From: Carcharhinus amblyrhynchos
Lineage: Eukaryota
NCBI GenBank assembly: GCA_965287045.1
Contig: OZ336881.1
Location: 21,390,001 to 21,454,000 of the forward strand
DNA length: 64,000 nt
Direction of reading: 5' to 3'
The notes under the pieces are model-generated. The model was not told the origin of the DNA. It did no database searches and saw nothing but the letters and a program-made list of their open reading frames with translations. Below, one piece after another: positions 1-64,000 of this stretch. Both the position numbers and the translations under genes were made by a program. Every line of letters starts with the position of its first letter. The first letter of the stretch is position 1.

Positions 1-467
1 TACGTCTTCAAAAACCTTGAATGAATCTGTCAAACATGATTTCTCTTTCATAAAATCATACTGATTTTGTCTCAGCATGCAATGATCTTCTAAATGCATT
101 TAAGATTTCCTCAAGAATAGATGCCAAGATTTTCTCAATGCCTTATGTCAGGATAATTGACCTGTAGTCCTGTGTATTCTCTGTTCCTCCTTGTTGAATG
201 TTAGAACAAACAACGTAGGGAAGAGTAGGCAAGAGATCCTCTTTTAACAATACCAGCTCCTAAGAGCTAAATTAAAGAACCTCAAGAATTATCTTTGGAT
301 CATTACACAGGCCATGTGCAAATGAGCATATGATAAGCAGATTAGAGAGATGAAAAGCAGCATATAAAGGCACAAAGTCAATTTACAAAATAATGCTCTT
401 TTTAACAAAATTTACAAAAGATGGAAGAAAGCAGACAGGATACCAAAACATTATTTTGTAGTTTGAG

Positions 468-641
468 TTTGTGTCCTTATACGCCCTGTTTGTGAACAGA
501 ACTCCCGTTTACCTGATGAAGGAGCAGCACTCTGAAAACTAGTGGCTTGTGCTACCGAATAAACCTGTTGGACTTTAACCTGGTGTTGTGAGACTTCTTA
601 CTGTGTTTACCCCAATCCAACGTCGGCATCTCCACATCATT
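468..641 (+). mobile_element. Penelope-type pLTR fragment with hammerhead motif
   Basis: CTGATGA (513-519), stem, GAAA (534-537), then the tail aataaacctgttggactttaacctggtgttgtgagac...catctccacatcat shared with four other copies in the window. Confidence 0.7.
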
Positions 642-1009
642 TATGCTCTCCCATAGTATAGCCTGTTTCATCTTCTTTCCTGTTACTTTTTTTTTAAGCA
701 GTTTTTATTTCTTGTAGTTCCTTCCCTCAATCTTCCAACTTTAAAGCCTTTGTCAGCTTCCTATTCTGCCCTTTCTGCTAGGATACTGGTCTGGTTCATA
801 TAGAGCCTGTCCCATTGGTATAGTTCCTTTCTGGCTCAGTACAGCTTCCAATATCCCATGAAAAGGAGCATGCCTTGTCCTCAGCAGTCCTTTAGCCACA
901 AGTTAACTGAGCTGAACTGTCAGTCTTAATGCTAATTTGCATGTGGTTCAGGTAATAATCCAGAGATTAGTAGCCTAATAGTAGGAATTATTATTATTAA
1001 TATTATTAT

Positions 1010-1762
1010 TATTTAAAGGGTGAAAAGCTGCAGCATGAGAGGGACCTGGGAGTCCTTGTGCACGAATCGCAAAAACCCAGTCTGCAGGTGCAGCAGGTGA
1101 TCAAGAAGGCGAATGGAATGTTGGCCTTTATAGCGAGGGGGATAGAATATAAAAGCAGGGAGGTCTTGCTGCAACTGTACAGGGCACTGGTGAGGCCACA
1201 ACTGGAGTACTGTGTGCAGTTTTGGTCCCCGTATTTGTGAAAGGATATATAGGCCTTGGAGGGAGTACAGAGAAGGTTCACCAGGCTGATACCGGAGATG
1301 AGGGGGTTATCTTATGAAGAGAGATTGAATAGACTGGGTCTGTACTCGTTACAGTTTAGAAGGCTGACGGGGGATCTTATAGAGACTTACAAGATAATGA
1401 AAGGGCTAGATGGGGTAGAGGTAGAGAGATTCTTTCTGCTTAGAAAGGAAACCAGAAGTAGAGGGCACAACCTCAAAATAAGGGGGGGGACAGTTTAGAA
1501 CGGGGTTGAGGAGGAACTTCTTCACTCAAAGGGTGGTGAATCTCTAGAATTCTCTGCCCGTTGAAGTGGTGGAGGCTACCTCGCTGAATATACTTAAGTC
1601 ACAAGTAGATAGATTTCTGATAGACAAGGGAATTAAGGGTTATGGGGAAAAAGCAGGAAAGTGGAACTGATCCACTTCAGATCAGCCATGATCTTATTGA
1701 ATGGTGGGGCAGGCTTGAAGGGCTAGATGGCCTACTCCTGCTCCTATTTCTTATGTTCTTAC
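1010..1762 (+). mobile_element. CR1 LINE 3' fragment
   Basis: ORF2 C-terminus LYRALVRPQLEYCVQFWSP...VQRRFTRLIP, ends in ttcttatgttctt tail. Near-identical to 60080-60843. Confidence 0.92.
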
Positions 1763-3046
1763 GTAAAGTACTGCTTGATTTAGTTTCTAATTCCTGGTAT
1801 TCCCTCAGCAGAACCAGCATCACTAAAACAGATTATCTGGTCAAGATCTCTTCATTGTGGATCTTTGCTGAATGCAAATTCCATATTGTGTTTCCCTACA
1901 CTAGAACAGTGACGGCATATCAATCGTACTTCACTGGCTGGAAATCACTTTGGGACATCCCGAAGTCATGAAATGCAAAATATAAATACAAGCCTTTCTT
2001 CTTTCACTTGCAAGACACAATGCTTTGCCACCATACCACACCAAAATGGAATGTTTCACAGATACCAGTTTAGATGTAGTGATTGTTTTCAGCATCTGCA
2101 GATCTGAATGAAAGGCCAAATATAGGTGGAATTCTTATCTTATAATGATAAAATTGGTTTTAGCTGTGCAACGTGTTAAGACTGGTTGATTTTCAAAAAC
2201 AATCTAATTTGGTCATGAAATGAAGCAATTTCTGAAATCTGGTTAAGAACTGGCTTTAAAAAAGTTAAAAGCGCAAGAATTTTTTTTAATAAATGGACAG
2301 GTAGAAAACAGTATACCATAAATTTCAATTCCTTCCAATAGTATAAAGTTTTTTTTTGACAAAGTTTATACAGGACTCTCTTTTGGAATGTTCAGCATTA
2401 AATTATCTGTATTTAATAATTCCTAAATTCTTAATACTAAAATAAGAATTCTGGACCAAATTTTAGAAATTCACATTATTTTTCCTTGATGCACAATTCC
2501 TTTTCAAATTCAGAAGGCTACAAATTAATGAAATATATTCCACTGAGGACCAAAAATGTACCCTGAACCAGCAAATTAAAAAAAAAACAAGAAAAATGAT
2601 AAACAAGAAATATCTTCTAAGAATAAAACCTACAGAGAAGTGTTGAAAATCCCAAAGCACATTTTGTACACTTAGTCCTTTGGTTAGCAGCCACTTGAAG
2701 TAGCTTAGCAAATCACTGGTGGTGTTAGATCAAATACAAAACAACAATAGTTCAAGAAGGAACCCCAAGACCACCTTTTCAGGGCAATGAAGAATGAGAA
2801 ATAATCTCTAACATTGATAGCGAGACCCAAGTATTGAGCATTTTCTTCTGACATGTAGCCCTTTAACACTCGATCAATACAACAGTGTAACTGTTAACTC
2901 CCATCACTAAATCTGGCAAACAAGTTTAAAAGAAGTTGGTTGACATTAGCAATTGAAGGGAATCTTCTTGCTGTGTTTCATTTGGTGACGCTGACCAGAA
3001 GAATTATTTATCCAGCAGGGTAAAGATCAAATCCGCACCGCAGGTA

Positions 3047-3360
3047 CTACTGCCTCTTCTTTGGCTCCTGTTCAGAATCTTTATTTTCATCATTGTTTAG
3101 TTTGTTCTGCAAAGCTGCAGCTACTTTCTTGGAAGTTTTTTTGAGCATAGGGTTTTCTGGGTGATTCTGCTTCATGTGAAGGTAAAGGTCCTCTTGGTTC
3201 ATAGCTGTGAACCCACATTCTTCACAGACATACAGCTTTGCCCTCCTCTCCTTGTAGTTGTATTTCTGTGTCACTCCATGGATCTTCTTGAGGTGTGATT
3301 CCAAAGAGCATCTCTGCGTAAAGGCTTTGTGACAAAGACTGCATTTATAAGGGCGGATTC
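3047..3360 (-). CDS. OVOL2: OVOL2 coding exon 4 (C2H2 fingers 3-4, stop)
   Basis: (G)IRPYKCSLCHKAFTQRCSLESHLKKIHG...KLYVCEECG...stop TAG at 3047-3049. Acceptor catgcag|. Total CDS 100+203+187+314=804 nt (267 aa). Confidence 0.95.
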
Positions 3361-3534
3361 CTGCATGTGAAAAATGAATATGACACTTAAGTTTTAGCTA
3401 ATCATCTGTACTACAAACCTGATTATTCTCCATAATTGTATAATCTCCCTTTCTGAAAGTACCAATTCAAGTTATGGAGTAATAGAAGAAGTCCTGATCC
3501 TCCCTTCCATTCCTCTATTTAACATTTTTTAAAT

Positions 3535-3790
3535 AGAATCCCTACAGCGCAGAAGGACATTTGGCCCATTGAATCTGCATTGAATCTCCAAAACAGCATG
3601 CCACCCTGGCCCACCCTATCCCCATAACCCTGCACATTTAGCATGGCCAATCCACCTAATGTGCACATCTTTCGACTGTGGGAGGAAACCATAACACCGG
3701 GAGGAAACCCACACAGACACAGGGAGAACGTGCAAACTCCAAACAGACAGTGATCCAAGGCTGGAATTGAACTTGAGTCTCTGGAGCTTT
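3535..3790 (-). mobile_element. HE1-type (V-)SINE, tail A
   Basis: Reverse complement of the repeated body ctgtgtggagtttgcacgttctccc...ctgtagggattcta. Confidence 0.85.
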
Positions 3791-5196
3791 GTGGTTGCAT
3801 TCCTGAGCAGAACAATATTGAGCAAATCAGATGTTCCCATTACAACTAAAGTGAAAATCTTGTTCTTTTAGACATTTATCTAAATTTAAAAGAAATATAA
3901 ATTTGAATAATTTACAAGAAGTTTCACCATTGAACAAATCAAGAGTGAGAGTGGCATCATTAAACATGGGGCTGATGAACAGAATGCAGGTACAGGATGT
4001 TAGGTTAAAATTGAATGGGAAAAGGATTTGTGGAGATTATTACCGACGGAGAGAGAATGTGTGAGAAAGGAATGGAAGGAGCTGGGAGAGAGTGGGAGAA
4101 AAGCAGTTACCTGAATAATTCATGAGGATAAACTGCTGAAGTGTCCAGAACAATTGGTAAAACTGAGAGTTGAAGTTATTATAACCAAAACTGTCAGTTT
4201 TGGTTAAGTTTTATTGTGGAGCTTGCTGCCTGTGTGTGTATCCCTATTGGGTCCTCAGTCTGTTTTGGAGGAAGTTCCTTTTTCTCACTTACAGATTGAA
4301 TACAAAAACATAATGGAATCAATTATTCACCGATGGTAATTCATTATTTAAATACTGCACTTTTATCGAATTCAGTGGTCACAGGGATTTAAACAGTTGA
4401 TTTGGTCAATACATTTCAATTCTCATTGTGGCCTGCTGGTAAATGATGATAAAGATAAAGTTGCCATATGCCCAGATGACCATAGGTCATCAAAGGGGGG
4501 AGCTGACTATTGGAGATTTAATCCGAGGATCATCACAACTCGGGGGAGCCTTCATGAATAACTTCAGCCAATACAGGAATTGAACCCAAGCTGTTGCCAT
4601 CACTCTGCATTACAAACCAACCATTCAGCCAACTAAGCTGACCAACCCCAATGATGATAACTAATAATACATTGAAGATTGCAATGTTTATTGTTCCCTA
4701 ATCTATCAGCGCTGTTGTAATGAAAAACTGTTGACCAAATCAACATTAAATGAGGATTACCAAATTCTGCTCATGAATCTTACGATATGAGGAATAGCGA
4801 ATGACCCAACTTAAGACATTGATGCACCCCATGACCTGAGAAAGTGCCAAGGTGCAGACATACAAAGTACTTGGACAGTACTTTTAAATCTCTGACCAGA
4901 TCCTCAGACATTTGGGCTGTTTGCCCTATATTTACCCTGATTTTTACACACTTTTCATCTGACTCGTTGTAAAGCATGCTGAGAGCAACTCAGAGGTGAA
5001 TCAACTGGAATGTTGCAGCCTCCAGCATCCATGGCAACCACAACAATGTTCAATCCCCATCCCAGCAAAGCTCACCCCCAGCACTAGATAAAGTGGGCAA
5101 ATGGTGTTGAGGTAGCTGATTAGTCACAATCTGATTGAATGGTGGAGCAGGCTTGATGGACTGAATGGCCTACTCCTGCTCCAATCTTCCACTCCT

Positions 5197-5218
5197 CTGT
5201 GTGTGTGTGTGTGTGTGT
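5197..5218. repeat. (TG)n microsatellite
   Basis: Run of about 11 TG units. Confidence 0.9.
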
Positions 5219-6062
5219 GGTCCCAAAGGAGGAAGTCAGTCTTTCTAGGGACGTTGAAAGGGATGAACACTGTCAGGAAGTGAATGTTGCTAGAGGGACA
5301 AGGGTGTGAACATTGTGAGGATGGGAATTAAACTTTGCAGGGGTGTGAGAGGGTGACAATTGTTGAGGTGGTGGATATTTTTGGGGGTGAGGGGGGGTGA
5401 ACACTGATGAAGGGGATGTTATGCAGTGTTGGACACAAGAGATACAAGTGTGTGAACTGTGTATTTTGTTTCAAAACTCTGGGACTAGCCAGACTTGTGT
5501 GGTCTTTACTAATCCTGGACATTCCTATAACTGGGAACTGGAAGAAGATGAGTCTGGACTGAGAGCTGATGAGTGAGGCTGTTTTAAGGGTTAATTTCTA
5601 TCAAAGGATTTTTATCTAAGTTTCTCTTGAACTTAGCAATCAACTAAAAATTACTCCTTAAGTTAAGAGAAGTAAAGTCTATTCTAAATATGAACAGGGC
5701 ATGAACAAAATATAAATAGGAACAAAGCCTCTGAGAGCAACGGCAGCTAGTTAATGAGCTAGTGTAAAACTTAAACTAGTTTTCAGAGCTTGATTCTTGG
5801 ATTTTCAGAAAGTATAAAAAGCAGGGTCCATCAGTACTATTGGGTCAACACTGTAATGCATCCTTTGGCAATGACATTGTTAAAGTGATGATCATTGCAC
5901 AACTTCCAGAAGAGTATAAATGGACACGGCTGGAACAGCTGGGTATGGGGAAGCAGATGGAACTCACTACCAAGCTGAGAATAAACTTGCTGAGGGTAAA
6001 AGATAAGCTTCAGACTCATTCCTTCATAATTATTGGAATTAACATGCACTGATTAATGCTTT

Positions 6063-6375
6063 GGGTGGCACAGTGATTATTAGCTCTGTTGCCTCACAGC
6101 ACCAGGGACCTGGGTTCAATTCTGGCCTTGGGTCACTGTCTGTGTGAAGTTTGCATGCACTCCTGTGTCTGCATGGGTTTCCTTTGGCTGCTCTGGTTTT
6201 CTCCCACCATCCAAGGATGTGTGGGTTGGGTCGATTGGCCATGGTAAGTGTCAGAGGCACTAGCAGAGTAAGTAAGTGGAGTGATGGGGATAGGGCCTGG
6301 GTGGGATAGTGGTTGGTGCAGACTTGATGGGCCAAATGGCCTCTTTCTGCACTGTAGGGATTCTGTGATTCTATG
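6063..6375 (+). mobile_element. HE1-type SINE, tail A
   Basis: tRNA-derived head with A box (ggcacagtga) and B box (gggttcaattc), central domain, tail ctgcactgtagggattctgtgattctatga. Confidence 0.88.
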
Positions 6376-6399
6376 AGTGCACAGAACTTCAGTTTCAGA

Positions 6400-7180
6400 G
6401 TTTGGTCAGGGAGGGAGTTTAGCGAGCGAGATACTCCTTTTTCATTACCATTTTCAGCCTCTGGTATTTGGCTTTTTGGCACAGGGGAAAAAGCTAATTG
6501 CTGAGTAACTGGTAAATTAGTGCACTTAACCTAGTTGCAATAAATAGTTTTTAAAGTTACAGTAAGGCAGGTCACCTCGGCCGAGTGGGATTTACATCCT
6601 ATGGTATGTGGGAAGCCATGAACCCGACCATGGTGACTGCATCTGTCACTGGCAGCAAAAGCTTTAGCCCTGGGCCATGGAAATTGGGTGGTGGCTGGAG
6701 TCACTGTGATGCATCCGCAAGGTGGAGAACAATGTGGAAAGCACTTTTAGGGAGGTGATCACACTGCAGGCTAGGAGTGTGCAGGTAGGGAAGGAATGGG
6801 AGACCAGTGGACAATCTAAGAGAACCAGGCAGGCACTGCAGGGGTCCCCGAGTCCATTTTCCTAATCAGTTTTCCATTTTGGATATTGGTGAGGGCATAG
6901 TCCATCAGGGGAGTGCAGTCACAGCCAGGTCTGTTGCACCATGAGTGGCTCAGCTTCAGAGGAGAGGAAGAAGAAGAGTGAAAGAGCAATAGTGATAGGG
7001 GATTCGACAGCCTGGGAATTGAGACAATTGTCTATGTAGCAGTAGCTGTGACTCCAGGATGGTGTATTGGCTCCGTAGTGCCAGGTTAAAGATGGCATGG
7101 ACCAGCTGCAGGGTATCCTTCTTAAGGAGGGAGAATGGTCAGAGGTTATGGTTCACATTGGTACCAATGATATTGGTTTA
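6400..7180 (+). mobile_element. Degenerate CR1 5' region / ORF1 (SGNH esterase-like)
   Basis: gcaatagtgataggggattcg (AIVIGDS) at about 6985 and cacattggtaccaatgatatt (HIGTNDI) at about 7154. Confidence 0.65.
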
Positions 7181-7424
7181 TTACCATTCATGTGGGATTT
7201 GCAGGCTAGACCAGCATTTATTGCCCTTCAGAAGGTGGTGGTAAGCTAGTGGTGAGATAGGAAGAGGGATGGATTGCTCCCAGTGCCACGTGTTAGTGTG
7301 CACAGGAATAGGGGGAATGATCACATGGCTGGAAATGTTGAATCCAACAGAATACCTTATTTAAATTACAAAATGTTCATTTTACTGCTGAAATATTTAT
7401 GATCACTGAAGCTCATGCTTGCAA

Positions 7425-9270
7425 TATGATATAGAAGCAGAAGTAGAACATTCGGCCCATCGGGTCTGCTACGCCATTCAATCATGACTGATAAATTTCT
7501 CAACTCCATTCTTCTGCCTTTTCCCTATTACCTTTGATCCCCTTACCAATCAAGAACCTATCTATCTTTGTCTTAAATACACTCAATGGCCTGGCCTCTA
7601 TGGCTTTCCATGGCAATGAATTCCATAGATTCACACTCTCTGGGTTGAAGAAACTCCCCCTCATCTCTGTTCTAAAGGATCATCCCTTTATTCTGAGGTT
7701 GTGTCCTCAGATCCTAGTCTTACCTACTAATGGAAAGATCTTTCTCACATCCACTCTATCAGGCCTTTTCAGTATTCTGTAAGTTTCAATAATTGGGAAC
7801 ACGCATCCCAGTTGATTTGCCTTTAAGCAATTTTCATGCTTCTTTTCTTTTAGGTGTTGATTTCTTATTGGAGTAAAATAAGTTAGGCTTGATATGACAT
7901 TTTTTACATCCGTTATTGATTTCGAGTTTTGATGATGAGTTAGCCAGTTATACCCCTTATACAGCACTCACATGCAGACATTTTCCAGCAGGTGTTTCTG
8001 ATTGGTTGGAAAGCTTGTCCTTCTTTTCCCCCCTCACTGTGTGCAAATTAGCTGCCACATTTCCTATGTAGGGACTTGGGAGTCAGAATAGGCCTTTCAG
8101 CCTTTTAAGGCTGCTCCACAATTCAATAAGATCATGAGTGATCTGGATGTGATTTCAGCCAATTTCCTGCCTGCACCCCATAACCCTTGACTCCACTGTC
8201 CAACAAAAATCTAAGTAACGCAGCCATGAATAAATTTAAAGACCCAGTCTCCACTAGCTCCTTTATCATAGAGTACCTACAGCACAGAAGGAGGTTATTT
8301 GCCCATCAAGTCTGCGCCGACTCTCTGACAGAATATCTTATCCAGGCCCTCTCCCCCACATTTACCATGGCCGGTCCATCTACCTAGACACCTTTGAACA
8401 CTAAGAGGCAATTTACCTTGGCCAATCCACCTAACCTGCACATCTTTGGGCTGTGGAGGAAACCAGGGCACCCAAAAGAAACCCATGCAGAGAATGTGCA
8501 AACTATAGTCACCCTCAAGGCTGGTATTGAACCTGGATCCCTTGGGCAGTGAGGCAGCAGTGCTAATCACTGTGCCACCACACTTCTTTAGAGAATTCTA
8601 TATTCTAATGTCCCTCTGAGAGAAACAAAAAAAACTCATCTTTGTCATAAAAGGGAGGCCTTACTTTTAGACCGTGTATTTTTAAATTGTGTGTCCTAGT
8701 TCTAGTCTTCCCCACAAGAAGAAAGCTTCCAGTAGCCAACATAAGCAATTTCCTCAAGGTCTTATGTTTGAGTAAGATCGCCTCTCATTTTTCTTAACTC
8801 AAATGGATACAGGCCCAACCTATTCAACCGTTCTTCATAAGATAAGCCCATCATCCTAGGCATGAGTCAAATGAATCTTCTCTGGCGCTTGATTTTATTT
8901 CCTTTTCTTTACAACTAAAGAAGTACAGTCATTACTGTCATATTATGCATTGGGGTATTCTGAGATTGTGAAGGACACTAAATAAATATGGTTTAACATA
9001 ACAATATAAAACATAAGAGCTGGAGTTTGCCATTTAACCCCTGCTTTACTATTCAATAAGATTGTGGCTGATCTGATCTCCAATTTCCTGCCTGCCGTGC
9101 ACATCCCTTGACTCTTGTACATCAGAAATCTGTGCAACTCAGCCTTGAATATATTCAATGAGCCACCTCCACTGCTCTCTAAGAGAATTCCAAAGACTAA
9201 CAAATCTCAGAGAAGACATTCCTCCTCATCTCTATCTAAATTAGGAAACCCCCCTGTTTACTGTGCCTCC
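7425..9270 (-). mobile_element. Cluster of CR1 3' ends (about 7425-7790, 8080-8930, 9010-9270) with an HE1 SINE (8265-8583) nested in the second
   Basis: Reverse-strand CR1 3' motifs (gaagaaactccccctcatctc, cttgaatatattcaatg). The SINE interrupts one copy. Confidence 0.75.
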
Positions 9271-9715
9271 TTGTTCACGAAAGGTACATAATATGCATAA
9301 CAGACGAAAACAAATGATTGGAACAGGCCCACTTGTGATGACCAATTATCTGTATACATCAGATGTCTTCATTTTATAATCATGTCTTGGGGTTCAAAAT
9401 GTCCCCAAATCAACTGATCTCTTACTGTAACTTCCACGCACTTAATTTTCATTTGGTATGGTGTCACATACCAGTAACTTGCAGTCATTGCTAAAACTAG
9501 GAGTTATCTCTCTTCCCTTCACAAGTAAGTCTTTTAAAATGTTATTCCATCCTTAAAGTTACAAAAGGAGATAGATATATTTCTGATTTTTTAAAAAAAT
9601 GGGTTAATGGATATGGGGAACAGGTAGGGAGTGGGTTTGAGACAAGGGAGTAGTCAGCCGTGATCTGATTGATTTGTGGAACAGGCTTGAGGGCTGAATT
9701 GCCTACTTGGAATAG

Positions 9716-10020
9716 ATCATCATAGATTCATAGAATTGCTGCAGAAGAAGTCATTCAGCACATTTAGTCTGCACCAATAACAATCCCACCAGGTCCTATC
9801 CCTAAAACCCCACATATTTACCCTGCTACCCTGACACCAAGGGGCAATTTTAGCATGACCTATCCACCTAACCCGTATATCTTTGGACTGTTGGAGGAAA
9901 TCAGAGCACCTGGAGGAAACCCATGTGGATGGGGAGAACTTGCAAACTCCACACAATCACAAAATTGAATCTGGGTCCCTGGTGCTGTGAGACAGCAGTG
10001 CCACCACTGTGCCACCCTGC
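9716..10020 (-). mobile_element. HE1-type SINE, tail A
   Basis: Same family body on the reverse strand. Confidence 0.82.
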
Positions 10021-10174
10021 TGACCCATTTCAGCTCCTAACTCCTATGTTCCAATACTCAGAATGGACTGGGCAAATCCAAATCCATTGCAATATGGCTC
10101 CAAAAATCCAAATTCAAGTGGAATCCGATTATGGTCTCCACAAGAGAGACAAACAAGATCCAAGGACAGAACAG

Positions 10175-10465
10175 TTGCACAGTGGTTAGCACTGCTACCT
10201 CATAGTGCCAGGGACCTGGGTTCAAATCCCAGCTTCGATGACCATCTGTGCACAGTCTGCACATTCTCCCTGTGTCTGTGTGGATTTCCTCCGGTGTTCC
10301 AGTTTCCTCCCACAGTCCAAAAGACACTCTGGTTATTGGCTATGCTAAATTCTCCCTCAGCGTATCCGAACAGGTGCTGGAGTGTGGCAACTACGGGATT
10401 TTCACAGTAACTTCATTGCAGTGTGAATGTAAGCCTACTTGTGACACTAATAAATAAACTTAAAA
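10175..10465 (+). mobile_element. HE1-like SINE, tail B
   Basis: Same head, but the 3' part is aaattctccctcag...cacagtaacttcattgcagtg...tgtgacactaataaataaactt. Confidence 0.85.
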
Positions 10466-10560
10466 ACAACTAAGTCATGCATCTGGCCCACCCTCTCACA
10501 CATTTTAGGGACAGGGAGTGCAACTCTTAAATAATTATTAGGCTGTTGAGGATTAAGCTA

Positions 10561-10956
<396 letters not shown>

Positions 10957-11803
10957 TCAGAGAGACACACACACCGTTACATTCAGCACCTGTACACCGC
11001 CAGAGCCCCCAAACACGCACTCAATGAAACTCCACTTGCCTTTATAATAGCCACCGTCCCCACACTCTGTAGATAACAGTAATAACCGTGGCAAACTTCT
11101 ACCAGATTTCAGACTTTGCTTAACCGAATACGTTTAAATTTGACTATATTTAGATACCAAATGTTACACCAACTGAATTATTTTGTACAGCAGGAATCAT
11201 CTTCCTGCATCCCCCAAAAAATCTACAAATAAGTGGGTCCTGCTGTCAGTACCTGAACCCTCTTTTCAATGCCAGTGGTGCATTTTAAAAGGGTTCATTT
11301 ATTTTATCATTCAAGGTGGAAGTGTACAATAAGGTAAATTGTACAGAGTCTTTAAAGCTTTCTTCGGACCAGCATAGTATACAAAATATCGCAATAAACT
11401 TTAATTTCATATGAAAATATAATGCAGTGTATGAAATCGTAATGTTTGTGTGTATGACAATATATTGCAAACATAATCTATAATAGTGTGTATTTAATCA
11501 TATTATTTCAGATATATGGTATAGTGCAGATCTGAAATCAAATGTGCATTGTTCAAATAGTGAAATATAATCTGAAATCACTTCCTTTTGGTGAGCAGTA
11601 TTTGCTTTATTCTGTTCTAAGAAGGGCACCTAATAGGATCTTCCTTGAACTGAGTGACTTATCATCTATGTATCTTTCAAATGATCTGTGTATCTTACGG
11701 ATACACTCTCCCAGTGGGTGCACCGGTGAAGTTTTCTCTGGCTGCTGCACTCTCCCAGTCGTGGTTAAGCGGAGTCGAGAGGGGCAAGGGGGAACCGGCT
11801 CAC

Positions 11804-12006
11804 CTTGATTTTCGTTCGCAAGACGCTGCGCTTTTTGAATTCCGATCCCAGAACTTGCTCCTCCGCATTCTCCTGGTCCGGTTCGGTCTTGTAAGGGAGG
11901 CGGCGCTCCTCGGAATCGTTCAGCAGTTTGTCCAAACCAGTTGTTCCGGGTGCTGGATCCTCGGTCGCCCTTTCCTCTTGGTAACTCAAGAAGCAGCTTA
12001 GATTAA
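11804..12006 (-). CDS. OVOL2: OVOL2 coding exon 2
   Basis: Acceptor ttttctattcccag|, reads (V)NLSCFLSYQEE...SVLRTKIK, donor AAG|gtgagc. 203 nt, keeps frame with exons 1 and 3. Confidence 0.88.
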
Positions 12007-12679
12007 CTGGGAATAGAAAATAAACTTTTTTTTAAACACAACAGCAAGGTCTACGGATGGACCATTTGAATCTTAGGCCAGTTTAAACAATGGACGGAGC
12101 TGTGTGTGTGTTTTTGCCCTTGGCTTGTTTGAGTTTGGGGTGTTGTCTGGCACTGCTGCTCTCTCTCTCTTATCAGTGTTTGACTGTAAGGAATGCAACC
12201 TGATACCCCTAATGGATTGAATCCTTTAAACGGCGGCAGCGGGGCGAGAGTAGGAGCCCGGGTTCCGTTATATTTACACAAAGCGGTGGGGGAGGGAGAG
12301 AGGGGGGAGAATGGCAATCTGTATGGGTGCTGTTTAACAGGTTGATGACTGATGGAATCAGAGAACACAGAGTACACCCTGTAATGTAAACACGGGCTGC
12401 CTTTTTACAGGATTCCGAAATCCGGGAGCACTTTTAATACACGACCTCTCTTTTGAAAGCGTCCTTTCCCCTCTATCCAGACGGGAGAGTGAGTGTTGTA
12501 CACATGAGCGGAGGGTTTGCAATTCAGAGCGGATGAATTGGTCCGCACGGTCGGGTCACTGGGAGATTAGATCCCCAGGCTGGATTTGCAAAGAAGGTGT
12601 TGGGAGCAAATGTGCCCGCAAGTGCGATCTGCTGGGGGAGAGGCTCTTATCCTTCTCTGGCATTGGTTGATTTCAGTTT

Positions 12680-12980
12680 CATGTGTCTCTCTGCACCCCC
12701 AACCCGTCCCCCATGTGTTCCTACCTCCCTCTCCCTCACCTACATCCTCCCTCCCTCCCCCACACCTTACCCTCTCTCGCAATCCCTCACCTCCACCTTT
12801 ACTCACCTCCACACCCTCTCCCTCCTCGACCTTCTCTCTCACCTCCACCCTCTCACTCTTGCCTCCACCTTCACTCACTCATCTCCACTCACCCCCCCCT
12901 CTCTCCTCCACCCTGTGTCTCTCTCTCCCTCTCTCCTCCCTCCCTACCCGGTCTAACCCGTTCGCTCTCTGGCTCTCTCT
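12680..12980. repeat. Polypyrimidine/polypurine low-complexity tract in OVOL2 intron 1
   Basis: Almost purely C/T(/A) on the + strand. Confidence 0.8.
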
Positions 12981-12992
12981 GTATTGTTTCAC

Positions 12993-13092
12993 CTGGTATG
13001 TAGGTGTCGGCCCTCTCCTCGTCTGGCAGTTGGTTCCAGTCGCGGATCTCCGGGTACGGTTCTTTCCTTTTCACCAGGAAGGCTCTGGGCAT
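12993..13092 (-). CDS. OVOL2: OVOL2 coding exon 1 (SNAG domain)
   Basis: MPRAFLVKRKEPYPEIRDWNQLPDEERADTYIP: SNAG motif plus OVOL2-type RADTYIP. 100 nt, followed by donor G|GTGAAA (phase 1). Adjacent to PET117/KAT14 as in human. Confidence 0.93.
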
Positions 13093-13149
13093 GTTGCAGG
13101 CGGACCCTGGGCGCTGCTACAGATGAACAAGAAGCCGGGAATTAAGCCT

Positions 13150-13500
13150 CCTGCCTTCCACCTGATTTCCCACCACCCACCTTTTCTTTTTGTCTTTTTT
13201 TTTCACATCCAAACCGGATCCAGCAAAAAAAAGTTCCAGGTATTTTACAGAGAGGCTGGTTGCTGGCAGTCTCTGTTTCTCTTTACTTTCTGGGGTAGAG
13301 GCGGCTGTGGGAAGGGGGGGAATCCGGTGCCTGTTGGAGAGCCACTTTTCACCTGGCGAGCTACCTTTCGCCCTAACAGGAAAAGTTTGCTCCAGTAATT
13401 GAAAATACAACAGGAAATTTGGGAGGGCGCATGCGTGCTGAAAAAATAACGGTGTCAACAAGCCCGGGTACCTGTTGGACCGGTTGGTGCAGCTTTTACC
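13150..13500 (-). promoter_or_regulatory. OVOL2 5'UTR/proximal promoter
   Basis: Transposon-free sequence upstream of the ATG. Contains CACCTG E-boxes (13159, 13350), NRF1-like GCGCATGCGT (13427), OVO site CCGTTA on the minus strand (13447-13452) and GRHL-like GACCGGTT (13478-13485). Confidence 0.6.
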
Positions 13501-14991
13501 TCGCTGTCCCTGCCCCTCTCTCTCTCTCTCATGAATGTTTGCCAAACGTCCAACCATCTCTTGTTGTTCCTGTTGTTTCTCTAGATTCTAGATGCCAGAA
13601 TGTGCTCCTCCAAGCCGCAGAATCGATTATAAATCCACTGCACAACGCCAGCATCTAAGCAGCAAACTTTCTTTGCCTTTCCAAAGTTCCCTCTCTCTTT
13701 CCTTGGCGCCCTGCTTGTTGGTTTCAAATCGACTCTGCGTTAGTTTCCCCAGTTGCGGTGTTTCAAGGAAGCTGGCTGTACACTTTAGATGGGGAGTGCG
13801 AGCACTGAGAGAGAGAGAGAGCTGCATACCTGGATTTTTCAAAAATGCCTTGGAGGGCTTTCCTGTGAAGATGAAATCTGAGATCATGTCACCTCTTGTA
13901 CGAGGGTTGGTTCATTCCGAGGCAGGAAAACGGTTCACTGCAGACAATATTGGCAGTAAGTGAGCACCCCCCACCAAACACACACACACACCTCCCAAAA
14001 AATCTTACTCTGAAACACCGTTGCCAAGGATCACCTGCAAAGTTTTCAACCGTGTACATTCGCGCCTCCATGTAAAACGTATCTGTTAATGCATCTTATT
14101 TTTAAAAATAAAACTGCCAGCACGTCCTTCAGGTAAATGCATATGTGTGTATTTCTTAATGTGCAATCTCTCTCTGGAGCTTTCGCTGAAAAAGCGGTCG
14201 CCTTTCTAAAAAAAAGAAACGAAATTATCCCATTAAAGTTACAGCCAACGTGCAGAGCGGACAGTGCAAGCCTTTCATACATCCCGTTTACCTGCTTCAA
14301 AAAATAATTCAAATTGACTCGAATTCATGGTCCCCCTCAAGAGAGACATAAAAGATCCAAACTGACCAGAAAATACATTGCATCTGATCTTGGGCTTGAC
14401 CTGATGCTTGATCTTAGCCGAAGGCTGAGAGGCTCCCTTCTTCTTGGAGACGGACACATGACTGATTTGCTTAGCAAATATCTTGAGTTTGTTCCTGCAT
14501 TTGTTGGTTCCTTTCCTCAACTAGAATACCGGGTGCAACCCCCCACCCCCGGTATCGACTGGATTGTTTGGTAAATGTATACGCCAAGAAGTTGGTATCT
14601 ATGCGGTTTTGACTCGACCTACATTTTCTAAAATCGTTTTTATCTCTTAAATGCAAATAATTTCGACTCACTAATGACTGAAAACACCCCTTTCCCACTG
14701 CCTTCCACCTAGTAACGGGTTCAGAAATGTCCATTTGCATGTAAGATGTGTCTCCCTTTTTATACATATCATTATACATGTCTTTCTGTTAACCCACCAG
14801 GAGTGATTGTCTCGTGTTGCTCTTCATCATCTCTTTGGAGGCAAAAAATGGCTGGATAGTATATTGTTTTCTTGCAATAGTTTGCTCAGCTACATTTTAA
14901 GGTGTTGTACAAACACACAAAAATGCAACAGGCAACACATAAACTGTGAGTACAACATTGCATTTGGCTAAACCAATCAAACATATTCCAA

Positions 14992-17726
14992 AGTTCTTCA
15001 TTCACCAAGGGGTTCAGAAGGCTGGGGGGGGAAGAGGTCCTGCCTCCAGAAAAGCATGCAGGAACTGCTCCAACTGCAGTAGATGGGGGTTGATGTCAAG
15101 AAGGAGGTGAAGAGCCAGCAAGCCTTGCTCTTTGCCTCGGAGGCCGCCAAGGTCATCTTCCAGTCCAGGGTCCGCTCTATGGAGCAGGATGAAAAGTGCT
15201 CGCGTTTCTTCTTCCAGAAGGTACACAGAGAAACCTCTGTGATCAGCTGCCTGAAGGAAGAAGACGGCTCAGTAAGGTCATCGCAGACAGACATTCTGAG
15301 GGTCTGCAAATCCTTCTATGCCGGACTGTACGACCTGAAGCCAACAGACAGCACGGCCTCCCAGTCTTTCCTGTCGTCTATCACACAGGTCTTAGACGAC
15401 AGCGAGCAGGACAGCCTGGGCAGACCGGTATCTCTGGACGAGCTGACCAAGGCCGTCGAGTCCTTTCAGAAGGGTAAAACTCCCGGAAGCGACGGCTTAC
15501 CAGCTGAGTTTTACTCGGTGTTGTGGGACTTGATGGGCCCGGACCTCCTGGAAGTATACGAGAGTATGCGTCTGGAAGGCAGGATGTCAGAATCCATGAA
15601 GAAAGGCATCATTACCCTCATCTACAAGCAGAAGGGGGAGAGGGAAGAAATTAGAAATTGGCGACCCATTTCACTATTGAACATGGATTATAAAATTCTG
15701 GCCAAAGTCATCGCCAACCGGGTCAAGTCTGCTCTGGGGTCAGTGATCCATCCTGATCAAACCTGTGCTGTACCCGGCAGGAAGATCTCTGACAGCCTCG
15801 CGCTACTCAGGGATACGGTCACCTACGTGCAGGACAGGCAGGTGGATTCGTGCCTCATCAGCCTCGACCAGGGGAAGGCGTTTGACAGAATATCGCACAG
15901 CTACATGATGGATGTGCTCTCCAAAATGGGCTTTGGGGAGGGAATCTGCAATTGGATCCGGCTGCTCTACACAGATATCAGTAGCACAGTTTCAATCAAT
16001 GGGTGGGAATCAGATAGCTTTCAAATCAGGTCTGGAGTCAGACAGGGCTGCCCTCTCTCCTCCGTCCTTTTTGTGTGTCACATTGAACCCTTTGCCAAGG
16101 CCCTCAGAAGCGACCCAGGCATCAAAGGGGTGACAATCCCAGGCAGCGGAGGCACACAGGTCAAAGCCTCCCTGTACATGGATGACGTGGCTGTCTTCTG
16201 CTCGGACCCCTCGTCTGTTCGCAGGCTCCTCCAGGTCTGCGAGCAGTTCGAGCTGGCCTCGGGAGCCAAAGTCAACCAGGGTGAGAGTGAGGCCATGTTC
16301 TTTGAGAACTGGGCTTACAAATCCTTTGTCCCCTTCACTGTCAGGGCAGATTACCTGATGGTGCTAGGGATATGGTTTGGAGCGGCAGGGGCATGCGCCA
16401 AAAACTGGGACGAGCGCATCGCAAAAACCAGGCAGAAACTGGGCTTGTGGGAGCAACGGTCCCTTTCCATGACAGGAAAAAACCTGGTGATCCGGTTCGA
16501 GGTGCTGTCCGTGTTGTTGTACGTGGCACAGGTGTGGCCTATCCCCAATTCCTGCGCTGCAGCAGTGACGCAGGCCATCTTCAAGTTTATCTGGAGATCA
16601 AGATGGATTGCGTCCGGAGGGAGGCGATGAACAAATCTCCAGAGAACGGAGGGAAAAACGTTCCCGACGCCGCCCTCATCCTGATGGCCACCTCGGTACA
16701 CTAACAGCAAGTGCCACTACTTTTTGAGGTTCTACCTGTCCCGAGTGTTGCGAAGGATGGGTCTGGCCACACTGCCGCGGAATGCTGTGAGTAGTTGGAC
16801 CGTACCGCAGCACCTGTCCTTCGTGGAGAAATTTTCCCGCAAACACACCTTTGACCACACGGCGATTAAGCAGTGGTCAGCGCGTAACGTCCTTGGGGCT
16901 GTGAGAGAAAAGGAGACGGCGGATCCTGTCGGATGGTTCCCTGAGCAGACTGTCAGTGTCATCTGGCAGAACGCCTCATCACCAGAACTGACAAACAAGC
17001 ACCAAGACCTGGTTTGGCTGGTGGTGAGAAGGGCACTCCCCGTCAAATCCTTTATGCACGCTCGAGGTCTCAACATCACCGCACACTGCCCTCGAAGCGG
17101 CTGCGGGGCTGACGAGACGGTCGCACACCTCCTTGTGGAATGTGCCTTTGCAAAGAAGGTCTGGAGTGAGATGCAGTGGTATTTGTCGAGGTTCGTCCCG
17201 AGCAGCTCGGTGACGCAGGACTCTGTGCTCCACGGGCTATTTCCGGGGACGCACACCGAGACAAATATCAACTGCTGCTGGAAGGTCATCAACTCGGTGA
17301 AGGATGCACTTTGGTCCACCCGAAACTTGCTGATCTTCCAGTTGAAAGAACTGTCCTTGACCGAGTGTTGCAGACTGGCACATTCCAAGGTCCAGGACTA
17401 CGTGCTGAGGGACGCGCTGAAGCTTGGGGCAGCAGAGGCACAATGGGGAAAGGCCACACTGTAAGGCCTTTTAACAGAGGCAGACCGAGGGCCCGGGAAC
17501 TGCAGAATACCCTCGACCTGCGTAACTGTGTGCCAATCTGAGAACTAACGGCACACAGTAATTTATTGAGGCATGTATATAGTTTAAGTATTGAAATGTA
17601 ATCATTGTAATTTGTACAGATGTGAAAGAATGTCTTGATTCTGCATTGTTTGCAGTTCAAACCCTATACATTTGCAATAGTTTATTTCAGATTTTTATGA
17701 ATAAAGTATATTTTTGGAGGGAAAAA
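14992..17726 (+). mobile_element. 5'-truncated Tx1-clade LINE (ORF2 RT plus C-terminal Cys/His domain)
   Basis: ORF 15083-16630 with KTPGSDGLPAEFY, NWRPISLLN, GVRQGCPLS, YMDD. The frameshifted continuation 16724-17464 has CPRSGC..ETVAHLLVEC. AATAAA at 17700, A tail, 13-bp TSD aaacatattccaa (14979-14991/17727-17739). Confidence 0.92.
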
Positions 17727-17734
17727 AAACATAT

Positions 17735-18080
17735 TCCAAGGTCCAGGACTACGTGCTGAGGGATGCGCTGAAGCTTGGGGCAGCCGCCGCAAAGGCACAA
17801 TGGGGAAAGGCCACACTGTAAGGCCTTTTAACGGAGGCAGACCGAGGGCCCAGGAACTGCAGAATACCCTCGACCTGCGTAACTGTGTGCCAGTCTGAGC
17901 ACTAATGGCACACAGTAATTTATTGAGGTATGTATATAGTTTTAAGCATTGAAATGTAATGACAGTAATTTGTATAAATCTGTAAAAATGTTTTGATTCT
18001 GCACTGTTTGCAATTCAAAGCCCTGTACATTTGCAATAGTTTATTTGAGATTTTTATGAATAAAGTATATTTTTGGAAAA
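17735..18080 (+). mobile_element. Second, shorter 3' copy of the same Tx1 family
   Basis: Diverged repeat of 17384-17726 with its own AATAAA (18059) and A tail. Flanked by aaacatat (17727-17734 and 18081-18088). Confidence 0.9.
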
Positions 18081-18204
18081 AAACATATATAAAACTAACT
18101 TCCAATATACAGAAGAGTCTCCTGCCAGAATTTTTACTGAACCAATGATAAAAATGAATTTTAAAAACCTACTTTATTGGGAAAACAACATACTGTTGGA
18201 AATC

Positions 18205-18368
18205 GGAAATAAAAATAAAATGCTAGAAATACTCTGTAGGTCTGTGAAGAGAGAGAAACAGAGTTAATGTTTCAAGTCTGTGACCTTTCATCAGAATCAA
18301 TGAGGAATTCTGAAAAAAAATCAGAGACCTGAAATGTTAACTCTGTTTCACTCCCTCTCCAGGCTGCT
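18205..18368. mobile_element. Fold-back Penelope-type element, second family (its end is displaced to about 19735-19775)
   Basis: gaaacagagttaatgtttcaagtc...tcatcagaa is inverted as ttctga...gacctgaaatgttaactctgtttc. Minus-strand CTGATGA (18294-18288) and GAAA (18273-18270). gtatttccagcatttt at about 19752 pairs with aaaatgctagaaatac at about 18217. Confidence 0.65.
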
Positions 18369-18446
18369 TGGATGAAGGGACCAAATGTTTGGTAGCTAAA
18401 TTTTGCAGAACACCAAGATAAGTATGAGATCTCATACCAACCAACG

Positions 18447-18675
18447 CAGTAACAAATCTCATAACACCAGGTTAAAGTTCAACAGGTTTACTTGGAATCA
18501 CAAGCTTTCCGAGTGCTGCTCCTTCATCTGGTGAGTGGAGAGGTAGGTTTCATAAACACGGCATACACAGACAAAGACACCTGATTCCAAATAAATCTGT
18601 TCACCTTTAATCTGATGTGTGAGACTTCTTACTGTGCCCACCCCAGTCAAATGCCGGCATCTCCACATCATGGCA
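18447..18675. mobile_element. Fold-back Penelope-type element
   Basis: Inverted arms (about 18447-18500 versus 18582-18635). Minus-strand hammerhead variant CAGATGA...GAAA at 18530-18506. Confidence 0.72.
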
Positions 18676-18907
18676 ACCGACTCAAGAACAGCTTTTTCCC
18701 TGCTGCCATCAGATTTTTAAATGGACTTACCTTATGTTAAGTTGATCTTTCTCTACACTCTAGCTATGACTGTAACACTATATTCTGCACCCTCTCCTTT
18801 TCTTCTCCCCTCAGTATTCTATGAACGGTATGCTTTGTCTGTATAATGCTCTAGAAACAATACTTGTCACTATCTCAGTACATGTGACAATAATAAATCA
18901 AATCAAA
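18676..18907 (+). mobile_element. Rex1/Babar-like LINE 3' end
   Basis: accgactcaagaacagctttttccc (RLKNSFFP), tail tgtgacaataataaatcaaatcaaa. Homologous to 42986-43200. Confidence 0.72.
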
Positions 18908-20097
18908 AGATAGATAGGAAGTTGTCAAGAGGAGGTAGAGAGTATAAAGGGATACAGATAAGTGAGTGGGTCGAAAATGGCAGATGGGGGGAATATAATG
19001 CGGGGAAATGTGAACTTGTTCACTTTGGCAGGAAGAATGGAAAAGCAGTGTACTATGTAAATTGAGAGAGAGTTTGCAGAACTCGGTGGTACAGAGAGAT
19101 GTGGACATCCTGGTATATGAATCATAAAATGTTAGCATGCAAACACAGAAAGTGATAAGGAAGGAAAATGGAATGTTTGTGTTTATTGCAAGGGGAATGG
19201 AATATAAAAATAGGGAAATTTTATTACAGCTGGAAAATTTGTACACAATCTCGGCTGCTTATTTGAAAAAGGATATAATTGTGTTAAAAACAATTTACAG
19301 AACGTTCACTCAACTCGTTCCTGGGAAGAGCTTATCCTATGAAGATAGGTGAACAGGTTGGGCCTACACCTATTAGAGTTTAGAAGAATGAGAGGTGATC
19401 TTATTGAAACATATAAGATTCTGAGAGGAATTAATACAGTGGATATTAATGTTTCTCTTTGTGAGAGGGACTAGAACCAGGCGACACAGTTTAAGAGTAA
19501 AAGTTTGCTCTTTAAGATGGAGTTGAGGATTTTTTTTCTTAGAGGATCATTAGTACATGGATTTTTTTCCCTGGAGGCTGGGTCATTAGACTTATTCAAG
19601 GCAGTTAGACATCTTTAATAGACTTGGAAGTCTATGGGTTATGGAGGGGCACAGACAGGAAAGTGGAGCACAACCAGATCAGCCATGATCTTACTGAATG
19701 GCGGAGCAGGCTTGAAGGGCTGAATGGCCTCCTATGTTCCTGGTCTGCCGTGTATTTCCAGCATTTTCTCCTTTTACTGTATGTTTTATTGGGTTGTGTA
19801 GAAAGCAATATCAGGACAGTGAACAACTTGCAAACAAATGTCTGTTTGATCACTTCCAATTTCAGCTATTTTTAATAAAGTACATGATTGGTATTGAATA
19901 GTCAACACGTCAGAATAAGGGTAACCTTAGAATGTCCTAAACACTTTGAACTTTTCACTACATTGAGTGCACCACCTGGCAGATAGAACTCCAACATGCT
20001 GATCTGAAACTGTATTGTAAATTCCTGAAGGATGGTTTCAATTAACTAATCCTTGAATGTGGTGGTGGTATTAGGGTGATAACTACAGGCAGGCAAT

Positions 20098-20412
20098 GGG
20101 CGGCACGATGGCACTGTGACTAGTACTGCCGCCTCAGCACCAGAGACCCGGTTCAATTCTGGCCTCGGATCACTGTGTGCAGTTTGCATGTTCTCCCTTT
20201 GTCTGTGTGGGTTTCCTCCAGGTGCTCCGGTTTCCTGCCATACTCCAAAGATGTGCAGGTTAGACTGATCGGCTGTGCTAAATTGCCCTTTGTCTCCAGG
20301 GAAGTTAGCAGGGTAAATAGTGGGGCGGTGGGGATGGGGACTGGGTGGGATAGTTGTTGGTGCAAGCTTGATGGGCCAAATGGCCTCTTTTTGCACTGTA
20401 GGGATTTTATGT
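20098..20412 (+). mobile_element. HE1-type SINE, tail A
   Basis: Head gggcggcacgatgg, B box ggttcaattc, tail gcactgtagggatt. Confidence 0.85.
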
Positions 20413-20419
20413 CTCACAT

Positions 20420-21497
20420 AACAGATTAAAGTGTAAAATTAAAGCACATGGGATTGCAGGTAATGTCTTGAGATGGATAGAAAGCTGGTTATCAGATAGG
20501 AAGCAAAGAGTTGGCATAAATGGGCCTTTTTCTGATTGGCAGTCAGCGACTAGTGGGGTTCTGCTGAGATATGTGCCAGAACCCCAACAGTTCACATTAT
20601 ATATTAACGATTTGGAAGAGGGAAATGAATGTATTACCTCCAAATTTGCAGATGATACAAAATTGGGAGGGAGGGTGAGCTGTGAGGAGGATGCAGAGAT
20701 GTGTGATTTGGACAGGCTGGATGTGTGGGTATTTGCATGGCAGATGCAGTTTAATATGGATAAATGTGAGGTTAACCACTTTGGTATCAATAATAGGAAA
20801 ACAGATTATTACGTGAATGGGTTTAAATTTAGAGAGATGGATACTCAGCAAGACCTTGGTTTCCTCATGAATCAGTCACTGAAAATAAGCACACAGGTAT
20901 GTCGGCCTTTGTAGCAAGAGGATTTGAGTATAGAGATAGGGATGTTTTACTGCAATTGTATAGGGCATTGGTGAGGCCACACCTGAAGTATTGTGTACAA
21001 TTTTCGTCTCCTTATCTGATGAAGGATGTCTTTGCTATAGAGGGTTTACCAAGCTGATTCCTGGGATAGCAGTCCTGTCATATGAAGAGAGACTAAGTTG
21101 GTTTGGATTATATTCACTGGAGTTTAGAAGAATGAGGGGAGATCTCACAAAATTCTAACAGGGTAGATTTGGAAAGAATGTTCCCAATGGTGGGGGTGTC
21201 TAGAACTAGGGGTCATAGTTTGAGGATAAGCGTAAACCTTTTAGAACTGAGGTGATGAGAAATTTCTTCATCTTTAGGGTGGTGACTGTATGGAATTTAC
21301 TACCACAGAAAGTAGTTGAGGCCAAAAAATTGTCTGATTTCAAGAAGAAATTAGATATAGCTCTAAGGGATCAAGAGATATGTGGGGAAGGGGGAAATCA
21401 GGATATTGAATTTGGTGATCAGCCATAATCAAAATGAATGATGGAGCAGGCTCAAAGGGCTAAATGGCCTCCTCCTGCTTCTAGTTTTGATGTTTCT
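20420..21497 (+). mobile_element. CR1 LINE fragment (RT to 3' end)
   Basis: WIESWLSDRKQRVGING...SKFADDTKLGG...MQFNMDKCEV. Confidence 0.9.
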
Positions 21498-21869
21498 AGG
21501 GTCACATGGAGCTCCATACTAATAATCTAAAGGATGCGATCGAATGTGCATTAACCATGAATTACTCTTTATCACACAACTCAAAGACAAGAAGATAGCC
21601 CCAATGACTGGGGGACAGCTATCAACTGTTGAAGAGGAGGTGGCGTCGGAGGGTGCCCTGTCACATCATTCCCTTGCACCTTCCACCAGGTTAGAAACAT
21701 GGTGAGCAGATCGCAGATGTACCTAAGCAGCTGATTGAGGCTGAGACCAATGACACTCCAAGGACTGCAGGAGGCCAGGGAGATGCAGATCTCAGGCTGC
21801 TGAAAAGCCTAGTTACTGATCAGCAAGGTCAATGCTGTAGCTACAGCACAAGGTCAAAGAGTCAAACAA

Positions 21870-22178
21870 ACACTACAGTGCAGAAAGAGGCCATCTGGCC
21901 CATCAAGTCTGCACCGACTACAATCCCAGCCAGGCCCTACCCCCATATCCCTACATATTTACCCACTAATCCCTCTAACCTACACATCTCAGGACACTCA
22001 GGGGCAATTTTAGCATGGCCAATCAACCTAACCTGCACATCTTTGGGCTATGGGAGGAAACCCACTCAGACACAAGGAGAATGTGTAAGCTCCATACGGA
22101 TAGTGACCCAAGCCGGGAATTGAACCCAGGTCCATGGAGCTGTGAAGCAGCAGTGCTAACCACTGTGCTACTGTGCTG
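21870..22178 (-). mobile_element. HE1-type SINE, tail A
   Basis: Reverse-strand family body, very similar to 24246-24584. Confidence 0.85.
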
Positions 22179-22459
22179 CTCACACATGAAGGTGAAGAAC
22201 CATTTGGCAGAGCTCCATTGGGTCATGGGCACCCTGGCACAGACAATGGGAGAATCTATCCAGGACATGAGCGTCACCATGTTTCTAGGTTATGTTTGCC
22301 TGGTTTCCTTCTGTGAAAGGTTGGTGATCCTCATGAAGAGCCAGATCCAGCATTCCACTCTGGATGCATGCAGACTTGCATTCCATCACCAACTCCATGA
22401 GCTTTGTGCAGTAATGTCTGGGTGAGAATGGTGAGGCGCTTCAACTCACTGTGAGGTAT

Positions 22460-23255
22460 TCAATACAGGTATGTTACCATTGACCAGAAACTGAACCAGA
22501 TCAGTCATAATACCATGGATATAAGAGCACATATAAGATTCGCCCACTTTAAGGGTATTCAAATGGTCATTGGATAGGCATATGGATAATATTGGAATAG
22601 TTTAGGTTAGAGGGTCATTAGATTGGTTCCACTGGTCGGCGCAACATCGAGGGCCGAAGGGCCTGTGCTGCGCTGTAATGTTCTATGTTCTACAGCAGGT
22701 CAGAGTTGGGAATTCTCAGGTGAGTAATTCACCTCGTGACTTTGCAGGGCCTCTCCACCATCCATAAGGTACAATATAGGAGTGTGATGGAATACTATAC
22801 ACTTCTCTGGATGAATCTACCTCCAATACTTAAGAAGCTAGACAGGATCCATAACAAAGCAGCCAGCTTGATTGGCACCTCATCTACTACCTTAATCACG
22901 TGATCCACCACCAACACATTGTGCCAGCAGTGTGTATCATCTACAAGATGCACTGCAGCAACTCACCAAGACTCCTTTGACAGCACTTTCCAAACTTGTG
23001 ACCTTTACCACCTAGAAGAACAAGGGAAACAGATTCATGGGAACACCACCATCTGCAAATACCCCTCCAAACCACACACCATCCCAATTTGGAACTCTTA
23101 TCATCGTTTCTTCACTGCCGCTGGGTTATAATTCTGGAACTTCCTTCCTATGTGCAAATACACCACAAAGACTGTGGATGTTTAAGGTGGCAGCTCACTA
23201 CTAGATATGGGCAGTAAATGCTGGCCTAGCCAAAGATGCCCCATCCTGTGACAAG
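22460..23255 (+). mobile_element. 3' fragment of the LINE family at 45410-47700, interrupted by a short CR1 tail (about 22540-22692)
   Basis: Shared motifs gtgatggaatact, atctacaagatgcactgcag, aatgctggcct. Confidence 0.7.
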
Positions 23256-23279
23256 GCACATTTTTTAAAAAAAGGACAG

Positions 23280-23900
23280 AATAGATGAGCATTTTGAGCT
23301 GATTAAAGGGTGACCACATGGATTTGTAAAGGGTATGTCAAGTCTAATAAACTTCAATTAATGTTTCGAGGAAGCATCTAAAGCCACAGATGGGGGATTG
23401 CCAATGGATGTAATTTATATGAACTTCCAGAAAACATTGGAAAGGTCCCAGATTAGGGACTGTTAGCCAAAATTAAACCTCATGGCATAGCAGGGAAATG
23501 AACAAACTGGTTAGGAGAGTGGGTAAGCAGAAGAAGGTAGAAAATAGGGATAATAGGTGTGTACTTGGATGGGAAGGAAATGATCCTACAAGGGTCTGTG
23601 TTGGGGGCTCAACAATCCACTAAGTGGATTAATATCTTAGGTACCATAATACAGAAACATTTATCCAAGTTTGCTGATAACACCAAGATTGGTGGTATAT
23701 TACAAAGCGATACCAATAAATAAGTAGATAAAACTGTGACAGGTGGATTTTAACACAGGCAAGTCTGAGGTCATGAATTTTGGATTAGAAGAAGATTGAT
23801 CTGATTTATTTTAAAGGGCGAAAAGCTAGGAACAGTGGTGTTTCAAAGAGATCACTAGAATGTGGTAATTAGCTACAAAAGTAGGTACACAGACTAATGA
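23280..23900 (+). mobile_element. Old CR1 RT fragment
   Basis: Degenerate HGFVKG, DVIYMNFQK and SKFADNTK motifs. Confidence 0.7.
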
Positions 23901-24245
23901 ATGGGTGCTGGTGACTGATTCAATAATAGAGATCCCTGGATACCGTCAGTATGTATCCATTTAGTGTCGGTGTCTTTACCAGCATTAATCTGTACCTGTA
24001 ATTTTCCCTTATCTTCCAGCAAACTTATTGGTCACAATTTTCACTGCCTGCTGCACTGCTTGAATAGCAGAGCGGGCCAGGAAATTTAAGCGGGGTTGAA
24101 AAAGGATCTTCCCAATCCAATTTTTTAGAATGAAAATCAGCTAGCGCTGCCCAATGGGCAATCTTCTGACTTCCTGGAGGGCCTCAATAGCCTCAGGTCT
24201 CACCCGCGAGGCCATCACACTCGGCAGGCACTGTGCAGTACCAAG

Positions 24246-24584
24246 AAACATAGAAAACCTACAGTGCAGAAAGAGGCCATTTGGCCCATTGAGTCTGCAC
24301 TGACCACAATCCCACCCAGGCCCTACCCCATATCCCTACATAATTGCCCGCTAATCTCCCTAACCTACACATCTCAGGACACTAAGGCATAATTTTTAGC
24401 ATGGCTAATCAACTTAATCCGCACATCTTTGGACTGTGGGAGGAAACCGGAGCACCCGGAGGAAACCCACGCAGCCACTAGGAGAATGTGCAAACTCCAC
24501 ACAGACAGTGACCCAAACTGGGAATCGAACCCAGGTCCCTGGAACTGTGAAGCAGCAGTGCTAACCGCTGTGCTACTGTGCCGC
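24246..24584 (-). mobile_element. HE1-type SINE inserted in a GC-rich Harbinger-like element (about 24030-25050)
   Basis: Full SINE flanked by ccaag on both sides. Host ends ggtcacaattttc and gggagaatcgtcccc resemble the MITE termini elsewhere in the window. Confidence 0.75.
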
Positions 24585-25374
24585 TCCAAGGAGCTGGGCC
24601 TGAGGGGGCAGGGCCAGACAGGGCAGAACAGACTGGGGTGGGGGGGTGGTGGGGGGGGAGGAGGACAGCAGGAAATGGAGGAATCGCTTCAGTGGAGAAT
24701 GGGGGCTGCTGGTGGAGGCCGGCCATTGGGGATGGGAGAGGGGAGGTGGAAATTGGAGGCCAGTCTGGCCATCTGTGTGTTGGGGGTGTGTGTGGGGGGT
24801 GCATTGGGAGGCCAAAGCTGGCAGAGGTAGGGGGGGGAGCTCAGCCATCCGGAGGCTTGGCAATGGTGTGGGGGATTTGTTTGTCAACTGATGCTGGCCT
24901 CTCAGTTGGGGTTAGACTCCACACCCTCCCTAATGGACTTTGTAGTGCAGACTGCAGTAAATTCATTCCACTAAGCTTGCCCAAAAAAATGGGCGGGAAA
25001 AACTTCCCTATTCCCGCCTGTTGGGCACTCTTTTTTGGGAGAATCGTCCCCCGCAATATCCCCAAATCATTTACACAACAGTTATACCAAGTACTGACAG
25101 CTTTAATCAGAGCCTTAAAGTAAGTTAGACAGTTGCAGTTCTGACAATGATCTATGTGACACCCAACTAACAATGGCACCCATAGTCTTTTCTTTACTAC
25201 TAAGCATAGTTTTCTTTCAATTAGCATAGAATCATAGAGAATTAATCAAACTTACATTTAATTAAGTACCTCTAGCAATCACAATGTCTTTTTATTTTTG
25301 CCTTTTAAACTGTGTTCTGCTTAAAATCCAAGTAGCGTCCATTGTCTCATCTTTACACACAGACTTAGTCACTT

Positions 25375-25720
25375 AGTGTCAGCTGTGGCACAATTGTTAG
25401 CATGTTTATCTCTGAATCAGAAAGTTCAGTTAAAATCTAGCTTTCAGAAACTCTAGCCATAATCCAGGCAGATTGAAGGAATGTTGCCAATGAGATTTTA
25501 AACTGAGACCCTGTCTGGCCTTTCAGATGCAAGCAAAAGATGGCACTATTTCAGTGAATAACTGAGGGGCAGTGTCCTGGCCAATATTTTTCCCTTAGCC
25601 AACAGCAATAAAGAGATTACCTGGTCATTATTGCAATGTTTGTGAGATCTTGCTGTGTAAACATTGGCTGCTATCTCTCCTTCATTACTGCATTGGCTGC
25701 ACAGTGCTTTGAGCCATCTT
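25375..25720 (+). mobile_element. Deu-domain SINE (SacSINE1/AmnSINE-like)
   Basis: taaactgagaccctgtctg...atggcactatttc...gtcctggccaatattt...tgtttgtgagatcttgctgtg. Related pieces at about 1820-2010, 47740-47970, 48100-48380, 52020-52150(-), 52940-53120 and 57230-57360(-). Confidence 0.65.
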
Positions 25721-27344
25721 GTTTCTCTTTATTCTTAAAATTTTACTCTATTCATGAAGTTACAAAGCTAATGTGCAGAGTGGACCAGGCGAACCCTTAA
25801 TCCAGCTTCTTGCTTGCTCCAAAAACTGATTCAAACTGAATCTAATTCAGGATCCCACAAGAGATGATCTTTATGATCGGGGGGGTTTAATTCAAAAAGC
25901 CCTGATTTCTCCTCTGACCACCCATCCATAATCAGAAAGGTGTTTGGAAGTTGATTTCTTTCTCCCCTTTTAAATGGTGGTGTGTTTTCCAACCCCTCGG
26001 TTTTGTAGTGATCCAATTTTTACTAACAACTCCACAGCAAACTTGGCAGGATGAACACAAAGAGGTGAATTATTTGCACATACACAAATGCGGGATAAGG
26101 ATATCAATTTTGCCTTCTTTGCATTCATGCAATAAAAACTGGATAGAGAAAAGAGAGATTTAGGGGGCAAAGACCACAGGAAAAATAATCATTGTTTTAC
26201 GTGAGTTCAAAGTCCGGAATCAAAGTCCAATGAGGTATTCCTTCACTAAGGTTGGATGGCTGAAACCAATGCTGTATAATTCTCTTTTCCAGTGGAGCTA
26301 ACTTCACGAGTAGATAGGCACACAGTGATTAATCAGTCTTGTAGGCGAAGGTACCAAAGTTCCAGCATAAACAGTGTTGGCCAGACATCCGTGTAGAATC
26401 CCTTTTCTGCGCTGCTGCTTGTTATTGGTCAGATGACAAACTGAACTTTGCAGTTCCACAGTCAATATAACTGGTTCCATCAGCTAGAGGTTCCTGTCAC
26501 TAATTCCTATCTCTCTACATTGTCTTTGACAATGTACCTCCTCCCTCCGGGTTTGCACAATGTTAAATATTCCAACCATTAATACTGGAAAGGAAAGTTT
26601 TGGGGTTCTTTGTCCTCGCAGCCAAATAGACTCTGGTTGGCCACCTGGGGGATTAGGAAATGCAGATAGCCTTCGTATAGTTCTCTTTGAATTTGACCTA
26701 CAGGGGGTGGTTAGTGTCTCTTCGGAGGTAACACTGCAAGATTTTGTGATACTGCCAAGGCAGATCCTTTTGTTTGAGGGTCACAGTCAGACATAGCTTC
26801 AGCCCTTTTAAAAGGTCTTTGTCCAATTTTAAAATTTTAGGAATCAGCCATGAGGATAGCTATATACAGTTTATAAAAAATATACAGGGTTAGGTCTTAA
26901 TTCCCTGACAATATACAGTGACTTCTCAGATTTTACTTCTCTGTAGAAGGGTATCTGGTTTACTTAGCATCACACAAAGATAACATGAAATGCTACAATG
27001 TAGAAGAATCACAAGCACAATACTATGACACATCACTGTGGTGAAAAATACTGGAATGTAACCCATCCGAATATATTTTTACAGTGGACAGACAAGCGGC
27101 CTACTGTGGTACTGAGCTTGAGAGAAAGAAATTCCCAGTTTCAATGCTGGTCTGTATTGAAGGAGCCAGAAAAGATAAACAATGAAAACTGGAAGCTAAA
27201 AGCACTCGAGCCTAAGGTACTGAAAGATGAGATAAGCTGAAAAGAACATCAAGAGTGAAAAGTCAGGAGGACAGATCAAATACCAGGAGAAGCGCTATGG
27301 GAGGTGGAAAACAGTTTATGCATTTAAAGAGATTGCTGATGAGA

Positions 27345-27718
27345 TATGTCTGTATAGCACGCAAGAAACAATACTTTTCACTGTATGTTAATACATGTGA
27401 CAATAATAAATCAAATCAAATCAATATAGAAACATAGAAAAACATAGAAACATAGAACAGTACAGCACAGTACAGGCCCTTCAGCCCTCAATGTTGTGCC
27501 CAGCTATGTCCAAACCCAAGATCAAGCTAACCCTCTCCCTATCATTCTGGTGTGCTCCGTGTGCCTATCCAATAACCGCTTAAAGTTCCTAAATTGTCCG
27601 AATCCACTATCACAGCAGGCAGTGCATTCCACACCCCAACCACTCCCTGAGTAAAGAATCTACCTCGGACATCCCTCCTATATTTCCCACCATGAGCCTT
27701 ATAATTATGCCCCCTAAT
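27345..27718. mobile_element. Rex1-like tail (+, 27345-27425) tail-to-tail with a CR1 3' end (-, 27427-27718)
   Basis: tgtgacaataataaatcaaatcaaatcaa followed by (catagaaa)n and minus-strand RGHNYK...GRFFTQGVVGVWNALP. Confidence 0.75.
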
Positions 27719-27829
27719 ATGAACAACAGTTGGATGGCTTTGTGAGTGGACCATATCTGAGATGGTCACATTGCCCAAGATAGCAGGCACAGAGGAGTGT
27801 TCAAAACATTGCACACCACAACTCATCAG

Positions 27830-29235
27830 TCATAAATCTAAAGTACTACTTGACATCATCAGGCAGAGAGTCACACCCTTACATAAACAGAGAAGTGACA
27901 GAGGAGCAGTTTGGCTTCATTCCTGGAAAGGGCACAACTGATGGTATTCTTGTGCTCAGAAATCCCATGAAAAAATGTGAAAATAAGCAGCTTTAGCTCA
28001 CATTAATAGATTATGCCAAAGTTTTCAACACTGTCCAGCATGTTTTTCTACTTCTAGTCTTTAGTATATCCAAATATCTTGTGTGGCTAATTAAAAGCTA
28101 TATAGAAATGCATCAGGAGTCTGAAAAGCGAGTCATACAGGGATGTTTTCTGTCACCCATGCTGTTTAATACTGTGGGAGAGAAGATAATGTGGATCATG
28201 CAAAATAGTTAACTGAGAGATGTGACTGCACCATACAAGGTCATTGCATATGGAATCTCAGACTGCAGACAACATCACATTCACAGCCAGAACAAATGAA
28301 GAGACTATAGCAGGTCTCATCAAAAGACACAGTGGCTGGAATTTTCCCATCCTGTCCACCACGGGAATCATAGCAGGCGGGACACAGAACATGCAAAGGT
28401 CCGTTGACCTCGGGTGGGATTTTCCAGTTTTGGGGCGAGCGCAGCCGGAGAATCTCGCCCAGTGAGTCCATTGGCCTGAATATTAATGAAGCAAAGACCA
28501 ATGTTGGCTCAATGATAAAGACCAAAGTTACCTCCAGGAATGGAGTCCAAGTTAGATTAGCTACAGCAAACAGTGTTCCCAGTGATTTAAGTAGCATCTG
28601 GAAGTTCAAAACCATCAGTGTGAAGCTGGAAAAACTTCTAGTCCAATCACTGGAGTGGAGTGTTGCACTCCATGGATGTGAGAGTAGGACACTGAAGAAA
28701 GGGGATAACAGCTTTTGAAATGTGGGTTTGGCAGAAGATGCTCAGAGTCGGCCTAGTGGAAGGGTTGCTAAGTGAGAGAGGGAAAGCTAGCCAAGTACGA
28801 ATTGACAGCCTTGCCCTGGCAACAACTGAAGGAGAAACTGATGGTGAAAACAGAAGAGGGAGAAGAAAAGTCAGATGGGAGGATTACATTGAGTTGTGGC
28901 CTCAAACAGACTTGAAGAAAGCCAGAGAGGCAAGAGGATGTCACCAGTCCCACTAAGGCTATGATGAAAACAAATGAATAGACTATTCAGTTAGTTGGTT
29001 TCATATGGGCACCCACTAGGCTGCTTGGTGTTCAGTTCAGAAACCGGAACTAGGTTCCTGTGTATAATCACCTTCCCTGCTTCACCCCCTGATGGAAAAT
29101 GCCCATTTGTAGACATTGTATGGACAACATCACTCAGAACAAAGAAAGAAAGAGCTAGAGACCATTGCAGGCCTCATCAAAAGACACAGTGAGTTTTTTG
29201 GACTGATCATTAATGAAGCAAAGACCAATGTAATG
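27830..29235 (+). mobile_element. Highly degenerate RTE-like LINE with a partial duplication at about 29090-29235
   Basis: EEQFGFIPGKGTTDGI, IDYAKVF, QGCFLSPMLF, HGCESRTLKK, GENRRGRRKVRWED. Confidence 0.65.
28334..28460. mobile_element. 127-bp MITE, PIF/Harbinger-like
   Basis: Imperfect TIRs ggctggaattttcc / ggagaatctcgccc and 3-bp TSD AGT. An empty site is visible at about 29188. Related copy at 53467-53594. Confidence 0.7.
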
Positions 29236-30149
29236 GCTTTAAGTCAGGGTAAAAAAAACACCGAGATGGAAATACCTTGGCTTGACGACAAAGACAAAAT
29301 TTACATTGTGGGATCAGGCATACTTGCAATGTTCTCCACAGTTAAATACCCTGATGAAATTTTTGCCTCAGGCATGATCAAGGTAATAGTGTCTCTCAGG
29401 ATATCACTTGTTCGATGACCTCATTGGTTTCAGGCATTAGCACTTTTGATTGGCTGGGGCACCTTAAGAATGAATAAAGAGGATTCCTTGGGAAAGTAAG
29501 TTACTTAAGCATCACCACTCAACCAACACTTAGCTCCAGAGTCATACCAATGGAGAGTCACTGGAAAAGACTATTAGCTAGGAACTGCTCAGCTGTGATG
29601 AAATAAACTCATTCTCAATAGGTGAATATTCATTGAAGTTAATTGAAAAGCAGAAAAATTACAAAAATATTTCAACCATGCAGCTGATTTCCATTTCTGA
29701 AGATAATTACAGCTCCTCAGTCTAACTTCAGGCAAAATTAGTGGGTGGGCCCATTCCTATTTAATGCAATATACAGTATTTACTTGGGAAGCTTTGGATA
29801 ATATTTTCACTTATTAAATAATTATACAGCTTTACATTCACAGCTCAAAACTTCCAGACACACATCAGCATTCCAAGTACTATGAATATATTAAATTCAC
29901 AGGCAGGAAAAGACAAGTGGAGGGATACATCAACCCCCCACCCCTCACTAATAACTAGCTCCCCTCTATCTCTCTCTTTCCCAGCCATATAATCATCTGG
30001 GAGGGGGAAAAGCCCAAAAAAAATTCAACACTAACAAAGAAAAAAATGAACCTGAACATTTTTCTCCAAATTGCTATTATTCTGCATACTTTCTTGCATC
30101 TGGACATTTTCTATGAGTAGTGTTGACCATTGAAACTGAGAATTAGTGG

Positions 30150-31385
30150 TGAACTGATGTTATGCTCCAGTTGTACAGACTACTGGTGAGACCATATTAC
30201 AGCACTGTGTATAATTTTGTTCTCCTTTTTTTAAGCAAAGATGTAAATATATTGGAAGCAGTTCAGGGAAAGTTTTATGACACTAATACGTGGAACAGGA
30301 AGGTTCGACTTATGAGGAAAGAATGGACAGGCTAGGCTTTTACTCCTTGGAGTTTAGAAGAGCAAGTGACAACTTTATTGAAAAATAAGATCCTGAGGGA
30401 GTCTTAACAGGGTGGATATGGAGAGGACTAGGGGTCACAATTTAAAAATTAGCGGGTGCCCATTTAACCATTTAAGACAGAGATAAAAATTATTTCCTGA
30501 GGGTGGTGAGTTTTTGGAATGCTTGTGACACTAGCGTACATTTAAGAAATGTATTTTGTTTGAAATCATGTTCTTTGCAGTTTGTAAGCAGGTTTTTTTA
30601 AATTGTTGCTGAGCTGTTTGCTTACAAGTCCTTTTATCGCTGCTTCAATGGTTTAAATGGGGTTTTAGTTTAGACTAAAAGCGATGTTTCTGTTTTTCTC
30701 TCTCCCTGGTATTGTGAATTCTGCTGGCTAGCTAGAACAGCTGTTCTGACTTCAAGCTTGTCTGTGTGTTTATCAAGAAGGCTGCTGGAAGTTACAAGCT
30801 GGGAAGTCAGAATTTCAATTCTCTAACCAAAGGACTAAGTTCCATCATGTGAGCATTCGTATTTTTTGTGCTAAACCTGTGGCAAGGGCCTTGTTTAAGG
30901 AGATTTGTTTGGTTGGAATATTTCATATATTTGTTGAGGGTTATACAATGTTATGGTTGTTTTTTTTCCTTGTTTGTAATTGGTTGAAGTTATTGCTATA
31001 TGTTAACTGTATTCTTAAATAAACTGTTTTAGAAAAGCTCCCTAGTGGGTCAGTTGAATCATACCTGAAGTGAAATATCTCATGCTTACCCTAGCCAAAT
31101 TTAAATTGTAAAACTTATGATTCAGGCAGACTTCATAAAACACTTTGGAGTTTCTGGCCTGAATTATAACACATTCTTCCTCTAAAGGTAACAGAAGCAG
31201 AACCTTTGAATATATTTAAGGCAGAACTAGATAGATTCTTGATCAGCAAGGGAGTAAAAGGATAATTAGGAGTAGGTGGGAATGTGGAGGGGGTTATAAT
31301 CGGATCGGCCATGATTCAATTGAATGACAGAGCAGGTTTAAAGGGCTCAGTGGAGTACTCATCCTCCTAAATCTTATGTCCATAT
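30150..31385 (+). mobile_element. CR1 3' fragment split by a solo LTR
   Basis: CR1 motifs at 30150-30523 continue at 31172-31385. Confidence 0.75.
30524..31171 (+). mobile_element. Probable solo LTR
   Basis: 648-bp insert interrupting a CR1, starts TGTGAC and ends TAACA, internal AATAAA at about 31018. No clean TSD seen. Confidence 0.55.
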
Positions 31386-31419
31386 GAACTTGTAAACTGG
31401 GGCCTGTGGACAGATTTCA

Positions 31420-32290
31420 CAGCATTGTAGAATCTCTTCCAGTCTTTGTTGTCTGCATAAGTTTGTCTATTTTCTGATTCAGCCAAGTGTCTTGCATCAC
31501 TCTGAGCTTGCATTGCATACATTTTGGTCGGCGTTATGCTTGGATAGTGATGGCTTGTAAACCCTGTAGAGATGTTTCTTCTCCAGTAGTTTCTGATTTA
31601 CTTCATTGTTTTCACTGAAACGATCTTGATGCTTACAAGATCTAGGGCTGAAGGCCTTTAGAGTGTTGGAATACATTACATCCCTTACAGTTACGCAGTC
31701 ATCCTCAAAGCAGTGAGGGTCCATTTTCATTGTATACAGGTGACACAAGAGTTTCTTAGAGAGGTTCCTTCATGACTACTTGTTTGAACCTTGAGATTCT
31801 GAAATAATTCTGGACATCCATGCTCTGGGGTTAGTTCGGGAGATAGAGTTTGAAGCTTTTAAAAACACGGATCACCCTGGACCATTACTCTTACAACTGC
31901 CAACTCAGTTTATTCTGAAGACTCTTTCTCATACCTGATGATCTGCAACAACGCTTGCACAGAAGCCACCAAGAATGATTAGCTTGTCTGATTTTGGCAC
32001 TGTAGCAATCAAGGCATAGAGGTCATCACAGAAATTATTCTTTACTTCCACAGGGTTGGAGATGATCAAGGCACAAATACTGAAAGTCACTTGCCTGTTA
32101 TCACGCACAGGAAGTTTAAACATTGCCAGACCATCATTAATATCCTTGGAAAAGCAAATCAACTTACTGATGAGATGGTTCATGACAGCAAAGCCTATCT
32201 AGTTTTGTGTCATTCTTCTGTTCCATTCCAGTGCAAAATAATTTGTAACCTGTACTGTTTTCCTTCTGTTGATCCTCTTCAAGTAAACAA
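31420..32290 (-). mobile_element. Degenerate RTE/BovB-like LINE (endonuclease region)
   Basis: VKNNFCDDLYALIATVPKSDKLIILGGFCASV and RSCKHQDRFSENNEV in minus-strand ORFs. Confidence 0.7.
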
Positions 32291-32294
32291 GGCA

Positions 32295-33720
32295 TAGAAC
32301 CATGGAAAATAGGAGCAGGAGCAGGCCATTCAGCCCCGAGTCTACACTGATCCTATATCTCAACACCATACCACCGTACTTCTGCTCTCTTCACATTTAG
32401 TATATAGAAAATTATCTATTTCTTTCTTAAATATATTCAGTGACTTGGTCTCTACAGCCTTCTGTGATGGACAATTCCACAAGTTCATTGTCCTCTGAGT
32501 GAAGAAGTTTCTCCTTATCTCAGTTGTAATTAGCTTACCTCATATCCTGAGACTATAACCCATTTCCGGACCTCACATCCATCGGAGACATCATCCCTGC
32601 ATCCAGTCTATCATACGTTCCCCTCTTATTCATCTAACCTTGAGTGACTAATGGCCCAGTTGACCCATCTCTCCTCATATGACAATCCTGCCATCTCAGG
32701 AATCAGTCTAATGAACCTTGGCTGCAGTCTGACAGGTATATCCTTTCTTAGGTAAGGAGACCAAAACTGTACATAGTACTCCAGGTGTGGTCTCAGCAAG
32801 CCCCTGTACAGCTGCAGTAAGACTTCCTTATTCCTATACTCAAATTGTCTAGCACTGAAGACCAACATACCATTTGCCTTCCTAAATTTTGCCAACATGC
32901 ATAGAATCCCTTCAGTGTAGGAGGCCATTCAACCATTGAGTCTGCACCAAAGCATTATCTTGCCCCCAACTCATCCCATGTACTTACCCAGCTAACCATC
33001 TAATCTACATATCTTGGGATACTAACAGCGATTTAGCATGGCCAATCCACCTAACCTGCACTTCTTTGGATTGTGGGAGGAAACTGGAGCACCTGGTGGA
33101 AACCCACACAGACATGAGAAGAACATGAAAACTCCACTCAGTCACCCAAGGCTGGAATCAAATCCGGATCCCTGGTGTTGTGACGCAGCAGTGCTAACCA
33201 CTGTGCCACCTTTTCAGTGCATGCTTGCTTTCAGTGACTGGTGTACAACAACATCCAGGTTTCTTTGAACTTCACACACTACCCAAACTACCACTGTTTA
33301 AATATTACTCTGCCAATCTGCTTTTCCTACTGAAGTGAGTAAGTTCACAGTTGTCCATGTTATACTACATCTGTCACGTATTTGTCCACTCATTCAACTT
33401 GTCTAAATCACTCTGAAGCCTCTTTTCTCATAGGACAGCACAGTCATTGCAGGAATCAATCTCGTGAACATTTATTGCTCCCCCTGAAGCTTTTCTTCAG
33501 GAAGGGGACCAGTAACGTACAGAGTACTCCAGGTAGGTTCTCATCAGAGGCCTATATAACTGCTGTCAGATTTCCTTACTCTTATACACCAACCCACCAG
33601 CAATATCATTTGCCTTTCTAATGGCTGAATGTGAATATTTTATGATTTGTACATAAGAATTTCAAAATCTCCTTGAACGTAATAGTTACTTGCTTTTAAA
33701 ATTATTTTGTTTATTCCTTT
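32295..33720 (-). mobile_element. CR1 fragments with a nested HE1 SINE (32900-33212)
   Basis: LLQLYRGLLRPHLEYYVQFWSPYLRKD. The SINE interrupts the coding remnant. Confidence 0.8.
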
Positions 33721-33727
33721 GCCATGT

Positions 33728-34989
33728 TGTAGTATTAGGATTGAAAGGGTTAATGTGTGGGACAGTGTAAACAACACTGTCCATAATGATGATGTAAGAG
33801 ACACAGGACCAAGTATTGAAAGGGATAATACTGATAAGGCTTAGATAGGGTAACATTCAACCATGTGTCTGTGTATAGTTTTGTGATATCCAATACATTA
33901 GTTATTGTTAGACAAACTAGTTATTATTAGACATACCAACGTTAGTAATCATTTCTAAGTCAGGCCAACCAACATACAACATGGTGGTCATGTTGATGGC
34001 AGACATGATAGATCCCAAAATCGCAAAGAATCTGCTTTACAAGTTTGAACTGGGAAAGTGGTGCCAAAATTGCAGAACTTGGTAAGACAGTTGGAGAACT
34101 CCAAAAGCTGCTCCATAGACAAAGTGGAGGCAGAAAGAGTCAGAACTGTTCACCTCATTAAGGATTGCACCACAGCATATTTTGGTCTGTGAAGAAAATC
34201 CCGGTCCCAGTGCTAGAGTAAAAGAACAAAGCAAAGGTCATGGAACTGGTGAGCAACCCTTAAAAAGGGTAGAAATCTAGCTTTTAATGGGACATTAGGC
34301 AGGCAGCACTGGCCAAATCATATTCTTGGCTCGTGCATGTTTTGATAGATCCTGCAGTCTGGCTTCAAATTCATTACACTTGGTGACAGTGAGGTAGCAA
34401 ACTGAAAAGAAATACTCAATGTTCTGGGGGAAAGGGATGAAGAGAGAAGCAAGGCAGAAAAGCAATTGTCCAGAGGGCTGACAGTCAGAGATCTTATGCA
34501 GTACATACTTCAGAAGGTATATAAAAAACTGGAGAAATCTCATCTCTATTCCTCAAAAGTGTCCATCAGTCAGAAATTTGGAACAACTAGATGCTACAAT
34601 TCTCAATAGAGATCAACCAAGTCAAGAAAAATAAGTTGCAAGAGAAACTATTGATCTTCCAAATGTGACAAAAACCTGATCAGGGAGAGTGGTGAAGCCT
34701 CCTGACAGATCAAATCAAATGTCAAGAGACTTGGGGGAGGGGAAAGAGTTGATATATATATATATTATTCAGAGAGAGAGAAAACAAAATGTAGGATTAG
34801 GGTTGAAATGGTTAATGTATGGGACTATGTAAGCATCACCACCTATTATAAGAAATACATGAAAAAGTGGAGTAGGAAAATGTTTCCAGTTTAGTCAGGT
34901 AACACCCAGTCATGTCATATCCAATAAACCAGTTGTTAGATGTACCAATGTCTCAGTAATCATTCCTCAAACCAGTCCAACATACAACA
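33728..34989 (+). mobile_element. Internally deleted LTR retrotransposon relic (Gypsy-like)
   Basis: Two diverged LTRs, 33728-33981 and 34790-34989 (tgtag.attagg.ttgaaa.ggttaatgt.tgggac ... ccaacatacaaca). PBS-like TGGTGG at 33982, integrase-end motif SGRVVKPPDR at about 34680, polypurine tract at about 34733-34747. Confidence 0.7.
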
Positions 34990-35290
34990 TGTCAGACCAT
35001 TTTGTCACTGAATTGATCAATATCGCCTGGCAGCATTCTTGGGTCCTCTATTTAGTTGCTGACTTACATCGGTTAACTAACCTTCAATTCATGAATGCAA
35101 ACTTGTATAATACCTTACTGTATCATGCCTTATCGAATGCTTTCTGAAAATACAAAATATACCCTCCACCCCCTCCTGCGTTAACAGCTCAATCACTGTG
35201 ATTTTCCAAATTGCCATAAAATCTGGCAATGTGATTAAAATAATGTCAACCCTGATCTGGTTATTTTTCAATTTCAGTTAAATGCAGCTA

Positions 35291-35545
35291 GGGGTGGCAC
35301 GGTGGTGAGCACTGCTACCTCACAGCACCAAGGAACTGGGTTCAATTCCTGGCTTGGATCATTGTGCAGATTCCACACATTCTCCCTGTGTCTGTCTGGG
35401 TTTCCTCTCAGTCTGAAAGATGTGTTGTTTAGGTAAATTCTCCCCCCAGTGTACCCGAACAGGCACCGGAGTGTGGTGACTGGGGGATTTTCACAGTAAC
35501 TTCATTGCTGTGTGAATCTGAGCCTACTTTTGACATGAATAATGA
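35291..35545 (+). mobile_element. HE1-like SINE, tail B, just upstream of the PET117 CpG island
   Basis: Head ggtggcacggtgg / gggttcaattcc, tail gtacccgaacagg...cacagtaacttcattgc. Confidence 0.85.
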
Positions 35546-35599
35546 AAGTAAGAAAACTACTCTTTGCTCTGGTGCTGCTACTCCAGCCTGGGAGCCCAG

Positions 35600-36120
35600 C
35601 GTTTCCATGGTGATGGTGATCGGTGCTCTCTGCACTCGGCCGCTTGGGCCTGGGGTCTGGTTGCCGGCGCTCGCTTTGCCCGGGTTTGGGTCTCTATGGT
35701 GACGGGCTGGGTGCCCCAGGCCGCAGGATGTCGGCCGTGTCCCGGGCGGTTCTCGGAGTGTCCGTGGTGCTGACAGTGGGCACGGTGGCCGGGGTCCACC
35801 TCAGGCAGCAGCTGGAGCGGGAGGTGGGTTCTTTCAGGCCGGGCTCCGAGCCGCCCGGACCGCAGGGTGAGGCCCGGGATTCCGGGCCCGCATCAAGATG
35901 GAGCCTCGCGTTGGAGTTTGGAGCCCGCTGCCGCTCACAGTGAAGCTCCGGCTCCGCCGCCCGGCAGGTTGTGGTTACAGAGGGTGAATGAGCGGTTACT
36001 GCCGGCCCCAGTGGCTGTGACCCCGCCGGGGGGGGGGGGGTCTGAGGGCACCCTGCAAACACGTGATGAGGGGGAGGGGAATTTAATTGAGCGCGAGGCG
36101 CAGAACGCTCTCCCCCCGGA
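35600..36120 (+). promoter_or_regulatory. CpG island / promoter of PET117-KAT14
   Basis: Dense CpG, GC-rich block around the PET117 start codon in otherwise CpG-poor DNA. Two RFX X-box-like motifs at 35601-35614 and 35690-35703. Confidence 0.75.
35728..35823 (+). CDS. PET117: PET117 exon 1 (cytochrome c oxidase assembly factor)
   Basis: MSAVSRAVLGVSVVLTVGTVAGVHLRQQLERE matches the PET117 transmembrane N-terminus (TVAGVH). Donor GAG|gtgggt, phase 0. Confidence 0.93.
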
Positions 36121-38345
36121 TCTCCCCCTCTCCCGGGAAAATCACCTCCCCACCCCCCGGGACACACACTCCTCCCCTCGATCCAATCTCCCCCTAACCT
36201 CGGGATCCCCTCGGGTTCCACCCAGCCCCCCTGGGATCCACCCTCCTCCACCACCCACCCCCGATACAGCGCCCCCCACCCCCGACCCATACCCTTTCTC
36301 TCTTCCCCCGGATCCATCCCCTCCTCCCCCCGCCACAGATCCATCCTCCCCTCCACGCCCCCCCCCCGTCCATCCCCTCCTCCCCCCCGCCCCCCCGATC
36401 CATCCCCTCCTCCCCCCCCCCCCCCCCCGATCCATCCCCTTCTCTCCCCCCTCCCCCCCATCCCTCCTCCCTTCCCCCCATCCCTCCTCCCTTCCCCCCT
36501 CCCCCTGCTTCCCTGCTCCCCCCATTCCCCTTTTCCCCCCCATTCCCCCCCCCATTCAGCACATCCGTCTCCCCGAGATCCAGCCCCCAGATTCACCCCC
36601 CCTCTGCCCACCCACAATCCACACCTCTCTCCTCCAGGATCCACCACCCTCCCCCCGGGCTCCACCACCCCATTTCCCCAGGATCCACCCCTCTCTCGGG
36701 ACCCAACTCCCGGATCTACAGCTCTCCCCCGCCCACCTGGAATCCACACCTCTTCCCTCCAGGATGCACTACCCCTGGGATCCGCCAGCCCCCTGGATTC
36801 TCCCTCCCCACCGGGATCCAACCCTCTCCCACCTGGGATTCATACCCCTCCCAACCGGGAACCACCCCAGCCACACAGGATCCCTCCCCCCTGGATCCGC
36901 GCCTCTTTCCCCCCGGATCCAACTCCCAGGGACCCTCCCCAGGGATCCTCCCCTTCCCTCCAAGGATCTCCGCTTCCCCCCCAGGAATCCTGACCATCAC
37001 TCCAGGGACCCTGCCTTCCCAACACCCAAGGGATCTCTCCCCCAACATCCTCTCCTCCCTCTCAGGGATCCTCCCCTATCCCTCCACGAATCCTTGCCTA
37101 TCCCTCCATGAATCCTTGCCTCCCCGCCAGCAATCCTCCCTTCCTAGTGATCCTCTCCCCCCACCAGGGATCCTCCCCCCACCTCGAGGGATCCAGCCTC
37201 CCTGGGTGCACCCTCCGGGGATCCACTCCTCCACCCAGGGATCCCCCATGGAATTCCCACACCCCTTCTGGAATCTCCCGTCCTGGGATCCCCTCCCTGT
37301 GGGTTCTACCCGTCCTTGGGGTGCGCCACTTTACCCTTGGATCCATCCCACCCCTGGTATCCATCCCCCCCGCCACCGGAATCGCCCGCCCCCACCGGAA
37401 TCCCCCCCCCCCCCCCCCCCCCCGAATCTATCCACCCCCCTCCTCCCCCCGGAATCTATCCACCCCCCTCCTCCCCCCGGAATCTATCCACCCCCCTCCT
37501 CCCCCCGGAATCTATTCACCCCCCTCCTCCCCCCGGAATCTATCCACCCCCCTCCTCCCCCCGGAATCTATCCACCCCCCTCCTCCCCCCGGAATCTATC
37601 CACCCCCCTCCTCCCCCCGGAATCTATCCACCCCCCTCCTCCCCCCGGAATCTATCCACCCCCCTCCTCCCCCCGGAATCTATCCTCCCCCCGGAATCTA
37701 TCCTCCCCCCGGAATCTATCCACCCCCCTCCTCCCCCCGGAATCTGTCCACCCCCCTCCTCCCCCCGGAATCTATCCACCCCCCTCCTCCCCCCGGAATC
37801 TATCCACCCCCCTCCTCCCCCCGGAATCTATCCACCCCCCTCCTCCCCCCGGAATCTATCCACCCCCCTCCTCCCCCCGGAATCTATCCACCACTTCCCC
37901 CTCCCTGGAGTCCATCCCCTAGCCCCAAGATCCACGCCTTCTCCCTGGTATCCACCGCCCTGGATCCATCCCTCCCCCTGGGCTCCACACCCATCCCCAC
38001 AGGATCCACCCTCCCGGGATCCAGCCCTGGGATCACCCCCTCCAGGATCCAACACTCATCCCCCGGGATCTAGCCCCCCCAGGATCATCCCCCTGGGATC
38101 CCTACTTGCTCAGGATCCTCTCCCTCCGGGAGCTCCCCCCTCCTTTCTGAATGTCACCCCTCCCCCCCCTAGATTTCCTTCCCTTCCTCCAGCCCCCCCC
38201 TCCCTGATCTCTCCCCCCAGATCTCTCTCCCTCCTGCCCTTGGATCTCTCCCACCCCCACCCCCCAGATCTCTCTCCTCCCACCCCAGTCTCTCCCCAGA
38301 TCCCCTTGGGATCTGTTCCCACTGCCCCCACCTTCCAGGTTCCCC
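36100..38345. repeat. C-rich low-complexity tract with recurring GGATC/GGAATC in PET117 intron 1
   Basis: C runs punctuated by ggatcc/ggatct/ggaatc every ~15-40 bp. Extreme C over G skew. Confidence 0.9.
37423..37892. repeat. 28-bp minisatellite (GGAATCTATCCACCCCCCTCCTCCCCCC)n
   Basis: Units start at 37451, 37479, 37507 and so on. About 17 copies, two of them shortened near 37675-37710. Confidence 0.95.
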
Positions 38346-40000
38346 CAAGATGGACAAGTTTACATTTCACATGTCATACTCCACATACCAAGTTTTGCCC
38401 AATCACTTAACCTATCCATATCCCTTTGCAGACCCCGGTGTCCTCTTCACAACTTACCATCTAGCTATCTTATTGTTGCCGGCACATTTAGCAACTATAG
38501 ATTATGTCCCTTCATCCAAATTATTGATGTAGATTGTAAATAGTTGAGGCCCTTGCATTGAACCCCTGTTGCACTCCCCTTATTACATCCTGCTAACCCA
38601 AAAATACAACCGACCTAACCAATCCTCCCTCCATACAAAGATATTATTCTCTGCATTATGAGCTCTTACTTTGTATGGTAGCCTTTGATGTGGTGTATTG
38701 TCACATGCTTACTGGACATCTAAATATATCACATCCATAGGTTTATTCAAGTTGTCAGTTTATTCCTCAAGTAACATTAATAGGTTGGTCAGACATGATA
38801 TCCCTTTCACAAAGCCTGATTGCACTGATAATTTCTAGGTGTCAGCATGACCTCATTAACAATAGATTACAGTATTTTTCCTATGACAAATGTTAAGCTA
38901 ACTGGTCTGTAGCTGCCTGCTTTCTGTATCCATCCTTTTTTGGATAGAGGAGTTCCATTCACTTTTTTGCAGTCTGGTGGGATGTTTCCAGAATCTAGGG
39001 AATCAAAACCAATGCATCTACTGTCTCAGCAGCTACTTTCTTTAAGCTGCTAGAATGAAGTCCATCTTGACCTGGGGACTTGTCAGCTTTTAGTTCTAAT
39101 AATTTTCTCAGTCCCCTTTCTCCGAATTGCAATTTTTTTAGTTTCCCCATCTTTGTCGCTTCTTGATCCATAATTATTTCTGGCTTGTTATTTGTATCCG
39201 TTACACTGAAGGCAGATGTAAAATCTCTCTTCAGTTCCTTAGCCATTTTGTATCTTCCATGACTGACTCCCCCGACTCTTCCTCTAGAGGACCAATGCTT
39301 ACTTTGCTTCTATCCTTTTTAAATAACTAGAAACTCTGTTTTAAAATTTCTAGCTAGACTTCTGTTGTGCTCTATTTTCTCACTTCTTGATATTTCCTCT
39401 TTGCAGCTTTTTTATTCTGTCCAATCTTTTGATCTTTCACTAATTTTTGCAGCATTGTATGCTTTCTCTTCCAAAGTGATACTATCTTTAGTTTCCTTAG
39501 ATAGTCACAGTTAGTCTCCCATCCCCTATAGCTTTTCTTACTGGAAAGTATCTTTGCTGAGCATTGTGAACTCAGTAGAGAGTCACTGCATCTCTACCGA
39601 CCTATCCTTAACCTAATTTTGCAGTTCACTTTAGCCACTGTCTTCCTCCCTTTATAATTGCCCTTTTTAAAACAAAAACACGGAGAGCCATTCTTCTTTC
39701 CGTAAGACTGTAAGATATAGGAGCAGAATTGGGCCATTAGGCCCATTAAGTCTGCTCTGCCTTTCAATCATGGCTTATATGTTTCTCAAACCCATTTTCC
39801 TGTTTTTTCCCCGTAACCTTTGATCCCCTTACCAACCAAGAGCCTATCTATTGCTATCTTAAATATACTCAATGACCTGTGCTCCACAGCCTTAAGAGCA
39901 ATTAATTCCACAGATTCAGCACCCTCTGGCTGAAGAAATTCTTCCTCATCTCCTAAAGGACTGTCCCTTTACTCTGAGGCCATGCCCTTGGGTCCTGATA
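38345..40000 (-). mobile_element. Old CR1 ORF2 fragment plus a CR1 3' end (39710-40000)
   Basis: LLELKADKSPGQDGLHSSSLKKVAAETVDAL in the minus-strand ORF 38995-39246. Confidence 0.8.
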
Positions 40001-41044
40001 TCATTTTTCAGTTCTCTTTCTAGGAGAATTTCACAGTAACTTCACTGCAGTTTTAATGTAAGCCTTACTTGTGACTAATAAATAAACTTTAAACTTTTTT
40101 CTTTTGTTAGTATTGAATTCATAATCCTTTCTCATGTACAGATTTTTCCATGGCATTGTGGTGTTCCATCTCTGCCTTGTGCCCTGTTCTGTTGTGTTCA
40201 ACCCCTCTGGCTCTGTGGGATAACATTGTTATCTCAGAGTGGTTGGTTCTTGTCCATTGCTGGAATACAAGAAATGGGGGAGAGAGAGAAGACTTGTATC
40301 TTGACTTTCAGCTCATGGGGAAGCTTCTGAGGTCTAGAAGCACACATAGTTCCAAAACTGAAGAGCCTCTGGAATCTTAACTATTGCAACTTGACTAAAA
40401 AGTACAGTCCACTCCATAACTGATGCGTTCTGTCGCTAACCAAGTTTGGAATTGAGGTTCCTTTTCTCTGAACGGATCTGGTTTATGAAGGCAATACCAA
40501 ATTCTGTTTTCTGCTTCCATTATTGGGTGAATGAAGCTTTGCGTGCGAATGGTTAAGTACAAAAACAGTGCCCTGATTGTTGGTTTCTGACTGGTAAGAT
40601 GCAGCAGGGGAGTTGGTTCTTTTTTAATATTAACAAATCAGATATGACTCAATGAATTACCTACTTGTACATTAGTTATTGCATTTCTGGAAAGTGTATC
40701 GTAATATTTGCACTACAAAATCTGCTGCTAATACCAGGCAAGCTTTCACCTTGATCAGTAACCTCTAACATAGACGCTTAAAGAATATTTTATACTTGGA
40801 TCACATCCCAGATTTAGGGGGGGTTGTGATGTCAATTGTGATGATATTCTTTTGGATCAGCTTTTGATAACCTTCGGTACATAGGTTGGCATGAAGTATG
40901 ATTTCTGGTGTCCAAGCCTCTCACTCTGTAGCATATCAATTAGTTAAACTGACTCGGTTAATATTAAAAGAGTTCAAGTGAGAAGTTGTATTTTTGGGCT
41001 TCCCAGTTTGAATCTTCAGTCACTTGAAATATTGGGATGTGCTT

Positions 41045-41320
41045 CATTCCAAGAGACCTGGGTTTGATTCCTAGCTTAGGTCATTGTCTGTGTGAAGTTT
41101 GCATCTTCTCCCCGAATCTGCGTGGGTTTCCTCCAGGTGCTCCGATTTCCTCCCACAGTCCGAAAGGCATGCTGGTTAGGTGTATTGGCCAGGCTAAATT
41201 CTCCTTCAGTGTACTCGAACAGGTGCTGGAAAATGGCAACTAGGGGATTTTTACAGTAACTACATTGCGGTATTAATGTAAGTCTACTAGTGACACTAAT
41301 AAATAAACTTTAAACTTAAA
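41045..41320 (+). mobile_element. HE1-like SINE, tail B (tail-only copy at about 40020-40097)
   Basis: Same tail as 10175, 35291 and 62197. Confidence 0.82.
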
Positions 41321-41411
41321 GCTGCTTTGAAATATTCAGTAATTTAGTATAATGTTTTTGGATTGATCACCAGATAAATGTTTGAATCTACATTTTTTTT
41401 TCTTTCCTTAG

Positions 41412-41576
41412 AGGTTGCGAGAAGGAGTTTTCAGAGATCTTGAACGGCAGGCACGCAAAAAGGAGAATCTTCGAATCCTAGAGGAACAAATTAGTCTGAC
41501 AAAGAAACTGGAAGCAGATCGACTACAGAAAAACACCTTGGCCCCAGAGAGTTCTCAACAATCTGCAAAACAATAG
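41412..41576 (+). CDS. PET117: PET117 exon 2 (to stop)
   Basis: Acceptor tttttctttccttag|, reads RLREGVFRDLERQARKKENLRILEEQISLTKKLEADR...SAKQ*. 86 aa in total. Confidence 0.94.
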   Translation, partial: RLREGVFRDLERQARKKENLRILEEQISLTKKLEADRLQKNTLAPESSQQSAKQ

Positions 41577-41675
41577 CCTCATCTCTTTTGAACTTTGGAT
41601 GTTTAATAGATGACGGATTTTTTTTTCCTTCAGAATTGTAGAAAAAGACTTGATAGAATTATTTAATTTAAGATG

Positions 41676-41681
41676 AATAAA
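41676..41681 (+). terminator. Candidate poly(A) signal for a PET117-only mRNA
   Basis: AATAAA 100 nt after the PET117 stop and 78 nt before the KAT14 ATG. Confidence 0.45.
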
Positions 41682-41758
41682 GCTGCTTTTTGGATAACTG
41701 CTATGCCACTCTAGCTGTTGACCCGTTCTAGTGTAACCATTGCCAGAGGTTTGGGAGT

Positions 41759-42026
41759 ATGGAAGAAAACGAGGAGACAAAAAGCTTAACTGCTCGCCAA
41801 ATGGAGGATGAGTGTGCAAGAATGACTGCTTCTGAAGGCTTGGAAGAAGGAGAGGTTGAAGGAGAAACTCTACTGATCGTTGAGTCAGAAGACCAGGCCT
41901 CAGTGGACCTGTCCCACGATCAGAGTGGGGATTCCTTGAACAGTGAGCTGGGTGATGAAGGGGAAGGGTCCTGGACAGAAGAGATGTCCTTTTACTGTGA
42001 CAAATGTCAGAAGTGGATACCTTCAA
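41759..42026 (+). CDS. KAT14: KAT14 (CSRP2BP/ATAC2) first coding exon
   Basis: SEGLEEGEVEGETLLIVESEDQASVDLSHDQSGDSLNS...FYCDKCQKWIP matches the KAT14 N-terminus. Donor A|gtacgt, phase 1. Confidence 0.94.
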
Positions 42027-42859
42027 GTACGTATGTTACTCCTGAAATATCTAAGTATAATATCTTATGTTATTCTGATATATGAGGAGCAGAATCTCAG
42101 TTGAGCTTCCCCAATCTTTCTCAGAGTTACAGTGGCAAATTAGTTGATAATATGTGGAAATTACTGGTTCAGTTCAGTGGAAAATGGGATGCATTTGCTT
42201 TTCTTGAGCTAACACGTGCACTCAAAATTCAACTGTGAAAAATGGGATTGTAAAAATTGAGTCATATGATCCATAAATGGTATCAAGATACAGAAGGTAA
42301 GGCAAAATGAAGTGCTGTTTGCCAATGGGGTGTTTTAGCCTGAAATAACTACTGTGTACTATTAGTCTGCAGCCCTGATCGGCAGTGGTGTGACTCCGAC
42401 ACCACTGGTTGGTTCAATAACTGACTCTAAAATGAAAGATTTCTACAAGTTTTGGAAATCTGTTATAAAATTCCAGGTCTCCCAAATAAGTGAGAGACAT
42501 TGTGGTCATTTTGTCTTCTTGAAAAGAGAGATGAGTATGTATCACAACAATTCTTGAGGCTTAAAATGAGTGCAAAGCAGTTCAATTTCAGTGAGACAAC
42601 CTGCATCCAATCTGCACACTTCTGAATTCGTGGGACCCGCTTATTAGGCATGCTGAATGAAAATCTAAAACAGTTGGCTTCTTGAATCACTTCATTAGGA
42701 GCTTGCTGCCTCTTAAAGAACCCCTGCATAAAGTTACTTACCATCGACCAGTCTCTCCCCATGTAGAATTCTTCAGTGGGCCCTGTGATATTGAACTAGA
42801 TGTGTTTTAATTTTTCAGCTTTTTGAAAAACAAAACATTCCTCAGTAGGAGCAGGAGTA

Positions 42860-44195
42860 TCCACCTGTCTGTGTGGAGTTTGCTTCCTGTGTCACCATGG
42901 GTTTCCTCTGGGTGTTTACTCCCACAGTCCAAAGATGCATGGGTTAGTTGATTGGCCATGCTAAATTGACCCTAGTGTCAGGAGATTTGATTTCTTATAG
43001 TCACATGTATTAGCATACAGTGAAAAGTATTGTTTCTTGCACACTATACAGACAAAGCATATCGTTCACAGAGAAAGAAACGAGAGAGTGCAGAACGTAG
43101 TGTTACAGTCATAGCTAGGGTATAGAGAAAGATCAACTTAGTGCGAGTTAGGTCCGTTCAAAAGTCTGACGGCAGCAGGGAACAAATTGTTCTTGAGTCG
43201 TTTGGTACGTGACCTCAGACTTTTGTAACTTTTTCTCAAAGGAAGAAGGTGGAAGAGAGAATGTCTGTGATGCATGGGGTCCTTAATCATACTGGCTGTT
43301 TTGCCGAGGCAGCGGGAAGTGTGGACGGAGCCAGTGGATGGGAGGCTGATTTGCGTGATTGATTGGGCTACATTCACAACCTTTTGTAGCTTCTTGCGGT
43401 TTTGGGCAGAGCAGGAGCGATACCAAGCTGTGATACAACCAGAAAGAATGCTTTCTATGGTGTAGCTGTAAAAGTTGGTGAGAGTCGTAGCTGACATACC
43501 AAATTTCCTCAGTCTTCTGAGAAAGTAGTGGTGTTGGTGGGCTTTTTTAACTGTAGTGTTAGCATGGGGGAACCAGGACAGGTTGTTGGCGATCCGGACA
43601 CCTAAAAACTTGAAGATCTTGACCCTTTCTACTTCATCCCCGTTGATGTAAACAGGGCATGTTCTCCTTTACACTTCCTGAAGTCGATGACAATCTCCTT
43701 CGCTTTGTTGGCACTGAGGGAGAGATTATTGTCGCTGTACCAATTTACCAGATTTTCTATCTCATTCCTGTACTTTGTCCCATCATTGTTTGAGATCCGA
43801 CTCACTATGGTGCTGTCGTCAACAAATTTGAAAATCGATTTGGGCAGGAATTTGGCCATACAGTCATGGTGTATAAGGGGTATAGAAGGGGCTGAGAACA
43901 CAGTCTTGTGGGGTTCTGGTGTTGAGGATGATCATGGAGGAGGAGTTGTTGCCTATCCTTACTGATTGTGGTCTGAGAGTTAGGAAACTCAAGATCTAGT
44001 CGCAGAGGAAAGAGCTGAGGCCCAGGCCACAGAGTTTGGAGATGAGTTTCGTGGGAATAATTAAAAATGAGCAATAATTAATAATCGGCAGGGTAAATTT
44101 GTGATGTTACAGGAATAGGGCCTGGGTGGCATTGGGGTCAGTGCAGACCCGATGGGCCAAATGGCCTCCTTCTGCACTGTAGGGATTCTATGACT
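42860..44195. mobile_element. HE1 SINE (+; about 42860-42985 and 44085-44195) split by a Rex1/Babar-like LINE (-; about 42986-44060)
   Basis: Minus ORFs HDCMAKF..SIFKFVDDSTIV, NFYSYTIESILSGCITAWY, RTKRLKNNLFPAAVRLLN. The SINE halves are collinear on either side. Confidence 0.82.
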
Positions 44196-44547
44196 TGACT
44201 TGGCAATTACCTTGCTCCTCGAGGGCAGCTGCAGGCAAAGCAGGTAGCCTGAAATAAGTTTTCTCATGGGGCTGAATGATCTGTGGAGGTGCAATGGGTG
44301 CTGACAGCTCCCCCTGAATCTGTCGGTAAGACCCAAGGACCAATTCTTGCTGATCCATAGACCTCTTGGTTTGGGCATGTGCTGTCTGCCAAAGTCTGGA
44401 ATGAAAATACCCTTGGACCAAAATCTGCATCAGTACATTTCCCAGGACACCCTGTTTCCTATTAATTTTATGTACATCCTCCAGTTATCTAACCAGGCAT
44501 TTGAATGGGAGTATGTATAAATGATCAGCATGATTTTAAATACAATT

Positions 44548-45296
44548 GACTGGAATTTTACAGTGCAATGAGCAGTAGACAGGCTTAACAGGCCTTCAGA
44601 TCAGTTAAAGGTTGTGGCATTGAGCTGAGGCATCAGTGTTACTTTTGTCAGCCACTCCAAAAGGCAACTTGCTCTGGAAGAGGGTGCATGGGAACAAAAA
44701 CCACTGCCGGCTAGCAGTAGAAAGCTTTTAAGGGTGCCATCACCAACTAGTGGGGGTTGTTTAAGGGCATCAACATCATTGGGTAGAGGTTTGCATTCTA
44801 CAGGGGACAAAGAGGGGCAGTGACACTTTCTCCCAAGGGAGTAGCAAGGGGAAAGTCCCAGGAAAGCTGGATTGCAAAGATAGTGCAAGCATTACCCGGC
44901 ATGGGACTGATCCATCAGTTGTAGTGACCGTCTGCGAAGAAGAAAAGTGGCATATAGAGAGGCAGAATCAGGCACTTGCTGTCCACTGCAGCAAGTGGGC
45001 CAGCATTCAGGTGGGTACTCTGGAGCAAAGTGAGTAGAGGATGAACAACAGTCTGCCGTTTGAGGAATGGCCTATCTGCAGAATAGTCTGTGTCGGGCTC
45101 ATCTCAACTACTTGCAGATATCCAAGCAAGAGCATCAGTGCAGTCTGATGAACTCCAGGGAAGCGATCACTAATTTTTGCAGCATGCTGCAGGTCAAGCT
45201 GAGATCTGTGGGGTTTGGTGACGTCCCTGGGAATCAACTCCATTTTAATGCAATCAGACCTTTACAGGAATTCACTGGGACGTGTGGATTCTCCCA
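44548..45296 (+). mobile_element. Harbinger-derived element with decayed transposase N-terminus
   Basis: Starts gactggaattttac (MITE-like terminus). ORF 45067 RAHLNYLQISKQEHQCSLMNSREAITNFCSML resembles the HARBI1-type N-terminal pattern. Confidence 0.45.
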
Positions 45297-45409
45297 GGCT
45301 AGAGATGATTGATGGTTTAAGGAGGTGACCAATGACCAGTTCAAGATGGCTAGCGGCTGTGTGCTACTGAAACCATGTAGTACCACCTTGGTAGTACCGC
45401 CACAGGCCA

Positions 45410-47700
45410 AACTGGCACAGTTCTAAAGGACATAGCTGTCTGACTGAGTCTGTAGCAGATGATGAGAGAACGGATAAAAGAAAAAGAAGCATACTTGACC
45501 TCATCATCACCAACCTGTCTGCTGCAGATGCATCTGTCTATGATAGTATTGATAGGAGTGAGCATTGTTCCATCCTCACATTGGGAATACCCTCCATCAT
45601 GTGTGGAATTACCTTTGTGCTAATTTGGATAGACTTCAAACTGATGTAGCAACTTGAGACTGGATATCCATGAGACGCTGTGGGCCATCAGCAGCAACAG
45701 AATTGTACACAATCACAATCTGTAACCTCATAACCCAGCAAACCTCTCACTCTGCCATTACCACCAAGGCAGGGGATCAACTCTCGTTCAATGAAGAATG
45801 CAGGTTGCATGCCAGGAGCAGCACCAGGCATACCTAAAGTTAGGCGTGAGCCTGGTAAAGCTTCAACACAGAATCACTTGTGTGTAAGCAGCAAGCTCAA
45901 CCATTCCACAACCAGTGCATCAGATCCAAGCTCCGCAGTCCTCCCATATCCTGTTGTGAATGGTAGTGAACAATTAAACAACTCCCTGGAGGAGGAGGCT
46001 CCACAAATATCCCCATCCTCAATGATGGAGGACTCCAGCACATCAATGCAAAAGTTAAGGCTGAAGCATTCTCAACAATCTTCAGCCAGAAGTACTGAGT
46101 GGATAATCCATCTCTCCCTCCGCTGCAAATCTCCAGCACTTCTGATGTCAGTTTTCAACCAATTCAATTCACTCCACATGATATCAAGAAACAATTGAAG
46201 GCACTTGATACTGGAGAGACTATGAGCCCTGACAATATTCTGGCAATAGTGCTGAAGACTTGTGCTCCATAACTTGCTGCGCCCCTAGCCAAGCTGCTCA
46301 AGGACATCTACAACAGTGGCATTCATCCAGCAATGAGGAAAACTGCAGGGTATGTCCTGTCCACAAAGAATAAGACAAATCCAATCCAGCTAATTACCAT
46401 ACATCAATGTACTCATGATCATCAGTAGAATGGTGGAAGGGATCATCAATAGTCTACAAAGTAGCACGTGATGCTCGGTTTGGGTTCTCCCAGGGTCACT
46501 CAGCTCCTGATCTCAACAGCCTTTGTTCAATCATGAACAAAAGAGCTGAACTCCAGAGGTGAGGTGAGAGTGACTGTCCTTGACATCAAGGCCACATTTG
46601 ACCGAGTGTGGCAACAAAGAGCCCTAGCAAAACTGGAGTCAACGGGAACCGGGGGGAAACTGCCCGCTGGTTGGAGTCATATCTGGCACAAAGGAAGGTG
46701 GTTGTGGTAGTTGGAGGTCAATCATTTCAGCTCCAGGATATCACTGCAGGAGTTCCTCAGGGTTGTGTACTAGGTCTAATCATCTTCAGCTGCTTCATCA
46801 GTGACCTTCCTTCCATCATAAGGTCATAAATGGAGATGTTTGCCGATGACTGCACAACGTTCAGTACCATTTACAACTCAGACAGTGAAGCAGTCCATAT
46901 CCAAGTGCAGCAAGAACTGGAGAATGTCCAGGCTTTGGCTGACAAGTGGCAAGAAATATTCATGCTACGCAAGTGCTAGGCAAAGACCATCTCCAGCAAG
47001 AGAGGATCAGCCATTGTCCCTTGACATTCAATTGCATTACCGTTGCTTAATCCCCCACTATCAACATCCTGGGGTTACCATTGTCCAGAAACCTAACTGG
47101 ATTAAGTATATAAATACTGTGGCTACAAAAGCAGGTTAGAGGCTAGGAATCCTGTGGTGAGTAACTCACCTCCTGACACCCAAAGCCTGTCCGCAGGCAC
47201 AAGTTAGGAGTATGATGGAATTCCCTCCACTTGCCTGGATGAGTGCATCTCCAACAGCACTCAAGAAACTTGACACCATCCAGGACAAATCAGTCTGCTT
47301 GATTGGTCACTCTTCCACAAACATTCACTCCGTCCACCACCAAAAAACCGTGGCAGCAGTATGTACTATCTACAAGATGCACTGCAGGAATTCACCAAGG
47401 CTCCTTAAGCAATATCTTCCAAACCCATAATGGCTACCATCTAGAAAGACAAGTAGGTATCTGGGAACAGTAGCACCTGTTCCCAGATACCTTGCCATCC
47501 TGATTTGGAAACATATGCTGTTCTTTGACTGTTGCTGAGTCAAAATCCTGGAACTTTCTCCCTAACAGCACTGTGGGTGTATCTGTACTTCAGGGATTGC
47601 ATCAGTTCAAGAAGGTGGCTCACTACCATTTTGTCAAGAACAGTTGGGTACAGGCAGTGCGTGCTGGCATTACCAACAATGCACACATCCCGTGAACAAG
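45410..47700 (+). mobile_element. Degenerate CR1/L2-superfamily LINE (endonuclease end, RT, 3' tail)
   Basis: LDLIITN, LDIKATFDRVW, WLESYLAQRKVVVVVGG, AGVPQG, MFADD. A further piece lies at about 56600-57220. Confidence 0.8.
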
Positions 47701-49959
47701 TCAAAAGAAATGATCAAACCAAGTCATACCCCAAAGGTGGATGCAAAAGACATGGCGCCATTCAAAGGAATGCATTTCTCACAGGTGTCCTTACTAACAT
47801 TTATTGCTTAATCAATAGCATTAAAATAGATTGTGGTAATTACTACTTTGCTGTTTGTGGGACCATGCTATGTGTAAATTGTTTGCCGTATTTCTACATT
47901 AAAAGATGTCAGAAGTACTTCATTGGATGTGAAGTGCTTTGCATTGTCCTATGACTGTGAATGGTGCAAACTTAGTTTTTTAATTTAGTGCTTTGCATTT
48001 ATTTATAGTTCAATTTATTTCACTTTAGCGTGCTTTGTATGATTTAAGCAGATGCTTCAGTGCCGTTCCAGGGGAATGTTCTGCATTGAAGTGCCATTTA
48101 AATGAAAAAGACTGAGATTGTTCAGATGGATGTTGAAGATCTGACTGTACTGATCAGTATTCAGTAAGAAAAGCACGTGATTTCTTCTGGTATTCCGGCT
48201 CAAATTCCTTTTGCAACTAGTGTGAGCAAACCTAAATCACTTCATTGTTATTAGTGATATTTTGCTGTGCATAAAGCGATTGCTGCATTTCTCTACACAA
48301 CAACATTTTTATGTCATATAAATTATTTGTTAAGTCTTACGAATGTGCTAAGTGATGTGATAGGATGCTACCAGGTGCAGTTTTTAACAAAATAATAAAA
48401 TTCGAGGAGGAGGTGTGTGCAAAGGAAATCCCATTGAGAGCATATTTGAAATAGTACCACAAGTTGATGGCAGATGATTTTTGACTGCACCATTGTGCTC
48501 TTGCATACAACCTGTTGTCAAGTTGCTACTGGAAACCTTCCTGTATCCTGTGCAGTACCTATTACAGTGTCACCAGATACTGATACACTAGGAATAATCG
48601 CTTACTGTGCTTTATGTAATAGTTTGATAAAGTTGTTAAAATATACGTTGACAAGTACTCTTATGTATGTGTATTAGTTATATCTTTTCAAAATTTGAAT
48701 GTCTGGTATTAACCATTCATTTAATCTAATGTTGTTGATCATTTGTATCAGAAACTCAACATCCCATCCTGACAGCTTTAGCATCATTAGGAGTGTGATG
48801 GTTTCAGGGTGTGAAAGGAAATACCAACAAAGATATCCTTTCCACCCACTTCAAACAATGAATAAAGCTAGGTGGTGACTGCTTGTACAAGCCAGCTGAG
48901 AGTTCAGGATCAGGGACACTGGATTGTTCGTTATTGACAAACACTTAGTGGTAAAATACTTGAGATGGGTATAGACAACTATTATTAGCCTCATTTTTCA
49001 AACGATCTATGTATATTTCAAAAATCAGGTGTTTGCATTTAACATCAATCAATTCATCATAAAGTATTGAAGATTTACATTGTTTTAAAATGTTTAAAAA
49101 TTAAGGTGTGCATGGTTTCCTCTGTTATTTCTGTTTCCTGCATACATTTTTTCTGATGTCACCCTTTGTTGGGTGCATTTTCCATGGGATTGGTTCTTTT
49201 TTCAGCATCTAACACTAATGAGCTATATTACTTGAAATAGGAGCAGGAGAAGGCCATTTAGCCCTTTTCAGCCTGCTCTGCCATTCAACTAGATCATGGC
49301 TAATCATCCATCTTAATGCCGTTTTCCTCCACAATTCCCTTATTCCATGATATCTTTAATATCTAAAAAGGTACCAAACTCTTAGGAATATACTCAGTGA
49401 CAGAGCATTCACAACTCGCTGGGATAGAGAATTGCAAAGATTTACCACCCACTTGAATAGTGCATACCTTGGGAGACAAGTTGGGCTTTACTCCGTCCTG
49501 CCCACACACTGGTTGGATTTTCTGATAGTGGTGGTTGAAAGGATGATTCAAGCATAGGGGCCTGATAATAATATGCTAATTAATCCAAATGGCGTTTCCA
49601 GCATTGAACATCAGGAAACACACCTTGTCACTGACAGGGAAGAAAGACAATTGTGATCGTGTTCCTATGAAACTCAATTTGGCTGTTTTTGTGAGATTTT
49701 CCATTCCCATCGCCAAACCCACTCGACAGGATTGGAAGCGGAAAAGCCCAATCCTAGTTTCACTTCTTCACCTTTCCAGAAGATACTCTGAAGCATAGGA
49801 GCTGTGGCTGTTTCTGTCTCCCAATGTCAAGGCCTCACATGTCATTTAGTGCTACACAAGGCTAGCAGGCAATAGTTTCAAACTCAATATTCACCAAGGA
49901 TTGAACCCTCTGCCTTTTTTTGCTATGTTTGCATCAGCTATTCAATGCTTCTAGCAAGG

Positions 49960-50400
49960 ATGTCAGCAGGTAGTACTCTTTCTCTCAGTCAGAAAGTCAC
50001 TGGCCACTCCAGAGACCTCAACACACAAGTTTTGCTGACACTCCTATGAAATACTGAGGGACGGTACCATTAAAGATGCTGTCTTTGGGTGCTGACTGTT
50101 AACGGAGTTCTCGTCTGCCCTCTCCAGTGGACGTAAAAGATCCAAATGGCACTATTTTGAAGGTGAACAGGGGAGTTACAGTGGTTGATGTGGCCCATAT
50201 TTGTCCCTTAACCACCATCACAAAAACAGGTTATTGGATATTTATTTCAGTGCCATTTATTCAGCTTTGCTGGTGTATAGGTTGGCTGCCGTGCTCCCTG
50301 TGATCAGAAATGACTTCAAAAATACTTCATTGGCTTTGAAGCACTTTGGGACAACGTGAAGTCAACAAAGATGCTAGATGAATGCAAGGTCTTCTTACTC
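49960..50400 (+). mobile_element. Deu-domain SINE
   Basis: gtcagaaag...ccactccagagac...tactgaggga...gtctgccctctc..gtggacgtaaaagatcc..atggcactattt. Confidence 0.7.
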
Positions 50401-51584
50401 TGCATTTGTCCATGTTGTACCACATGTGGAAGTACATGATGAGGACACTGGAATGGAGATATTTTCCATTCCCTAGTGATGACATTGCTCGGACCCATGA
50501 GCCATCAGAACACAGATTTTGAAAGAATAGGTCACTAAAAGAACAATACCAGCTGGGGCATAACATGGCTTTGCAGGCACACTACAGATTGCACTGGTAT
50601 GAAGTAGTGTTTGAAGGGATGCAGACACCTGTGATTGAGGGCAGTTCATTTTTGTTTGATTGTTAACAATCCAGGACAAAAGAAAATACAAGACAAGCTT
50701 GTAAATTGGATGTTTAATTGGCCAGTGAACCAGCAGTATAGTTAGGTAATAATTTGGTAGGAAGAATAAAGGGATCCCATACTCCTTGGAAGTAAGTCTG
50801 CTTGAGATAAAGAGCAAAGGGATCTGGCTGTGGCGGGGGGTACAGATCCAGAAATCAGTTAGTGATGCACATTACAACTGAAAACCAGTTGAGTTTTATT
50901 AGATTTGTACAGAACCATGGGAAGACCACACCTGGAGTCTGCATATTATTATTAAAATTGATTTCCTAGAATGATCCCTGATCTGATGGGTTATAACTAG
51001 GCTGAAAGATTCCTTTGGAAAAGAGAAGACTGGGGTGATCTGATAGAGATAAGATTATGAAAGTTTGATATGGTGGATGTGGAGAAGCTAGTTCCATTTG
51101 CAGGCAAAACCAGAATGAGGGACCCGAATATGAGATAATCACTAATCAACTCAGTCAAGAATTCAAGAGAAATTCCTTTGTCCAGAGCAAAAGTTGCTAC
51201 CACAAGTTGTAGTTGAGGTGAACAGTATGGTAGCATTTCAGGGGAATCTGCAAAAACACACAAAGTACAAAAGGATTCGAAGGATATGCTGGATAGGTGA
51301 AGGATGAGAGGAGACTCATGTTGACCAGAAACACTGAAATAGATCTGTTGTGCTGAATGTGCTGCTTCTGTTGTAAATATGGTGTATTACTACGTAATAT
51401 ATTCTTAGTGACTAAGATTTCAGGTATGTCATAGGAAGGCATTTTGAAAAATCTACGCTGCAACCTTTTTGGGGATAAATTATAGCAGGTCTTTCATCCC
51501 GGTGCTTTGCTCACCCTCAGCAATTACGTTTTGCAGAATTTGGATTGGGGGACTCTTTTAAGCCAAAAACTAAGTTATTCTTTG

Positions 51585-51650
51585 CTGAGCCTCTGGAGTG
51601 AAATATTGATAAAATGAACTGAGTCTCTGGAGTGAAATATTGATAAAATA
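51585..51650. repeat. 34-bp tandem duplication
   Basis: ctgagYctctggagtgaaatattgataaaat begins at 51585 and again at 51619. Confidence 0.9.
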
Positions 51651-53604
51651 AGATCGGTGCTGCTTGTGCAGAGCTGCATGAGGTAATATTTTGTCAATGT
51701 CCTTGTTTGCTTGTTGGGGGTTCAAAACATGGTCAAACAGGCCATTTGTAAATATCTATCTTTGTTTTCGTGTAATGTTTGTGGTGGCTTCTATAAACAA
51801 GAAAATGCAGGATATTTCATCATATGCACTATCTCACATTTACAACACACTGAGTAACAGTGAAGGTTAAGGAGGTACTTAATAAAAGTCTTCAAATTTA
51901 GGGATTTTGGCAGAGTAGATGGGGATGGGAGGAAACTGTTTCCACTGACGGAAAGTTCAATATGTGGAAAGCTCAATAACCAGAGGACACAAATTTATGA
52001 ACTGCATTTGTGAAGGCAGTCAAACAAGGCACTGGGGGAGAACTCTCCTGTTTGCCTTAAAATAATGTAAGAGATCTTTTATATCCACTTAAGAGGCTGT
52101 TTAATGTTGCATACAGAAGCCGCACCTTCGATAGTGCAACGTTCCCTTAGCCAGAAATATATGCTCAAATCCCTAATCTCTGCTATCAACTTTATTCAAA
52201 AGGTCAGGAAATGAACAATAATTGTAGAATAGAATTAGCTAAAAAGGAGACTATGCAGCATTGGAATCTGCACTGGCTATTTCACAGAACAATCCTATTA
52301 GTCCTTCTCCCCTGCTTTCTCCCCATATCCCTGCAATTAATTTCCCCTTCAGATATTTATCCAGTTTCATATTGAACCTGTATCCACCACCCAGGCTGGT
52401 AGTGTGTTCCTTATCCTAACCATTCACATAAAGGTGGCCTGTAGTGTCCTTTGGTTATCGACCCTTCAGCCATTCAAAACAGTTTAATTTTATTTACTTC
52501 ATCTAAATCTTTCATACTTTTTCCTCAAAGCCTCCATGTACTTCCTAAAGCATGAGGCCTGGAATTATACACAGGACTGCAGCAGGGGATAAACTAATGT
52601 TTTATATAGGTTTATCGTATCTTCCTGGCATTTGTACTCTATGCCTGTTATGTGCTTTTGTTAACCTGTCCTGCCACCTTCAAAAATCTGTGCACTAACA
52701 CCCCCAGGTCTCTCTCCTTGTGCCGATTTAACGTGTAATTGTATAACACTTCAACAAAGTGTGATGTCCCAGGGCACTGTGTAATAGGAGGACAGTCTAA
52801 TGGTAGGGAGAAGTAAGGCCTCACAGAGGGGCCAAGGTGGCTGAAGCCTCTGTTGCTTATTAATGAAGAAAGTTCTAAATTGGTAAAACAGAGGTGCAGT
52901 CAGGGACTTGGGACTAGAGAAAGTTGTAATGATCATTAAAGCGGATAATCTGTCCTCACATTACTGTTTGTGGCATCTGCTTTGGCAGGGCAACTACAGT
53001 TGTAACTTGTGACATTGACCACTGGCTAACCTTACAGCACAGACTGTACTTTACTGGCTGTGAGACGCTTTTGGACATTCTGAGTTTGTGAAAGGCGCTT
53101 AATAAATGCAAATTCTTTCTTTCTAACAATATGATCCTAGTGCTGCAGAGCAGGTGATGGCTGCCAAATATTCAACCTTTGTAATGCTTATTATTGTACA
53201 TAGTCACTGGAAAAGGTTTCAAAAAATAATGCAAGGATTAAAATGCAGTATTACTAAATCTGTCACTGCTTACATTCCTGGCTTGATAGAATTTTCATCA
53301 AGCAAAACGATATTGCTTTATTATTTTGCTATTTTATATCATACGTAATTTGATAATCTCATTGATGTAAATAGTGATAGTAGTGGTCTTGCAAATGCAT
53401 TTCAGGAAAATAAGGAGGAAATATTTAATTTCGTAGGAACCCCATAACAAAGGGACATAGAGTCATAGGCTGGAATTTTACTGGCACGCCCGCCCCAACT
53501 GAGGGGGCAGGTGAGGCTCAGAGAATGGCATTCTCTATTGACCTCAGGCAAAATTGTGCGAACCTTGGGTGGACATGCCAGTAAAATTCCACCCATTGAG
53601 TATC

Positions 53605-54230
53605 CTTAAGATAGGGGGGGGGCGGGGGGGAGAGAGTTTAGATCGGAGTTGAGGAGGAACTTCTTCACTGAAAGGGTGGTGAATCTCTGGAATTCTCTGC
53701 CCGTTGAAGTGGTGGAGGCTACCTCACTAAATATATTTAAGTCACGGGTAGATAGGTTTTTGATGGACAAGGGAACTAAGGGTTATGGGGAGAAAGCGGG
53801 ATAGTGGAACTGATCCACTTCAGATCAGCCATGATCTTATTGAATGGCGGAGCAGGCTCGAGGGGCTAGATGGCCTACTCCTGCTCGTATTTCTTATGTT
53901 CTTACAGCAAGGAAACAGGCTCTTTGGCCCAACTTATCCGTGTCACCCAGTTTATACTACTGAGCTAGTCCCAGTTGCCTGCGTTTGGCTCACATCCCTC
54001 TGTACCCATCTTACCCATGTAATTGCCTAAATGCTTTATAAAAGACAAAATTGTACCCATCTCTACTACTGCCTCTGGCAGCTCGTTCCAGACATTACCA
54101 TCCTCTGAGTGAAAAAATTGCCCCTTTGGACCCTTTTGTGTCTCTCCCTTCTCACCTTAAACCTATGCCCTCTAGTTTTAGACTCCCCTATCTTTGGGAA
54201 AAGATGTTGACGATCTGCCTTATCTATGAC
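53605..54230. mobile_element. Young CR1 3' end (+, to 53904) tail-to-tail with another CR1 3' end (-)
   Basis: The + part is near-identical to 1480-1762. Confidence 0.8.
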
Positions 54231-54881
54231 ATAATTTTAAAATTAGTGCTAGTTCAATCATGAGTGAAATCAGGAAGTAATTTTCATACAAAGTAGTATA
54301 AATCTGGAACTCTCTTCTCCCAAAAGGAGTTAATTAACGGTGTCCAGGGATTTTGAGGTAAGGTTGGAAAATGGAGTTGAGATACAGGTCTGCCATGATC
54401 TTTCTGAATTTTTAAATAGTCTCAAGGGCTCAATGACCTATTCCTGTTCATCCATGAATATTCATATTTACATAGCCTGCCTGGCTGTTGGAGCTTTTGC
54501 GTAAAAAGACCTCTTTACCCGATGTCAAAGGCAGCAACAAATTAAAATACCAGATTTTGATCATCACTCTAAGTTCAAAACAATCACTTGCCTTAATTCT
54601 GGTCAGGAATAAGGCATGAAATCAATTTGTGAAATTGATCATAATGAAAGATGGGACAAAGCACTTTCAAGAGGCTTACATTATGTGGCATTAAGCGTAA
54701 AACATCACATCGGCTTCACTTATAGCAGAGCTTGTCACTGCCTATTCTATATTTTATGTAATCTATTGACTTGAATATTTTATTACCTTGTGAAAACAAC
54801 TGCATTTTTTTCTAGTTTCGATGTAAATCAGGTCCTTTCTCTCTTTCAACCTCACTACACTTTTTTCCCTTTTCTCTCTAG

Positions 54882-55003
54882 CTCAGTTGAGAGGAGAGCA
54901 CCCCAGTTACTTGCGGGGCGATAACTTCTTCCGATTTAGTTGTTCAGACTGTGTAGAAGATGGGAAGGAACACTTTGAGAGACTGAAGCTTACATGGCAA
55001 CAA
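54882..55003 (+). CDS. KAT14: KAT14 second coding exon
   Basis: Long pyrimidine tract then ag|, reads (T)QLRGEHPSYLRGDNFFRFSCSDCVEDGKEHFERLKLTWQQ, donor |gtatgt. Confidence 0.95.
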
Positions 55004-58000
55004 GTATGTACTATTGTTGAAACCACATTTAACGTATTTTATACACAAATATATTATACAAATACAAATCAACTTGCCTGTTAATTTGCATGTTTAGGTC
55101 TAACAGTTGTGCTCTGTTCCTATATCTTTGTCTGATGCTGTACATTAGTTGTGAGTTTATTTGTGAATGCTGTGCACCATGATGTGGGCTACTCATTGTA
55201 ATATGGGCCATCTCCTTTCACTAATCAGACTTAATGTTCCATATACCTCTGCGCCTCTGTTCACAGCCTGGCTAACTGGAGGATGTTGACATAGTAGGGA
55301 CTCACCAATGCTGTTTCAGAAAACGGTGCAAGGAAATGCTAATAAGAGGGCCAGAATAACTTAGAAGGTTAAATAATGAGGGCAGCCTGCATAAACTTGT
55401 ATTCCCTTGAGTGTTGATCTGTTTTGAGGCATTTGAAATAATGAAGGTATTCAATTAGACAGATGCAAAGGAGCTATTTCCTATGATAGGGAGATCAAGA
55501 ATGATGAGCACAATCATACAATTAGAGCTAGCCACTGGGGAAGAAATTGAGAAGCAAATTTTCACAGGCAAGGTAGTAGAAATCTCAAACTCTTCCCCTC
55601 ACAACAGTCAAAAAGTTATGGCTACTGGAACAATGGCATCTTTCAGGATTCAGATTTTTGGTGGGGATATTGAAGAATATGGAGCTAAGGCAGGTAAAGA
55701 AAGTTGAGGCACAGACCTTATCTCTTCATTAAATGAAAAACGCTTTCAATTGTGCAGTATGAAATGGACAGAATTCTGACATTTATGAAATTGTAGCATG
55801 ATGGTATTGTACCCTTCAACCCAAGGAATGATGCTACAGAACAATGATAATATTACTTCACTATCTGTGGAGGGGTGAGGAGAGTGAGAATTGTGATGGT
55901 ATAAAATCATCTTAGACTGCTTCCTCACTGTAGCTAAGGATTTAGCGTGCCACTGACAGAGATGAGAGCTCAGATATTCTGTGTGCAAGTTCACGTCCGT
56001 GAGAATGTCCCATCTAAATTCAGAATGTTTGCAGCAAGCATTCATTTTCATTTTCCTGTGCTGTATTTAAACCCAAGATATTGAAGGTGAACACTGAGAA
56101 TTTGAGCAGCGTTCCTCAAAGCATTTAATTGTTTAATGCAAAAACAACTTATTCACTATGAGAAGAGGAACGGAAACATGTTAGCTAGTCATTCTGGGAG
56201 TCAGAAAGGAAACCAATTTCTAATTTGCGAATGCAATTTTTCTTAAATTTATTTGCCAAACACCAAATGAACCTTCATGCCAGTTTGTCTTGTCAGAACA
56301 ATTAGCTGCTTAAAAAAAAATTAATTGTACTGTGTATCATTTCAGTCATCCTCAGATGATGATTTCTCGTCTCAAAATGAATTTACTTCGCTAACATTTC
56401 TCAAATCTTTGTAAAAGATGGCATAATTGGATCTAAATTGAGTTTATGATTCAGCAAGACAAAGGTAGGAGAAATAGTTCCTCAATTTGTGAAGTAATTT
56501 TAGCACCACCAGGCAGTTAGTTAGCCTCTGATTTCAAACTTTAGTTTTTCCTTTGAATCCCTTAGTCAGAAGGTGTCTGGTTCAAGTCCCACTCCAGAGA
56601 CTTAAACAAGTAATTGATGTTGAGACTCCATGGGAAATGGAGAAAAGTAATGGGAAATACATCACTGGCAAATATGGGGAAGGAAACCGTCTATTCATAT
56701 CATTCTCAATTGATGAATCAGTACTCTTCCATGCTGAACAGGGAAGGGACAAAACATATTCTGCGGGACGATCATCAGAAGTGGCACGACTACTGACCAA
56801 GCCTGCTGCGTTTTGAAGGACATAACTGCCAGACTGGGCCTACAGCAGGTGGAGAGGGAATCAACAAGGGGGGAAAATTCACTTGACCTTGTCCTCACTA
56901 ATTTACTTGTTGCAGATGCCTCTGTCCATGACAGTATTGGTCAAAGTGACCATCTCATAGTCTTTGTGAAGACAAAGTATCAACTTTACACTGAGCTTAC
57001 CCACCATTGTGTTGTGTGACACTACCACTGTTCAAAATAGGATCAGAACAAATCTAACATCTCAAAACTGGGCATCCATGAGGTGCTTTAGGCATCAACA
57101 GCTGCAGAGTTATATTTAACCACGATCATGGTCCAGCATATCCCTCAGTCTTGACTGAAGACAAGGAATTAATCCTTGTTCAATGAATTGTGCAGGAGGA
57201 CATGCCGGAAGCAGCAGCGATGATAAATCCTTTGTTTTTTGAAATATTGCCAAAGGAATTTTTATATCCACCTAAAAGGGCAGATAGGGTTTCAGTTTAT
57301 GATTCATCCGAAAGACAGTCCCTCTGACAGTGCTGCACTCCTTCAGTACTGCATTTGAGAGACAGCTTAAAAAACATAAAATGTAATGTCTGTAGAAGGA
57401 GGATAGATACAATATTGGCAGGAGGTATAGAGGACTCCCCGAATTGTTGTACTGGGGAACAAAGTAAGGGAGGATATTGTTACAGTGAATAAATAAGGTT
57501 ATGGAACGGGACTCCAAAATGATTGTTAAACATGAAGTTAGAGGAAATCCTACCAAAATGAATTGAAATGCACTACCCCTGTATCTAAGAAGAATCGGAA
57601 GATTGTGATCAGCACCTCTGCAATTTCTATGCTTGCTTCCCTCAGCAACCTAGGATACATGCCATCTGGACTGGGTGACGTACTTGCTTTTTAGCGTTGC
57701 TTTTAGTTTAGGATGAATTTTAGTTCGTCCAGTATTCTAGGAGCCTCATTTTCCATGGGCGGAATCTTCAGGCCCTTCATGCCCCATTGCTGCTACAAGC
57801 AAGGACGGAGAACTTGGCACTCGGCCAAATCTCCCTTCAGTACAGCAGGACCAAAAATTCCGGTGAACAGCCTGAAAATTCTGATCAATATCTTTGACCA
57901 AGTTCTTTTCCTTGGTAAACACTGATACAAAGTATATATTTAATGTCTTCAATAGGCTTTCTGACTCCAACAACAGACCTCCATTTTGATTCCTATTTGG

Positions 58001-58329
58001 CTTCATTGCTCCTCTGAAAACTCTTTTATTGTTAATGTGCATATGGAAGATCTTCTGATTCAATAGTATCCCTCAAAAGGAGTTAGATACATTATGAAGG
58101 AGAAAAGAATTGCAGGTTATGGAGTGAGACTAACCAGATTGCCCTTCAAAAGAGCTCTTGCAAATCGAATAGCCTTTTTCAGTGTTGTATTATTCTGTGA
58201 TTCGCTGTAAATGCTTTGGGACATCTTGAAGTCATGAAAAGTGTGATATAAATTGAAGTTTTCCTTTTTCTCATAGGTTCCTCTGTGGAGTGTTAATTGA
58301 TATAAGCCTGTACTTTCTGCCTTTCTCAG

Positions 58330-58451
58330 GTTGTGATGTTGGCCATGTACAATTTGTCATTGGAAGGAACTGGTCGCCAAGGCTACTTCCGTTGGAAGGA
58401 AGATATTTGTGCTTTTATTGACAAACATTGGGCCTTTTTATTGGGAAACAG
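58330..58451 (+). CDS. KAT14: KAT14 third coding exon (gene continues beyond window)
   Basis: ctttctcag|VVMLAMYNLSLEGTGRQGYFRWKEDICAFIDKHWAFLLGN(R)|gtaaaa. No further exon recognised before 64000. Confidence 0.95.
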
Positions 58452-58898
58452 GTAAAATACAAGCAGTACACAGTGCCTGGAAAATAATAATTGATTATAA
58501 TGTTGATTCTTATCTAGTGCATTCATTGGTTTATGAAGCAGTATAATAACTGTTAGTCAACCAATTCCATCCAAAAGATGCAACATTTAAACATTGTAGA
58601 AGGGGAGAAATAGTACAAATCTATACACTGTCACTTGTACATTTTTAGTTTTCTGTTTAGGCATTCAACAAATGTTGATTCTTGCTGCATTATTGGTTAC
58701 CCATTAAACATAAGTCATCTTGATACTTGTACAAGTTTGTGTTTCATATGATGCTACTCGGCTAGGCATGAACATGAAAATTGCAGTAAAAAGAGATGAT
58801 GAAATAGTAGGTTTTATTAGAAGTGATTCTGGCAAATCGTAGTGAGAGTCATATCTCTTGGATGAAGATTTTTGTGCTTACTGTTTTTATTCCAGTTC

Positions 58899-59195
58899 AT
58901 TCAACCAATTTGTTTGATAGTAATCCCACAAGCTTTCGGAAATGGTGTTCCTTCGTCAGGTGTGTGGAAGGTTCTGATCAGAGAAGGGCGTATAAAAACA
59001 CACATAGTTTACAGTGTACTGTGTAAACTGTGTGTGTCTTTATATGCCCTTCTCTGATCAGAACCTTCCACACACCTGACAAAGGAACGCCATTTCCGAA
59101 AGCTTGTGGGATTACTATCAAGTAAATTGGTTGGACTTAAACCTGGTGTTGTGATGCTTCTTACTGTGTTTACCCCAGCCGGCATGTCTACATCA
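58899..59195. mobile_element. Fold-back Penelope-type element with two opposite-strand hammerhead motifs
   Basis: About 115-bp inverted arms centred near 59016. 13-bp TSD tttattccagttc (58886-58898/59196-59208). Confidence 0.85.
58927..58963 (-). ncRNA. Minimal type-I hammerhead ribozyme motif
   Basis: CAC-CUGACGA-AGGAACACCAUUUCC-GAAA-GC-UU-GUG: intact core, stem II GGAA/UUCC, stem I CAC/GUG, palindromic AAGCUU stem III. Confidence 0.7.
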
Positions 59196-59339
59196 TTTAT
59201 TCCAGTTCTGCAGTGTTCTCTTATTCCTGTTTTTTATTCCGCATTCCTACTTCTTAAGTCAGCTCAGTAGTTGTCCCTTTTCTGTAATTTACAGGTCTTT
59301 TGACACTACAACCCTTTTAGTCTTACTCCAGAACTCTGC

Positions 59340-61450
59340 AATCCACTTTGGTAGGAATGACAGCAAAATGGACTATAATTTAAATGGCAAAAAATTGCAG
59401 CATGCTGCTGTGCAAAGGGACCTGGGTGTCCTTGTGCAGGAATCTCAAGGAGTTGGTTTGCAGGTGCAGCAGGAAATTAAGAAGGCAAATGGAATTTTGT
59501 CCTTCATTGCTAGAGAGATGGAGTTTGATAGAGCAGACGCAGCACGGTTTCATTAAAGGGAAGTCGTGTCTGACAAATTTACTGGAGTTCTATGAGGATG
59601 CGTCTAGGGCGGTGGATAGAGGAGAGCCGGTGGATGTGGTCTTTCTAGATTTTCAGAAAGCGTTTGACAAAGTGCCTCACAAGAGGTTATTGCAGAAGGT
59701 TGAGGGACATGGAGTTGGGGGTAGGGTGTTAGCGTGGATAGAGGATTGGTTGTCAAATAGGAGGCAGAGAGTGGGGGTAAACGGGTGCTATTCGGATTGG
59801 CGGATGGTGACCAGTGGAGTGCCCCAGGGGTCGGTGCTGGGACCTCAGCTTTTTACCATTTATATAGATGATCTGGAGGAGGGAACCGAGTGTAGAGTGT
59901 CGAAATTTGCTGATGACACCAAGATTGGGGGAACGGCAAATTGTGCGGAGGGTGTGGAGAGTCTGCAGAAGGATCTAGATAGGCTGGGCGAATGGGCCAG
60001 GAAATGGCAAATGGAATTTAATGTTGGCAAGTGTGAGGTGGTCCACTTTGGTAGGAAAAATGGTAGGAAGGACTATTACTTACGAGGCGAAAAACTGCAG
60101 CAGGCGACGGTGCAGAGGGACCTCGGGGTCCTTGTGCATGAGTCGCAAAAACCCAGCTTGCAGGTGCAGCAGGTGGTCAGGAAGGCGAATGGGATGCTGG
60201 CCTTCATAGCGAAGGGGATTGAATATAAAAGTAGGGAGGTCTTGCTGCAGCTGTATAGGGCATTGGTGAGGCCGCAACTGGAGTACTGTGTACATTTTTG
60301 GGCGCCGCACCTGCGCAAAGATATTTTGGTCTTGGAGGGAGTGCAGAGGAGGTTTACTAGGCTGATACCGGAGTTGAGGGGGTTGAGCTATGAGGGGAGG
60401 CTGAATAAACTGGGCTTGTACTCGTTAGAGTTTAGAAGAATGAGGGGAGATCTCATTGAGACGTATAAGATGATGAATGGGATGGATAGGATAGAGGTGG
60501 AAAGACTCTTCCCGCTCAAAAAAGACAATAGGACTAGGGGGCACAGCCTCAAGATAAAAGGGGGGCGGTTTAGAACGGAGTTGAGGAGGAACTTCTTCAC
60601 TCAAAGGGTGGTGAATCTCTGGAATTCTCTGCCCGTTGAAGTGGTGGAGGCTGCCTCGCTAAATATTTTTAAGACGCGGGTTGATGGATTTTTGATAGGA
60701 GAGGGGATTAAGGATTATGGGGAGAGGGCGGGAAAGTGGAACTGAGCAGCGACAGATCAGCCATGATCTTATTGAATGGCGGGGCAGGCTCGAAGGGCTG
60801 GATGGCCTACTCCTGCTCCTATTTCTTATGTTCTTATGTTCTTAAAATCAGCAAGATTATGTTGCAGCTGTATAAAGTGCTGGTGAGGCCACACCTGGAG
60901 TACAGTGTATAGTTGTGGTCTCCTTACTTGAGAAAGAATATACTGGCACTGGAGGGGGTGCAGAGGAGCTTCACTAGGGTTAATTCCGGAGTTGAGAGGG
61001 TTGGCTTATGAGGAGAGACTGAGTAGACTGGGACTAGACTCATTGGAATTCAGAAGAATGAGGGGAGATCTTATAGAAACTTATAAGATTATGAAGGGAA
61101 TGGATAAGAAAGAAGCAGGGAAGTTCTTTCCACTGGCAGGTAAAACTAGAACTAGCCTCAAAATAAGGAGAAGCAAATTTAGGACTGAGTTGAGGAGGAA
61201 CGTTTTCACACAAAGGTTGTGAATCTGTGGATTTCCCTGCCCAGTGAAGCAGTTGAGGCTATCTCATTGAATGTTTTTAAGGCAAGGATAGATACATTTT
61301 TGAACAGTAAAGGAATTAAGGTTTATGGTGAGCGGGCGGGTAAGTGGAGCTGAGTCCACAAAAAGATCAGCCGTGATGTTATTGAATGACAGAGCAGGCT
61401 CGAGGGGCCAGATGGCCTACTCCTGCTCCTAGTTCTTATGTTCTTATGTA
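59340..61450 (+). mobile_element. Young CR1 (about 59528-60843, open RT-to-C-terminus frame) nested in an older CR1
   Basis: QHGFIKGKSCLTNL, LDFQKAFDKVPH, SGVPQGSVLGP, KFADDTK with no stops, and a (ttcttatg)n tail. The host CR1 resumes at 60844. Confidence 0.93.
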
Positions 61451-62196
61451 ACAACAGTCAGGGATGATAATGTACTGAAGTCCTTTCTTTTAGCAACACA
61501 AAATGGATGCTTTTCATTTGCTGCCTGTTTGTTAGCGTGGCAAACTTGTGCAGAATATACTGCCGATGTTGGAAAGAAAGATATATATTTCCCCTCAGGA
61601 ACCACAATCATTTATCATTTTTTACATTTGTTAGAAAGTCTTGTGATTTTTTTCCTTAAACATGAGTGAAATATCCCTAACTGTTGCTTACTGAATGTCA
61701 AAACATGGCATCTGTCTTACCTATGGATCCCATAGGTTGGGTCCCAGTTATGTTTTGAATTGGAGGAGCAAGGACCAAAGTGCACACTATTTTGTGCTTT
61801 ACTCCTTTGCATCACAGTCTGCTAATATTGCATCGTACTTTTTCAATCTGTGCCTGACTGTCCTGTACGCTCCCCAGACTCTTTCTGCTATTGTACACCC
61901 TCTTCATCACATCTTTTTCCTATGCCATGTCTACTGACCAACTTGCTATTATCTTCTTTCCCCCATGCTCCCTAATATTTTGCACCATCACCCCCTCTCT
62001 ACCCCCATCACTTTTATCACTCCCCTCCCCTACACCTTTCCATTTGCAGCAGCTTTGGATTTTGGGCCAAGGAGCTTTGCCTTCCTTCCTCTTTCAGTTC
62101 TTATTTCTTCATCCTCCCATCAGTACCTTGCTGCCGCTAGCTCTGCATTGCAGTGAATGCCTCGCCTCCTGTATTCTCCCCATCTCATCCATCTCA

Positions 62197-62496
62197 TAGT
62201 GGCACAGTGGTTAGCACTGCTGCCTCACAGTGCCAGGGAACCGGAATTGATTCCTGGCTTATGTCGCTGTCTGTGTGGAGTCTGCACATCCTCCGTATAT
62301 CTGCGTGACTTTCCTCCGGATGCTCCAGTTTCCTCCAACAGTCTGAAAGATGTACTGGTTAGGTGCATTGGCCATGCTGAATTCTCAGCGTACCTGAACA
62401 GACACTGGAGTATGGTGACTAGAGGATTTTCACAGTAACTTCATTGCAGTGTTAATGTAAGCCTACTTGTGACATTAACAAGTAAACTTTAAACTT
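62197..62496 (+). mobile_element. HE1-like SINE, tail B
   Basis: gtggcacagtggttagcactgctgcctcacag head and tail B. Confidence 0.85.
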
Positions 62497-62699
62497 ATTT
62501 CCAACTTATCAGCTATTCCTCATCTTTTTGTTTATTTTCCATGTGCCTGGTGTATTCCTGAGCCCCTAATTTATTTCTGATCCTTGCCCATTGCCTCTGC
62601 CTCATTTTGCTATTCCACTTCATCTGTCTAATGTCAAGGCCCTACCAGGGCAACTCCAAAGGATTCAAAAAGCAAACTTGTGTGCAACACCAAAATGTG

Positions 62700-62825
62700 A
62701 GGTGACAAAGGAGCAGCGATCCGAAAGCTAGTGGCATCTACTACCAAATAAACCTGTTGGACTTTAACCTGGTGTTGTGAGACTTCTTACTGTGTTTACC
62801 CCCAGTCCAATGCCAGCATCTCCAC
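62700..62825 (+). mobile_element. Penelope-type pLTR fragment with mutated hammerhead
   Basis: gtgacaaaggagcagcgatccgaaagctagtg followed by the family tail. Confidence 0.7.
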
Positions 62826-63204
62826 TTCTATGACTGAGCCAGTTCTGTATCCACCTTGCCAGCTCATTTCTGATCTCATGCGACTTCGCCTTCTGTACCA
62901 ATCTGTCATGAGGTGTTACTGAAAACAACATCCACTGCCCTATCCTCATCAATCATCTTCGTCACTTCCTCAAGAAACCCGATCAAGTTAGTGAGGCACT
63001 ATCTCCCCTTCACAAAACCTCTCGCTAATACATCCACTTACTTCTAAGTGGAAGTAAATCCTGTGTCAGAGAATCCTCTCCAATAATTTCCCTACCACTG
63101 ATGTAAGGTTCTCCAGCCTGTAATTACCTGGATTATTCTTGCTAGCCTTCTTAAACAAAGGAACAACATTGGTTATTCTCCAATCCTCTGGGACCTCCCC
63201 TGTA

Positions 63205-63409
63205 TGTGGAGATGCCAGCGTTGGACTGGGGTAGACACAGTGAGAAGTCTCACAACACCAGGTTAGAGTCCAACAAGTTTATTTGATAGTACACCCACAA
63301 GAACTCTCTACTCACCTGACGAAGGGGCAGATCCCGAAAGCTTGTGGGTTTACTATCAAATAAACTTGTTGGACTCTAACCTGGTGTTGTGAGACTTCTT
63401 ACTGTGTGT
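63205..63409. mobile_element. Fold-back Penelope-type element inserted in CR1
   Basis: Inverted arms 63235-63301 versus 63341-63407. 12-bp TSD acctcccctgta (63193-63204/63410-63421). Confidence 0.85.
63311..63348 (+). ncRNA. Minimal type-I hammerhead ribozyme motif
   Basis: CUCAC-CUGACGA-AGGGGCAGAUCCC-GAAA-GC-UU-GUGGG: intact core, with stems I and II able to pair. Confidence 0.7.
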
Positions 63410-64000
63410 ACCTCCCCTGTAGCCAGTGAGGATACAAAGATTTCTCTCAAGGCCCCAGCAATTTCTTCCCTTGCCTCTGATAGTATTCTGGGTGTATCCC
63501 ATCAGGCCCTGGGGATTGTCTACCTTAATGTTTCTCAAGAACCCGAATACCTCTTCCCTTTTGATCTAACATGACTCAAACAATCTATACACCCTTTCTT
63601 AGACTCATTATCCACCAAGTCCTTCTCTTTGGTGCATACTGATGCAAAGTACTCATTTAATATCTCGCCCATTTCCTGGCTCCACACATAGATTCCCTTC
63701 CCTGGCCTTGAGTGGGCCAACCCTCTCCCTGGCTACCCTCTTGCTCTTTATATATGTATAAAAAGCCTTGGGATTTTCCTCAGCTTATATTTGTTGTAAA
63801 CCAGTTTCTAGAAGGTCCAATTAGCTTTATTTTCCTCTAGGTCCCCAAACCCAATAATTTCAACATGGTGTAGATTGTGGTGCTGTGAGAGGCAATGGTA
63901 TTGCTTCTGCCCTGCAGAGTTCTCCCTGCACCATCATTGAACAGTCCTGACCCAAATGTATGTTTACTGAAGGCTTCCGAACCATTACATTTCGCTTGTA

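What the first reader, a model, noticed from the sequence alone, without database searches (positions are those of the whole stretch)
41412..42026. PET117 and KAT14 share one exon and promoter: bicistronic unit with an internal poly(A)/splice switch
Seen: the PET117 stop (41576) and KAT14 ATG (41759) are 182 nt apart, with no CpG island or promoter-like sequence between them. The only CpG island is at PET117 exon 1. The spacer holds a strong alternative acceptor (tttttttttccttcag|41634), an AATAAA (41676) and four upstream ATGs (41599, 41610, 41673, 41703), all closed by stops before 41759. Exon 1 spliced to 41634 would give a truncated PET117 (..ERE-NCRKRLDRII*). Known: human PET117 and KAT14 also overlap. 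Inference: an ancient switch between PET117-only, bicistronic and KAT14-biased mRNAs couples a complex IV assembly factor to the ATAC acetyltransferase.
Basis: partly seen in the sequence, partly recalled or inferred. Interest (0 to 1): 0.7.

Follow-up and report, generated by a model that had tools for sequence, protein, structure and literature searches.

The report
Shark PET117-KAT14 two-protein messenger RNA
In this shark, the gene for a small mitochondrial assembly protein (PET117) and the gene for a chromatin enzyme (KAT14) share their first two exons and are most likely read from one messenger RNA, an arrangement already published for humans and seen here with the same layout in a bony fish, while the proposed splice/poly(A) switch between them found no support.

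Summary
All listed features are in the sequence. Spliced transcript contigs from 7 runs (4 organisms, 5 studies) each carry the whole exon 41412-42026 and go on into downstream KAT14 exons. In the 4 runs where the upstream letters were shown, they are PET117 exon 1. Human PET117-KAT14 is already one of 14 bicistronic pairs in PMC13303939 Dataset EV1 (179 of 195 long reads; Ribo-seq on both ORFs). A bony-fish contig has the same exon layout, so the unit likely predates the shark/bony-fish split. The 'ancient switch' is not supported: the fish spacer has no AATAAA and no strong acceptor. In the shark the AATAAA and the four uATGs are within chance; only the 41634 acceptor is mildly unusual (about 4%). 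The assembled path reads through both sites, but contigs cannot exclude rare isoforms. Likely mechanism (inferred): leaky scanning past the PET117 start, then reinitiation after short spacer uORFs. Vertebrate PET117 is nearly free of internal Met (47 of 50, against 15 of 53 other homologues). The scan's index held no earlier PET117/KAT14 finding.

The parts
35615..35823 (+). Exon 1 (shared first exon, in the CpG island).
   Evidence: Loose letters before 41410 equal 35792-35821 in 4 of 4 runs (1 difference in X11), loose lengths 35-207 nt; GC 0.69, CpG o/e 0.75
35696..35773 (+).
   Evidence: Sequence; use untested; the bony-fish contig has no ATG between position 901 and its PET117 start
35728..35823 (+). 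PET117 coding part 1 (32 codons, phase-0 donor)
   Evidence: PF15786 E 1.6e-8; also 96 nt in human and bony fish
35824..41411 (+). Intron 1 (GT-AG, 5588 nt) with C-rich repeats
   Evidence: skipped by contigs
41412..42026 (+). Shared exon 2 (615 nt): end of PET117, spacer, start of KAT14
   Evidence: One unbroken contig in each of 7 runs
41412..41576 (+). PET117 coding part 2 with stop; no internal ATG in any frame in the whole 261-nt CDS
   Evidence: (E 8.2e-9)
41577..41758 (+). 182-nt intercistronic spacer (217 nt in the bony fish, 303 nt in human)
41599..41613 (+). Spacer uORF, 4 codons, weak context
41610..41666 (+). Spacer uORF, 18 codons with T9 but 10 with T10; the T run varies between runs
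41618..41633 (+). Acceptor-like polypyrimidine tract and AG (next base 41634); use not shown
   Evidence: read through by all contigs
41673..41714 (+). Nested spacer uORF (13 codons from 41673, 3 codons from 41703) ending 44 nt before the KAT14 ATG
   Evidence: the bony fish has a similarly placed nested pair (-87/-66, gap 51 nt)
41676..41681 (+). AATAAA hexamer; use not shown
   Evidence: absent in the bony-fish spacer
41759..42026 (+). KAT14 (CSRP2BP/ATAC2) first coding segment, strong Kozak context (A at -3, G at +4), phase-1 donor
   Evidence: phase 1 also in human (259 nt) and bony fish (259 nt)
54882..55003 (+). KAT14 next exon (122 nt)
58330..58451 (+). KAT14 next exon (122 nt by the GT donor; contigs match 6 bases further). 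Seven more coding exons lie past the window end.

Best explanation
PET117 and KAT14 share exon 1 and a 615-nt exon 2 in spliced shark transcript contigs, and both proteins are likely made from this one mRNA, with PET117 predicted to act as a protein-coding upstream ORF in the KAT14 leader, as published for human. Shown: the exon joins 35823>41412 and 42026>54882 and read-through of the whole spacer. Inferred: transcription starts at the exon-1 CpG island. Most ribosomes start at the PET117 AUG (A at -3, T at +4). Some scan past it, cross the AUG-free PET117 CDS, are caught by the 3-18-codon spacer uORFs (all closed at least 44 nt upstream) and reinitiate at the strong KAT14 AUG. These ribosomes would also clear the downstream exon junctions that otherwise make the PET117 stop (450 nt before the next junction) a decay signal. 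The 41634 acceptor and the AATAAA are most likely incidental or minor, shark-specific sites.
For: One contig spans 41410-42026 in 7 of 7 runs laid (4 organisms, 5 studies). It continues into KAT14 exons, and in 4 of 4 runs it is preceded by exon-1 letters; three of those contigs are 4.7 kb. The contigs skip 5.6-kb and 12.9-kb GT-AG introns, so they derive from RNA. The own genome gave one match for the exon and one PET117 locus. Human orthologue NM_001392073.1: 179 of 195 long reads hold both ORFs, and both have Ribo-seq calls (PMC13303939 Dataset EV1). A bony-fish contig has the same exon sizes and phases, no internal ATG in PET117, five closed spacer uATGs and a strong KAT14 context. 9 of 10 longer PET117 hits are PET117+KAT14 fused gene models from 7 bony-fish species and a lizard. 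No Met in residues 2-69 in 47 of 50 vertebrate PET117s against 15 of 53 other homologues. The reinitiation rule (uORF stop upstream of the main start) is from passages of PMC10275272.
Against: A de Bruijn contig across two genes does not prove a single molecule; overlapping separate transcripts could be merged (tool note). There are no shark long reads, cap, 3'-end or ribosome data, and 'RNA' is the tool's guess for these runs. The translation route is untested, and five AUGs plus one leader AUG precede KAT14. The uATG number and closure match chance. The lack of out-of-frame ATG in shark PET117 follows from its amino-acid sequence alone. The Met contrast rests on related sequences; only 6 of the 53 comparison proteins were named as invertebrates, and I left out a 7-member feline 'PET117-like' cluster and one aberrant lizard model, which do carry Met. 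The shark and fish spacers do not align better than chance (p 0.14).
Confidence: 0.72

Rival explanations
1. One reading: regulated use of the 41634 acceptor (42-codon uORF, favouring KAT14) and of the AATAAA at 41676 (PET117-only mRNA) sets the ratio of the two proteins and is ancient.
For: The acceptor is as pyrimidine-rich as the real ones, has a branch-like TTAAT 31 nt upstream, and such sites are rare (3.6% of shuffles; 1 decoy in 12.9 kb of intron 2). The AATAAA has a CA 26 nt downstream and a weak GU-rich stretch. No difference was listed at the AG or the hexamer in the 4 runs. 16 of 195 human long reads do not hold both ORFs.
Against: The bony-fish spacer has neither signal. The dominant contig reads through both sites in 7 of 7 runs. 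The T run varies in length and carries a T>A change in X11. AATAAA is expected in 8-14% of such stretches. Shark divergence here is only 0-14 changes in 617 nt, so intact sites say little.
Confidence: 0.1
2. Two mostly separate mRNAs overlap in exon 2. KAT14 has its own start in late intron 1, in exon 2 or in the spacer, and the assembler merged the two into one contig.
For: Contigs cannot show starts or single molecules (tool notes). Six upstream AUGs would make KAT14 translation from the long leader inefficient.
Against: No CpG island in 38400-41758. In human 92% of long reads hold both ORFs. The layout is kept in shark, bony fish and human with a spacer of only 182-303 nt.
Confidence: 0.1
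3. One mRNA, but KAT14 is reached mainly by reinitiation after the full 86-codon PET117 ORF, or by internal entry in the U-rich spacer, not by leaky scanning.
For: The PET117 start has a purine at -3 in shark and fish, so leakage may be low; the spacer is U-rich (69 T of 182).
Against: Reinitiation after long ORFs usually needs dedicated elements (PMC10275272 passage), and none is conserved between the shark and fish spacers. Met depletion inside vertebrate PET117 fits scanning through the CDS.
Confidence: 0.08

Closest known systems
Human PET117-KAT14 bicistronic transcript (NM_001392073.1 / ENST00000688188; PMC13303939 Dataset EV1)
   Same: Orthologous proteins; 96-nt PET117 part in exon 1; rest of PET117, spacer and first KAT14 segment in one exon; phase-1 donor; 10 KAT14 coding exons.
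   Different: Spacer 182 vs 303 nt; PET117 86 vs 81 aa; KAT14 first segment 268 vs 259 nt. The shark has no long-read or Ribo-seq proof, and the human spacer sequence was not examined.
Vertebrate bicistronic mRNAs with a protein-coding uORF: STREMI-SLC35A4, MIURF-MIEF1, PYURF-PIGY, ASDURF-ASNSD1, SNURF-SNRPN (PMC13303939)
   Same: A small conserved protein (mitochondrial for STREMI; for MIURF and PYURF recalled) is encoded upstream of an unrelated larger ORF on one mRNA; both proteins have much older homologues.
   Different: The downstream ORF here is a 10-exon gene, so the retroposed, intronless origin proposed for SLC35A4 does not apply. The PET117 stop lies upstream of nine exon junctions. 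Stress-responsive translation is shown for SLC35A4, not for KAT14.
ATF4/GCN4-type uORF reinitiation control (PMC10275272, passages)
   Same: Short uORFs ending upstream of the main start can allow reinitiation.
   Different: No uORF overlaps the KAT14 start, so the ATF4 inhibitory overlap (recalled) is absent; the first ORF is a functional 86-aa protein.

Membership tests
Orthologue of human PET117-KAT14 unit | Upstream ORF is PET117 and downstream ORF is KAT14/CSRP2BP | tested here: met
   Pfam PF15786; named homologues; P0001 maps in 10 segments along the locus
Orthologue of human PET117-KAT14 unit | Same exon layout and intron phases | tested here: met
   96-nt exon-1 CDS, shared exon 2, phase-1 donor in shark, bony fish and human coordinates
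Bona fide bicistronic transcript (criteria of PMC13303939) | Two complete family-recognised ORFs on one spliced transcript | tested here: met
   Contigs join exon 1, exon 2 and KAT14 exons; PET117 ATG inside the contig inferred from length in X1, X2, X9, X11; contig-level evidence only
Bona fide bicistronic transcript (criteria of PMC13303939) | Long reads show the two-ORF form predominates | not testable with these tools
   Only assembled contigs were available for shark; human 179 of 195
Bona fide bicistronic transcript (criteria of PMC13303939) | Ribosome footprints on both ORFs | not testable with these tools
   Human only
Bona fide bicistronic transcript (criteria of PMC13303939) | Both ORFs under purifying selection | tested here: met
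   Indirect: intact conserved proteins across cartilaginous and bony fishes; no PhyloCSF or dN/dS run
Retroposition-born bicistronic unit ('gene symbiosis' of STREMI-SLC35A4 type) | Intronless downstream ORF | tested here: not met
   KAT14 has 10 coding segments
Internal alternative-polyadenylation switch | Canonical hexamer with downstream GU/U-rich element | tested here: inconclusive
   Hexamer present, downstream element weak, chance 8-14%
Internal alternative-polyadenylation switch | Mapped 3' ends near 41700 | not testable with these tools
   Contigs cannot show ends
Internal alternative-polyadenylation switch | Signal conserved across jawed vertebrates (the 'ancient' claim) | tested here: not met
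   0 of 12 hexamer variants in the bony-fish spacer; one outgroup sequence only
Alternative 3' splice-site switch | Acceptor anatomy (branch point, pyrimidine tract, AG) | tested here: met
Alternative 3' splice-site switch | Junction 35823>41634 in RNA | tested here: inconclusive
   The main contig uses 41412 in 4 of 4 runs; contigs drop rare variants
Alternative 3' splice-site switch | Acceptor conserved outside sharks | tested here: not met
   Best bony-fish spacer YAG has 9 of 14 pyrimidines against 14 of 14
ATF4-type delayed reinitiation | Short uORF closed upstream of the main start | tested here: met
   expected by chance in 38-51% of shuffles
ATF4-type delayed reinitiation | Inhibitory uORF overlapping the main ORF (feature recalled) | tested here: not met
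   All spacer uORFs close at least 44 nt before the KAT14 ATG
ATF4-type delayed reinitiation | Stress-induced translation of the main ORF | not testable with these tools
   Needs reporter or ribosome profiling

The most novel reading that the evidence does not exclude
Since the origin of jawed vertebrates, PET117 has served as a translational gate on KAT14. Its coding sequence was purged of internal AUGs, and a nested uORF about 86 nt before the KAT14 start (shark -86/-56, bony fish -87/-66) sets reinitiation. Stress that lowers initiation would then shift ribosomes from the complex IV factor to the ATAC acetyltransferase, and PET117 nonsense alleles or knockouts would change KAT14 dosage in cis.
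Probability: 0.22. Interest if true: 0.62.

Novelty: already known. Interest (0 to 1): 0.3.

Why it matters
The bicistronic unit is known in human, but only as rows in a 2026 supplement. That paper's cross-species table (Dataset EV6, seven pairs) has no PET117 or KAT14 entry, and my nine paper searches listed no study of the pair. Shark RNA contigs plus a bony-fish contig put the same layout at the base of jawed vertebrates (over 400 million years; date recalled). Practical point (inference): the human disease allele PET117 c.172C>T, a stop at codon 58 (PMC5429353, passages), and PET117 knockouts shorten or remove KAT14's upstream ORF and could alter KAT14 levels. That paper's text never mentions KAT14 or CSRP2BP. 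The layout also explains recurrent PET117-KAT14 'fusion proteins' in automated annotations.

Tried and rejected
1. No RNA holder is on record (22 runs listed, RNA only guessed); 7 of the 22 were laid. 2. No contig with a loose end at 41634, none ending near 41700, and none covering 41335-41388 in 4 runs. Contigs drop rare variants and cannot show ends, so this is not proof of absence. In one search the joint and loose-end tables were swamped by interspersed repeats and cut. 3. Shared 10-mer at 41713-41722 in shark and fish spacers (p 0.04 unadjusted): rejected as a conserved element, because organism D differs at 2 of its 10 bases (41718, 41720) and the whole-spacer alignment is not significant (p 0.14). 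4. Conserved peptide from uORF 41610: rejected, length changes 18 to 10 codons with the T-run variant. 5. Real PET117-KAT14 fusion protein: fused database models have a different linker each time, the spacer has in-frame stops, and only weak acceptors (41732, 41747) would give an open fusion; read as prediction artefacts. 6. Selection against out-of-frame ATG by codon choice: not testable in shark (none possible given the protein), and not significant in fish (P0 0.37). 7. Retrocopy as source of the spliced contigs: one genomic match only. 8. L005 looks bacterial and is a chance hit; dropped. 9. PDB search with the KAT14 first segment found nothing. 10. Papers: searches; passages of PMC3012649, PMC4716680, PMC3334569, PMC5429353 say nothing on a shared transcript. 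PMC3951408 supplements have no hit. The PMC7530721 supplement and four zip files of PMC13303939 could not be read, one more was cut, and figures are not visible; these may bear on the claim that the pair's evolution is not in print. 11. Earlier-findings look-ups gave nothing relevant.

Full report
Observation. The PET117 ATG is at 35728, the donor after 35823, the acceptor before 41412, and the 86-aa ORF ends at 41576. A 182-nt spacer follows, then the KAT14 ATG at 41759 and a donor after 42026. Both PET117 halves match Pfam PF15786. The KAT14 segment is 92-94% identical to shark CSRP2BP, and the nearest named PET117 is from Mustelus asterias at 93%, so the host is a shark. The genome gave one match for the exon and one PET117 locus. 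The spacer and the last 3 kb of intron 1 are CpG-poor, while exon 1 is an island; C-rich repeats in intron 1 also pass the thresholds.

Chance. In 5000 dinucleotide shuffles of the spacer, AATAAA appears in 7.7%, four or more ATGs in 48%, and an acceptor this pyrimidine-rich in 3.6%. Among 111 GC-matched tiles of the window, 16 have AATAAA, 9 such an acceptor and 3 both. All uATGs close before the KAT14 start in 51% of shuffles. Only the acceptor stands out, mildly, and it has a branch-like TTAAT at 41603.

RNA evidence. Of 22 runs listed (RNA only guessed), I laid 7, from 4 organisms and 5 studies. In one search (X1, X3, X9, X12) each run had one contig over 41410-42026 that continued into 58330-58457; the 54882-55003 piece was listed for three runs and fits a 122-nt gap in X1. 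In one search (X1, X2, X11, X14) exactly one contig per run covered the exon. Its loose letters upstream equal the end of exon 1 and those downstream the start of exon 3. By length, four contigs (X1, X2, X9, X11) reach past the PET117 ATG, to about 35615-35652. So the main assembled path uses 41412 and reads through 41634 and 41676. The tool warns that a contig across two genes shows no single transcript, and that contigs drop rare variants and show no ends. Minor isoforms are therefore neither shown nor excluded. The T run before 41634 is 9 in the window, X2 and X14, and 10 in X1 and X11, which changes uORF 41610 from 18 to 10 codons.

Conservation. A metagenome scan returned one usable contig, L004 (1 of 2 loci), which I read as a bony fish from its proteins. 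It has a 96-nt exon-1 CDS, a shared exon with 150 nt of PET117, a 217-nt spacer and 259 nt of KAT14, with the same phases. Its spacer has none of 12 poly(A) hexamers and no acceptor above 9 of 14 pyrimidines. It does have five uATGs, all closed, including a nested pair at -87/-66 (shark -86/-56), and its PET117 CDS has no internal ATG. The two spacers do not align beyond chance (p 0.14). A shared 10-mer (p 0.04) is changed at two bases in organism D. Nine of 10 longer PET117 hits are PET117+KAT14 fused models from bony fishes and a lizard, each with a different linker. I read these as annotation artefacts that still show tight linkage; none was from an invertebrate, which is weak evidence.

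What is known. PMC13303939 (EMBO Rep 2026; I saw the abstract, passages, sections 13 and 16, parts 1 and 25 of Dataset EV1, part 1 of Dataset EV6 and term searches) lists human PET117-KAT14, NM_001392073.1, among 14 bicistronic pairs. 179 of 195 long reads hold both ORFs and both have Ribo-seq calls. Its coordinates give 96 + 150 nt of PET117, a 303-nt spacer and a 259-nt first KAT14 segment. The main text does not name the pair, and the cross-species table of seven pairs has no hit for it. Passages of PMC3334569 and PMC5429353 describe human PET117 as a two-exon, 81-aa mitochondrial complex IV assembly factor without mentioning KAT14 or CSRP2BP. That KAT14 is a subunit of ATAC is recalled.

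Mechanism. Shown: the spliced structure and the AUG map. From about 35615, six AUGs precede KAT14: a 25-codon uORF at 35696 that overlaps the PET117 start, PET117 itself (A at -3, T at +4), then none for 258 nt, then four in the spacer. KAT14's own context is strong in shark and fish. Inferred: ribosomes that miss the PET117 AUG scan through its AUG-free CDS, translate a short spacer uORF and reinitiate 44 or more nt later. PMC10275272 (passages) says that uORFs closed upstream allow reinitiation, while reinitiation after long ORFs usually needs extra elements. In support, 47 of 50 vertebrate PET117 proteins lack Met in residues 2-69, against 15 of 53 other homologues (0.06 vs 1.4 per protein). 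These sequences are related, and only 6 of the 53 were named as invertebrates. I left out a 7-member feline 'PET117-like' cluster, all with Met and possibly an unlinked copy, and one aberrant lizard model with two. The shark CDS cannot contain an out-of-frame ATG given its amino acids, so codon choice adds no evidence. The PET117 stop lies 450 nt (fish 476, human 562) before the next junction. By the usual decay rule (recalled), KAT14 translation would be needed to protect the mRNA; PMC3951408 (abstract) argues the same for polycistronic transcripts in general.

Rivals. Unregulated minor use in sharks is quite possible. (b) Separate overlapping mRNAs merged by assembly, about 0.10. (c) Reinitiation after the full PET117 ORF or internal entry, about 0.08.

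Verdict. The feature is real and is the shark orthologue of an already published human bicistronic transcript. What this check adds is evidence that the layout is shared by shark, bony fish and human, that it did not arise as an intronless retrocopy (10 KAT14 coding segments), and a hint of AUG depletion in vertebrate PET117. The headline switch is unsupported. Interest 0.3.

Noticed in passing
window 35696-35773 (+): A 25-codon uORF (G at +4) overlaps the PET117 start out of frame; ribosomes using it would bypass PET117 and could reinitiate downstream. No counterpart at that place in L004.
   Followed up: partly
window 41732 and 41747 (+): Two weak acceptor-like AGs would join PET117 exon 1 in frame to KAT14 without a stop; not seen in contigs; the nearest fish site (L004 2317) has an in-frame stop.
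   Followed up: partly
L004 2334-2342: A consensus-like splice donor lies 7 nt before the bony-fish KAT14 ATG; if used it would drop the KAT14 start (read by eye).
   Followed up: no
window 42092-42325: Low-depth intronic contigs just past the 42026 donor in X2 (depth 6.1) and X9 (depth 3.1); could be pre-mRNA, DNA or a PET117-only read-through form. Similar low-depth pieces lie deeper in the intron in X1, and the first A(A/T)TAAA in intron 2 is at 44060.
   Followed up: partly
window 41618-41626: The T run is 9 in the window but 10 in X1, which otherwise matches all 617 bases: polymorphism or a homopolymer error in the assembly.
   Followed up: partly
window 36272-38286: Strongly C-skewed repeat region in intron 1, with a 28-nt minisatellite of 17 copies at 37407-37892; the opposite strand is G-rich.
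   Followed up: no
window about 10765-10956 (-): C2H2 zinc-finger exon, probably OVOL2: the motif is recalled, and the human order OVOL2-PET117-CSRP2BP is in Table 1 of PMC4716680.
   Followed up: partly
window 15083-17464 (+) and 59384-60745 (+): Long ORFs that look like LINE-type reverse transcriptases by eye; not scanned against a library.
   Followed up: no
proteins P0151, P0309-P0314: A feline 'PET117-like' cluster has gained core Met residues absent from most vertebrate PET117s; possibly a copy freed from the KAT14 leader, or a decaying copy.
   Followed up: no
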